This document shows, piece by piece, positions 1 through 64,000 of a DNA stretch of 64,000 nucleotides (its first letter is position 1; each line of letters opens with the position of its first letter). The notes beneath the pieces were generated by a model. It searched no databases. It saw nothing but the letters and a program-made list of their open reading frames with translations, and was not told where the DNA came from. The DNA comes from Glaucostegus cemiculus (taxonomy: Eukaryota): contig CDPCPM010000005.1 of assembly GCA_976551045.1 (NCBI GenBank), positions 21,452,001-21,516,000 on the forward strand. Direction: 5' to 3'. A program made the translations under genes and the position numbers.

Positions 1-84
1 GAGGCTGGGAGATGCTGTATGCAGGATATCAAGATGACATTCAAAATTCTCCTCCTCCCCTCTGCCCCCCCCCCCCCCCCCAAT

Positions 85-260
85 GCCCAACCTTCTTATT
101 CTGGCTTCTGCCCTCTTCGTTTCCAGTCCTAATGAAGGGTTTCAGCCCAGAATGTCGAATGTTCATTTCCCTCCATGGGTGCTGCCTGACCTTCTGAGTT
201 CCTCCACAACTTTTTATGTATTGTTCCAGTTTCTGACATCTACAGAATTTCTTGTGAATC
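85..260 (+). mobile_element. Penelope-like element terminal repeat (pLTR) fragment with decayed hammerhead motif
   Basis: ttctggcttctgccctcttcgtttccagtcctaatgaagggtttcagcccagaatgtcg...gctgcctgaccttctgagttcctcca closely matches the reverse complement of the copy at 59958-60080 and resembles the 3' end of the GIY-YIG element at 49340-50345. Confidence 0.7.
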
Positions 261-1249
261 CAAATTCTTTAATTGTCATTTATTCCTGAACCTCACGTGA
301 TGTTCTTCTCATTTCTGTAAACAGCAAAGATTGTGGGTTTCCTCCCCAAAGTTCTCGGTTCTTCTGGCATTGCAGAAAATGCTTGCAGTGTGACCCATGA
401 CATCATTGCCTGGCAACTGACACGGGGCAAGGGTCAGATGCGCTAAGGTGAATTGTGCCCAGAAATGTTTGAGCCAATTTCCCAGTGGTCACTAATCAAC
501 TGGAAGTGCTCACAAGCATGATCTAACACAAACAAAATAGCTTTCATTCATCAAATGTGCATAATTGGCTCCAATTTCCAGGCAGTGATTTTTATCTACT
601 TGCCTTCCCTGTTGTTTTAGAAAAATCTTTACCTTGTCTCCACTACACAGCCATTTCCACAGAGATTATGTGCTTGGTTTTCGACAGAAGTAAAGCCTAG
701 AAATTACAAATTGTTTTAACCAAAACAAAACTATTTTTTATAAGACTGGGTAGTAGATGAAATAGCAGAGAGGAATCTGAAATAAATCTGTCAAGCTTTT
801 ATCTCAGAATATAGCACAGTGGCTTGTCTGTTGCACAAACTGCAACAAAAATAATTAATTTAGAAATCTTGGCAGGCTCCCAGAAAAGTAACTATTTCAT
901 CAAATATCATCAGTAGCAGAGAAAAAAAATGTCTTCTGCAGCATTATATTGAAAGAAGTGCAGAGAACATTTAAGGTTTTTAAGATAAAGAAGCTGCCTG
1001 TCTATGTATTTTCTCTTTTAGTTCAGGTTTCCAATTCTTTTCACTACTGCTACATGACATCTTTAGAGGAAAGGAGAACATTTTTCACTGCAAGAGCAGC
1101 CAATAAGAAGCAATGGGATGCTAAAATATAGCTGACAGAGGTACATTGTGATGGTTTTTCCCATGAGCTTGGTGGATTATGGTTTCTCAATGTCACAAAC
1201 TGAATAACATTAATCTCAAGTGAAATCATTAATGTTAGTTAATCTCAAG

Positions 1250-2095
1250 TTACAGAATGGTTAAGGTATGAAAGGAGAACATTCATCTTGTTGAGATCTC
1301 CAGCTTGTTGAGATCATCCTGGCTTTATGTAAGAAAATCCAGCTTGTCCCACACTCTGCAATTTTTTTTCCTTTCAGATACTTATCCGACTGCCTCTTGA
1401 AAGTCACAGAATCCGTGTTCATTGCAATCTATGGCAGTGCATTCCGGACCATAACCACCTGCTGCACTAAAGCATTTTTCCTCATACCACTTCTGTTTTT
1501 TTTTCCAAACATGTCCTTAGTTTTTGAACCTTGCACCAATGGGAGCAGCTTCACTCTGTCTACTCTATTCAATTCCTTCATGAGTTTAAGTACCTCTATC
1601 AGAACCTTAACAATTTCCACTGTCCAGCTTCAATCTATCCACAAAACATGTCCCTCATCTTTGAAGTAATCCAGCAAATCTCAACTGCATCTCCTCTAAA
1701 GTCTTCGCTTCTTTCCTGTAGTTTAGCACCCAGAACTGGACACCATAGTCTATTTTTGGCCAAGCCAGTGTTTTAGAAATACTCATCAAGGCTTCAATGC
1801 TTCCATATTCTATGCTTCTATTATAAAACCAGTATCCTGCATGCTTTTACAATCACTTTCTCAACTGCTGTAGGCACATATACCCCCAAATCTCTCTGTG
1901 TATTCCTTTTAGAATTGTGCCCTCTAATTTATGTTCCCTCTTCTCAATCCATAAGTAATATTTTGCAATGTTCAGAATTAAATTTCATCTGTCACTATCT
2001 GTCCATTACACTGGCCTGTCTATTACCTTCTTGAGGTGAAGTACTGTCCTTATCATAGTCCAGTACACCTCCAAGTTTTGAGTCATCTGCAGAAT
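1250..2095 (-). mobile_element. Degraded CR1-like LINE, 3' part of ORF2
   Basis: Minus ORF 1429-1620 (LIEVLKLMKELNRVDRVKLLPLV...MRKNALVQQVVMVRNALP) resembles the CR1 ORF2 C-terminus. The minus strand near 2063-2092 reads SADDSKLGGV, the RT [F/Y]ADD-KLGG motif. Confidence 0.75.
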
Positions 2096-5000
2096 GATGC
2101 CTCAGTTGTTTTAAATTACTTAAACGTCAGTAATTTAAAGTTATTTACATTTCTTTACTTATCAAACCATAAATCATTGTTATCTGTGCTAATACATACT
2201 GGCAGCAGTCTGAGTTTGAATGACAACCTGAATGGTAAACAAGCAGCACTAACGTGAAAATGTAGATAATACATCACAATAGTTAAAAGAAATGGGTATC
2301 ATTCCAAAACATTAAGCCAAAGAGCAGCAATGCCTTAAAGGGGAAGGTAGAATGAAGGAAAATGGAATAGAAGGTCATAGTGATGAAGGCAGATGAAGAG
2401 GAGATGGAGGACAATCATGTGGTATGTAAACACCAGAATGAATCGGCTAGCCTGACTGACATCTTTTTGTGCTGTACCTTCTATGTAATAAATGCAATGA
2501 GTGTAATGGAAGCTGACTTAGGAGCAGTTTTAAGAAAAATTCTTGGGACTGATTCTATGAGTAAAAGCTGAGAAATGGAAGATTATTTCCTCAACGAGTG
2601 CCTATGTGCTGAGTTTCACATCTGAATTTGTAGGTTTCCATGGAACTAGGGTGACAAATGTTCCATGGAAAATCTGGAATAGAATTTGGTGAAAAGATCT
2701 GGATACAAGGAAATGTATGCAATCACATGTATATTCATGCCTTCCATATTTATGATACATAATATTCTGTTACAGGAGGGAATAACATGAAATAGAGAAT
2801 AAACTACCAATTATATAATGAACAGCTTCATTCTTTGTATCATTATCAGGTTTACCTCTATTTACCTTTCCATTTTTGTCACATCATTTGTACAGTGCCA
2901 TACAGATACCAAAAGGAATCATTACCACACTTGAAGTGTCATAACCTATAGCACTAATGACTCAGAGCAGGGAAGGGGGAATTAGCCTAAATTGCTCTTT
3001 TAGCCTGACATGGGCCTGATGACGTGAATGGCTTCATGATTCCACTATGTGAAACTGTCTGCTGACCCATTACACACCAAATAGCAAATACTGGGGCTGA
3101 TTTGACCCATGTGATGGTTCAAAACATCGTCTTACTTCTGGATCAGTGCTTGATTCAGAAGAAGAATGATGGGTTAAAATATCTCCTCTGCCTGTTGACT
3201 TACAGCTTTCTTTAAACAGTGATTTCTCAGTCTGGTTTCTAGAGTATGCACACTTACCAGCCCTATTTGGACAACTGAGATTGGCATAATGTATAGGGCG
3301 CACTGGTGGTGGGGGTGGGGTGAGGGCTCTGCTCACCTTCCCTATTTACAAGTGGTTGATAGTAGCACTAAGTGTTAGGAATGGAAAAGTGTACTATTAC
3401 TCTAAAATGGTATTTTCATTTTAATGTTTGGGAAGTGAATGAGTGTGAGCACTACAGGAAGGTTTATTTCTGACTTGTTCTAATAATTTAACATTGTACT
3501 CTAAAGAAAATAGTTACCTAATCATGGATATAATAATATTTCAGTCATGTTGGAGAAATGATAGCATTTAACTCAATTTCCTCATATAGTGATTTTCTGT
3601 TGCTAAAATCATTCACTTAAATATAAAAGATTTTGGTTCTGACGAGGCCAAAGGGTTTTAAAAAGATTGTGCCATTAAAGTAAATGCAGCACTGCAGAAG
3701 ACAGTCAGGGTTAATCATAATATTTTCTCTGCAAAAATAAATGGCAAAAGAAAGTTAATAATTAGATCAACTAAGACTCCCCCTTGGTGTCATTAACCCA
3801 AGTGCCCTCTCACAATCACAAGAGTCCGTTTAGGCTGATGGTGCTTGGTCTTGGCTTTCTACCCACATTTCAGTGGAGTCAATGCAGAATATTAAATACC
3901 CAGTGATAGCAACATGGTACATAGTAATGTGTGGATTGATATAACCATTACGGTTCATTTAACTGGAAATAAAATGGATGAAAGCATATAAGGGCACATA
4001 CATTTTTGTAGGTAGAGTGAGTGAGCTGACCTCATCAGATTCAATGGGGTCAGTTTATTCAAATGACTGTAATAGACCCTATGTGTTTTCTCCAGGCATA
4101 TGAAGCACAGTGACGTGTGTGCACGAACTCTGGTATGCAGCCATTGTTAAAGGGATTTTATTTTTGCTGCTATTGTGATATAGTGTGCAGAAGATCATGA
4201 CTATTCACCCAGTGGAAATTGCAGAACTGCCCCGTTCAGTAATCATTCTTGTTGATGAAAGTGCAACAAAGGCAAGTCCCTTTTTTTGGGAGAAATGTCC
4301 TTGCAAGGTCCATGTTAGGTGGCATTCAGCAGAATGATTGCTGTGTCCCATGGGATGGGAGTAAATCACCATTTAGTTTCACAGCATGACAGAGAGAACC
4401 AATTTTATCATTTCAAATGAAATAAATTTTACTAAACTACATGAAAGAACTGGTCACAACCTTACAATTTGGCAGTAATCGGTAGTTAATGCCAAATAGA
4501 AACATTTCTACTGCATCACATCATCACGTACTTGTAGCATCTCCTTGATTCGGTGCAGTCTTCCTTTACATGTTGACATGTAGGTTGGATGTCAATGCGT
4601 CCACACAGGCCATGACCCTGCGACACTTCACATGATATTACAAGATTGCTCTAAATGCAGGTAGTTTTGGAGGCTACAGAAGAAGATAAGGAAATGCTTT
4701 GAGTTTTTCTGCCTATTGCTGTATCAGGTACTGTTGGGCACAGGACTTGGATACATCAGAGGCTTCCGAGTGTAGCCCCGAGATGCTGGTGGTTCAGTTC
4801 AAGAGAGCAATGCTAAGCTTCACACTAATTGCCAAGCATGCCCCAGATCAGGGGGACTCAGCAGTTAGGACAGGGCAGCAAGAGTCATGCCTCCGAGAGT
4901 GATGACCCATCAGGCAAACCCAGAAACTGCTTCATGAAGATGGTAAATGATGCATTTATTGGAAACTGACTTGAGTGACAAAATGCTAGCATTTTCAGAA

Positions 5001-5269
5001 TCCAAGGCATAAAATGGAACTGCAACATTGCGTATACTGAACAATAACATATTTGCTCATCCCATAAAACACTAGCCAATAAATAGAATCCTACACTTTC
5101 ACTTATGGCAAGCACAAGGGAAGTAAATATGAAATAGGATATTCATCAATAGTAAAAATCAATAGTCATGAAAACCACCATAGGGGTCACAATACGTGAT
5201 TAACCTACCCCACTTTTGAGTGCAATGCAGGCAGCATGCCAACTGCTTAGAGTCAGCCTGTCCCTCTTA

Positions 5270-6510
5270 AAGAAATGCAGTGTGACCAGCAGAAGCTGGG
5301 AATTGTGTGGGAAGTGACCCTGAACTGGAAAACAGTGAAGAGTAGCATATCAAAGGAGGGAGTATGTGCCACTGTATTTGGAGACTACACTAGAGGTCTC
5401 AGTGGACAAAGAACAAAGGAGGAGAGGTGTCCTATATACACAGGGGACCAGAAACCACATACATATTCAAAAGAGAGCTAGTGGTCATGGCATTAATACT
5501 AGGCGGTCAAAACCCAATGTTCTTGCTACAGTGCAACAAGGTGATCAATTGCCTCAGTTGAATGGCCAGTGAATGCATTTTTAAAATGGCATTCCCACCA
5601 ACTGCTCTCCTCACCTCACACACTGCTCCATGATCATACACCCATTCCTCACCTACCAGCAATCACTATCATTCAGGACATATTCAGACCATTTACATGA
5701 TCCGTCACATTAGCACATGCTGCCAGCTTTTAGTCAGTTTGTCCAATTAGACTACATAACACTTACCAATACAGTGCTATCTCCCTTATAGGCATACAAC
5801 TATAAACAATAGGAGCTAATTGGCAAAGGACAGGTTATCTTTATGTCCTAACTACCATGGAAGAGATGGTGCTGGCTATTATTTGAACAATTATTGCTTA
5901 AAATGTGGTTATCCCTGGGGCACTGAAACTATCAAAGTTGTTCTCACATCTAATTCTCTCACATCCACATCCCCCTTTATTCTGACTTCCAATCTGCAAA
6001 TGGTATAAGGACACCTATGTACCATTCCCCCTCCTCACTGCACAACAACTCTACTCTGGTCTCTTTTTCATAGCAAAGAACTCCAACCTAATCAGCTAAT
6101 GGAAGAACATCAAGAAGACGGTGATGACAACTCCATTTTACTCGAACAACCACCAATTCAAAAAGTGATACTGTACAAAATTTTAGAGGCAAGCAAAGAG
6201 GTAGGATGTGCATATGGTGAGCCACAATCCACAAGTCAGCAGGCATGATTGGCTCAGCTTGAGGGCGAAGTCCCACAAAAGCTCTGCTGCAGAGGCTTAG
6301 ATGAGCAGTTGGATGGGACATAGTGCAGGGGACATGTTTATGAGATTGGGAATCCTGCCAAGAAACTTATAATTCATACAATTGAATATTATGGAGCCCA
6401 GAACAAACCGCACAGAGAGCTTTCCAAAGAACTTTCAAGTGCGGAAACGGTGGCCACTTCTATTTGGATCCAACTGGTGGCCAATGTCACCTCTTCCACC
6501 ACAGCAAAGG
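5270..6510 (+). mobile_element. Degraded Harbinger-type Myb/SANT-like gene relic
   Basis: ORF 5366-5572 (LEVSVDKEQRRRGVLYTQG) followed by a frameshifted LLQCNKVINCL resembles the Myb/SANT-like pattern LE.LV.EV..RRDVL...W.QC.KK.NDL. An acidic segment (EEHQEDGDDN) follows near 6100. Recognised from memory only. Confidence 0.45.
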
Positions 6511-6520
6511 CAGGTGACAA

Positions 6521-6767
6521 TTAGAACATAGAACTTAGAACAGCAGAGCACATGAACAGGCTTTGGCCCACAATGTTGTGCCACACTATGTAAACTAGTA
6601 ATTAAACACCTAAGTAAACTAATCCCTTCTGCCTACACAATGTCCATATCCTTCCATTTTCAGCACATTCATGTGCCTATCTAAGAGCCGTTTAAATGCC
6701 TCTATCGTATTTGCTTCCACCACCACCCCTGGCAGTGCATTCCAGGCACCTACCACTCTGCGTAAAA
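6521..6767 (-). mobile_element. CR1-like LINE 3' end
   Basis: Minus ORF 6619-6813 reads RRVVGAWNALPGVVVEANTIEAFKRLLDRHMN. The tail tagaacatagaac is (TTCTATG)n on the minus strand. Confidence 0.85.
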
Positions 6768-9086
6768 TTAGTATGGTCTTTATTGTATGATGTGAAAACA
6801 AGTAGTTCTGCAAGGTTTCAGATCTTCAGCTTTGGTTTGAAGAATCAGTGGTATTGGAGGCTGAACTAACCTGAAGGAAGAATTTCAAAGTTGGAAGGGA
6901 AACAGTTGCATTATAGACAGAGGGTGAATGGTGTTGGTGGAGGTTGCAGGTTGCATACAGGAGTAAAATCACCTGGAAAATATAACATTCAACATCAGAA
7001 TTTGTTTCTTTATGATTCATAAATGTTAAATCAAAACAATGAATTAAGTTAGTTTGGGGACTTACAATGTAAAAAATGTTGCCTCATAAGTCACGCGCTG
7101 CTGTTTAATAACCATCCCACCCCTGGTTTGTTGGCACTTTACTCCTTCCACACTCGATTTGTAAAGACACCATATCCTACCTATCTCCCCAGCTCTTCAC
7201 AGAGATCCCCCAACCCTGTAAGTACACAATTGCAGGTTACTCCATGGTCCCTCTCAAATCATCCTGCTGATCTTTATTCACTTCCTATTCAATCTGGCAC
7301 ATTTCCCAGCTGTAATTCAGTTTCCCCCCCCCCACCCAGTTCCGCCACTTCCCCACCCCATGTCCCCACTCAACAATTCAATCCATCACCTGTCTTCCTT
7401 ACTTCACACCAAAGGGAGTACATGAAGTCCCATTATAGAATAGAATGAGGGCATTTTGCCCCCAAGAGAATCCAAATGTCATTTTTTAGTTAAATTAGAA
7501 GGAAACCTCACATGGCCTAACAGTGAGAGGAGTCACTGGAGGAGACAGCTCCAGAAATTGAGCAAGTTAATTCATTCTTCTCATCCAACATAGCATAAAA
7601 CCTGACTCTCTCAGTCTCCTCCAAAATCACTCCTCCCCTAAGTTAAATCAATGAGTTAGGCTCTGCCACATTTCCTCTCTCTTACCAATCATGAAATCTT
7701 CTAAACATGCAGGAATTTCACTGCAGATAATGGCCAGGAGGGTTAACCATTTTCATTGTGAAGTTGTAGGTCTCCAGCCCTATTAAAGAAGTCCTATCAA
7801 AATCATCTGCACAGTTGGGAGCTAAGCACTCACGGAACCAGATTCACTGAGGTGAATTGAAAACCCTAGAAACAGGTGGAGCTGAATGAGGCCAGAAATG
7901 AAAATGTGAAAGGACTCTAATTCAAATCTTATCCATCTCAAACTGGTTCATTTCTGATGTTAGCAATGACTCAGGGATGTTACACAATAAAATATTTTGA
8001 TGAGATTCTATGACTCAGGTTATTTTCACTCCCCAGTCTCGGGAAATGCAACATCTAAATGCAACTAGGACGTTTGTGTACAACAATCCTTGCTCACCCT
8101 GTCCCATCACCACACTTCTTGTCATCCCTGCCTTCCTTAGCCCTCCCCTCTATTCTCCTTTACCTTGCTGGCTCTCAATTGCTCTTTTCCTCAGATTTCT
8201 CTGATCTTCCCCAATTTTCTCCAGACCTTCCATCACTGTTCCCCAACCACATTGATTCTGATCTCTCACTCTTTTACTCCATTCTCTGTCTGTGGCCTAA
8301 TAGCAAGGACCCATCTACCCGACAGTCAGCCATCTGGCTGGCTGCGGCTGCAAATACATTTCAAAAATGGTAGTCAGATCCTGCTGTGACATTTGGTAGC
8401 ACCTAAAAAAACCTGCTTTTAAAAGTATCTCAACTACAGTATTTCATCCTCTCTACACTTCCCTGAAACCCTGTTAATTCAGGGCCATTATCTTGGGAGT
8501 AATCTGTCCTTGGTATGATTTCTGCAAACTCACATTTTCTACAGTTGGTTAAATCTGATGGTAGTATTTTACCACAATAAAGTATCAATAAAACGAACTG
8601 TTAATGGGTAATGGTGTTTAAGCAAGCCAACTATTTTTAGGCTGAAGTTCAATCATGCACAGTTGAAATGGGATTTCAGTCTTCCAGGCCCTTTTAACAT
8701 ACTGTCATCTATATTCTGTTATTTGTAAGATGGTTTTGATTGATGAAACCACAACCCTGGCTGTTTATGGGTGGCATGTTTGCGTTAACAAGATTAGCCT
8801 ATTATAAGTGGTGGCGCATCATTTATACAGTCCCCAAAATATTTCTCATTAACTGTAGACTGAGGTCTACCACACTGTCAGAGAGACACTACACCATTCC
8901 TCTTTGATTAAACTTCTCTTTTCAAAAGGTGAGACTCTTTCAAAAGCAAGCATGTGCTTCCTTCTTGTGCCTGACCACATTTTGCCAGCACCAATCAATT
9001 CTTCTGCAATATAGGAGGCTTCAATGGATGTCTCAAATTACTCTTGCTGAATGATTGGCACCTTTTTCACCAGATTTAAGTAATTG

Positions 9087-9237
9087 TCAGAGAGTAATTG
9101 GCGATATAGGACAGAAACAGGCCCTTCGGCCCACAGAGTCTGCACTGACCATCAGTGACCTATTTACACTAATCCTAAAAAAATCCCATTTTTTTATTCT
9201 CCACATAATCTCATCAACTCCTCCCAGATTCTACCAT
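9087..9237 (-). mobile_element. 3' tail fragment of a V-SINE/CR1-partner SINE
   Basis: gaaacaggcccttcggccca is shared with the CR1 tail at 44345-44422. It is followed by ttattctccacat...tcaactcctcccagattctacca, similar to the SINE at 58418-58725. Confidence 0.65.
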
Positions 9238-9834
9238 TATTATAACAATTGTGTTATTTTCTATTTTATCTGTGTCTCATCTGTTTCCCAAAATTATACC
9301 AACAGTTATTTCTTGGCAATGCTGGCATTTTCACCATTGTTATTCCTTAATTAATTTGTTCACTGAAACATGAAGTTAGTACTCCCCAAGATCTAACTCA
9401 GTGTAAAAATGACCATGTGGCCTTTTAGATGTCAATCCTAGAGCACAGCTGTGTATGACCCCCAAGGATTATTCCCCCTTTCCTTACTGCGGACTGATGC
9501 CTTCTTGAATGTAATTTCAAAGTAGCTTAAAAAGTGTAATGCAATAATATGTTACAGATCCTGCAGCAGCTGTCTCAGTTCAGTATAATGGCAGCCTGGA
9601 GTTATATCTTCCTTGAGTTTAAGAATCCATTATACTTCAGTTCTCATTGCTGTAAAGGAAGACAGAATCATTAGAAAAGGTCAAATGTATCATTCTATAT
9701 TTAAAGCTGTTCAGTTTGTACTGCTACCACTCACAATACAATGGATGGATTAAATGACAATCCTTCGTAAATTAACTTGCAAAGATTCAGAAATCAACAC
9801 AATACCCTGTACTATCACAAACAGCTAATGAAGT

Positions 9835-10248
9835 CGGAACTATATACTTTGGTGTTTAGAAGAATGAGGGGTGATTTTATTGAAACATATAAAATCTTAA
9901 AAAAGTATGACAGGGTTGATGTCAAGATGTTTCCACTCGTGGGAGAGTCTCAAACGAGGGGACAGAGTTACAAGATAAAGAGATGATTACTTACAAATGT
10001 TGTGAATAGGAACTTCTCACAGAGGATGGTGAAACTCGGGAATTTTGTGCCCTGGAGGATTGAAGTGATGGTATCACTGGAGGTAGTTAAGGAGGAGGTA
10101 GAAACTTTTTGGAAGATTGCGGAATTGAGAGCTATGGGAAACTGTTATAGAAAAGGAAATTAGTCCTGGGGCAGATCATGACTGTATTGAATGAGGGCCA
10201 GGTATGAGGGGCCCTCCTACTCCTATTTTCTTGTATTCTTGTGTTCTT
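9835..10248 (+). mobile_element. CR1-like LINE 3' end
   Basis: ORF 9777-9986 ends LYTLVFRRMRGDFIETYKILKKYDRVDVKMFPLVGESQTRGQSYKIK. The 3' UTR ends cctactcctattttcttgtattcttgtgttctt. Confidence 0.85.
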
Positions 10249-11130
10249 TTTGGGCAGTAGCTTAGAGAATGAATGCACAAACAGTACTGATACAGCATGT
10301 CAGAAGCTCTGGTTACTGAAATTCTGAAATCTCTGACCTAGTGCCTGAATCTGATTCCTGATTGCTGGGTGTGATCCATCTTAACTGAGATAACAAGTGG
10401 AGACAGACTGAAAGACATTAAGCTGTGCGATTCCTCTGAGATAGTACACACCAGAATTTTCATAGATGATCAAACTGCAGGATTTCTAAGCATGTAACTT
10501 GTCTAAAGAATAGAGAAAGTGGATAAAGTTTGTACTTTACCTACAGCTGGGTACAGCAGGTAAACCAGACCAGAGGATAGAAGAGGGATTATTGTAACTC
10601 TTTGCCCACAAGGGGAAAGAATTGAATCTTAATATAAAACCCTCAAACAAGACCCTGGAGATTAAATTCAAGCATTGGTAGCGCACTTAAACCCACCCAG
10701 AAATGAAGGACCCAACTCTTGCTGGCTCTCTACATGGAACCAAAAACAATAAGTATCTTCAGCCACTTCCCTAACAAAGTTAAATCTGTTAGCAGGTAGT
10801 AACAGTTTTGCAGATTGGAAGGCCTCACTGACTAGAGAGTGGATTATTTGTGAAATCTGGGAACCTAGCCTGGGTGGCTACTATGTGAGACAGTTAAATC
10901 TAGGAAAGTGCATACAGCCTTGCAAGGCTAAAGAGCTATCCAAGGTCAGGATCAAAATGTAGTATGGTCAACAACAGGATGTGCAACACATGACAAAAAA
11001 TAACATCGTGAAAGCAGAGCCAAGGGGCTTAAGTACTTAAGACATTTTTCCTGGATCTGGAGATCACCTCTCCACAGCCTACAATCTCTAGCCCCTCAAC
11101 AAAGCCCACTCCTACCTCTTGTCCAAGTTA

Positions 11131-11267
11131 GAGAATGGAGGGATATAGACCTTGTGTAGGCAGAAGGGATTAGATTAGTTAGGTGTTTAATTACTAGTTT
11201 AATTAGTTCGGCACAACATCATGGGCCGAAGGTCCTGTTCCTGTGCTGTACTGTTCTATGTTCTATG
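11131..11267 (+). mobile_element. CR1-like LINE 3' UTR fragment
   Basis: Inverted near-copy of 6521-6660 (tgtgtaggcagaagggattag...ttaggtgtttaattactagttt), ending ctgttctatgttctatg. Confidence 0.85.
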
Positions 11268-11369
11268 ATCCACTAGCAGGACTGTCCTAGATGACCCATC
11301 ATTTCAGCCTGCTGTTGGCATAAATGGCTCATTTTTTTCTTACTTTGAATGTGTTCTTTCTCTTCTTAT

Positions 11370-12020
11370 GGAGTCTCTTCTCACCCTTATCCATGATACA
11401 TTGATGTCCTCTAGCACTTGAGCAGTGTCCAATTTCCTGGCCCCAGCTGTCTCAATTTCACCATTCATGTCCCATCTTTCTTCACCTCCATCTCACACCA
11501 GGATGGCCTTGGTGATCTTTGCTTCTTTTCTGGAGGCAGGCCCAAGCTGTCCCCTCCAACAACATCTGCCATCACTGGGCTACACTTCCCTTTAATGCCA
11601 CTCACTTCATCCAAATTAAAAATGTAGCCTGGCTCTTTGTGGGAAATGTAGAACAGCTTTGTTTCAGTCCTACACAGGCCACCTCCTTCACCTCTTTTCA
11701 TTTCAAGCATTCATTTCTTTCTCTCTCCTCCTCTGGTAATCTCAAGTTTAATCAAGTTCCTTTTACTTACACCTCCCTGAGATAAACTTTCTGTTATTCC
11801 CTAACCTTTGCCACTCTCTTACAGCAGATACCATTGCTCTTTTGGTCATCTATTCAGACCTGGTCTCCAGTCAATCAAAGACTTTCTCTTTTGTTCTCTC
11901 TGCACCACGTCCCCATTCCCTGGAACTTAAAACCTTTTCTTTATCTCCAACTCTTCACAGTTCAGGTGGAAGTTTGACCTGAAATGTTAACTCTGTTTCT
12001 TTCTCTACAGATGCAGACTG
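11370..12020 (+). mobile_element. Penelope-like element relic: RT fragment joined to the terminal repeat
   Basis: ORF 11418-11627 (QFPGPSCLNFTIHVPSFFTSISHQDGL) and ORF 11519-11785 (FNATHFIQIKNVA..LFVGNVEQ) resemble Penelope RT motifs (D+.SLYTSI.H; F.Q..GVAMG). gacctgaaatgttaactctgtttct at about 11976-12000 is the pLTR motif. Confidence 0.7.
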
Positions 12021-13412
12021 TTTGGCATTAAATAATTAAATAGGTTATAGTGGCATTCATAAATTGAGTTTAGCTGCAGAAAATAGTGAATTCTAATCCT
12101 TAACTTCACTAACCTGGTGAGCTCATTAAACTATTTACTAACAAGTCATGCTCTCCATGGGCTTCTAAGGGTGGTATCCAACATTCTATCTCCTGCTTTT
12201 ACTGTGCCTATAGATAGACTGTGTTGGTCTCCTGCCCTCTCTGCCATTCAACCCCATCAAGAACTTGACTAAGAGATACACAATCTAGCTAGTTTTTGAC
12301 TCAAACACTAATTTTGTGACATCTATTTCTTTTTTTCCCTCCCTTCCTTACCTTGTGTTAAGATATGGACACAGTGGTAATGCAGACCTACAGCAGTATT
12401 GCAACTGCACTGAATTTCCTCCTATTGAAGGCTCACCACTACCAAGGGTGGGAGAGTATAATATTGAAAGGCTGTCCACCATCGCCAAATAGTGGGGCAC
12501 AGCAAAATTATACAGACTCCTAATGGGTTAATTTAATATGGCATCATCATATTGCTGCTGAGCTGACTAAAAAGAAAAAATCTGGCTAAACACCTTCCAC
12601 TTTAGGAATAGCAAAATTGCCATTTCTATCTCAATCTGCTTAAGTTGTAACTCATGAAAGCATTCTTGGGTCAACACTGTCAGAACAATGACTTCATTTC
12701 CAAGTTCTGAATCTTACACCTAGAACATTAACCTGCAAAGAGGTCATAACTAAGCAACAGGAGGGATCACCTACTGTTAGCAACATGTATTTCTGCAAAG
12801 CCTCAGGACTATTCTGCTCTCACAGTGAAACATGTATGTCCCAGTAAAGTTCTCTGTATTATTCCCACATTAAAATAAATAATAATTATAAAACTTCACA
12901 CATCTCATTTCCTATTTTGATATCATTTCCTATTTCGGAGCTCTCTGGTGGCCTACGCTTTGAATATAGAGGTTAATATGTGGGATTTCCAAAACCTTTT
13001 GTGTGTTTAAATAAGTGATCACTTGCTGAACTACAGTTAAAAATGTGTCTTTACTGTTGATACATAGCAACAATCTTTGTAAGCTTTTTGTGCTTTCTAT
13101 AATTGCCAAGATCAAGTCTGGGCCATCTTAAACAATTGCATCCTGCTATACTCTATGTTTATGCCACCAAATGAAATAAAATAAATCATTGGTACGATCC
13201 GCAAACAATCTCGAACCACCTAATTTATCAGTTGCAGTCTTATACAGCTTTCTGCTCTGTTAAAGCAAGTATGTGAGATTACAAAGACATTCAATTCAAC
13301 TGCTTATTTTTCTTTTAAGGAAACAAATTAAACAAGTCATTTTATTTTAATAGGTTGCGATGTACTGTAAAAAACTTACATTTGACTTTTCCCCTGGATA
13401 ATTCATAATGAA

Positions 13413-13665
13413 CATAGCGTAGCGGTTAGCGCGACACTGTTACAGTGCCAGCGATTGGGGTTCGATTCCCATTGCTGTCTGTAAGGAGTTTGTACATTCT
13501 CCCGTGTCTGCGTGGGTTTCCTCTGGGTGCTCCAGTTTCCTCCCACATTCTGAAAGACATACGGGTAGGTTAATTTGGGGATTTAAAATGGGCGGCGTGG
13601 ACTCGGAGGACCAAAAGGGCCTGTTACCATGCTGTAAATAAAATTTAAAAAGTTAAATTAAATTT
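13413..13665 (+). mobile_element. tRNA-derived V-SINE-like element, relatively young
   Basis: Pol III A-box-like tagcgtagcgg, B box gttcgattc, V-domain-like gtgggtttcctctgggtgctccagtttcctcccacattc, and an A-rich tail. Many CpGs are retained. Confidence 0.85.
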
Positions 13666-16600
13666 TACAAAGCTTCAAACCACAATTCTATCTTAATCAG
13701 AAATACTGCAGGGTGATAAGTCAATTACATTCCATTTTGGATGTTTGGGTGCCCATGAATATATCAAAAGTTACTTTACCCTGTAGCTCTGGAAAATTAT
13801 GAAGAATTATATTTTGATGATAGAATATAGAATTATAGTCCAAATTTGATGCAGTAATGATGGGTAAATTCTGATTCTAGTAATTCATTTGAATTTCATT
13901 ATTTTTGTATTTGGAAATCAAATTGATTAAAACAGTATTTTTTTACATCTTACACATGTACTTTATAAAACAAAACTTGATTTTATCTCATTCCAGGAAA
14001 TACATATGAAAACAACAGCCACCACTTCTGCTTATGGAACTGTCTCCACCACAACACTATCACCCAGGTTTGTGTTTGTTTGACTTAGTGGTGATATAAC
14101 TTTAAGTGAATCAATGGTCCTATTGTGTTTTAATTTACTTATATAGATGCCAGCTTCCTGTACTTTTGTATGTGTTATTGTATTACCAGTTTTTGGCTCA
14201 GTTAATGAGACAAATTAAAAATTTACTGCCTAAAGCATGAAACTGAATAAAAGAGTTAAGTGTTCTACTATATTTCTGTCACAGCTTATTCACAGAAGTT
14301 AGATCAGGCAATCTTAAGGGTGCATGGCAATGATAAGCAAATGGAGCCTTGGGAGCTAATAGGTTTGGATGGACAGTGTCATTGTGGTCAAGATTTGACC
14401 AGGGGGATCAAATTTCTATTTGGATGAAGAATGGTAATAAGAGTATGGTGAAACTCGGAGGGACAGGGTAATTATTGACCTAGACAAACACCAAAGGTGT
14501 GGCGCAGTAAAAATAAACACAAAAAGTGAAAACAAAATGTGCTATGGTATTTCACAAAAATTGTAACATGGTTGTGATGGATGATATGACTAAATCTCAA
14601 GCTCCCATCTATATAAGAGACAGTAAAAGTACTCTGAGGTATCACGTTATAGTATTTAGTGGATTTAAAAATAAGAGACTAGTTTTGCTGCTACCTATTC
14701 TTTATTTATTTTAGTAAGGTGTTACTGACATTTTAAAAGAAAGCTGGGAGCTTTCACAAACATTCAGACTATCAACAGATCATATTTGGTCTTGCTGTAT
14801 TTTACCAGAGCCCTGAAATGATGGCACAGGGTAAAATGTATGTACTAATAATGCATCTGTCTGAACGTTTCTTATTTTAGTGGAGAGAATTTTCAGTGCA
14901 AAATGTTAAGCAATCATATAACACACAAATTTAAGACCCAGGAGTTTTGTGTTTATTATATTGGAAAAGAGATCCAGATTTATCCAAGATAATATTTGGA
15001 CATGTACAACAATCAAAATGATTGAAGAAAAAGCTTTGTGAGATTGAAACTTCACTGTGCCATTTTTGAGCACTGCTAATGCACTAAATTTCCATGCTAT
15101 TTCAGCAGCATTATCCCATTTATTTTCAGTTTCATTCACACGGGGCACTCAGAAGTTTGACACAAATGCATTAAGCACTATGCTAAAAATAGAGTGAAAT
15201 TTTAACCTACAGAAATCTACGGAAAGCTCAAATGGGGCAACTAATGTGAAGAATGGGATGGATTTTGCTCATCTCTCTCTATTTGTAATATCTTTGGGGT
15301 GAGAATTAGAAGTGTTTTTATAATTATTGGATTATGATCCAATATGTCAAAAACCCATTGTAAAGTAGTTCACTTTAAAAATGGACTTCAAGAGTCTTGC
15401 TGTCGACTGAGAAGAGCATCAAGAGGTTAAAATCAATTACAATAGATGGAGTTACTCAGAGCCAACCAGAAATATTTCAACAATGATATTGATCCAATAA
15501 ATGCAAATAGATGATACCTGTCTAATCAAATAATAAAACTGATAACAAAATCACTAAATTAACTGTTTTTTTGAGGAAACATCACAGGTAAAACAATTCT
15601 GATAAATATATACTTAACTGTCTTACCCTCTTATCAACATTTCCTTAACTGGCCACTGATTAAAACCTACATATCCAAATTATGGCACAGATATGAATAA
15701 AAACACCAAACCAACTTGAAAATCTTACAAAGCTATAACCAAAAATGTATTTAGCGAAAAAATGTTTTTGTTTGTTTACTGATTAATGCTGAAACGTTGT
15801 TTATTTGTAACATGAAAGCTATTTACAATCATGAGTGGACAGTGGGTCTTGTATAAAGTGCTACATGTAAGTAAATATTCCACAATAATGGAACTGAGAA
15901 TAACACCAGGTCTGAGCTTCCCCTTCCCAGTAAATACATCCACCACTGCAATAATTACAGATGCATTCTAATGTAAGTATTGTATTAGCATTCACTGGAA
16001 TGTGTGAAAGAATACTGCAAGCAAGCATTTGTCATTTACTAACGTTACGAATGAGCATTGGTGTTTACCAGGGCACCGTGTGTGCTGTGATTGGATATTG
16101 TCATTCAATAGAATGCATCAGTGAGTATTGTAATTGGGTATTGGCATTTACTAGCTCACATCTGTGAATAAACTCCAGCCACATAAAATTCTTAGATTCA
16201 TGGCATGTTAGTTTAATAGCTGATTACATAATATTTAGAACTTCCTGTAGTTATTAAGTAAAGATTATTTGGGAGGGGCGGTCAAACATTACCAAAGCAC
16301 CATCCATTTAGAAGAGATATTTTGGCAATAATTTCTTGTAAGGTGCTATGTGACTACAACACAATTAGCTTCTCATATAAATTCACACTTTTTTCCTCAA
16401 AAATTTCAGATCAGCTCTTAGTAAATGCAGCATAATACCAATAAATTTCATTTCTCTGCAAAGTATGAGGCAATAAACAGCTACTGTGCTGATTAAATGC
16501 AAAGGCCGCAGGCCAAGGTGGTTAATCAAAACGCAGGGGCATTTATTGCCACACATACTCAAGACAAAAAGAAATTATCGTTTAATTTAACAAAATTCCA

Positions 16601-19191
16601 GGTCATTGGTATCATCCTATCTTTCACCTTGCGTTGCTGACTGCTTAGTTTTATGCATGTGCAGCTAATGAATACAATACAATATCTGTATGCATGCTTT
16701 AGAGTCACTGCAAGGAGATGCAAGCTAACCCTAACGACACCATTAAATAAAAAGCTTTTCTCTTGTAAAATCCAGGAACCTCAAAAAAAAATGTCAGTAA
16801 ATCTTATAACGGAGCTGCACAGGCAGTCCCATGAATCTCTCTAACCATACAGAGGGATTTTCACTTAATTCACTTTGGAAATTCATGGGACTATAACACA
16901 GCCGTGACTTATCACTGCTTTCCAAAATTGTTAGTTCTCTTTCTACTTGCATAGGTGGGTGGGCTCTCTCAGGAATTCAAGGATCTACAAGGTTCAGGAA
17001 CATTTTGACATTTCAGGAACAAGGTAATATATTTCTTCGTCAATGCTGTATTTAAATGCTTGAGTTTATCTTCACATTGCTTACTTTGTGGAGAGGATTT
17101 TCCAGCATTTTTACATTGAAATATATTTTGATCTTTCTTAATTTTCCTTTGTCTGTCAGCTTTTGGTCCTTAGACTGTCAGCAATTTCATTGAAATTCTA
17201 GTTTACTTTGATCAGTAATTCTCAGTTTTATTTAACATACTGCATTGCTAAAATGAACATAAATTATTAGAGTAACAAAATCACGCTATTAACTTGCTAT
17301 TGCGATATGATCCAGAATTATATGAGCTCTAAGACACTTCAAATAAAATCTAAAGAAAAAAAATCAATGCATTATTGCTTACTCAGTCTTTAATTCTCAT
17401 TTTATTTCACTGTTCTTTATGTTCTTTTTTAATATTATAGTATTACTTTTATTTATCATACCTAATCTAATTTATTTTATCTGATACCAACTTTCTCTTT
17501 AAATAGCTTTCTTAAAGGAAATCGCTTACCAGTTTTCATCCTCTTAGCTCCCAGCATCCATTTTGGTAGTGGGAGGAACTTGTAAAAAATGTACTTTGGC
17601 TGAAAACTGACTCCAAAGCTTGTTCAAGAAAGTAAAGCCTGAACAGATCATGTAATAAATTTAAAAAAAATAACAGGCATAAAGTAAATCCAACTGTCAA
17701 GACATGTCATTAGCAACGATGGAGTCTATTGCACAACTTTTGTGCAGTAAGGGTTAATATGACATTAAAACCAAAAAAGCACAGTGCTACTAAAAACTGC
17801 ATAGTGTTAACTACACAGTCAAAATGTGAAATACTCAAGTAAGAATCATGTCATGTCACATCATTTTAGAGAAAACACCACAATTAGAATGACAGCTAAT
17901 CTGCTCCCATATTATCACACTCAGGGTGCCATCAACTCTTGCTCATTGCATTGTCAATTCCTAATTACCGTTTAGTCCTTCATTCAAATTCCCCAACAGA
18001 GCAACCTCAGCAAAGTAGTATTTGAATCTCGTTAAGTCTCTTATATATTAACATTAAATTAAAAGTACAGGGAATTATGCCTAAAGGATAGAACAGAATC
18101 TTGGCATTTTGTGACTTTTTTTAACTTTGATTGTTTAAAACACTGTGACAGTTTGCCTCTGCAATACATTTCAAGGTAATTGACAATGTACGTGCATCAA
18201 AAGAGTGGAAGACACGATCACAGCACACATGGAGAATGACACCACAAGTAGGTGAAGTCAGTGAAAGGGTTAAGTCCCAAGTTTTGCTCACAATACCTGT
18301 TTATGCTTTGCTGAAAAACAGTAAAGTGGAACCATTGTTGACCAGATTGATCATAGGAACAAATCTGCTCCTTGTAACCTTGTTTAATGATATGTTGCTG
18401 GGCTCAGCACCTTGCTGTAGCTGTGATTCTTCACTGGCCTGGCCTGCATGATAGATCACAGTGGGAGGCTGATGGCGCAATCACTCACCAGCAGCCACTG
18501 ACACCTGCACTGGTCTGACACCCGTCCCCCTGGACGGATCAACCAGGCAGCTCAGCCTACCGGGAGATGAAGGAGAGCAGTGACAAAATGATTCTGCAAA
18601 CCGGCTAAATAAAAGTTCTTCCCACAAAAAAAAACTTTTTTTTCCATCTGTTAAGGACCTTGTACCTGAAGCTAGTTCTGATCTGTAGTCTTGTTGATTT
18701 AGGTCACAGATTTTGCTGGTCTGTGAATATATAGGTATTGTGATTAACCTGAAAGCCTGTAATATATTCTGCATTGCAAGTGGTGTCACTGTAACCCTGA
18801 TATTTCCTTTGTGTATTAATTTCTAAAGCAGTTCAACAAACAACGTTTTTGTAGATTTGTTAGAGCTATAACATCTAAGCTGTGTATTTAGGTCTTTAAA
18901 AGGCAAAAGCAGAAGACTTCTAACTATCCAAAGCAAATATGGATTGTTGTTCCAATAATAAATGGCATAAGGACCTCTAAAATGTTTACCTTATGGAACA
19001 TTTCATTAATAGAGTTTAACATTCATTCTTGTGTTCACTTAGAGAAGTTTACTGTTGTTAATTTCATAACTAATTTGCCTAAGAGTTAGTTGACACCTAA
19101 CAGCTTCCATAACAAATACAACCTCCATCCTGATGGCACTTCATAGACATGTTATCAAAAACAACATTGGCCAAACTGCAAAGGCAATATT

Positions 19192-19566
19192 GGGGGTAAG
19201 GTAGTTTTGTGGTTAATAGCAGCCAGAGTTCTGGACCATTGATCCAGAGATATGAGTTCAAATCCCACACGGCAGCTGGGGAATTTAAATTCAAGTAATT
19301 ATGTAAATCTAAAATTAAAAAAAGGCTGTTCTCAGTACAAGGAACCATGAAACTACTGAATTGTTATTAAAAACCCACCTGGCTCACAAATTACCTTCCA
19401 GGGAGGAAATCTGCTGTCCTTAGCTGCTTTAGCCTTCACGTATCTCTCGCACAGCCAATGTAGTGGACTTTTATCTGCTTCCCCAGGTTAGGGACAATTA
19501 GGGATGGATAAAATAAAATGATGGTATTACCAAGAATGTCAGCATTCTGTGAGTGAATAAATAAAA
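19192..19566 (+). mobile_element. Degraded tRNA-derived SINE
   Basis: B-box-like gagttcaaatccc (about 19253), body aaaaacccacctggctcac...ggaggaaatctgctgtcctt, and tail caattagggatgg...gaataaataaaa. Confidence 0.7.
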
Positions 19567-19574
19567 GGAAGGAC

Positions 19575-19960
19575 AGATGACCAGAAGCTCAGTCAGAGAT
19601 GTAGGTTTTAAGGTGTAGATTTCAGTGAATAAGTGTAAGAGAGGTAGAGAACTTCAGTGAGGGGGATTCCAGATTTTAGGACCAAGGCATCTAAAAGTCC
19701 AGCTGCCAGTGGTGAAATGAGTGAAATAAGGGATGAGTAGTGATTTCAAAGGATTTAGAGATTGGAGGATCGATAGGGAAGACCAAGGTCATGAAAGGGT
19801 TTAAAAACAAGGTGAGAATTTTACAATAGAGGCATTTGTGACTATGAGCCAGTGTAGGTCTACACATGTAGGGCAACAGGTGAAGGGGGTTTGGTGTAAG
19901 TTAAGGAAAGTGCATGATCTCAAGTTAATTGAGTGTACATTGAGAGTTCTGTTGGAATTT
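19575..19960 (-). mobile_element. Degraded L2-like LINE 3' fragment
   Basis: agaagctcagtcagagatgtaggttttaagg and ggggattccagattttaggaccaaggc resemble the reverse complement of the L2-type ends at 24530 and 26485. Confidence 0.55.
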
Positions 19961-20229
19961 TTCAAAGTGATAGGAAGCAGAGGCAACAAGTGATTAATGC
20001 ACCACCCCACCAAGCAACCAATTGTCACAGGTCTCTCATGGAAAAACCCTCATCTCCATTTGGGGGAGGTGTGTAGAAAAAGTGACTCCTTTCCACAATG
20101 AGAGAGAACGCAAAGCCAGCTTACTGCTTCTGTGCACCCATCACACAGAAGCTATCACAGACAAGTATGGTCATAGAACTGGAAATATAAGCAGGAATAA
20201 AATGTGGAAGCCAAACAAGGGGCATTGAA

Positions 20230-21312
20230 AGAATGGAAAAGGGGAGGAAAATATAATTAACATAATTGGAAAGGTAAATGATATGTAAGCCTTTATTGCA
20301 AGAGGATTTGAATACTGGAGGCATTTACATTACATAGGGCCCTGATGAGATTGCATCTGGAATATTATGTATAGGTATTATGTATATGTATACATTATGT
20401 ATATTATGTATAGGTCTGGTTTCACTACCTAAGAGAATTATATTTCTGATAGAATCATAGAGCCATAGAGTTGTACAGTGCAGAAAAAGGCCATTCAGCC
20501 CAGCATATCCATGCTGACCTTTTTGCCCATCTACATTAATCCCATTTGCCCACATTGAGTCTGTATCTGTCTATGCCTTGCCTATTTGAGTGCCTGCCTA
20601 AATGTCTCTTAAACATCGCAATTATATCTGACTCCACCACTTCTTCTGGCAGTGAGCTCCAGATGTCAATCATTCTCTGTGTAAAAAGATCTTTCCTCTC
20701 AAATCCCCTTTAAAGCTCCTTCCACTCACCATAAACATGTGTTCTCTTGTTTTTGATAATTCTACCTCAAGAAAAAGATTCTGATCATCAATCCTATCTA
20801 TAGCTCTTATACTTTTATATACCTCTATCAGGTTGTGCAGAAGTTCATCTGATTGATTTCTGGAATGGCAGGTTTGTCATATGAGGAGAGATTAAGTAGA
20901 CGGGGCCTATACTCTTCAAGGCTTAGAAGAATGAGGGGTGATCTCATTGAAATGTACAAAAATGTTTAGTGAGTTGACAAGTAGATATGGGTGAACGTTT
21001 CCTTTGGCTTGAGGTGTCTACAACCAGGGATCATAATTTTAAAGTAATGGATTGGTCAATCAGCACAGACATGAGAAAAAAATGTCTTTACCCAGGAGGT
21101 AGTGAATCTTTGGAATTTTCTACTCAAGAGGGATGTGGATGTTCAGTTGCTGAATATATTTAAGATAGAAATTAATAGACTTTTGGATATAGAAGGAATC
21201 AAAAAGTATGAAGTTAATACAGCAATGTGACACTGAGGTAAAAGATCAACCATGGACATTGAATGGCAAACAAGGGGTCAAATGGTCCACTCCTGCTTTA
21301 TTTTTTATGTTC
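20230..21312 (+). mobile_element. CR1-like LINE 3' fragment interrupted by an antisense CR1 insertion
   Basis: gcctttattgcaagaggatttgaatac precedes the insertion. After it, tatgaggagagattaagtagacggggcctatactct...agaagaatgaggggtgatctcattgaaatgtacaaa (YEERLSR..LYS..RRMRGDLIEMYK) continues. Confidence 0.8.
20449..20832 (-). mobile_element. Nested antisense CR1-like 3' end
   Basis: Starts with the tail agaatcatagagccatagag, continues cagaaaaaggccattcagccc and ends tatacctctatcagg (DLIEVYK on the minus strand). Confidence 0.85.
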
Positions 21313-22036
21313 ATTGTTTCTCTGCCAACTGTCCAGTACCTCTCACAATGGTACAACATGAGCACTATAACCTTGCTGCCAGCATTATTAGGAGCAATCA
21401 TCCATCTTTTGTTAAATAAATTCAAGTTGATGTCACTATATTTGATTTATTCTCACCCTTTAAAAAATTCCTCCATTAAGGGGAATATTTCCTAATTATT
21501 GTAAAATCAAAAGCAGAAAGCAATTATAGTTTTACCATAAATATCCAACAGCAGAATTCATTCTTCCATGGAACCTATTACTGTCCAGTGTAGCCCTATT
21601 TGGAACTATATTATTTTAACAATTACAATTTTGGTAACTAGATCCCTCAGACTTCAGCTTATAGTAACCACAGACCAACTATTGTGCAATAAAGATGTGA
21701 AATCATGAACGGTCCCCTCATTCTTTCTTCCATTTTACCAGTGAAGAAACATTTGAAAATTAGTGCAAAATCTGTGCAAAGTAACAGTCAAAAGCCCAGT
21801 TCAGAATGTATTATTGTACTTCCAATCTTAAAATAAAAATCATTTTGGTATAAGTAGGTTCAATGAACTCAGCACTTAGTTTGCAATATTCATAGCACTT
21901 TAATGGAGAAATAAAGATCTCCATAGGTAAGATTTCCTGATTGTTGAGATAACAGTGGGCAGTCCCTTTTGATTTGCTGGACAAAAAAATCACTAATTTT
22001 CTTTAAAAATTGTTTTCATTTTTAAGTCAAAAACAT

Positions 22037-22201
22037 ACTGTGTCATAGATAGATTATGGTGTGGTCAGCAGTGAGATATGATGAATATCTCCACTCATGA
22101 GGCTGACCATAATTCATTTGTGACTTCTCCAATCGTGAGTTATCTGATCAGCCTCAAGAGTAGAGATATTTATCATATCTCACTGCCAGGAATGACACAG
22201 T
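22037..22201. repeat. Palindromic (MITE-like) element
   Basis: Arms 22068-22116 and 22136-22186 are reverse complements with a few mismatches and one small indel. There is an outer 10-bp inverted pair, actgtgtcat (22037-22046) / atgacacagt (22192-22201). Confidence 0.85.
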
Positions 22202-22914
22202 CTCTATTTATAACCATTTGTGAACTCAACCACAGTTAGATGTGAAGTTAGGTCCCCTCAAGGAACAAATATTATAAACCTCTGGCGAGAGTCATGCTTC
22301 CTTGGAACTATTGCCACTTTGAAACTATGACAATGAATTGCAATGCATTGTTCAATTTTCAAAGCAGAATGAAATGGGATCACATTTTCTCTGCTTCCTG
22401 GTATAACTATGGAGTTGGGGGGGGGGGGAGGGGGTGTAGTTAGATCTATGTATGTAACACTTGTACTGGCTTTTGACTGCAGATGGGATTTTAATAATTG
22501 AAAAATCCTCATGAGCCAATCATTTTTTTTTACTTTTTTTTTATTAAGTACTCTTACTTCATTTGTCAGAACTTTGCATTAGCTGTTTCTAATGCCATCA
22601 GTTTATTTACATTGCTTCTGGTGCAAAGCTCTCTTTCCAGGTTCACAATTTGAATCAATGCACATCTACATTTTATACTGCATTTCTTGTCAGCTTCAGA
22701 AATGCTACACATGCAGTGAAAGTGGAGTGTAAAAGCAGCGTGCAAGCTCTCAACTTCAACTCCATGTTAGTTGTTTGCAAAGGCAAACTGAACAAGATTA
22801 ATGGAAATTTGCTGTAAACTCCTGCAGGGATCACTAATGTGATATGGAAACTGAGAGCTACACATTCTTCAGACTTAGTTTGAGGTTTTGCTGCATATAA
22901 ACATTCTGTCAGTA

Positions 22915-23570
22915 CTAGGCCAACTCAAGGCTGTTTTGCCATTCAGTTAGATCATGGCTGATCTGTACCTCAACTTCATTTACTCACCTTGGTTTCACAC
23001 CTTTGATATTCCAAGAAAATCTCAGTTCTGAAATTTTCAATTAACCCACCATCTATTGGCGAGAGAGTTCTGAATGTCTGCTATCCTTTTGTATGAAAAA
23101 ATACATCCTGCTACCAACTCTAAATGGCCTAGCTTTAAATCTGTGGTAATATTACCTTGTTCTGGTTTTACTCATCAGGTACAGCTTCTTTTTATTTTCA
23201 CTGTTGGATCCTTTAAAAATATGAAAGCATCTCAATTAGATCCCCCATTAATCTTCCATACTTGAGAAGTACAAGCATTGACTGTGGTAACCCGTGCTCA
23301 TAATTTTACCCCTTTAGCTTCCATATCATTCCATTGAATTTGAATTGCATTTATACAACTTGTTTTTATGCAACTCTAGTGTAACTTCTACCCTGTTTTT
23401 ATTCTAGCTTCCTTGAGGTGAAAGCTAGTAATTCCATGAGACTCCTACATTATTTTTGTACATGTCCAGCAGCATTTGGTGATTTCTGTATTTGGATCCC
23501 TAAATCTCAATGCACCTCAACAATTCCTTGCTTCTCGCCATTTAAAAAGTACTCCGATATATTTTCCTCA
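22915..23570 (-). mobile_element. Old CR1-like LINE fragment
   Basis: gccattcagttagatcatggctgatctgtacctcaac is a CR1 3' UTR-like motif on the minus strand. The downstream sequence is consistent with decayed ORF2. Confidence 0.6.
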
Positions 23571-24529
23571 TACTTCTGGGAACAGTTTGGCCACTTTCAG
23601 GTTGGTTTCCAAGCAGACTTTGTCGACAAAAACTACTGACCCAGATTTACTGAAGCCAGTGAACTCAGACTGGTATCTCTGGTGGAAAATATAATTATAT
23701 TTGTATATTTATAGTCTGAAACACAAGTCTGTGACAGGACTAAATAAAATTAATGTCAGTATTAATCAGAGTGTCTGTTGGCACTGTTGCATTTGTTAGT
23801 CATCTCCTTGAATCTGTAAATTATTGCCTATAAATGGACTTTCACTGTGGTACAATTTGTTGCTAGAAAGATCACTCTTAATGTGAATTTGCTCTGTTCC
23901 AAACTGTGATGGTAAGCACTGAAGTATACTGAAGAATGAATGAATATTTTAGGTGGTGAAAATGACTTGCTTGATATCTTGCTTTTGTTTAATGATTTCT
24001 GTTCTGGGCACTGCTGCTTTATAGTGGTATATAAAAAAAGAATGCTGTCATTGAGTGAATCTAACCGAACAAAACTGAAGGTGCCTCAGGTTGAGGTTCC
24101 CCATAATATTGTGCCAAAAAAACCCTAGAAATTGTCCTAATAGAGTTCAAATTTGTACATGATTGGTGTTGATTTCTAAAGCAACATGGTGGCAAGGCAG
24201 CCTTGCATGATGTAGCATCAATACTTACATGGGATGTCTCCACATAATAATCTAGGAACATCATCTTAAATGTTATCAACAGGCAACAGGAGTCCTACTT
24301 AAGCAGAACAACTACCAGCCAAAGCTTTACCAGCAGAACAGCAACAGCTGAATGGAAATTCAAGGTCACCATCTGCCGAAGTGGTGGTAGTTGGTGAGAG
24401 GTGATCATGTGACCATTTGGTGTCTTGAGTACATTCAATTTTCTTTCCACGTTTTTCTTCCATATTCTTCTCTCCTCCCTCTTGCTTTCTCTGAAACCTG
24501 AGAACCAGGTGCTTTTTCAGTTCTGGTCA

Positions 24530-24712
24530 TTTAACCACCTTCACTCTCAAACTCAGCTCCTGTCCTTTAAGACTCCTTAAACTTTACCTCTTTGAGCAAG
24601 CTTTTGTTTAGTGATTCTCATATATTGTTATGGGGTATGTAGTCAAATTTTGTTTGACAATGCATCCACGGAGTGCCTTGAAATGCTTTACTCTGGCAAA
24701 TGCAGGTTGTTT
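24530..24712 (+). mobile_element. L2-like LINE 3' end
   Basis: cctttaagactccttaaactttacctctttgagcaagctttt...gtcaaattttgtttgacaatg...aaatgcaggttgtt; similar to 26485-26630. Confidence 0.65.
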
Positions 24713-26484
24713 TTGCAGGCATTGATTCAATCATTCCATGATCTTAGGACCCCTTTTGTATTTCAAATGGCCATTTCTGATGCATATCTCAAGGTACCAA
24801 ACATTATCAAGCTAATCTTTGATTTAAAAAACCATCAGATTGAGTCTCACCTCGTCCTTCCACAACATTCATATATGTATGTACACAGCTATTTGGATTT
24901 TCTTCATTTAGGCTGTTAGCACGTCAGCTGCCACTTCTACCCAACTAAATCTTACTGTTCTTATTGCAATGGCTATATGCTACCATTCTAAAATACTTAT
25001 TTTAGTGGTTAAAATACTTGTGTTCCAATTATCATCACAGGTGAAGTGGCTCTAAAGGAACTCGATGAAAAGGAGCATGTAGCATGCACATCCAGATGAC
25101 ACATATATCTGGTCGTTGTTTGAAAACAAATAATTTGTAAATCACTGATCCGGTACTCTGGAAGGTCTGTATGATTTGCCTGTACTTATACCCTTGCACC
25201 AATAATCTGTCCGATCTTCTGAAAGAAGTTGTGCTCAAACATAAATTCTGTTCTTAGCAGGAACATTGCTTCTGGAGGAAAAATATCCTGACTGATAAAT
25301 GTGAGACAATTACAATGACTTTTTTTTCAAATGGGCATTCTTGTTAACTTAGATTATGCATTTCAGAAATTCTGTGCCTGGAAATTGAAATCTTAATTTC
25401 AGATCTTCAAAATCATTAAAGTTCTTACCTATGTGTCCATGTGGATTAGAGGAGTTTCCTTTGGATTGAGACAGGTACAACATATTCCAAAGAACTTTAA
25501 CTTATTTTTTATTATAATTTAGCTTCTTTTTCTGTTCAGCTCATGGTAATAAGAAAAGTGAACTCACACAGTTGATTCTATTTCTTCCAATTCCATATGA
25601 GTATTAGGGACCTACATCCAACATGAAGCCATCCTCATCCCCAAGGATCACTATCACAAGATCAAAAATAGAACTTTATCCTCCACTAAATTGCCAAGAT
25701 CAGATGGACTACTGCTCCTCACACATACATCAATCTTTCTTCCTCCATTAGAGTGCAAGGATTCAGATGGCCACATATGCAAATGATAGCATATGCCATC
25801 TTTCCACATGAGACTGGACTAATGCTTAACACCCTGCAATATGTGTAAACTTTAAATCTGAAGCAAGAATGAAAGCTTTATCTTTTATATTAATTCTAGG
25901 CACAGATCGAAGCCACTTGCCAAAAATCCCTCTGACTGGGAAAGATTCCTGATGAAGGATGTGAAGTATTAATGTACATTCTGTACCATTGTGCCTGCAT
26001 GAGAGTAGTGGCTTTTGTGTTACAGAACAGTTCTTCTAATGCCAACATCACCAAATTAGGTATAAATGCAGGAATTTGTGAATTATACAGAAGTAGCCCA
26101 GTTTAAATCATTTTAAATTTGCAATTCCTATTGAGTTCTGTGATGTCAGCAGTTATACATTGCCGCATTGCAGAATCTCTGCTGCCCCTGGCACCAGCTC
26201 TCATTTGAATCAAACCCACTCTCAACCTAGATGGCGTTCATGTGAGTTTAGTCACACTGCACAATATGCTGATCAGATTTTGGAATTCAAGAGAAATGCT
26301 TGTTTACAATACACATTCAATCCACCTTGGGCTGTGTATATCTTACTTTATCCACACAGTCATTCTTTTAAGTTTGTTTTCCATTTCTTCTGGTCTCCCT
26401 GGGCCTGGTGCTACTACAGCTGAGGGGCACAGCATATTTCAGTTTAACACAGTTGTCAGGAACTCAAGAGTGAGAGTATTGAAT

Positions 26485-26630
26485 GTTCTCCTCTAAGCCA
26501 CTTTACATCCATGTCATCCTTTAAGACAGTCCTTAAACTTCTCCTTATGTGGCTTGATGTCAAATTGTGTTTGATAATATTCCTATGAAGTGCTCAGGAT
26601 ATTTTACTTTTCCTGTTAAAATACTATAGT
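26485..26630 (+). mobile_element. L2-like LINE 3' end
   Basis: cctttaagacagtccttaaac...tccttatgtggcttgatgtcaaattgtgtttgataat; same family as 24530-24712. Confidence 0.65.
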
Positions 26631-26999
26631 GCTGCACAGTATTATTGCACCCTCCACCTGTACTACCACACAGAATAAAAAATCTGCAGAAATTCAGATA
26701 CATATTTCTAGAGTTTTATTGGCTCCAGATGACTCTCATAGACTAGTTGAGATGAGTGCCTACCCCTTTTCTTCTATTGTAATTTGAATTGATCTAATTC
26801 TAGCATATTTAACTTTAAAGGCATGTTGGATGTAGACTGAAGAGTGTTTGAGCTCCAATCACCTTTCACAATGTCTTGAAAGTTATAACAAATCACACTA
26901 TTTCCACATAAACACATCATAGAATATTGTAGTATAGCAGGTGTCCTATTGACTGTTAGTCTCATAAGTGAGAGCAACCTATGTGGGGAAGGAGGAGGA

Positions 27000-29900
27000 T
27001 TGTCCCGTCACGATGCAGAGCAATATTGAACACATTCCAAAATAAACTGTTTACTGTCTAATTGCACATGGCAACCAGCAATAATTCTTCCTCAAAATAA
27101 GTTTAAAATCGTTTGCGGGATCTTCCAGATAATCCTGAAACAGACTTGCCACAAATCTCCATGATGACCAATTGTTCCAGGTGTCACTCAAATTTCAAAG
27201 ACGCAGTACCACATGAACCGAATATTCCAAGCTAAAATAATCACAGGTAAGAATACAATTTCTAGTTTCTCTCAGCAAATAGAAGTCCATCTGTGTGGTT
27301 ATTCCGCATTCATCTTACTATCCTTGTGCAATGTTTAATTGCAACATGAATTGAAAGTATTGAAAGCGATGAGCACGTGTACATGTGTTTCTGTGTGATG
27401 CGGACTGAACGTCGAGGCTTCCCGCGGCTGTACCCAGCTCCCCTGCCTGCTCACTGCAGTCTATCAATCACGGCAGGATAATGCATAGTGGCTGCACCTA
27501 TGACAGGTAATGATTGAGTGCTGTACCCGAGCCCTCTATACATGTGGTTCTCTGCTTTTGTCTTGCTTTGGGCCAGTTTCGTGCCTTTTCTTTTATTCCG
27601 CCTTGCATTCGACGAAATTATTTTTTTAAAACACAAGCTGTTTCTTGTTACCACATGTTCAATACTGTACAGCAACAGTTAAATTACGCATTAATAAAGT
27701 GAATTGTTAAACGTTAATGACTTGCGGTCTGGGCTTTGCAGAAAGAGTTCTGTCACCTAATATACACAATGTGGGCTCTGATTATTTGGTACAGAGAATA
27801 ATTACCGTTTTAATGAACAATATCCTGTTAGTGATTTGATTAGTAAACGAATTCCCTTTGTAGTTTTTAAACTCACTTTCTCATGCGTAACGCGCAGTAA
27901 AATAATTTCTGCAAAGTACAGGAGAAAACGACATAGCGAACTACATCGAAGTTCTTTCCCAAATAAGGGTAACACTGGAAGGTGAGGTGTTGGCTATTTT
28001 GATTTAAGAGACGCGCTACACGGTGGGTTGAGAGTCAGCAAATTTCGTTTGCTCTCGAATGATGACAAAATGATCATTGAACCCAATTAATTTTGGAACG
28101 TTTAAAGAAAGGATTTCAAAACATTATATGCCGAGAACGGTTCAAGCAAAATTATGGTGCACAGAAGATCAACGTGACTATTAAATAAATGTTGGGGGTG
28201 GGGTGGCATAAGCCTGTCACGCCCAGGTATGTGATATAAATTAAGAAAGGGCTTTTGGTCAGGTTTAAAGCAAAGGTCAGCATTGCTTCCCCGGATCTGA
28301 CTAGTTGATGTTGATTTGTTGATCTGTAATGACATGAGCCATCAGGTAATTTCAAGCAAGTCAGTCTCCCCTGTTCGAATGTAGTCAATATTTGCCAGAA
28401 GATATTAATCCAGATTAATTATATAAAACACCGTGCAAATAAATAATAGAAGTCGTGTTTACAGTTTGAAAGCATCTGAAATACAGCCTGTACGCTAGGT
28501 AACCGGATTAGTAAGTGTTAGTATGTGTTGATGGGGAAGTAGATATTAGAGTCAGGTCGTCAAACTGTAATTTAGAAAACAATGTTAACATTTCCTTCGC
28601 TGACCTCTCACTTTATAAAATAAAAACCGTACGTGTCTGCAGTGGAATTATTTTAACAAATGATGAATGTGCATGGCGAAATTACCATTTATAGCTAAAT
28701 GTTTCAGCAAATCGCTGATGGTTTGCCTTTCCCCTTTTGGGAAGCTATAAAAAGGAACTATTATGGCTGATAGTTGGCTATAAGTTTTCACAATCACCGC
28801 CGGTTTCGAAACTGGCCGTCTTTAAAAAGGAACATCTGGGGAATGTGCCATATGTTAAAGCTTTGTCTTGTCCTTCAAAGTTAGACTGCCCTTGAAGTGA
28901 TTTGTCAGTGGGGCTAAAGTGACAGAAAGAATATGTGTTGCAGCGGGCTGGGTGGAGAAAGTGTGCTCGTGGCTGCCTCTGCAGTCAGCCACTGAACTGA
29001 TTAGGGTGTAATTAAAGCCTTAAAGCTTTCAGATGATCCACCTGGTTATTTGCTAAGTCACCAGCTAATCAGCCAAATGAGCTGTTCCAGTGTGCACATC
29101 GGGCCAAGAGCTATACTGATTAATGAAGTTTATTGGGAGCTGTTAACGGCATTAACTGGAGAAAATCTATGTAATTCGTCATATTTAGTGAGGGAAATTA
29201 AATCTCTGCATGCAAATGAGAACTGGCAACACTCGTGCACACACACACAATCTTTGAGGTTAAGAATCTGCAAGTATGCATACTGCACACGGGGTACGTC
29301 GAGATAATTCTGTAATGTATTTAGTGGTTAATGTGTATTACATGTACAGTACACCAGATCTAAGTGAATAAAACAGCGGTTCGCAGAGTGAGGTTCTGTA
29401 TGGTGGGTTGGTAAAGAAAAAGGATTAAAAATAAAACAACATTTTATTCAAAGACATCAGTTATATACTTTGCTAATTTAAATCGAGAATAAACATTTTA
29501 AATGATGTGAATTGGTTCTGCCCCCGAACAAGACACGTAGGGCAAAACTCCTTGGAGAAAAGTATAGTTTATTCATTGAGGCTGGTAAAGGTTGGATACA
29601 ACCAACGGTTTCTATAATTTGGTTTCTTCCCCCCACATTGGAGGTTACAGTGCAAACTTTACACGATACTCAAATTAATTAACCCTTTTGCTCTTCAGTA
29701 AAGCGGTATCCAACACATTATTGAAATTTGCACCAGCCACGTGTTTGGAAATGTGCAGACATACTGACGAGGACGTTAGTGGGCGCTTCATCTCTTCACG
29801 CTCCTGCCGCGTCCCAGTAACACACTTCTGAACACATTTTGTCAATGGTTTACAGATCTGTGAGAAACTCGTTTCAAATAGACAATACCTTCATGTGCAA

Positions 29901-30000
29901 AACCATTTAACCTGGGCCATTTTCATTTCTGTTGTTTCGCTGCGTAAAGCAGGGAAAAGATGTAAAGCAAGCCTTAGGCTTGGACAATACATCTGCCCAC
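27000..30000. promoter_or_regulatory. CpG-enriched, repeat-poor putative promoter/enhancer domain
   Basis: About 13 CpGs in 27361-27660, against about 2 in 36001-36600 (hand count). E-boxes CACGTG near 27374 and 29738. No recognisable transposon sequence. Confidence 0.5.
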
Positions 30001-30327
30001 ACAATGCAAGTAAGGGCATCAGAGAAGTGCAAGTGAATCTGAAAAGACATATCAATCAACAATGCATTAGAGCATTTGAAAAGGAATGTCAACATTTAAC
30101 TGATACATTGCAACAAAATAAATTGACATGAAGTTTAAAATAGTCTGTAAATTTTTATTCTCAAATAGAAGTTTTAATTGAGGGATGGCAAATGATGTAA
30201 ATAAACACCGTCTTGCAAAACACTGGTGTATTGCAATATGGTTATGATACAGTGTTCAAGAAAATTGTTTATTAATTAACCACGAACAAACAATTTGCAC
30301 TATTCAAGTAAACCTGGGTCCCACATA

Positions 30328-30377
30328 CTGTTGCTGGCAACAGCAAATGTAAGAGTCTTCAATGGCCCTTGACGTCA
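30328..30377. promoter_or_regulatory. RFX X-box-like palindrome plus a perfect CRE
   Basis: ctgttgc-tg-gcaacag at 30328-30343 and TGACGTCA at 30370-30377. Confidence 0.4.
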
Positions 30378-32904
30378 GTTGGCCACGACTATGGTTTGAA
30401 GGCAAAGTCTGCTCAATCAATGCAGGAAACAAGCAGTTTTCAAGAGAAAACCAAACAATGCTCTTATATCCTTTCTCCTGTTGCAAAACCCTGATGACAG
30501 CAAATTTAGGCAAATCCTTTATTTATTGTCTCTGGAACCACTCCAGTACAAGAAAGTTCTTTCCATCAATGACAAAATCTCCTTCATTTATACACATGAT
30601 CAAACAGCTTTCTGTCACATGACAGCTACTTGCTGCCTACCACATTCATTACACATTAACCTTTACCACACCAATCTTTTTTAACAATGTCAATTGCACA
30701 TGTCACAAGATTTTGACAAACAATGTGGAATGTATCCTATCACTATTCTAAACTGATTACTAAGTTATTGCTGTCTTCCACATCATACTGCAGCATGGCA
30801 TAACAGGTTAAGTCTCCTTCAAAAATCTACCCTTTCACTTTCTCACACATAAAAATAGCACATAGATACTCACAAAATTAAAAGTTTTGTGCATTTAAAG
30901 ATAACTAGAAATATTCATAAATGTGAAGAAAGTCTGTTACTTGTTGAGTGGAGATATGAAACTATGCCAGCAGAGGAGATTCACATAGATTTGGAACGGA
31001 AATTCTCCCAAAGCTTGAGAAAACAGAATCTACAAATATTTTAAAGAAGTTATATAACTGTTTTACAGTTAAAAGCAAGTATATCCAACCATTTTTAATA
31101 AAGAGGCGCCTTTGGATTAGTGATGCTGTGTGTTACTAAAGCCTCCAAAGTAAATAATAGTTCAAGCATTGCATCTGGAAAGTGGGAAACCCATAAAGAC
31201 CTGATTTCTCAGGAATGTAACAGAGATTTGCAAAGTGCAAGAGATCTTGAGGTCACTATTACTGAGTAGAAGCAAGTGACATGAGGTTAAAAATCTATAT
31301 GAACAAAAATCACATGTATCCCTGATTTAGTACTGGTGTCATGTACAAGGCTTGAGTACAGGGTGGACAGATTCAGGACACCAGAATGTATTGTATTTCA
31401 GCAGATTTGTCAATTTTGTTGGTGGGAGAGTAAATAGATCTTGCCTACAACAGGTAGAAGCTGTTTTATTTTATTGGACTTTTAAACTAATGTAACATAT
31501 ATTTTGTATGCATTTCCAATTAATGTCTTACAGAGGAATAACATTTTGAACAGAATTAGAACATTGTCACACAGGAAAGAGCAGGGACAATGCTATTACC
31601 ACTTGGCCTTTGTCCATGTTTAAAAATCACAAGATGATAATAAATATTCATGAGCATTCCCAGAAGCTAAAACTTTTGGTTGTGCCCAAAATAATCATGC
31701 TAGCTGCAGGAGTAACTTTATTACGATCTGAAGAACCATATATTACTTACCAGATGCTGTGGCATTTTAAGAAAAAGTGTGCCCAATTAATCAAACAACA
31801 CATTTCAATAATGTTTTAGAAACTCTTTTGCATGCACTCTGAGCCACACATTTTGCAGGAAATATTCCTGGCTGCAATAAACATTTTCATTGTTAAGAGG
31901 AATATCACTGGCTAGCCTTCTGTTGTGCAGTTTGATTTGCCCCAATCAATAGATGTGCACACCCATTCAGAGGCAAAAGTGCTATGATAAAGGGGATATT
32001 TTGCACAACATGGCAATGCTTAATTTGAATGATATTACACTTAATTTTATCAGTGAATAAATTATATGAAGTGATTAAATTCAGGTAGAGTTTTCCTTTA
32101 AAGGAAAATCACCTTGTTAGCCACATATCCTGTTATTTTTCATGTTCTTAAATTGCAGCTGTTGCAAGTAAGAAATGGAAACATGTTTATCTCTTTTCAG
32201 TTAAATTACTTTATGCCTGACAGAATGACAAGAACATTTCATTTTTGTTTAAGTAGGAGTGTAAAGCAATGAAGTTAAGTGGCAAGATGTGTCCATTTTA
32301 AATATAACAGCAAAATCATTTTAAAGGACGCTATGGTGTTTATAGCCCAAGGTCCTGGTTTTGCGAGGTCATTAAAGAAGACAGAGAATCCAATAAATGC
32401 TGCAATTATTGCCTTAACAAACTGGTGCAAGTTATAATTCAAGTTTAATGAAAAATTAAAATGCTATAATCTTAAAATGTAAAAGATTTTGTGTAACTCT
32501 CTCTATAACATGGCTTATTAATTTTCAGAGCCTTTTAATCAAGCTGAGGATAGAAAATAAAATTTAAAAAACAGATTATTATTGGTTTAAAGGACATGTC
32601 CTGTTCAAGGTTGGGTTTTAGGCTGCATTTCCAGGGGCTTATTATACTGTCACTTATTATAACTACCACACAATCTTTAGTGGGACTACTACCAGATTTA
32701 AAAATGAAACTGAATTCTTACTCTAATGTAGTCAATTTCTATCACTGGATAGAGCCTCTATTTCTCAAGCTACCTTTGGAAGCTGAACTAACTGTGTTAA
32801 AATGAGCTAGACCCTCTTGGAAGCTTTCTCTATTAATGAAATAGCCATAAACAATGTGTGATATTAATGGCCACAGAATATTAGGCAATGTTAATGGAAA
32901 TCAA

Positions 32905-33145
32905 AAAGCACACCGCAGAGGTTGCAAATGTGATTTTAAAATAGAAAACACTGGAAGTACTCAGAAGAAGATTCTTCTTTCCTGCACAACTTCAGTCAAC
33001 TGAGAAACAGAGTTAGATATTTTCAGGTCAATGACCCTTCTTCAGTTCTGGTGAAGGGTCATCAACCTGAAAAGATAACTCTGTTTATCTCTGCACAGAT
33101 ACTTCCTGATCTACTGGGTATTTCCAACATTTTCCATTGTTATGT
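32905..33145. mobile_element. Palindromic pair of Penelope-type terminal repeats
   Basis: 33003-33045 and 33048-33090 are imperfect reverse complements around cag-tt-ctg. The outer segments gaaaacactggaagtactcag / ctgggtatttccaacattttc also pair. Confidence 0.75.
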
Positions 33146-34544
33146 TAGCAGAAAATCTATTGTGTTCCTCCATTGGTGGAAATTTGGTAGGGTCTTCATT
33201 GCTTGCATCCTCTAATTGTATTACCTTCAGTTCATCCCATGAAGAATGAGTATGCAAAGCAAAAGGAACATAAATTTTTAAAATATAAAAAGGTATGCTT
33301 ATAAACAAGTAGTCAATTCACCCAGCTTCTATCATCCTGACAAATCATATTTACATACCCCCTGTCTTGATTCCAAATTCATTTTCTTTGCTTCCAACTG
33401 AGAAAGGAATCTGTTCATTTTCTTCGTCCATGTTTTAATGATTGTTCCTGGTAAGAGAAATATAATGCTTATGCATGATTGTGCACCAATTTCATCCTGT
33501 GTTCATTCCACAAAAATTACTTTTTCCTCAACCTTATTTGTCCCCCATATAACTTAAAAGAAAAACTTGCCTCAAATGCAATTCCATTTCCATCTCTGAT
33601 CTCCTTTGTCTTTCTTTAAACAGAAACAGAATGTGCCAGGACTGAGCATTTTCCCTATTGCTTCACTTTGAAGCCTTATTAATAGCATCTCAGAATATGA
33701 CTGGACTCAGGACTTCATCTGTGATGCAAACAATGCTTGAAATTGTCAATATTGTTTTCCTGTAATTGTAATGTATGAGTTTTCCCACATATTCACATTT
33801 GATCACTATTTAGTTTCCACATATAGTTAATTTGCTCACTCAAATATATGTCCTGCTTTGCTTTATTTAATATGCAACCCCTTATTGTGAAATTATGTTG
33901 CTATTTTCTCATATAATTTATATTTCATAATAATAAATACCATTTATTATTTAGCTGCCTAAGTGTCTGCAGATTACTTCAAATACCAATTGACTGGTAG
34001 GCCCTTCTTTCCTACACATCTTGGCACCTATAAACAAAGAAGATTTATTTACATTAGTCAAGGTCACTAATTAATTTTGTAGTAATGAATCCTGGACCAA
34101 TCTTCAGAAAAACCATGCTAATAGCAGTTATGCAGTAAAACTATTAAGCTGATAACTAAACTGCACTATCTTTTATCTGGACAATTACTGTAAGTTACAA
34201 CTTTATCTTTAGATCCCATGACCCATCACTTTGCTCATTACAGATCCTATGGCAGACTTTATTCTTTGCTTTCTTAAAGTTAATTGAATCATTAACTCAA
34301 TGATGTGCTCTTTAGCCATGACTTGCTTTTCATAATTCACACTGACTTAGAATTACTGCTCGTTTTGCAACATAAATGTCTAAGCTGAGAAAAATCATTA
34401 ATTATCAAAATTGTAGTGGGTACATATTACAGCAGTGTCACAAAACCTCTTACAGCAGTTCTAATTTCATTTAGTAGTTTTAATGTAACAAGTCCCAAAA
34501 TTCTCTGAATATTCATCAAATTGTTCAGAAAGTTCACCAAAGGC

Positions 34545-34972
34545 TCAGCGGGCATTAGTCTTCCCTCTGAGCCAGGGACCTGAACAAAAAAAGATGAAGC
34601 CTACCCCTCCAAGCTAAACTCTGAATAATCACTGTGGCATTGAAAGGTATTTATCTTTCAGATGAAGCTTAAATCAAGTATCCAAGGTCCACTTATTCTT
34701 GGGTGAACATAGCAGATTGCATGCTTATGTTTTGTAAAAAAGCATTAGAGTTCCCTCAATTATCTTAGTTGTCATTTATCTCTTGACCACTGTTTAAAAT
34801 CAAATTATCCAGTCTTTACAGGTGGCTCTTTAAGGAACCCACTTGTGTGCAAGTTACTTGCCACATTTCCTGCATTGCAGCAGGAACATTCATTACTTCA
34901 AAAGCTATTTCATTAGTTGTTATGGACATCTTGAGTTGGTGAAAGATGTTACAGGTGAATTTTTATTCTTTT
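34545..34972 (+). mobile_element. Highly degraded DeuSINE-like (SacSINE1/AmnSINE1-type) element
   Basis: tctttcagatgaagcttaaatcaag...cttgtgtgcaagttacttgccacatttcctgcattgcagcag...acttcaaaagctatttcattagttgt follows the Deu-domain and 3' layout as I recall it. A second 3' fragment lies at about 35200-35270. Confidence 0.55.
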
Positions 34973-35489
34973 ATTGCTCATGTTATGTTATTACAAGCTA
35001 CTATTTTCTGCAGAAATTAAAAGTTGTTTTCAGCTACCTTAATTATGGGCCTCATAATGCCACTAATTAGTTTTTGCATTGGTGCAGTAATTTTTTTACT
35101 GGAAACCATAATTTGGCTGAGTGCAACAATCAGTTCAATAACAGTTGACAAACTATTGAATACAACATAGTTAATACAATAAGCTATAATACCCCTATGC
35201 TATAACAGTGACAACAGTTTAGAAAACACTACTTTGGCTGCAAAGCACTTTGGGGTATCTTGAATTGCCCCATATACTTGCAAGTTCATTTCCATTCTAA
35301 TATAATTAAAGAATACAATCATGATAATGCAATTGATGCATGCAGTAACTAATTTAGTGGGAAGCATTATTGCCATACTAAACCCATAATAAATTTTAGT
35401 AAGCAACTTCAGTTTTCTAACCAAATCTGGAAGTTGATACAATAATTTGTTTCATCTAATCAGGAAAAGGAAAATATGTAACTCCACAC

Positions 35490-35800
35490 ACAGTGTTGGT
35501 TTACATGGACCATCACAACTGATCTACCTCATATCACTTCCCAACACTAACCCATATCCTTTGTTTCCCTTAATATCCAGAAATCTATTAACCTTTCTTC
35601 TGAATGAACACAATGATAGAGGCTCTCAACCCTCCAAGGTAAATAATTTCAAAGCCCTACCATCCTTTGAGTAAAAAAAAACATGTCCTAATCAGTCCTA
35701 AATGCCCTACCTTTTATTCTGAGACTGCTCAACCAAGGGAAACATGCTTCCTGCATCTATCCCGTTGAGATCTGTAAGAATTTTCTTAGTTTCAATGAGA
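35490..35800 (-). mobile_element. Old CR1-like LINE 3' fragment
   Basis: cccatatcctttgtttcccttaatatccagaaatctat...tgtaagaattttcttagtttcaatgaga (LIET.KIL on the minus strand). Confidence 0.65.
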
Positions 35801-38217
35801 AATACATTAATTAGTTTTAATTGTTCATTAATTAAGTGCATTAATTAGTTTTAAATGCCCTTAATTTAATTGTTTAAATTTTTAAAAATTATAAATACTG
35901 GCTACTCAAAGACCTACAGGTGTGAGGGTAAATTTAGAATACATAATGTAAAAGCAGTAAATGCTTAAAACATTCAACAAGTAAGGCAGCATCTGTGGAC
36001 GGCAAAAGATCATAACTCATTTCTCTTTCTGGAGGTGTTGTGGAGTTTTTTTTACTTTTTTTTTAGTTTTTATTTCTGGTTGACAACATCCGCAGTACTT
36101 TGCTACCATTGCAGTGTAAATTCTAAGATTATATGCTACCCCATTTCTATGATATCTAAATAGTGATCCCAGTCCTGGCTGCTATTACAGATTTTAAACT
36201 CCTCTCCCTGTCTCTGCTATACAGATATATTTTAGGCAGGAGCTGGAAAGAACCTTGGGTTTGAGGAAAAGAGTGATATAAATATTACAAAAACTACCTC
36301 TGCTTCAACCATTGCTGTGACAATTATATATATTTTTATTTTCATACAAAATTTTTAGCAATTGTTATTATTGTATATTTTAATAGTATATTTTCTCTTC
36401 AACTGTGGTTTGTTTTATTTTCCTTCCCCTTTATTTTGTTCCTTGATCTTAACTAATTAGTTCTGATTCTTAATGTTGGCATAATATTTACATATGGTGC
36501 ATATTGCATTTGCACACCCTCTGTCATGTAAATGAAAAGTGATTTTTGAAATATCTTCTTTTCAAGTTACCATTGCTACCTCCCCAGTTCTTCCCTCAGT
36601 GCTCTAAAACTGGCTTTCAATTAATCCTCACCACAATATCAAACCTAATGATATTATAATTGCTGATACACAGTTTTCTCCAGCCCACAAATTTGCCACC
36701 ATCTTAGGCACACTCCTAAATACTAACTCAACCATAGCGTCTTCTCTGATTCCCCTTTTAACCTGCTGCACCACAAAGCAGTCTTGTATTAACTCAATAA
36801 ATTTGCCTCCTCCTTTTGAAGAATCCCCAACCTCATCCTGCTTTAATTTCGAGTAATTAAAATCGCGCAGAATTAAACCCTCCCTTTCTTTGATGCAGCC
36901 TTTATTTACTTGGATAATTCTATATCATTTTTTTCCTCTTTTGCCCTGGTGGACTACAGCACTTCCCAGTTATTAATTTGCTTCCTTTGCTGTTGCAGTT
37001 TTCCACTTAAATTGACTCAGACCTCCCCTCATCTGAGGTTAAATCAACTATTTCAATAACTGTCAGATCCTCCTTACCGACAAAACTTCCCCTCACCCAC
37101 CCTGTTTTCCTCTTCATTCCATATATTTTAAACCCTGCTAAATGAAACTCATTTTAAGATAACATTGCTGTCAAAGGGCTTACATTGGTTGATTATATTG
37201 CTACAAAGTGCGATAAGACATTTGGTAATTCTCTACAGATGTGCTGCTTTTTCATTGCTGACATTCCCTGGTATGTCAAACAGCCTGAGGTTGTTATTTA
37301 AAACAATTTATATGCAATGATGTATATCAATGCTACATTATTCTGATTGAGATTTAAGTTTATATATTGTAGAGTATGAACAGAGATGAATCTTTAGCTG
37401 TTATGCATAGCTTGTATATGAATCCTGTAACAAAGTTAGACTATTGAATTTAAGATATTTGGATGGTTATCTGTGGTATTTGAATAATTCTAAATGTATA
37501 ATTCAATTATGTAGATTATTTGGAAATGCACATGAAAAATCAACACTGTAGTAACTAAACCCTGCTTCGTTCTGAATTAACAAATAAAAAGCTTAGTCTT
37601 ACCTAGAAATAGGTGATATACAGATAATGAGCAATCTGCTATATTAACAATGCTCACAGTGAAAATGGACAGTGCATTGCAGTGTTACATAAATCTAAGA
37701 CAATAGAAAACCGTGGAAGAGAATGGAGAATTAATTTAACTGTAAATTACATTCAGCATCTACTTAAATCAAAATCGGTTATGTAGGAATATACCTTATT
37801 TTAATTTTTAATTTGCAATTTTAAAATATTTGTCTTTGCTTATCTTAATTAGGAGAGCTGAGTTATAGTTACTGAGATTTTAACAATACCATACTTGATT
37901 TTACTTTCATTGCAGTTTATGGTCCCTACTTATTTCTCAAAAGGCTTTGCTTCACTATTGTGTACAACGAAGGGACAGAATTTCAATTTATATGCCACTG
38001 ACATTATCCAGTAATTTTGATATCACTTTACTCTGCCATTGCTAGGGAAACTTGACCCAGCACTATTAGAACAGTCACTGAGACTTGTACATTGGCAGAA
38101 CCTTTTCCACTTCTTGACGTGAACAAATTGACCTGGTCCTATTCAATACACAATTTGGCTTGCAACAGATAGACAAGAAAATTGACTCCCTCATTAATTT
38201 GCTATTATACTAAACTA

Positions 38218-38523
38218 CCATCTGCTCCTCTCAGCCTAGGGATGGCACCATTCTGACCTCCTTTGGATCTTCTGATAGTCAACCCAATGGGATTTCTTGG
38301 GTAACCTTAACCATCCACTTGCTTGATGTGTTATTCTTGGAGCCTGACCCTATGGAGGACCTTAATTAATGGCCAATACCAAAATTTGACTTCATGTCAT
38401 CCAATGTTCTACAAAAATCAACTGCAGCAAATTTAACAATTAGCATTCTGATTCAAAAATATTTAATACATTAATAATGTTCACTCATATTTATTGACTG
38501 AAGCCACATTAAATGATAAATTG
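38218..38523 (+). repeat. Left arm of a 306-bp inverted duplication (probable donor)
   Basis: Reverse complement of 39395-39700; 2 mismatches found by eye. Confidence 0.95.
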
Positions 38524-39171
38524 TTTTGCTCGATAATAGTGCACCTGTATAGACTATTATTTATCTTCCAGTGGCAGTGCCATAAGGTTACTTTGTGTCC
38601 TATGCTTTTTTGCACGCACTCTGGAAAATGTGCTGTGCGTTGATGCTGAATCTTATTGAAATAATAAATTTTTCAGCTTTGTAACATTTGTTATTATCCC
38701 TTCAAGTATACCATGTAATATGCTACAATCATAGTAATTACCTTGTACAATTCATATATTGTTTACAAAATCCGAAAGCTTCTGTGTGATTCCATCGTAG
38801 TAATTGTTATTAGATTACAAATTTCTCAACCATATCAGAAGCTAAGTGACAGATTTGTGACTAAGGATTTTTCTTACCAAAAGAAGTAGTCAAACTCGAT
38901 TTGAAATGAACCATGTTTGAACACATTTATGATTAAAAATAAATATTTGATTGAAAATTTAATCTTTTCTCCCCTTTTTTCCAATTTCTTACTTGTCCTG
39001 TGAGTGCTAATTTTCTAAAGCTTACAATGAACAGAACAACTTTAGCTTTGATTGCAAGAGATATTGGCCATATTTATGAATCATTATAGATTATGATTAC
39101 CTGTTGTTACTACACCATTGTTAAGCATTTTATTGAGGATATATAATAACTGAGCAGGAATAAGCCTATTC

Positions 39172-41060
39172 GTAAATTGGTTTATTATTATCACATGTAC
39201 TGAGGTACAGTGAAAAACTTGTCTTGCTTACTGTTCATACAAATCAATTCATTGTAACAGCGCATTGAGGTAGTACAAGGTAAAACAATAACAGGGTGCC
39301 AAGAAAAGTACTACAGCTACAGAGAAATTGCAGTGCAGGCTGACAATAAGGTGCAAGGTCATAACGAGAATAGACTGTGAGGTCAAGAGTTCACCAATTT
39401 ATCATTTAATGTGGCTTCAGTCAATAAATATGAGTGAACATTATTAATGTATTAAATATTTTTGAATCAGAATGCTAATTGTTAATTTTGCTGCAGTTGA
39501 TTTTTGTAGAACATTGGATGACATGGAGTCAAATTTTGGTATTGGCCATTAATTAAGGTCCTCCATAGGGTCAGGCTCCAAGAATAACACATCAAGCAAG
39601 TGGATGGTTAAGGTTACCCAAGAAATCCCATTGGGTTGACTATCAGAAGATCCAAAGGAGGTCAGAATGGTGCCATCCCTAGGCTGAGAGGAGCAGATGG
39701 AACCATTCAATAGTCTTATAACAGTGGGATAGAAGTTGTCTTTGAGACTGGTGGTGTGTGCTTTCAGGCTTTTGTATCTTCTGCCAAATGGGAGAGGGGA
39801 GAGGAGAGAATGTCTAGGTGGGTGGAGTCTTTGATTATGCTGGCTGCTTTATGGAGGCAGCGAGAAGTGTAGACAGAGTCTATGGAAGGGAGGCTGGTTT
39901 CCGTGATGTGCTGAGCTGTGTCCACAACTCCCTGCAGTTTCTTGTGGTCACGGGCAGAGCAGTTGGCATACAAAGCCGTGATACATCCAGTTAGGATACT
40001 TTCCATGGTGCATTGATAAAAATCAGTGAGGGTCAAAGGGGACATGCCAAATTTCTTTAGCCTCCTGAGGAAGTAGAGGCACTGGTGAGCTTTGTTGGCT
40101 GTGGCGTCTACATGGTTGGACCAGGACAGGCTATTAGTGATGTTCCCTCCTAGGATCTTGAAGCTCTCAACCCTTTTGACCTCAGTACCGTTGAGGTAAG
40201 ACAGGAGGATGTGCACCTCCCTCCTTCCTGAAGTCAATGACCAGCTCTTTTGTTATGCTGACATTGAGGGAAAGGTTGTTGTCATGACACCATATCACTA
40301 GACTCTCTATCTCCTTCCTGTACTCTGACTCATCATTATTTGAGATACAGCCCACTATAGTGGTATCATCTGCAAACTTGCAGGAGTTAGAGCAGAATCT
40401 GCCCATGCAGTTGTGGGTATATAGGGAGTAGAGTAGGGGGCTGAGGTTGCAGCCTTGTGGGGTACCAGTGTTGAGGCTTATCGTGGTGGAGGTGTTGCTA
40501 CCTATCCTTACTGATTGCGCTCTGTTGGTCACGAAGTCAAAGATCTAGTTGCAGAGGGAGTGTTGAGTTGCAGGTCTCGGAGTCTGGTGATGAGTTTGCT
40601 TGAAATTATAGTATTGAAGGTGGAGCTGTAGTGAATAAACAATAGTCTAACGTAGGTGTCTTTACCGTCCAGATGCTCCAGAGATGAGTATAGGGCCAGG
40701 GAGATGGCATCTGCCATAGACCTGTTTCAGCGGTAGGCAAATTGCAGTGGGTTGAGCTTGTCTGGGAGGCTGGAGTTAATGCATGCTATGACCAGCCTCT
40801 TGAAGCGTTTCATGATGATGGGTGTCAGAGCCACCAGGCAGTAGTCATTAAGACATATTACCTTGTTTTTCTTAGGTGCCAGGATGATAGTGGTCTTAAA
40901 GCAGGTGGGAACCTCATATTGAAGCAGGGAGAGGTTAAAAATGTCTGCAAATGCCCCCATCAGCTGATCAGCACAGGATCTGAGGACACGGCCAGGGACA
41001 CCATCTGGCCAGGTCCTTTCCGTGGGTTCACTCTCCGGAAGACTGATTTACATCCACAAT
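39172..41060 (-). mobile_element. 5'-truncated Rex1/Babar-like LINE with a frameshifted RT pseudogene
   Basis: Consecutive minus ORFs 40727-40960 (IFNLSL..EVPTCFK..LNDYCLVALTPIIMKRFKRLV..LQFAYR), 40529-40717 ([15 protein letters not shown]), 40182-40532 (TGTPQGCNLSPLLYSLYT..KFADDTTIVG) and 39764-40237 (LYFLRRLKKFGMSP..MESILTGCIT). The 3' end reads aataaaccaatttac. Confidence 0.92.
39395..39700 (-). repeat. Right arm of the 306-bp inverted duplication, inside a LINE 3' region
   Basis: caatttatcatttaatgtggcttcag...aggctgagaggagcagatgg is the reverse complement of 38218-38523, flanked on both sides by LINE sequence. Confidence 0.95.
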
Positions 41061-43971
41061 GATGACTGCGGGTTCAAGTAGTCCACTGGACAGACTAAGC
41101 ACTGGCTCAGTGGTCATATTTCTACCTGTTAAGCGTGTGCAAATATGAAGGAAGTTTGAAGATTAGAATTTTGACAATCAGAAAAGGTTTTGTGCGTAGG
41201 AATTCCAGCATATGTAAGTAATTTGGTATCTGAGAATTCCATTGATGGTAGATAAATAAGTCGGAATCTTAAGAATGCAGATGGATAGGCAATGAATTGG
41301 TACTGAGACATTCAATTCAATACTCACATCAAAACCTTGCCCGGACTTGATTTGCCACAAAGGTGAACAGTGGATGAATGTGAAATGTTCAACTATTTTT
41401 ATTTTGTTTATGGGTGTAATCATGCATGACAACTGGTAGATAATTAATAGGCAATATTATCAAGATGAATTGGGCAGCAGAATTGCATGGTTGCAACCTA
41501 ATTAAGGGGTTAAATGTCAATATATAACATAAGAAGGAAGTCTGGGTATTTCCTCCCAAGATGTCTTTCACATTACTATTATTAATCTGTTTGAAGGACA
41601 AACAGTACAGTGTGTTGATCTTCCCATTTCTGCCTCTGTGTTTTAGCATATTGTTTAAATTCAGGGATTTTTGCATATGTTTCACAGTAAGAGCAACGTT
41701 CTCCAGCACATTATAAGTCTCCTGTTGATGGATAAAAGGAGTCCATTAGTAAGAGTGACAAATGGGAAGCAAAAGCTATTTTCCTTTGTTATAATTTTCT
41801 TTTACTGCCTTTTGTGCTGTATAGTTCAATAACTTACCAAGTAGGCCTCTATAACTCACCACGTATGCCATTCTTCATTGGTGTGGCGGCAGGCTATTTG
41901 ATTATGGATGCATTGTAGTTAAGCCCAAACGTCACCTCCTGCAGTATGTGCTCATGGATACCAAGGGTTCCTGAAGGGCAAGTGGAATCCCTTGCCACTT
42001 TTTTGTCTCATATTCAGGAGCACTTGAGAATAAATCTTGTACCTCCATGGCCTTCCTGTATAAGATCAACTGCTCAGAGAACCAGTGTAAAGCTTTTGTG
42101 TTGTTCTGGCTCAATACAGCACCACACAGCACAATTACTCATCAGTGGACCCTCTACTAGTTTTGAAGCGATTTCCTTTTAATCTCTAGTGAATTTCTAA
42201 AGTAAACTGACAGCTGAGTATAATCCAGTCTGACATTCAGAGATGGGCATGAAAAGTTTTTGTGATGTTACCGGAGGTTTACAAATAAATTGCAGCAGTT
42301 AGAGGGATACTGTGTCCAGTATGATATTATAACCTTATATCCACTGAACCTTAGTTCAAGGTCACAGCTGATGTGTTCAGATTGGATTAGAAGACTTCAC
42401 TTTTTGCAACTTTTTGATAAAACTACCAGTGGAATTTCTATGGCCTTAAAATTATGCCCTGGGATTTGATGGTCAAACTCTAATGCATTCCTCTTAATTT
42501 ACTCTTGCAATTACATCAGTGAAAGGTCCTAGTGAATATTTAAGCATACATTCTTTCTTTCTAGTTTACGTAGCTTTAAAGGCTCATGTAAAATAATGGA
42601 AAGGCTAATTTTGGTTAAACTGTATTATTCCATTAAAAGAATGGCTCTGTATGGTTATTGAGTGGGTCCTTATGAAAGGACCAGTAGTGAGCTGTTTCTA
42701 CACCAATTGCTTCTCTCCTCTGCTACCACTACAGCACACCTCCATCCCACTACCATTTCTAACATCCTTTTCCAATCCATTTCCTTTTGTTGCTGCAGCA
42801 TCAAAGCGACATATTTCATTTATACAACTGCATAATGAGCATTGAAAGACTGTTGAACCAGAGGCTTACTAGCAGGAGTTGCTGATAACAACTGGGAGGA
42901 GGCAGAGTCCATCTAAAAGTAATTTGCTTACAAATGCAAACACATGGCCTTTTCTTGCCACAATGTTACACAATGGAAAATTAGCTTTTATCCAGCATAA
43001 AATCTGAGAAAAACCATTTCTGGCTCATTTTGTTCCACTGGAAATTTGATGGACTCTTTCAGAAATGAATCTGTACATGGCCCACACCTGCAACAAATTT
43101 TTCAGAGCACTGTGGCCGTTGCTGTCCTGGGCACTCCTAGGAGAAACTGATCTCCCCAGCACTGGTCTAGTCTGGGAATACACGAGTCAGTCTGTTGCTT
43201 ATCTTACCTCCTTCGAATCATTCACCTACTCCTCCCCCCACCCTCCCATGCTCTACCCACCAGTCTGTCTCAGCTCTGCAATCTTCTGAATCCCAGCCTT
43301 TCACCTCTCCAAACTACCATCCCGTGTTCTGCTGAGGTGACTAATGGAGGCCTCAATCTCATCCACCATCCCCCGTCACTAACTCTATCCTTTTTGCAAT
43401 CCTTCTTTCTCTGCTCACTTTCCTTCTTTAAGACTGGCTCTCTCCATGACCCCCAATACTCTGATGCTTCTCCTGACTCCAACTCCCCACCACTCCCAAC
43501 CATCCCGTGGTTCACAGCACAGTTCTGATTGGGCCTCGGTACCCACTATCCTGACTGGGGACCGACAACTGGGGTGGGGAGGACGCATTTTCAATTAAAA
43601 TGCAACATCCATTCTGTGGCCCATGGGCTCAGGCTGAACTAACAGTTGTACTTCAGCCCGGCAACTAACTGCTCTGCAAATATTCATCTAGTGCTACTTT
43701 TAGCTGCAGTGGAATTTCTAGGCCAGTCTATTTTAAAAGAAAGCATGTCCAAACCTAGTTTTACAAATGATTTTTGCAACAGTAAAGAATATTGAACAAC
43801 ACCTACTCTGTAGGAGCTGATGCTGATTTTATTTTTATGCTCGAGTTATGGTGAGGATGACAAGACTAGATTTACTGACATGCCTACCTGACTGACCTTC
43901 CACCTAAATGCTGTAGATGTGATGATGACTCTCACAAGGGTGTTAGGCAGGGAATTCCAGAATTTTGATTA

Positions 43972-44097
43972 ACAAAGGAACTCAGCAGGTCAAGCAGCAT
44001 CTGTGGGAGGTAAGGAATTGTCAATATTTCAGGTCGAAACCCTGCATCAGGTTTGTTTGTTGCTTCGGATTCCAGCATCTGCAGTCTCTTGTGTCGC
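43972..44097 (-). mobile_element. Penelope-type terminal repeat fragment
   Basis: ggaactcagcaggtcaagcagcatctgtgggagg...tttcaggtcgaaaccctgcatcagg, followed by an opposite-orientation end, ttccagcatctgcagtctcttgtgtc. Confidence 0.7.
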
Positions 44098-44162
44098 CAG
44101 AATGTTGGTCATGTGATAAGATACAGCCATAATGATGTTCAATTTAGCAAAGCTATCGATCG

Positions 44163-44605
44163 TCCCAGGAGTTGGGATATTTCCAGGCAGTAGTAATCTT
44201 CTCAGGTAGTCCTAGAACATGTGAATAGTTCCAGGGAGTGGTAATATTCCAAGGGGCTGATAATATTTCCAGTGTATGTTGATTTTCCCAGGAGGTGGTA
44301 ATACTTCTGGGTGTGCTGGTAGTGCCAGGAGAGGGGATATTCCCTAGTCATAGAGTTATACAGCACGGAAACAGGCCCTTCGGCCCAACTGGTCCATGTC
44401 GACCAAGATGCCCTATCCAAACTTCTGGCGATGTTCCCAGGAAGTGCGAATCTATCTGGGGTGGTGATAGTCTAAGGAGGTAAGAATATTCCCAGTGGAA
44501 TATTTCCACCCCATGGCACCATCACCACTCCCTGGGAATATCATCATCTCTTGACGCTACCACTAGGCCCTGGATATATTACATACGTCTGGGAATATCT
44601 TCTTG
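44163..44605. repeat. Degenerate ~19-bp minisatellite with an orientation switch (foldback-like)
   Basis: Left units such as tccagggagtggtaatat and tcccaggaggtggtaatac; right units such as atcaccactccctggga and tgggaatatcatcatctct; centre aatattcc-cagt-ggaatatt at 44485-44504. Confidence 0.65.
44345..44422 (-). mobile_element. Short CR1-like 3' tail inserted in the minisatellite
   Basis: agtcatagagttatacagcacggaaacaggcccttcggcccaactggtccatg. Confidence 0.8.
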
Positions 44606-45019
44606 ACTACAGCCACCCACATTTCAAATCAATCCCCCCACACAGCATCAAACCTCACCATCCTTTAATGCAAAGAAAATGGGTTATAGCTAAGGTCTAA
44701 CATTATAGTTAAGGTCTAACATAATATTGCTGATGTTGATGTGCAGACCACAGGATTGCATTATGTCCACAAAAAGGATACGGTACTTTGTTCGAGTTAA
44801 ACCTGGTAAAAATAATTATGCAGAGCTGAAGCCAGAGAAGTCAGTGGGGGAATGGGAGTTACAGGAGATGGCCATTTAAATAACCACTTAATCGATGTTT
44901 GGATATAAAGATCATAATTTTAAAATTGCCTTGTGAGGCAAAAGTTGAGGGTTTGGTAAACCATAAGAAGGCTGTAAAAGGACCTAGCCAATTTCATGCC
45001 ATGGCACTCAGGTGGCAGC

Positions 45020-45388
45020 AATACATTAGAAGTGTGAGGGGTATAGACGTGGTAGTGCAGGTATCTTTCCACCATATCAGAGGGGAATAAAACTAAGGGG
45101 ATATAGATTTAGGGTAAAGGGTAGGAGAGTTAGAGGGGATCTGAGGGGGACTTTTTTTTATACAGAGTGGTGAGTACTTGGAATGTACTGCTGGAGGAAG
45201 TGGTGGAAGCATTGTCGCTAACAGTATTTACGAAGTGTCAAGATGAGCATTTGAATCACCTGGGCTCTGAAGGCTATGGGCCAAGTGCTGGAAGATGGAT
45301 TAATATGGATAGGTGCCCACTGGCCGTTGTGGACGTGGTAGGCCAAATGGCCTGTTTTCATGCTGTAAAGCTCTATGACTCTATGATC
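45020..45388 (+). mobile_element. CR1-like LINE 3' end
   Basis: ORF 45167-45394 reads VVSTWNVLLEEVVEALSLTVFTKCQDEHLN..EGYGPSAGRW; tail ctctatgactctatga. Confidence 0.85.
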
Positions 45389-46322
45389 ATGTAGCAGGAC
45401 TTTGATGGGATTGACTAGAAAAGACCACCTACTCTACAAAGCCTGCCTCAGACACCCCTGATGCCTCGAGTAATACCCCACCCCTATCAGGTAGTCTTCT
45501 ACAAGAAATACCTATGCAGGTGCTTTAAAAATGTTAGCATGACTTTTATATCTTAGGAGATGTTAAAACCCCACCAGAGCTTTTTACACAGACCACTGCT
45601 TACCAGGCACGCAGCAACAGTGTTCATTAACAGCTCGATGGGATGCCATAGAGATGAGGGAAAGGGGAGTTGGGGGAGGGTGGGGAGAAAATTGAGGAGG
45701 GAAGGGAGAAATGAGGATGGGGATAGAAGAGAGGGAAACCGAGGGTTCAAATGGTGCATTAGTGAAGCTCTGAGCAAAGAGGTGATAAACCACATCCTCA
45801 ATGTGAGGCACAGTGTCATGATCACATGATCAGAGTGGGGATGAGCTGGAGACCACAACCCCATCCCTTGCTGGTAGCTGATGTCTTTATTAAAATAAAA
45901 CTCAGATGGAACAGTGACTGCTTCATTAGATAGAAAAACAATGTCCTTTCCTTTAAATCACACAGGTTTCATTCCTGTCATTTTGATACCCTCCTCCTCA
46001 CTACAGATGCAGGTCATAATTGTCAGTTTTCTGACCCACCTTGTGTTGTTAAGCAAAATACATGTGGGAAATGACATAAGCATCATTGCGAATCACATTA
46101 GGAAGTGCCCTGTCCAACTTTCCAGTGGGTTGAATTTCACCAGGAAATGTATGCAAACACCACAAAGTGCTTACAGAATCACATGCTACAAATTATTAAT
46201 ACCAAAAAAGGGCTGCAAATTATTTTTTTATATTTCAGTTACTGGGCAGGTGAATTTCCATAGCCCCTCTAGAATTGGACATGGCATTTTAATTGATAAG
46301 AAGTTAATTGTAAAATATTAGT

Positions 46323-46500
46323 ATCAGAATCAGAATCAGAATCAGTTTTATTGTCACAACCATATACATACATGGTACGCATAGGAGCGAGATACCGTCC
46401 TCCACAGGAACACGTCTCATAGAAAAGAATAACATAACAACCAACAGAGAGACACATACACACTTGGCAGAATACACAGTACAAAACATTACCCATTAGT
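46323..46500 (-). mobile_element. Short LINE 3' UTR fragment with an (ATTCTG)n tail
   Basis: The minus strand ends gacaataaaactgattctgattctgattctgat. Shares cctgtggag.acggtatctcgctcctatgc with 63432-63520. Confidence 0.75.
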
Positions 46501-47774
46501 TCTTACATAAATAGATCTTAAAGTGAACGGGCTGGTGTCAGGCATTTAAAGTGCTGGTGCATTTCTGTGCACCTAGCATCAATTCAGCATCATCACTATG
46601 AATCAGTGGTCTTTTGTGCCATCCAATGCCCCTTTACGTTGCCATTTTACGGGCTCTCAATCTGCTGCAGCATTTTAATAAACACACTTGGTGCCACTCC
46701 AATTCAGAGGGAACTCAGGTTTTCCAAAGCTCAACCAACAGTATAGTGCAAACTATACTGGCATTGACCACCCTCCGGCTGAGTGCTAAAACCTCACAAA
46801 CAGACAAACGATAGAATTAAAGGTGTTATGAGTACGATGGATCAGCAAAAATGCATGTGGCTAGAAACTATCTCAATTGTCATTGTAACCCCATATATAA
46901 AACGGCCCACAATTTAAAATATCACAGTTGCTTCAGCTAGATGTGGGTCTGCAGTGAGGTGTAAATATGTAATTACATGATGATGGGGTTATAAAAATGC
47001 ATAAACTTATCAACAACGATCAATTGCAAAGATAATTCCTCTGAGAGGAATGTGAGTTCACATTGCAAAGGTGTAAGGATGAAAGTGTGACTCGCTCAGC
47101 TTGAACCATCCAAGTTCAACACTTCATTGTTCTGAACGCAACTGGTCTATTTGAACTATATATTCTTGTATCAAAGTAACCTAATAATATTTTTATAATT
47201 AATTGTTTGAGGATATAGTGTGCACCAACAGAGTGCCTCTTCTCATGCAAGGGGTAATGTTTAACAGGAATGCATGGACACATTGACACGTACCATTGAA
47301 TATAATGTGTTCCTTAAAGACTGGTAATATGTAATGTATCCATGGGGACTTTTTGGGAGGGCTTGTCTAATGAATCATGAATATATCTCTATATGTCTGT
47401 GTATTTGCCAGGTTTGGCTTCTTTCATACATGAAAATCAATTAAACTGATCTTTTTAACAAATGGAATGTTAAAGGAAAACTGAAGGTCAGGATCCCATG
47501 TGATCTAGTTTATCACATCATTGTATACTTCAAGGATACAAAATAAAATTCAGTTGATGAAACTGTTATCATGGTTGGTATCATTCTTTGAACACATGCA
47601 ACGGGTTTTGAGGAACTCTATTAGGATATAATTCCATGCCTTTGATACATACATTACAAAAAGTTACAGAACACTTAAACTAAATATAAATCAAAGGCAA
47701 AAACTGAAAAAAGGCAAAAAAACAAAAGTTAAATCTGAGGACAACATTTTGCCTATGTCTTTGAAAAGATCCTC

Positions 47775-47942
47775 AACTTAACATTTCAGGTCAATCACCT
47801 TTTGTCAGAATGATTCTGAAAATAGGTCACTAAACTGAAACGTTAACTTGCTTCTCTCCACTCAGATGTTGAATGTCTGCTGAGTATTTCTAGCATTTTC
47901 CATTTTTATTTCAGATTCACATCATCTGCAGTATATTATTTT
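47775..47942. mobile_element. Second palindromic Penelope-type terminal repeat pair (older)
   Basis: ttaacatttcaggtcaatcaccttttgtcagaat-g-attctgaaaataggtcactaaactgaaacgttaa, then ctgctgagtatttctagcatttt. Confidence 0.65.
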
Positions 47943-49339
47943 TGTATCCAGGATGGTGACACCTGTTCTTTTTTCATTTGTAGGCTAGCCAGTGAGTAAT
48001 GAGAATGATGTACTATTCTGGAAAAGGCAGCCATAGACATAAAGGAAATGTTTGGGTTGAGACTAATAACTGAAAAGAGTGACATAAATCCACTTAAATC
48101 ATATTGTGAGCTCTTCTCACAGTTTAGACAGAGCTGTATTAAAGAATATTTCAAAACCTGTACAATAAATGAGGAGAGGTCTACTGGTATAGAATTACAT
48201 CAGAATATTGGCTTTTATAAGTTTAATTTATTTGAGTGAGCATTTCAGTTACTCTCTTGGTATATTTATTCAGCATTTTATTGATAGCTACACAGCTATG
48301 ATATTTTATTTAGTAATAGGCTGTCGAGAAATGCAAAACTGAGCAGACTTCAAAGCGGAACCTCAAAGGAAAACCCCAAAGGAAAACGTGTTTGAAATAA
48401 TCATTATGCAATGATCTTAGATTTAGTTTCTTTATTTTATAAAATCAGCAGTAATAAAAATTATATTAATTTTTCCCCTTTTCATTCTTGCATTGTAGAG
48501 AGAAAAAGTGTTCAGCAGGCTCCTAGCATCCTTTGGGATAACATGCAGCTGTTTCTAAATCCTCCACCTCCATGACCTCCACCTGCAGTTCTGGGTCACT
48601 TGGCAGAGGATGTTTGCTCTCGCAGGCTATTCTTAATTTCTGCCTGCTCTGTGTAATTTCTCTCAAGAATCTAAGTTATTTTGGATCACCTTAGGTAGTA
48701 GGGTGTACTAACCCAAATTAGATTTGGTTCAGTTTATATGCTCCATTTAATAGTTGGGTTGGGCTCAGTCGAATAATTTTGCTGATTTTTATTTTAAAAA
48801 TAAAAGCAACATTGATTCTTATTTTGAAAAAAAAAGTGCTATTTTCAGTGGATTTGTGATCATAGATCAACCTCTGCCTCCCTCGAAATTAACCAGTGAC
48901 TTAGATGTAGAACTAGGTGCCAGAGTGGTTTAGAAGCACTCATTCCAACCAATAGACTTAGGTTTATATTAACCCAGACTGATAGTGTGGCTTACCCCCC
49001 CCCCCCCCCGGGTTCTTCAGTAAAATAAATTTGTTGCAGTCTCAAGCAGGCACTTCCGTAAGTATGAAACTACAAGTAACTTATTGTAAGCTCCCCTTTT
49101 ATCTTCTAGCTCTCTGCACTGATAATAGAAGCTTTATGGAATGGTAAGGAGAGGACCGTGTCTACCATTGATTGGCGTTGCAAAGCCCCACAATTCTATT
49201 CAAATATCTTAGGTGGGGTATTAGAATATGCTTAAAATGTTGTTCTCTCTTTCCTAAAGGGTCTCACTCTTAAAATCATACTTACATAACTTTTACCTCC
49301 CATATCCTTTTCATTCCTCCATTATCTCAAAACTGTGTA

Positions 49340-50345
49340 ACTATTTGGTCAGTGGTTTCCATTCACTCCACCTCATTTCTTGTCCCTCTATTTTCAGCCC
49401 TACTCCTGGACAGAACAAGAGCAGAGTTCTCCTTGTCCTTATCTTCCACCTCCCCAGCCTCCCCAATCAATTGATCTACTTTGCATTTTCTGCCATCTCC
49501 AATAAGATTCCACACTAAATGCATATTTCCTTCCCTTCCTCTTTCATCATTTCAAGGAGAGCACTTCCTTTGCAACTCCCTAGTCTGCTCTTCTGTCCCT
49601 GTCTGCCATTCCCCATCTTATGGCACTTTCCCTTGAAAACAGTGGAGATGCAACATCTCTCCTTTCACCTCTTCCGAATATCCAGGACCCAAACAGTCTT
49701 TCTGGGTGAAGCAACATTTCACTTGCACTTCTTCCAATCTACTGTACTGCATTTGGTGCTCACAATGTGGTCTCCTCTACGCTGAAGAAATCAAACACAG
49801 ATCGGGGGATTGTTTCACGGAACAATTGTTGTCAGTCCAGAGGATTGACCCTGAGCTTCCAGTTGCCTGCCACTTCAATTCTCCATCCCACTCCCATTCT
49901 GACATTTCTGTCTATGACCTCCTGCACTGTTATAACAAAAACTAGAGGACAATACCTCATCTTTTGAGGCAACCTGCTGGAGTCAATATCGAATTCTCTA
50001 ACCTTAGATCACTTACTCACTCTTTGTTTGTATCAGAACTGGAATTCTTTTTTGCCTTCATCATTTTAGGTCAGGTTTTCCTTTTTTTTCCCCTTTTTTC
50101 TTTTATGTTTTCTTTGTCTAATGTATGGCCTGTTGGACATGTCCCACAACTTTACCATTAGCCACACATTAGACAGAGAAGGAAGCTTAATTTAATTTTA
50201 ACTCTCTACAATCTAAACTGACCCTTTTCTTTCTTTCCCAGTTCACATGAAGGGTCTCTGACCTGAAATGTTAACTGTTTCTTCTTCCACAGATGCAGAC
50301 TGACCTGCTATGTGTTTGGCACATTTTATGTTTTTATGTCTGAAA
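49340..50345 (+). mobile_element. Penelope-like element 3' part: GIY-YIG endonuclease pseudogene plus pLTR
   Basis: ORF 49706-49945 (HFTCTSSNLLYCIWCSQCGLLYAEEIKHRSGDCFTEQ...LPVACHFNSPSHSHSD) matches the Penelope GIY-YIG domain (C..SNVVY.I.C..C...YIGET..R...RF.EH). The pLTR motif lies at 50239-50340. Confidence 0.9.
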
Positions 50346-50689
50346 AACAAAACTAGTTTGCTTTAGAAGGTGCTAGGTTGTCCCAATGTCAAGGATTGGA
50401 TATGTCTCTTGTCCTGCCACACTCACTTCAAGGGATAATTAAACATCACCTAGAAGGAGGTTTCATGAACATTGTTATCCTTAGAGAGGACAGCCAATAT
50501 GTGAGTGAACAAAATAAGACTGAAGTGTTTGCAAATACTGCTAATTAACAGTGTGAGGGCTTGATTCAACTTGTTTTACCTGAGATTACAGATGACAGTC
50601 AGCCTATTGAATTCACTCAGTGTATATAAGTGAGTACACCAGATACTGCAAAAGCTGTCAGGGCAGAACAATATCCTGAATGTAGTCCT

Positions 50690-51712
50690 GAAAATTAATG
50701 CTCCAGAACTAGCCATATTTCTGGCCCAACTGTTCCAGTGCAGCTGAATCTGCATTTACCTGACTGATTGGAAAATTACCTGTTCAGGCCTTGAAAGCTA
50801 AAAGCAAGACAAAACCATTCTCACCAATTGCTTCCCACCAGCCAATTCCTGATCAATAAGAAAGTGGTGGAAAGAGTCATTAACATTATCACCAAGTGGT
50901 ACTTGCTCACAATAACCTTCTCCCCGAGGTTAATTCTGGGCTTTGCCGAGGCAGCTTCATCACTCGGTTCATTGCAGCCTGATCCAAATGTGGAGTAGAA
51001 AACTGAATCCCATGTGCAAAGTGAGCATAACTGCCTTTGCCATTGATCAACTGTGTCTTTAATGAGCCCCAGTAAATCTGAAGTCACAGGCAACAAGGGA
51101 ACCGCTGCTGTTGAACTTCCCACCATCAACATCCTGGGTGTCACCATTAATCAGAAACAAAATCAGATCAGCTTCATAAATAGTGTGGTTACAAGAGCAG
51201 GTTAGAAGCTTAATATTCCAATCCAAGTAACTCATCTCATGACTGTCAAAACTTCTCCACCATATACAAGGCCCATCTTGCCTGGATGACTACAGCAACT
51301 ACACAAAACAGGAAACTCAACAGGATAAGTCATTTGATGACCACCTGTTCTGACAGCCTGAACTGGCACACTGTGGCTGTAATGTTTACCACCTACCAGG
51401 TGCAATGCAGCAACTCACCAAGGCTTCTGTGACACTGACTCCCAAGTAAACAACCTTTACCACCCACAAGTAGAAGGGTAAGAAACATGCACATACCAAC
51501 ATCACCATGTTCTCTCAAAGCACACACCTTCCTGGCGAGGAGAAGTAATACCATTCCTTTTTCAGTGCCACATCAATATCCTGTAACAACTTACTTACCT
51601 GACAGTACCTTAGGAATAAATTCAGTACAAGAACTGCAATGGTTCGCGGTCACCACCAACTTCTGTTGGAAATTAGGGGTGCTCAATGAATGTCAGCAAT
51701 GCCCACATCTTT
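50690..51712 (+). mobile_element. Old, internally deleted non-LTR retrotransposon relic (CR1/L2 group)
   Basis: ccaccatcaacatcctgggtgtcaccattaatcagaaac (TINILGVTINQK) and accatatacaaggccca (TIYKA). The 3' end aattaggggtgctcaatgaatg...caatgcccacatc resembles the SINE tail near 19495. Confidence 0.55.
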
Positions 51713-52010
51713 TTCCCATTATTGAGTGATCTAATACCAGAGGGCATGCATTTAAGCTGAGAGGGCGCAGGTTCAGAACAGACATGAGGGATACGTTTTT
51801 TTACTGAAAGAGTGGTGGATGTCTGGAATGTGTTGCCTGATGGGGCGGTGGAGGCAAGTTCAGGGGGGCTTTTAAGAGGGGCTTGGATGGGCACATGATT
51901 GAGAGGAAAATAGAGTGATATGGGCATCCTGTAGGTAGGAGGGAATAGCTATGTCGGCACAACATTATGGGCAGAAGGGCCTGCTCTGTGCTGTACTGTT
52001 CTATGTTTTA
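51713..52010 (+). mobile_element. CR1-like LINE 3' end
   Basis: ccagagggcatgcatttaag...gaaagagtggtggatgtctggaatgtgttgcctgatggggcggtggaggca (RVVDVWNVLPDGAVEA); tail tgtactgttctatgttttat. Confidence 0.85.
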
Positions 52011-55000
52011 TCTGGTGAAACTACACCAGCTTGTCATTTGGAGTTTTAATTTCCTTTCCATCTCACTTCAGCTGGTATTCACAAGTTTGAAATTAAAATG
52101 CCTTCTGTTGCTTATGATGGCTGTCCAGTCAAATGAATGCTATAGACATCTCCTATCTATCAATTTGTCTTGATAAATAATAGACAAGGCACTATTGTCT
52201 AAATCTTATTTGTCTAAAAGATGCCTACTACCACAGTGAACCACAAATTGGATGGGGTTTTTGTTGAACATTTCATGAAGAATATTGCACTAATTATGTT
52301 GGCTTGATATTTGGCTTGATATGTTGGCAGAGGTTGACATTTACTGGGAGTAAAAAATTGATGTGAATTACATGGAAACAAACCTTATTGCCAAATTACT
52401 CCCAACAGTACATATGATGTCAAAAAAAAGGAAAATCTTACCCAGTTTTGGGATGGTGCCTTTCTCCTACATCTTGTCCTCATTTTACTGACTAGGGAGT
52501 GCTTGATGCTGACATGGTGCAAGATAATAAGATATGGTTCATTCCCTAATTCTGTTACCCTTCACTTTGCTGAAACAAAACTTGAAATTTCCTTGCCTAC
52601 ACAAAAAAATGAAAGATGTAAAGAATGCAAAAACTGACAGGAAAAGAGCAGTAAGTTCTGGAAGTGACGAAAGTGAATTCTTTTTATTGAGGCCCCTAGA
52701 CAAGCCTAGGGTTTTCCATGGAGGTCAAGAGTAAGGTCTCCATATTAAGTAAAGTTTTAAAAATTATAACAATAATAGTTTGCGACATTTCCTTACAGCA
52801 GTGCGAAGTGTTGGCTGTGAGTCCTAAGGCCCTAAGTGCTATGAATTAGACTATGGAAAAATAATAAAACATCCACAGGCTGTATGTGTGAAAGAAATGC
52901 ATTCCACAAAGGCTATGTGGAGCCACACATCTTGCAAAATTATAGCCTTGAGTCTTTAGTCCTTATAGCAAGAAGCTAGGAATTTACTTCCCTTGTAGAA
53001 TTAATTAATGACTGCAGGTATAAAGTGACCATCCACCCTAGATAGGGTCTCCAAATAGCTAAATAGATGATAAGAAGAGCCTTTTCTGTGATTCCCAGGT
53101 TTCCTGATTGTTGATTTTAAAATAGCTGAACACTTCACATAGGTTTTATGTATGAGGGTTAAGCTAGTTGAATTAATACAGAGCATAAAAGCACTGTAAA
53201 TCAAATAATCATGAATTACTGAAAACTGTAAGGGGTTGTCCATAATTCTCATCCTTTTCATAAGAGTAAAATCAGTGCTTATCTCTATATTTCATAAACA
53301 TGCCAAGAAATGATGCATTGATTATTTTATTTGGATAATTAACTGCTGATCATAAATTCTTTTTGTGATAATAATTGTAACTAATTTTGTGTGTCTGTTT
53401 AATTGCTAGACAAATTTTCCATGATTCCCGGGATATATAAATCTTAAGTTTCTTGTTGGTGCTTGCTGGTTTGGTCTCTTCTATTCAATATCCCTGGGTG
53501 TTTTGCAAATACAGTCATGTTCCACAATGCGGAAGCACATTTGAAATGAACCATAAACCTGACACTTGAAATATTTATATTCTAGTATCGAAAACATGCA
53601 TATGCTAGATTTAACAAGTCTCATAATCAAGGGCATGAAAGCAAAATGAAGACCAGAAAAAAAAGTAAGTATATTTTTGTATTGCAACATTCCCCACACA
53701 ATCAATGCAAAGATGATGTAAGATTTTAACTTTTGCTGTCAACAGTTAGCAATTTTTGGAAAAATCTGAAGGTAGTGGTTTGGTTTGGGTGTTTTGCTGT
53801 CTCGAACAGCCTTGTTCTTGTTGAAGATTGTGAATTCCACAATATTAGATTTTAATACCACAATAAGTTGTAGTTATTAGTTTTCAAGACATGAGACATC
53901 ATCATAAATGTGAGCTTTGAATTTAGAAATAAAATTAGATTATTGTAGATGAGATCAAGAGGAAGCGTTCAGATTTGAAACCTTTGTCATTCTCAGTATT
54001 TATTAATAAAGAGGACGTGCCTCCATTTAGCAAGAAAACCCAAAATTAAGACCACAATCTAGATTGTGGATGCAAAGCTGATTCTAGAAGCTATCTGAAT
54101 GGATATGCATATACTTGGTAAGTATTGAAAAAGGACCTTAAAGCTTATCTTTATCGCCTGTCACTGATATTTCTATTAGACTAATTGTGTCTCTGAACTG
54201 TATCAGTACTGGTGCTGAATGTGCCTCAAAAATCTCAAGTAACAGAAACCCGCTAGTGAGCTGCATTTCTGAGAGCATCATAAATTGTGAGGATTGTTGT
54301 TAAGGAGGATCATCATAGATTAATGACTGAATTACAGTTTTCAATTCATTACCACCTATTTGTTATGTAGTGTATGCTATTATTAATGACCTTCCAATGC
54401 AGTTTTGAGTTGTTGGTTATGAGTTTGAGGCAGTGTGACATAGGGCCTAGGTCCCAGAGCATTATTGATGGTGATGGAGAAACTGAAACACAGACCAGCA
54501 TGTGATAGAACATGGATGACAAAGAGCTTTTCGGAACCATTTTATAAATAGTACTTTAAAAAGCACCACCACCGTTTAATTATTCAGATTACCAAATTAG
54601 TGTGGACAGCAAAACTTGCAAATTAAAGCTCTTCTTGAAATACTTAAGCAAAAAAAAATTTAGCCACTTTCATACTTAAATAGCCTATGGAAAGCAAAGT
54701 CTCAGTTGGTAAATAATCACAAAATCATATCACTAAAGCTATGTCTGTCCAAATGTTGGAGCCATCTGAATATCCAAAGTGAAACGTATAAAGCAATCGA
54801 AAAAGATGGAAAGAATATGCATCTGCATAAAAATTATAAACAATAGTCTCTATCATTCCAGTCATTGCTATTTAGTCTCTGCTCTATTTATGGAACTGCA
54901 CTATTAAAAGGAATTATATCCCATCAAGAAAACATGACAGAAAATGAGAAAATATTAGGAAGAATTTAGAAATACGATGAACATTTTGTATTAAATTAGC

Positions 55001-55899
55001 TCATCAAACCACATGCAATTAGCGATGTCTTTAATGTGGAATTAAATTTTCTGGTGCTGCAGTTCTTTCAAGAGTAGTGCAGATATTATAAATCTGAAAG
55101 TGACAATGTACTTGTATGTGTATCATATGATTGGCGAGTAACTCTGTGGGTGATGACAGACTTTGTAATTTGCATGTTGTTAATGGAGGTTGGGGTGGTG
55201 GTATGTATGAGGGTGGGAGGTAGAGAGTTTGGGGGGATGGGGCTGGGTGATGGGTTGGTAGCTAAGTAGCCAGCTAATACACTTAACAGTAAAGTGCAGC
55301 ATCTGCTGGACTGGTATGCAAATAGCAACAAGCTCACTTTCGAGCAGGAGCTTGAAAGCTTCTCGAGAAATGTGGAAATGCTTCAGTCAGTTCCAAATGC
55401 TGGTCTTCACTGCCCAATGCATTGTGTTAATTGATTGTGTTTAATTTATGCAAAGTAGGAACTATTACTCTTCAGTCAAGAAGATTTATTTCATGTTTTC
55501 TTTCTTATTTCTCTTCTTGCAGCTCTGAAATGATATTAACTTCACCCCCACACAGAAAAAAGGGAACAGACTTACCATTTTCCTGGTCCATTTGTCTTTA
55601 CAGAACTTGTCCTGCCTTGTTGGGTAAAAGGGTTTAGATTTAAATGGCGTACTTGTGTAGATGGAAGTGCAGCTGCCAGGTATTGTGATTTCTAAGGTGG
55701 TCTGCAGAAATTACTTGAACCTTTTGGAAACCATACAGCAGGGATCAGATTTCACAAAAAACTGGACATCAGAATGCAAGTCTCCATTTTTAGTTTCCAA
55801 ATCAGTTTCAATTCCAATGCCTCACACATTACTTTTCCAACCAGTTGGAGATTTCAAACAGTGAAGTCAGACATCATGGATAATCCACTGACATAAAAT

Positions 55900-57020
55900 G
55901 TCATCAGTCAATTTGTTAAAGTCTTTCTGTCTTCACCCTCACCAGATAAGCTCCATGTCCATTTGCTGATAAATTCCTCATGGCTCGCAGTTTTACTTTA
56001 TAACTGTTCACCACCACTAATAAGGCAACTCTGATCCATTCCTTTCCCACACTTCCCCATCACCCTACAGAAATGGAGAAAACTCTGCAGCGGCTCCCTT
56101 ACCAATTAATTTCCAAAGCCTTTACCTTTGATGATCCACACTTGTGACAACTTTCCTGCAGCTTTCTTGTCTCTAGCACTGTACTCCTGTCCCCACTCTT
56201 GCCCTGCCCCACCCCACCCCCCACCCCCACATTCCGCCATGTAACCCTTACATTTCCATCTCCAGTTCAGGATTGCAAAACTGAATATAAAAGCTGGCTT
56301 AATCATGAACTGTGAGATCTTGTTTGACCCTGTCAAAGTCCTGCCCAATTTTGCTCCCCTTAGTTTAAAGCCTACAGGTTAGTCTGAAGGAAAGCATAAT
56401 CTCAAGCTTCATTTCCTTTCATGACCATATAACTCTATGGATTCCCCTTCCCCAATTCCTGTTCCCTCATCAGGATCTAATAGATAACTTCATCTCCGGG
56501 CTTCTGAAGTAACATTATCAATATGTCTCATTCCTCAGATGCTGTCCCTTTCGCATTCAGTACTGACATGATAACCCCTCATCAATCCATTCCCTCCCCA
56601 ACAGCCTCCCCAACAACTGCCTCTTCTATAATTTCTCGCTAGGCTTTGGAACATGTCGTCTCACAGTTCCTGCCACTTACTGAACTTCTGAGCCAATAGA
56701 GACAGGTAGCAGATAAAATATTGCATATAGAAAATCAACGCCTTTTCTAATGGAGGATAGTCTATAGAAGAATGGATGACAGGCTAAATGGTCTTGTCTA
56801 ACTCTTAGCTTTCTCATTTTCTTGTGAAATAGATCAGTCCTATCTGAAGTTCTCCATTCAGACTTTCTTCTCAAAGCACCAAAATGAGTCCAGTCAAATT
56901 CATTAGGGTTTGTAATCTTAGCACATGATCTTTCCTCACCTTCCTTGACCATTCTACTGTATTCAATAGGATTGTCTATACAGTCCTCCTCCAACTTTTC
57001 CCCATTATCACAGTGCTTCA
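55900..57020 (-). mobile_element. Possible very old CR1-like endonuclease/linker relics
   Basis: Weak resemblance of minus ORFs 56677-57021 and 56106-56348 to parts of the CR1 endonuclease region. The fragments appear out of order. Confidence 0.3.
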
Positions 57021-57084
57021 AAGGTCATCCATTATTTATAAGTTGGAAATCAATGAAAAAGTTGGATAATATTAACATGACCAG

Positions 57085-57390
57085 GGTCTGACACTCAGCA
57101 GGTCTGGCACTATGCAGGGGAAGAAACAAAGTCAATATTTAAGTCAAGGACTCTTTATCAGAAGTGGATAAGTGAAGAAAGGATTGTGTTCTAAGATACA
57201 GAGAGGAGGGATGGAAAGAAAATAGCTATGACCAAGTTGAGACCAAGGTTGTCCAGGCAATGTATCTGCTTTGGGTGCAGCAATGTTTGGAAACCTGAAG
57301 CAAAAGAAAATAATCAGCAGCTCAAGCAGCTTCTGCAGGGAGAGAAAAACATAATTTATGTTACAGGTGGATGACCATACATTAGATTTG
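57085..57390 (-). mobile_element. Two degraded tandem Penelope-type terminal repeats
   Basis: acactcagcaggtctggcac...gaaacaaagtcaatatttaagtc and tcagcagctcaagcagcttctgcaggggagagaaaaac. Confidence 0.5.
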
Positions 57391-57617
57391 GCAGTTATGA
57401 CATTAACAGAAAAGACTGGTTACTTGAAATTGGGGCTACGTCTGCTAAGATTGATGTCTTTGAGGCTTAGAAATTTGTTTTCATTATAAATTATTCTCAA
57501 TGATCTCTGCAAAATTCATAATGCCAAATTTACTAAAATATATTATTATTCTGCCTTATAACATTGCAGTTTTTAAGAATATCTTATTTTTTCATTGTCC
57601 TAGTAAAAAAGATTCTA

Positions 57618-57820
57618 CCACCTGCCAGGGGAGGTGGCGGAAGCAGATACGGTAGCGACATTTAAGAGCATTTAGACAGATGAACAAGCAGGGAAGTCAA
57701 GGATACAGAGCGTGTTGCAGGCAGATGGGATTACACTGGCACCATGGTCGGTGCAGATGCAATGAAGGTCCAGTTTCTGTACCGTACAGTGCTGTTCTAC
57801 TTTGTTTCTTTTATGTTCTA
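57618..57820 (+). mobile_element. CR1-like LINE 3' end
   Basis: ctgccaggggaggtggcggaagcagatacggtagcgacatttaagag (LPGEVAEADTVATFK) plus a degraded tail. Confidence 0.8.
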
Positions 57821-58417
57821 AATCAGCACTGGTATAATTCATTATCAATTCAACTATTCTTTTTCCCATAAAAATCTGAGCAATTGAAGATTCTTGTAAT
57901 GCCACTCTTTTTCTACCCTTTGATATTATTTTAAAAATTAATTTGCACAATAATTCACATAGCAGCTGAATAACTTCTGCTTCCCACGGTCATACCACTT
58001 TACAAAATGTTTTAGTTGTTCTGAATAGTTACAAGCAAAAAAGATGTCTGCACACAATAATTGATTGCTCAAGGATTTAGTTCAAACCAGTAACATTAAT
58101 ATAACCAAACTAGATTGGTCTGGTTCACAAGAAAATGAGAAAGTCAGCAAGAAGACAAGTCACTCAGTCTATTAAGTTTATTCTTCCATGTTCTATCCCC
58201 CACTACACAGACATTTCTATCAGGTCAGATATCTGGACTGTGAGGGAAAAATCAGATATTTATTTTAACAAGCTATCTGATTTATAAAGGACCTAAATCA
58301 GGAGGAAGAAGGACTTATCTTCTGACAGTTCTGCGCATAGGAAATTCAGAACAAGAATAATGTGGGTGGGTATATTATTAGCAGAATACCTTAATACACG
58401 CTCTTCAAAATCTCTAA

Positions 58418-58725
58418 TAATAAGACAAAGGAGGCCACTTGGTCCATCAGGTCCAGGCCACCTATTATCCCATTATTCCTACTCCTCCTTTCCCAACTTC
58501 CCTGTACCCCTGCAACTTATTCTCTCCCACAGTTGCCCCCTTTGTTTTTACAATTAACCTACACTAGAGGTAATCTGTTGCAGTCCTTCTTTTGGATGTG
58601 GGAGGAAACTGGAGCACCCAGATGAAACACACACAAGCTCCACATAGACTGCACCCAAGGTCAGAATCAAACATGGGTGCCTGGAGCTGTGAGACAGCAA
58701 CACTAACAGCAGCACATCTGTGCCT
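58418..58725 (-). mobile_element. Degraded V-SINE-like element
   Basis: ggatgtgggaggaaactggagcacccagatgaaac is the reverse complement of the V-domain in the SINE at 13413. A tRNA-like head lies near 58660-58725. Confidence 0.75.
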
Positions 58726-59427
58726 TAAATCTTAGGGACCAGAGAAAATAATGTCACTGCTCAGTGGTAAGTTGAGTCCAACTTTCATTTCAGGAAAAAG
58801 ACACAAGAAGTCAAAGGTAGTTTCTGTCCACAAACATAGCATTCTATTTTTTTTTATTGGGCACCTTACCTGAAATTTGGTGCAGAACAGATGTTTCACT
58901 TGGATACGTAAATAGATGTGGAATATTGTGGCTCGTTTAGATAGGAATGGGATTTCTAAGTAACTGAGAAAAATACAAAACTTGCCGTATGTTACACCAT
59001 TTGCTTCCAGCTGTATTATTTCAAATAAAAAGGAGCCACAAATATGCAAAGGTTAATTCTCTGTGCTTCATCTGTTAAGTGTATGTAAAATGCCATTTTC
59101 TAAAGGTTTTTTCTGTTTAAAGAGTACAATTAATAGGTTCTAGCGATATGCCTATTGTCTTTAAACTAAAGATAAAAATATTCTGATGCTGGAAATCTGA
59201 CACAAAAGACTAATTTACATGTACTTCCTCTAATCTAGTAAACTGTACTCACTGCTCACAGAACAATTTCCTCTGCATAGCAGTTAGTAATGAATCAGCT
59301 GCCTGTGATGCATCCCATCCGATTTTCCTTTCTATTGATTTCAATAGAAAAGGAACTGAGGCCCAATGCGTAACAGATCAACTTGCGAACCTCCCATTTG
59401 CACAGAAAGTGAACTCCCCCTGCAGTT

Positions 59428-60136
59428 TCACATTGATGCAATCACGAAGGAGGCTCGCCAGTGGTTCTACTTCATGAGGAGTTCGAGGAGATTTGGTATG
59501 TCACCAAAGACTCCTGCGCATTCCTACAGATGTATGGTGGAGAGCATTCTGACTGGTTGCATCACCACCTGGTATAGAGGCTCCAATGCACAGGATTAAA
59601 AGAGGCTGCAGAGGGTTGTAGACTCAGCCAGCTCCATCACGGGCATAATCCTCCCCACCATCAAGGACATCTTCAAAAGGCGGTGCCTCAAGAAGGTGGC
59701 ATCCATCATTAAGGACCCTCACCATCCAGTACAATACCCTCTCCGTGTTACTACCATTGGGGAGGAGGTACAGGAGCCCGAAAACCCACACTCAATGTTT
59801 CAGGAACAGCTTCTTCCCCTCTGCCATCAGATTTCTGAACAGTCCATGAAAACCACCTCATTATTCCTCTTCTGCATTATTTATTTATTTTTGCGACATA
59901 GTAATTCTTATGTCTTTATGTCTTGCACTGTACTGCTGGCACAAGACAACAAATTTCACAACACACACAAAATGCTGGAGGAACTCAGCAGGTCAGGCAG
60001 CATCTAAGGAGAGAAATAAACATTTGATATTTTGGGTCGAGACCCTTCATCAGGACTGGAAAGGAAAAGGGCAGAAGCCGGAAGCTGTCATGACATATGT
60101 CAGTGGTAATAAACCTGATTCTTATTCTGAGTCTGT
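59428..60136 (+). mobile_element. 5'-truncated Rex1/Babar-like LINE 3' end
   Basis: HIDAITKEARQWFYFMRSSRRFGMSPKT..YRCMVESILTGCITTWY (ORF 59366-59599) and ASIIKDPHHP; ends aataaacctgattcttattctgagtctg. Confidence 0.9.
59958..60080 (-). mobile_element. Penelope-type pLTR fragment inserted in the Rex1-like 3' UTR
   Basis: acacacaaaatgctggaggaactcagcaggtcaggcagcatct...gggtcgagacccttcatcaggactggaaagg; antisense homolog of 85-260. Confidence 0.85.
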
Positions 60137-60469
60137 TTTACTTTTCTTATAGGCACTTGACCACACTTCGTTTGAATATGTGTTTAAGTAACTTTAACCT
60201 TTGGCTTCGTCCTCCATTTGAAACTGCTTGTTTTTCCTTTCCTTCCCTCTCATTTTCTTGCATTTCTTTACTCTTCCCATTCCTTTATCTATTTACAAAG
60301 AACCACATACCAAATGCAACACACACAAATGTAATAGGCTGCTCAGCCCATCCAGCCCACAATAGCATGTATCCTCTTCACAAACAGGCTTCTTAATCTG
60401 ATATCCACTTGATCTCACGTCTCTCTATTCTCTTTTCCTTTCACAACCTCTCAGATCTATTTTGAAATG

Positions 60470-61380
60470 CAGGGCCAAGAGGATCATGCCCATTATCAAG
60501 TCACCTCCCATTGTCTTTCATCCAATTTGGGATGGCATTTGATCGCAGAGGTGCTACACGTATCGGTATGTTAGCCAGATTATTGCGATTAGATCAAAAC
60601 TCCAAATTTGGATCAGACTAGACAATCCCACTTTGGGTATATCCCTCAGCTTTGTATCCAGAATGAGGCACTGACAAATATCCACCCTGATCTTTCAGTC
60701 TAAGTTTATGGGCTTTAAACACAAAACAGCTTTGGTATAACTAGTGGAACTGACATGATTTAGCCTCATTATACTCCTCCAGCCTAGAGGTAGGTGAATT
60801 TTTTTCCAGCATCCACCTTCACCCCTCTGCAGAGTACTTCTGAGCAACAAGGACCCATTGCCCCCAAGCTGAAATCTATCATCACTATTATTTAGAAATA
60901 CAAAGAAGGGACATACCATATTATCACTATTTACTATTCCATTTCGATTGTTATTTTTCTTGAGTCTCTGTGCTTGATGTAGAGGTTTTGTCTTTCCCTT
61001 TCTTGTTTTTCAACATCTTTTATTCAGATTTTGAGGTAAGATGTAAAGACACTTATGTTGTACAAGTATAAAGGAAAATTAGAAGACTCTACTGACTGCA
61101 AGACCAGGATGATCAGTGCCTCCACTTTAAGGCCACTGATGGCCCGAATCACAGAGTGGTTTGGATGCTTATTGCGTGCTGACATTGGTAACCGCTCAAA
61201 CCTGATTGAATTTTTCATCAATCACTTTGATACAGGTTACTGTATGGTCAGAGGATGTAACAGCAGAGATTTGGTCTGTTGCTCAGGGGCAGGGGATAAA
61301 CAAGTTGCCTTTCTTTGCCCTGTTCCACCTTGCATCAATCAGGTGAATGACAGAATGAATGGCACTGAGTTTACTGAATA
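60470..61380 (-). mobile_element. Possible highly degraded L1-clade relic (ORF1 and start of endonuclease)
   Basis: The minus strand gives, in the expected order, NRAKKGNLFI (compare NRSRRNNLRI), W..IMRLNH (compare WNVRGLN), LANI...AP (compare LANIYAP) and MGGDL (compare GGDFN). Each match is individually weak. Confidence 0.4.
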
Positions 61381-62394
61381 TACACTTGAATATTTCTCAT
61401 GTCATATTTAAAGAGACATTGACCAATCCAGACTATTATTCAGAACTATCAAAGTCTAAGCTTCAGATCATAATTTGAAAAGTCAAAGTGGTCTATGTAG
61501 TTTCCTTAAAAAAAAGTCAGCTCAAAGTGCCAAACAGGGATTTTACATTTATCATTGTTTCGATTTCAACAGGCCCTGAATATGACCCAAATGAGAAAGT
61601 GAACTAGATGGGCTGTATGGGACTTTCTCATTACTCTCATATATGTAGATTGATCTACCTATCATCCCTCCGATTTGATGGATGGTTTTACAGCGGAAAC
61701 TAGCTCTTATTTAACATGTGTCACACATGTGCCACCTACTGGCCCCTTATGGAACTCCACTTACCCATGCTTTTATAATAAGCCAGATGTTGCACAAAAA
61801 CTGACATTTCTGTCCATGTAAAAGACTCATTATAAATCGCTTTGAATTACAAAATCTAAGAATTTCTGCATTTCATTAACTCAAAACAAAATCCTTTGTT
61901 TTATTTGCATTCGTTCAAACTTTGGCCTCTGCTTTCTCAGTGCTAAGAGTAATCTAGCTTTCCAGGACAGCCATTAAAATTGGCTAGCAAAAGATTATCT
62001 CACAGCAATCTAAGCAAAGAAATGTAATTATTTTTGTTTTGTGTGTACTTGTTAATTCAAACAAGATTTCATGAGTAAGAAGTAATAAGTCTGCAGAGTA
62101 ACGGTATGCCCAGAACTTCATAATTTATTGAAGGAAGTGGTCACTAAGCTCTTTGTCACAAATGGACTTAATTATTATCTAAGCTGGGTCATTCAGATTC
62201 ATTAGGATAATTCTGATTTTGTTTTATGTTACAATGAAATGAATTAGAGGAAGAAAGGAGCAAATTTCACGATCTACTATAGCACTGTTTTAAATTGAAA
62301 ATTGGACGTGCATTTTACTGAATATGATTAAAAATACATAAAACAGAAAATCCTCAGAATTTAGTGTTCACTGTTCATGTGCATTTATGGAAGT

Positions 62395-62686
62395 TAATCA
62401 TCCCTGCTGACTGGTAGAATCCTTCATCTGTGAACACTCTAAATGGAGAAGGAACACTTGGTATGGGTATTGAGAACCTCAAGTCCATTCATCGGGACCA
62501 CTCAGAAGCTGATGTAGAAAACAGAAGGAGCACACCACCTCCCCCCACCAGTCTCAGCGAGGACCTTCTGCCCCTCCTGTGGCAGAACCTACAGTTCCCA
62601 CAATGGCCTCCTCAGTCACCACAGAACCTGCAGAACTGGAGTGGAAGGAAGCCGTCCTCAATCCCAAGGGACCCCTTTAGAAGAAG
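62395..62686 (+). mobile_element. RTE-clade LINE 3' end
   Basis: Encodes CPSCGRTYSSHNGLLSHHRTC (an RTE C-terminal Cys/His motif) and ends tagaagaag. Inverted homolog of about 63205-63600. Confidence 0.75.
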
Positions 62687-63204
62687 TGAATCATCAATTT
62701 AATCCAATCAATAAATGCATCACAATTTTACTACAGTTTAATTGAATTATATCAATGCTGTTGTTGAGATTCAGCTTTGAAGAGAGCATATTGCTTTATT
62801 CTTTCTGTCTTCCTCCTGTAGTTTATGTGCACTAATGTATCTATATTAACACATTAGAGACAAATTAATTCCTTCTGTGTTTATGCCTAAGTGATAATGG
62901 ATTGGAGAGTCTCTCTTTTATTGGGTTCCAAGGAACAGCACAATAATAATAGTCATCAACAACAGCGAGTGAATTGCCCTGTTTACATATTTGTTAGCAG
63001 GATATTTAAGACCCATATCATTTGAGTGTGCATTTCATAAAATCAAAGGCACAATGCTCAAGTAGAACAGCCTATTTAGTTAGCAGTAACTGACAGTTAT
63101 GAATGTTATTTTACTAAAAGAAAACAGAAGGGAAATGAGTGAATAACAGGCTTATCAACTACTGCCCAATCTGGCATGAAAGGCACTTATCCACACATTA
63201 TTGC

Positions 63205-64000
63205 CCAGTTTGACTCAGGCCATCTCTCAGGATCGAGGATGACTTGTATTCACTCCATTTCTATACGTTCTGGGGTAGCTGAGCAGTGTCATGTGGAATC
63301 TGCATTATCCGCCACAGGTGGGGTAGGAAATGGTTGACAGGTCAGGAAGTGTGGGAGATGGTGCACTATTTCTGCTGTTTGTCCGTGGTCTCATGCCTGA
63401 TCTCTTTGTAGATACTCAAGGTGCTCATTACCTTGTGACGTGCACCTGTGGAGAACGGTATCTCGCTCCTATGCATACTGTGAATGTGTATGCGGCTATG
63501 ACAATAAAACTGATTCTGATCTTCCTGGATCCTCCTCCATTTTGAGCAAGGATTCCACTGAGTCGGAAGAAATGTTAGACTCTTTTGAGGAACATTCAGA
63601 ATCTCCTTGAAGCATTTTCTCTCTCTCCTAGAAATTTCTTGCTGTAATGGTAGAGTCCCCATTTTGAGTGTGAAGAATTGGAAATGTGCCCCTCATTGGA
63701 ACCGATTGAGTGTGATCACTGAATTCGATGCAGGGGGCTTTGGCCTGAAAGGGGACACTGATACATGTTCACCTATCCTGCCAGTCATTTTGAGGGTTTT
63801 GCAGAGGCAATGCTGGTGATAGCTCTCTGGTGTCTTGTAGTGTATACAATACAATGTCCAGGATCTGATCCGTACAAGAGGGCGATGATCACTGCTGTTC
63901 AGGTGACCCTGAACTTTATGTTGAGTTTAAGGTTTTGGTCTTCGAATGCTCTTTTGCTCAGTTGGCCAGAGGTAACAAGAGTGCACATTGCTGGTTAAAA
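63205..64000 (-). mobile_element. RTE-clade (BovB-like) LINE 3' part, extending beyond the window
   Basis: The minus strand reads GQLSKRAFEDQNLKLNIKFRV*TAVIIALLYGS..., then YHQHCLCKTL and RRERKCFKEIL, resembling the RTE ORF2 C-terminus. Confidence 0.8.
63432..63520 (+). mobile_element. Short (ATTCTG)-tailed LINE 3' fragment nested in the RTE element
   Basis: gacgtgcacctgtggagaacggtatctcgctcctatgcatac...gacaataaaactgattctgat; same family as 46323-46500. Confidence 0.75.

Follow-up and report, generated by a model that had tools for sequence, protein, structure and literature searches.

We have identified a 306-nt inverted copy of probably non-coding DNA, apparently conserved among rays, lodged in an old, dead LINE, and consider it highly probable that this young, lineage-specific copy is a patch left by synthesis-dependent repair, that is, a proximal repair-mediated duplication (RD). 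What makes the locus stand out is the possible doubling of a putative gene-control element. Positions below refer to the window, the whole 64,000-nt stretch of DNA analyzed, which spans 21452001 to 21516000 of contig C5, unless a contig is named.

Geometry of the repeat and the scar in the LINE

The preliminary description had reported two 306-bp arms, 871 bp apart, with only two mismatches, and recomputation returned all of these values exactly. The arms occupy positions 38218 to 38523 and 39395 to 39700 (306 nt each, with an 871-nt spacer), and self-BLAST aligned them without gaps and with exactly two mismatches, at 38392/39526 and 38432/39486 (E value, 6e-156). The strings quoted in that description and its junction between right arm and LINE likewise agree with the sequence. 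The locus is composed as follows.

38218 to 38523, no strand assigned: left arm, the donor; single-copy, probably non-coding and, by its divergence, conserved in rays, with the derived changes C>T at 38392 and A>T at 38432
38524 to 39394, no strand assigned: spacer; approximately 645 nt of unique DNA in ancestral orientation, followed by the LINE 3' tail
39167 to 39394, minus strand: LINE 3' tail, old and common to the relatives; other copies align from 39167 to 39176 onward
39395 to 39700, minus strand: right arm, the acceptor with the inverted 306-nt copy; ancestral letters at both mismatch sites
39701 to 41080, minus strand: LINE body, 5'-truncated and frameshifted (RVT_1 and C-terminal PF09004 pieces); in the longest alignment, the match to another copy extends to 41076

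When the segment from 38100 to 38700 was used as a query against its own 2.85-Gb assembly, the two candidates returned (2/2) were the left arm and the right arm. No third copy of the arm was found in this assembly by the same search, which may miss weak matches, such that the lack of a match does not prove rarity. Elsewhere in the window, positions 22068 to 22186 hold a 42-nt inverted repeat that is 90% complementary and has a 35-nt loop.

The LINE broken by the right arm is a high-copy element (10,444 candidates genome-wide, of which 40 were scored) and matches the Pfam families RVT_1 and PF09004. PF09004 marks the ORF2 of Rex1/Babar elements, and the two matches fit the earlier term "Rex1-like". 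That the LINE is far more decayed than the copy inserted into it was confirmed: it is frameshifted and has a CpG observed/expected ratio of 0.23, and its identity to other copies does not exceed 84% in alignments longer than 500 nt (within 1.26 Mb) or 92% in alignments of approximately 200 nt to the scored genome-wide matches (40 of the 10,444).

The empty-site joint was read from paralogues, for which 28 other LINE copies were fetched, 26 of them with both flanks. The LINE flanks on either side of the insert are contiguous in other LINE copies, and at the insert position 22 of the 26 carry 15 nt, the remaining four carrying 7, 7, 13 and 570 nt. At the insert, the LINE has lost 13 to 15 nt, including the ORF2 stop codon (in 22 of 27 anchorable copies, the stop lies at most five codons from the break). 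The loss is given as a range because the microhomologies, 1 nt (C) at the left junction and 2 nt (GG) at the right junction, can, as judged from the paralogues, be assigned to either the LINE or the donor; they are short and could be due to chance. Neither a poly(A) or poly(T) stretch at the junctions nor a target duplication at the insert beyond 3-nt chance words was found. Another copy of the same LINE, on contig C22 (L031:1727-2277), carries an insert of approximately 555 nt a few bases from the same position; no template for it was found in its 3.2-kb locus, and there was no listed match in the 1.26-Mb set.

Direction and age of the copy

Eight of 24 sequencing runs were compared, namely X1 and X13 (organism A), X2 (B), X5 (C), X11 (D), X14 (E), X19 (G) and the RNA run X21 (C). 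In X2, X5 and X11, a single contig leads from the LINE 3' end (extending from the spacer to 39218, 39188 and 39195, respectively) through the spacer into the left arm and onward, and none of these three relatives has a further long contig on the arm; X14 and X19 contain one arm copy each. Since the relatives' contigs are continuous through one arm, we identify the left arm as the donor and the right arm as a young copy specific to this lineage; the spacer is ancestral in orientation, and the LINE insertion is older than the split from organisms B to D. At the empty orthologous site, the relatives share the LINE 3' end and one arm copy, and a bridging contig across the site is absent; joints that skip the insert in the relatives' contigs were set aside as belonging to other LINE copies.

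These contigs also bear on three earlier proposals. The copy had been held to be far younger than the LINE, which is upheld by relatives that share the LINE and carry the arm once; that template switching or break repair had captured neighboring DNA in inverted orientation is supported by the junction and the relatives' contigs together. As for the third proposal, that the arms could mediate inversion of the spacer, the relatives' contigs show the spacer to be in its ancestral orientation; no inversion is seen, and one is ruled out for the assembled allele.

All five relatives (B, C, D, E and G) read the right-arm letters at both mismatch sites (C and A), and both mismatches are therefore derived changes in the donor, with the copy retaining the ancestral state. 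Two changes in 612 copy-bases correspond to 0.33% per copy which, if both copies are neutral, places the duplication at approximately 10% (1 to 34%) of the window's branch; constraint, or conversion between the arms, would make it older.

Another lineage shows, at almost the same spot, what appears to be a further inverted local copy of independent origin. In run X19 (G), the segment from 38144 to 38191 recurs in inverted orientation near position ~39200, with 4 of 48 letters different, located 97 letters beyond the place matching 39108; loose letters suggest a start near 38122. At 38971 to 38975, the window has a pyrimidine run that is one base longer than in X1, B, C and D, representing either an allele or a homopolymer error.

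Conservation and genomic setting of the donor

Compared with the right arm, 0 of 306 positions differ in B, 1 of 306 in C and 4 of 299 (plus a 7-nt gap) in D, whereas the spacer differs at 42 of 694, 33 of 664 and 40 of 683 positions, respectively, which amounts to a divergence of 0 to 1.3% in the arm versus 5.0 to 6.1% in the spacer. One-sided Fisher tests of arm versus spacer gave P values of 1.5e-7 (B), 3e-5 (C) and 6e-4 (D) with the right arm as the reference and of 1.6e-5 (B), 9e-4 (C) and 5e-3 (D) with the left arm as the reference, and these values are not independent, since the three comparisons share the window's branch. The spacer accumulated changes at 22 or more of 642 sites along this branch, a rate at which approximately 10 changes would be expected in the arm; 0 were seen in the copy and 2 in the donor. 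These arm-level counts cover B, C and D; in G, the piece covering the donor (88 of 969 positions different) and the left-flank piece (118 of 1,282) differ by about equal shares, and this run adds no support. To judge by divergence, the donor is conserved, and probably non-coding, DNA among related rays, so that the description of the left arm as "unique-looking" proved right with regard to copy number but too modest with regard to conservation.

The donor lies outside the coding spans of SPATA17, RRP15 and TGFB2 and has stops in all six of its frames. A coding exon in the donor found no support in a Pfam scan covering 89 of the 132 window frames of at least 70 amino acids, which yielded only LINE matches and two subthreshold DUF matches. 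A 51-codon open frame does occur at 38214 to 38366 (plus strand), in which 38234-38235 read AG and a GT follows near 38302, making a short exon possible; no Pfam match was found for these 51 amino acids, and the same frame, in the right-arm copy, continues the LINE's broken ORF2. Exact searches of metagenome contigs with 20- and 21-nt donor motifs returned 0 matches each, a result that is uninformative on deep conservation.

Along contig C5, the donor is flanked by the following genes.

Contig C5, before SPATA17, minus strand: G-patch exon
Contig C5, 21057496 to 21274790: SPATA17 exons
Contig C5, 21490218: donor, after SPATA17 and before RRP15
Contig C5, 21588001: CpG island taken as the start of RRP15
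Contig C5, 21601931: Rrp15p match
Contig C5, beyond RRP15: TGFB2 exon 1 (E value, 6e-42)

This places the donor between genes: the last SPATA17 coding exon lies 215 kb upstream, which rules out a position within a SPATA17 intron, and the presumed RRP15 start and TGFB2 follow after approximately 98 kb and approximately 144 kb, respectively. The nearest SPATA17 proteins are from rays (best match, 98%), which marks the genome as batoid. ESRRG, RRP15, SPATA17, TGFB2 and USH2A are the genes of one listed cluster that comprises 72 ultraconserved non-coding elements (UCNEs; PMC3436827), and the donor resides in the orthologous block, in the order G-patch exon, SPATA17, donor, RRP15 and TGFB2. UCNEs, however, are human-chicken elements whose definition asks for at least 95% identity to bony vertebrates, whereas conservation of the donor is known here among related rays. 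Because it is conserved and located within a UCNE-rich gene block, the donor probably serves the ESRRG-SPATA17-RRP15-TGFB2 block as a distant enhancer, a putative role read from conservation and position only. The extra copy was most likely tolerated and has acquired no new function.

A different reading shares the repair origin but has the copy share or take over the putative regulatory job of the donor, which would thereby be released from selection. The working or back-up enhancer would then be the inverted copy in the dead LINE, with the original starting to decay, amounting to a relocation at its very start in a slowly evolving ray genome. We regard both parts of this reading as unlikely, even though both post-duplication changes are in the donor and none is in the copy. 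With a rough relative rate of 0.17, taken from the arm/spacer divergence, the odds of placing both changes in this way would be 0.02 for a constrained donor and a neutral copy, 0.25 for equal copies and 0.73 for swapped roles; the placement is unexpected (2%) if the donor is still constrained and the copy neutral, and we treat it as a lead, not a result. It concerns two events only, however; moreover, the donor changes may be segregating alleles or part of a donor haplotype brought in by recombination, and flanking conserved sequence may be missing from the copy. Ultraconserved elements are described as depleted from copy-number variants, with their duplications reported to be disfavored (PMC4207606). 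Were the copy active while the donor decays, the locus would matter more, for this reason and because an enhancer hand-over is hard to catch directly.

Class assignment and competing origins

The locus is most probably a proximal RD, a known and common kind of mutation that the preliminary description did not name. As described by Pace et al. (2009; PMC2671141), RDs are inserts of at least 50 nt in a transposable element (TE), with one donor at a distance between 50 nt and 5 kb (peak near 1.2 kb) and a length of up to 619 nt (median, 147 nt); they are lineage specific, and their scar consists of a 1- to 15-nt deletion, filler or 2- to 9-nt microhomology, and no poly(A). Here, a 306-nt insert (≥50 nt, and under ~620 nt) interrupts a TE. 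The insert is not itself a TE and has one other genomic place only, in a search that may miss weak matches, and its donor, 871 nt off, lies within that range of distance. The deletion spans 13 to 15 nt, with GG at one junction and C alone at the other (from paralogues), and the insert lacks both a poly(A)/(T) tail and a target duplication of the retrotransposition type. In size, distance and scar, the locus falls inside the ranges described for RDs (PMC2671141); it differs from them in that the insert is about twice their median length, in that microhomology at one junction is limited to 1 nt and in that it is the copy that bears the ancestral letters. An inverted RD, of an ACSBG2 exon, is among those described (PMC2671141). 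Duplication of conserved elements by this route has already been reported as well, with PhastCons segments in 82 of the donors of the 824 human RDs (PMC2671141). The survey is described as covering mammals, chicken and zebrafish, with cartilaginous fish not among the groups it names (PMC2671141); taken in its most likely form, the present locus adds a clean case of this known class from a group outside that survey and is usable as a lineage marker. Repair-mediated duplication in sharks was not found among the literature matches listed, which is weak evidence for its absence from print.

Mechanistically, the LINE would have suffered a break or fork collapse that freed a 3' end, which may have primed on the opposite-sense strand approximately 0.9 kb off; 306 nt would then have been copied backwards from the donor, and the far side of the break would have been rejoined via the GG microhomology. 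Read along the plus strand, synthesis would halt at 39394, resume at 38523 in the opposite sense, proceed back to 38218 and return approximately 14 nt beyond its start, a switch order that would be 3-2-1-4 in the four-point model. The type 3-2-1-4 / 1-4-3-2 is reported to make up 31% of high-confidence human-chimp events (bioRxiv 10.1101/038380). As in the four-point template switches described (bioRxiv 10.1101/038380; PMC7954356), a switch, a reverse-complement copy and a return produce an inverted repeat; those events are short-range, however, whereas here the jump is 0.9 to 1.2 kb and the copy 306 nt. The inverted local template, the microhomology and the small acceptor loss are also shared with MMB-TIs and local 2-jumps, but the search for MMB-TIs was confined to 100 bp, and local 2-jumps are larger, somatic events. 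The scar does not reveal whether a break was repaired by synthesis-dependent annealing or a stalled fork switched templates, since either would produce it.

Self-alignment of a 1.264-Mb set (C5:20852001-21716000, 864 kb; C10:20000001-20200000 and C54:30000001-30200000, 200 kb each) revealed 22 pairs less than 10 kb apart whose arms have no other match in the set, 12 of them inverted and 10 direct, with 86 to 99% identity. No other inverted pair is as long as the 38218/39395 pair, which is also the most alike. At thresholds of ≥50 nt and ≥85% identity, 21 pairs in the 1.264 Mb lie within 5 kb, 0 at 5 to 900 kb and 1 between contigs, the window's own pair, chosen rather than sampled, being counted in the 21. 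Of three inverted pairs checked genome-wide, one had its partner only and two had further matches at no more than 83%; having no other close genomic matches, these three are taken to be local copies, too. A bridging test on four other inverted pairs, run on a small local library, found no clean interrupted repeat. The density of local pairs, ~17 per Mb versus the reported 0.08 to 0.65 RDs per Mb of TE DNA (PMC2671141), could point to a high repair-patch load in rays, with the caveat that the methods are not comparable.

An assembly artefact, in which one heterozygous donor had its other allele placed in inverted orientation in the LINE via a chimeric read, we consider very unlikely. Organism A hardly departs from the window, the long X1 pieces showing 0 other letters and 1 gap. 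In favor of the artefact, X13 holds both arm versions, T/T in a 257-nt contig and C/A in a 98-nt contig (with one gap that is not present in the window's right arm), and the two could be alleles; no contig across either copy junction is listed in X1 or X13 (depth 2 to 4.5, with patchy cover), the contigs of both runs continue unbroken past the donor ends, and the insert is missing from all relatives. An artefact would, however, hardly produce a clean switch-and-return with a 13- to 15-nt deletion, nor would an assembler error yield an age series such as that formed by the 21 other pairs, which share this geometry at 86 to 99% identity. Depth over the shared part of the arm (4.2 in X13 and 4.45 in X1 versus 2.5 to 2.8 in the flanks) is also approximately doubled in both runs once low-count truncation is allowed for, and, together with the presence of both versions, fits two copies better than two alleles, albeit weakly, depth being a poor measure and X13 possibly being the assembly's own sample. 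Neither the holes of X1, which span most of the arm, nor the small-share runs entered the evidence.

Similarly improbable is an RNA-templated patch, i.e., a class 2 TSIP (templated sequence insertion), for which an enhancer or intergenic RNA would have been reverse-transcribed into the break. Size, microdeletion and microhomology would also fit such an event (PMC5110952), and a conserved donor could well be transcribed. However, class 2 TSIP donors are described as distant (PMC5110952), while the donor here is 871 nt away; in addition, a splice or poly(A) mark is absent, and the strict 5-kb clustering of the local pairs points to a DNA template.

It had also been proposed that the arms form a double-stranded RNA (dsRNA) stem serving as an ADAR or endo-siRNA substrate, a suggestion that went unsupported, the site being intergenic with no known transcript over it. 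The corresponding explanation, a long-hairpin locus under selection for producing dsRNA, siRNA or an ADAR substrate, is more doubtful still. An RNA over 38218 to 39700 would be predicted to pair 304 to 305 of the 306 arm positions (approximately -735 to -755 kcal/mol), but such a fold follows from any repeat of this kind; furthermore, the hairpin is absent from the relatives, there is no compensatory change, and there are 0 Rfam matches in 30000 to 48000. The hairpin is a by-product of the duplication. The RNA run X21 (C) had 0 reads at the locus among the 11 million records read (~18/100 of the run), which is no test of expression. That a DNA transposon or MITE contributed the arms as its terminal inverted repeats would suit the inverted geometry, but this idea is largely refuted and carries next to no weight, given that no third copy was found, that one arm is ancestral together with its flanks and the other breaks a LINE, and that there is no target duplication.

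By contig, seven of the local pairs are found in the 200 kb of C10 and one in C54. Two inverted pairs in the self-alignment set appear to be very young, namely, C5:21319815-21320249 (95 nt, 98.9% identity, spacer of 245) and C10:20086266-20086957 (120 nt, 98.3% identity, spacer of 452).
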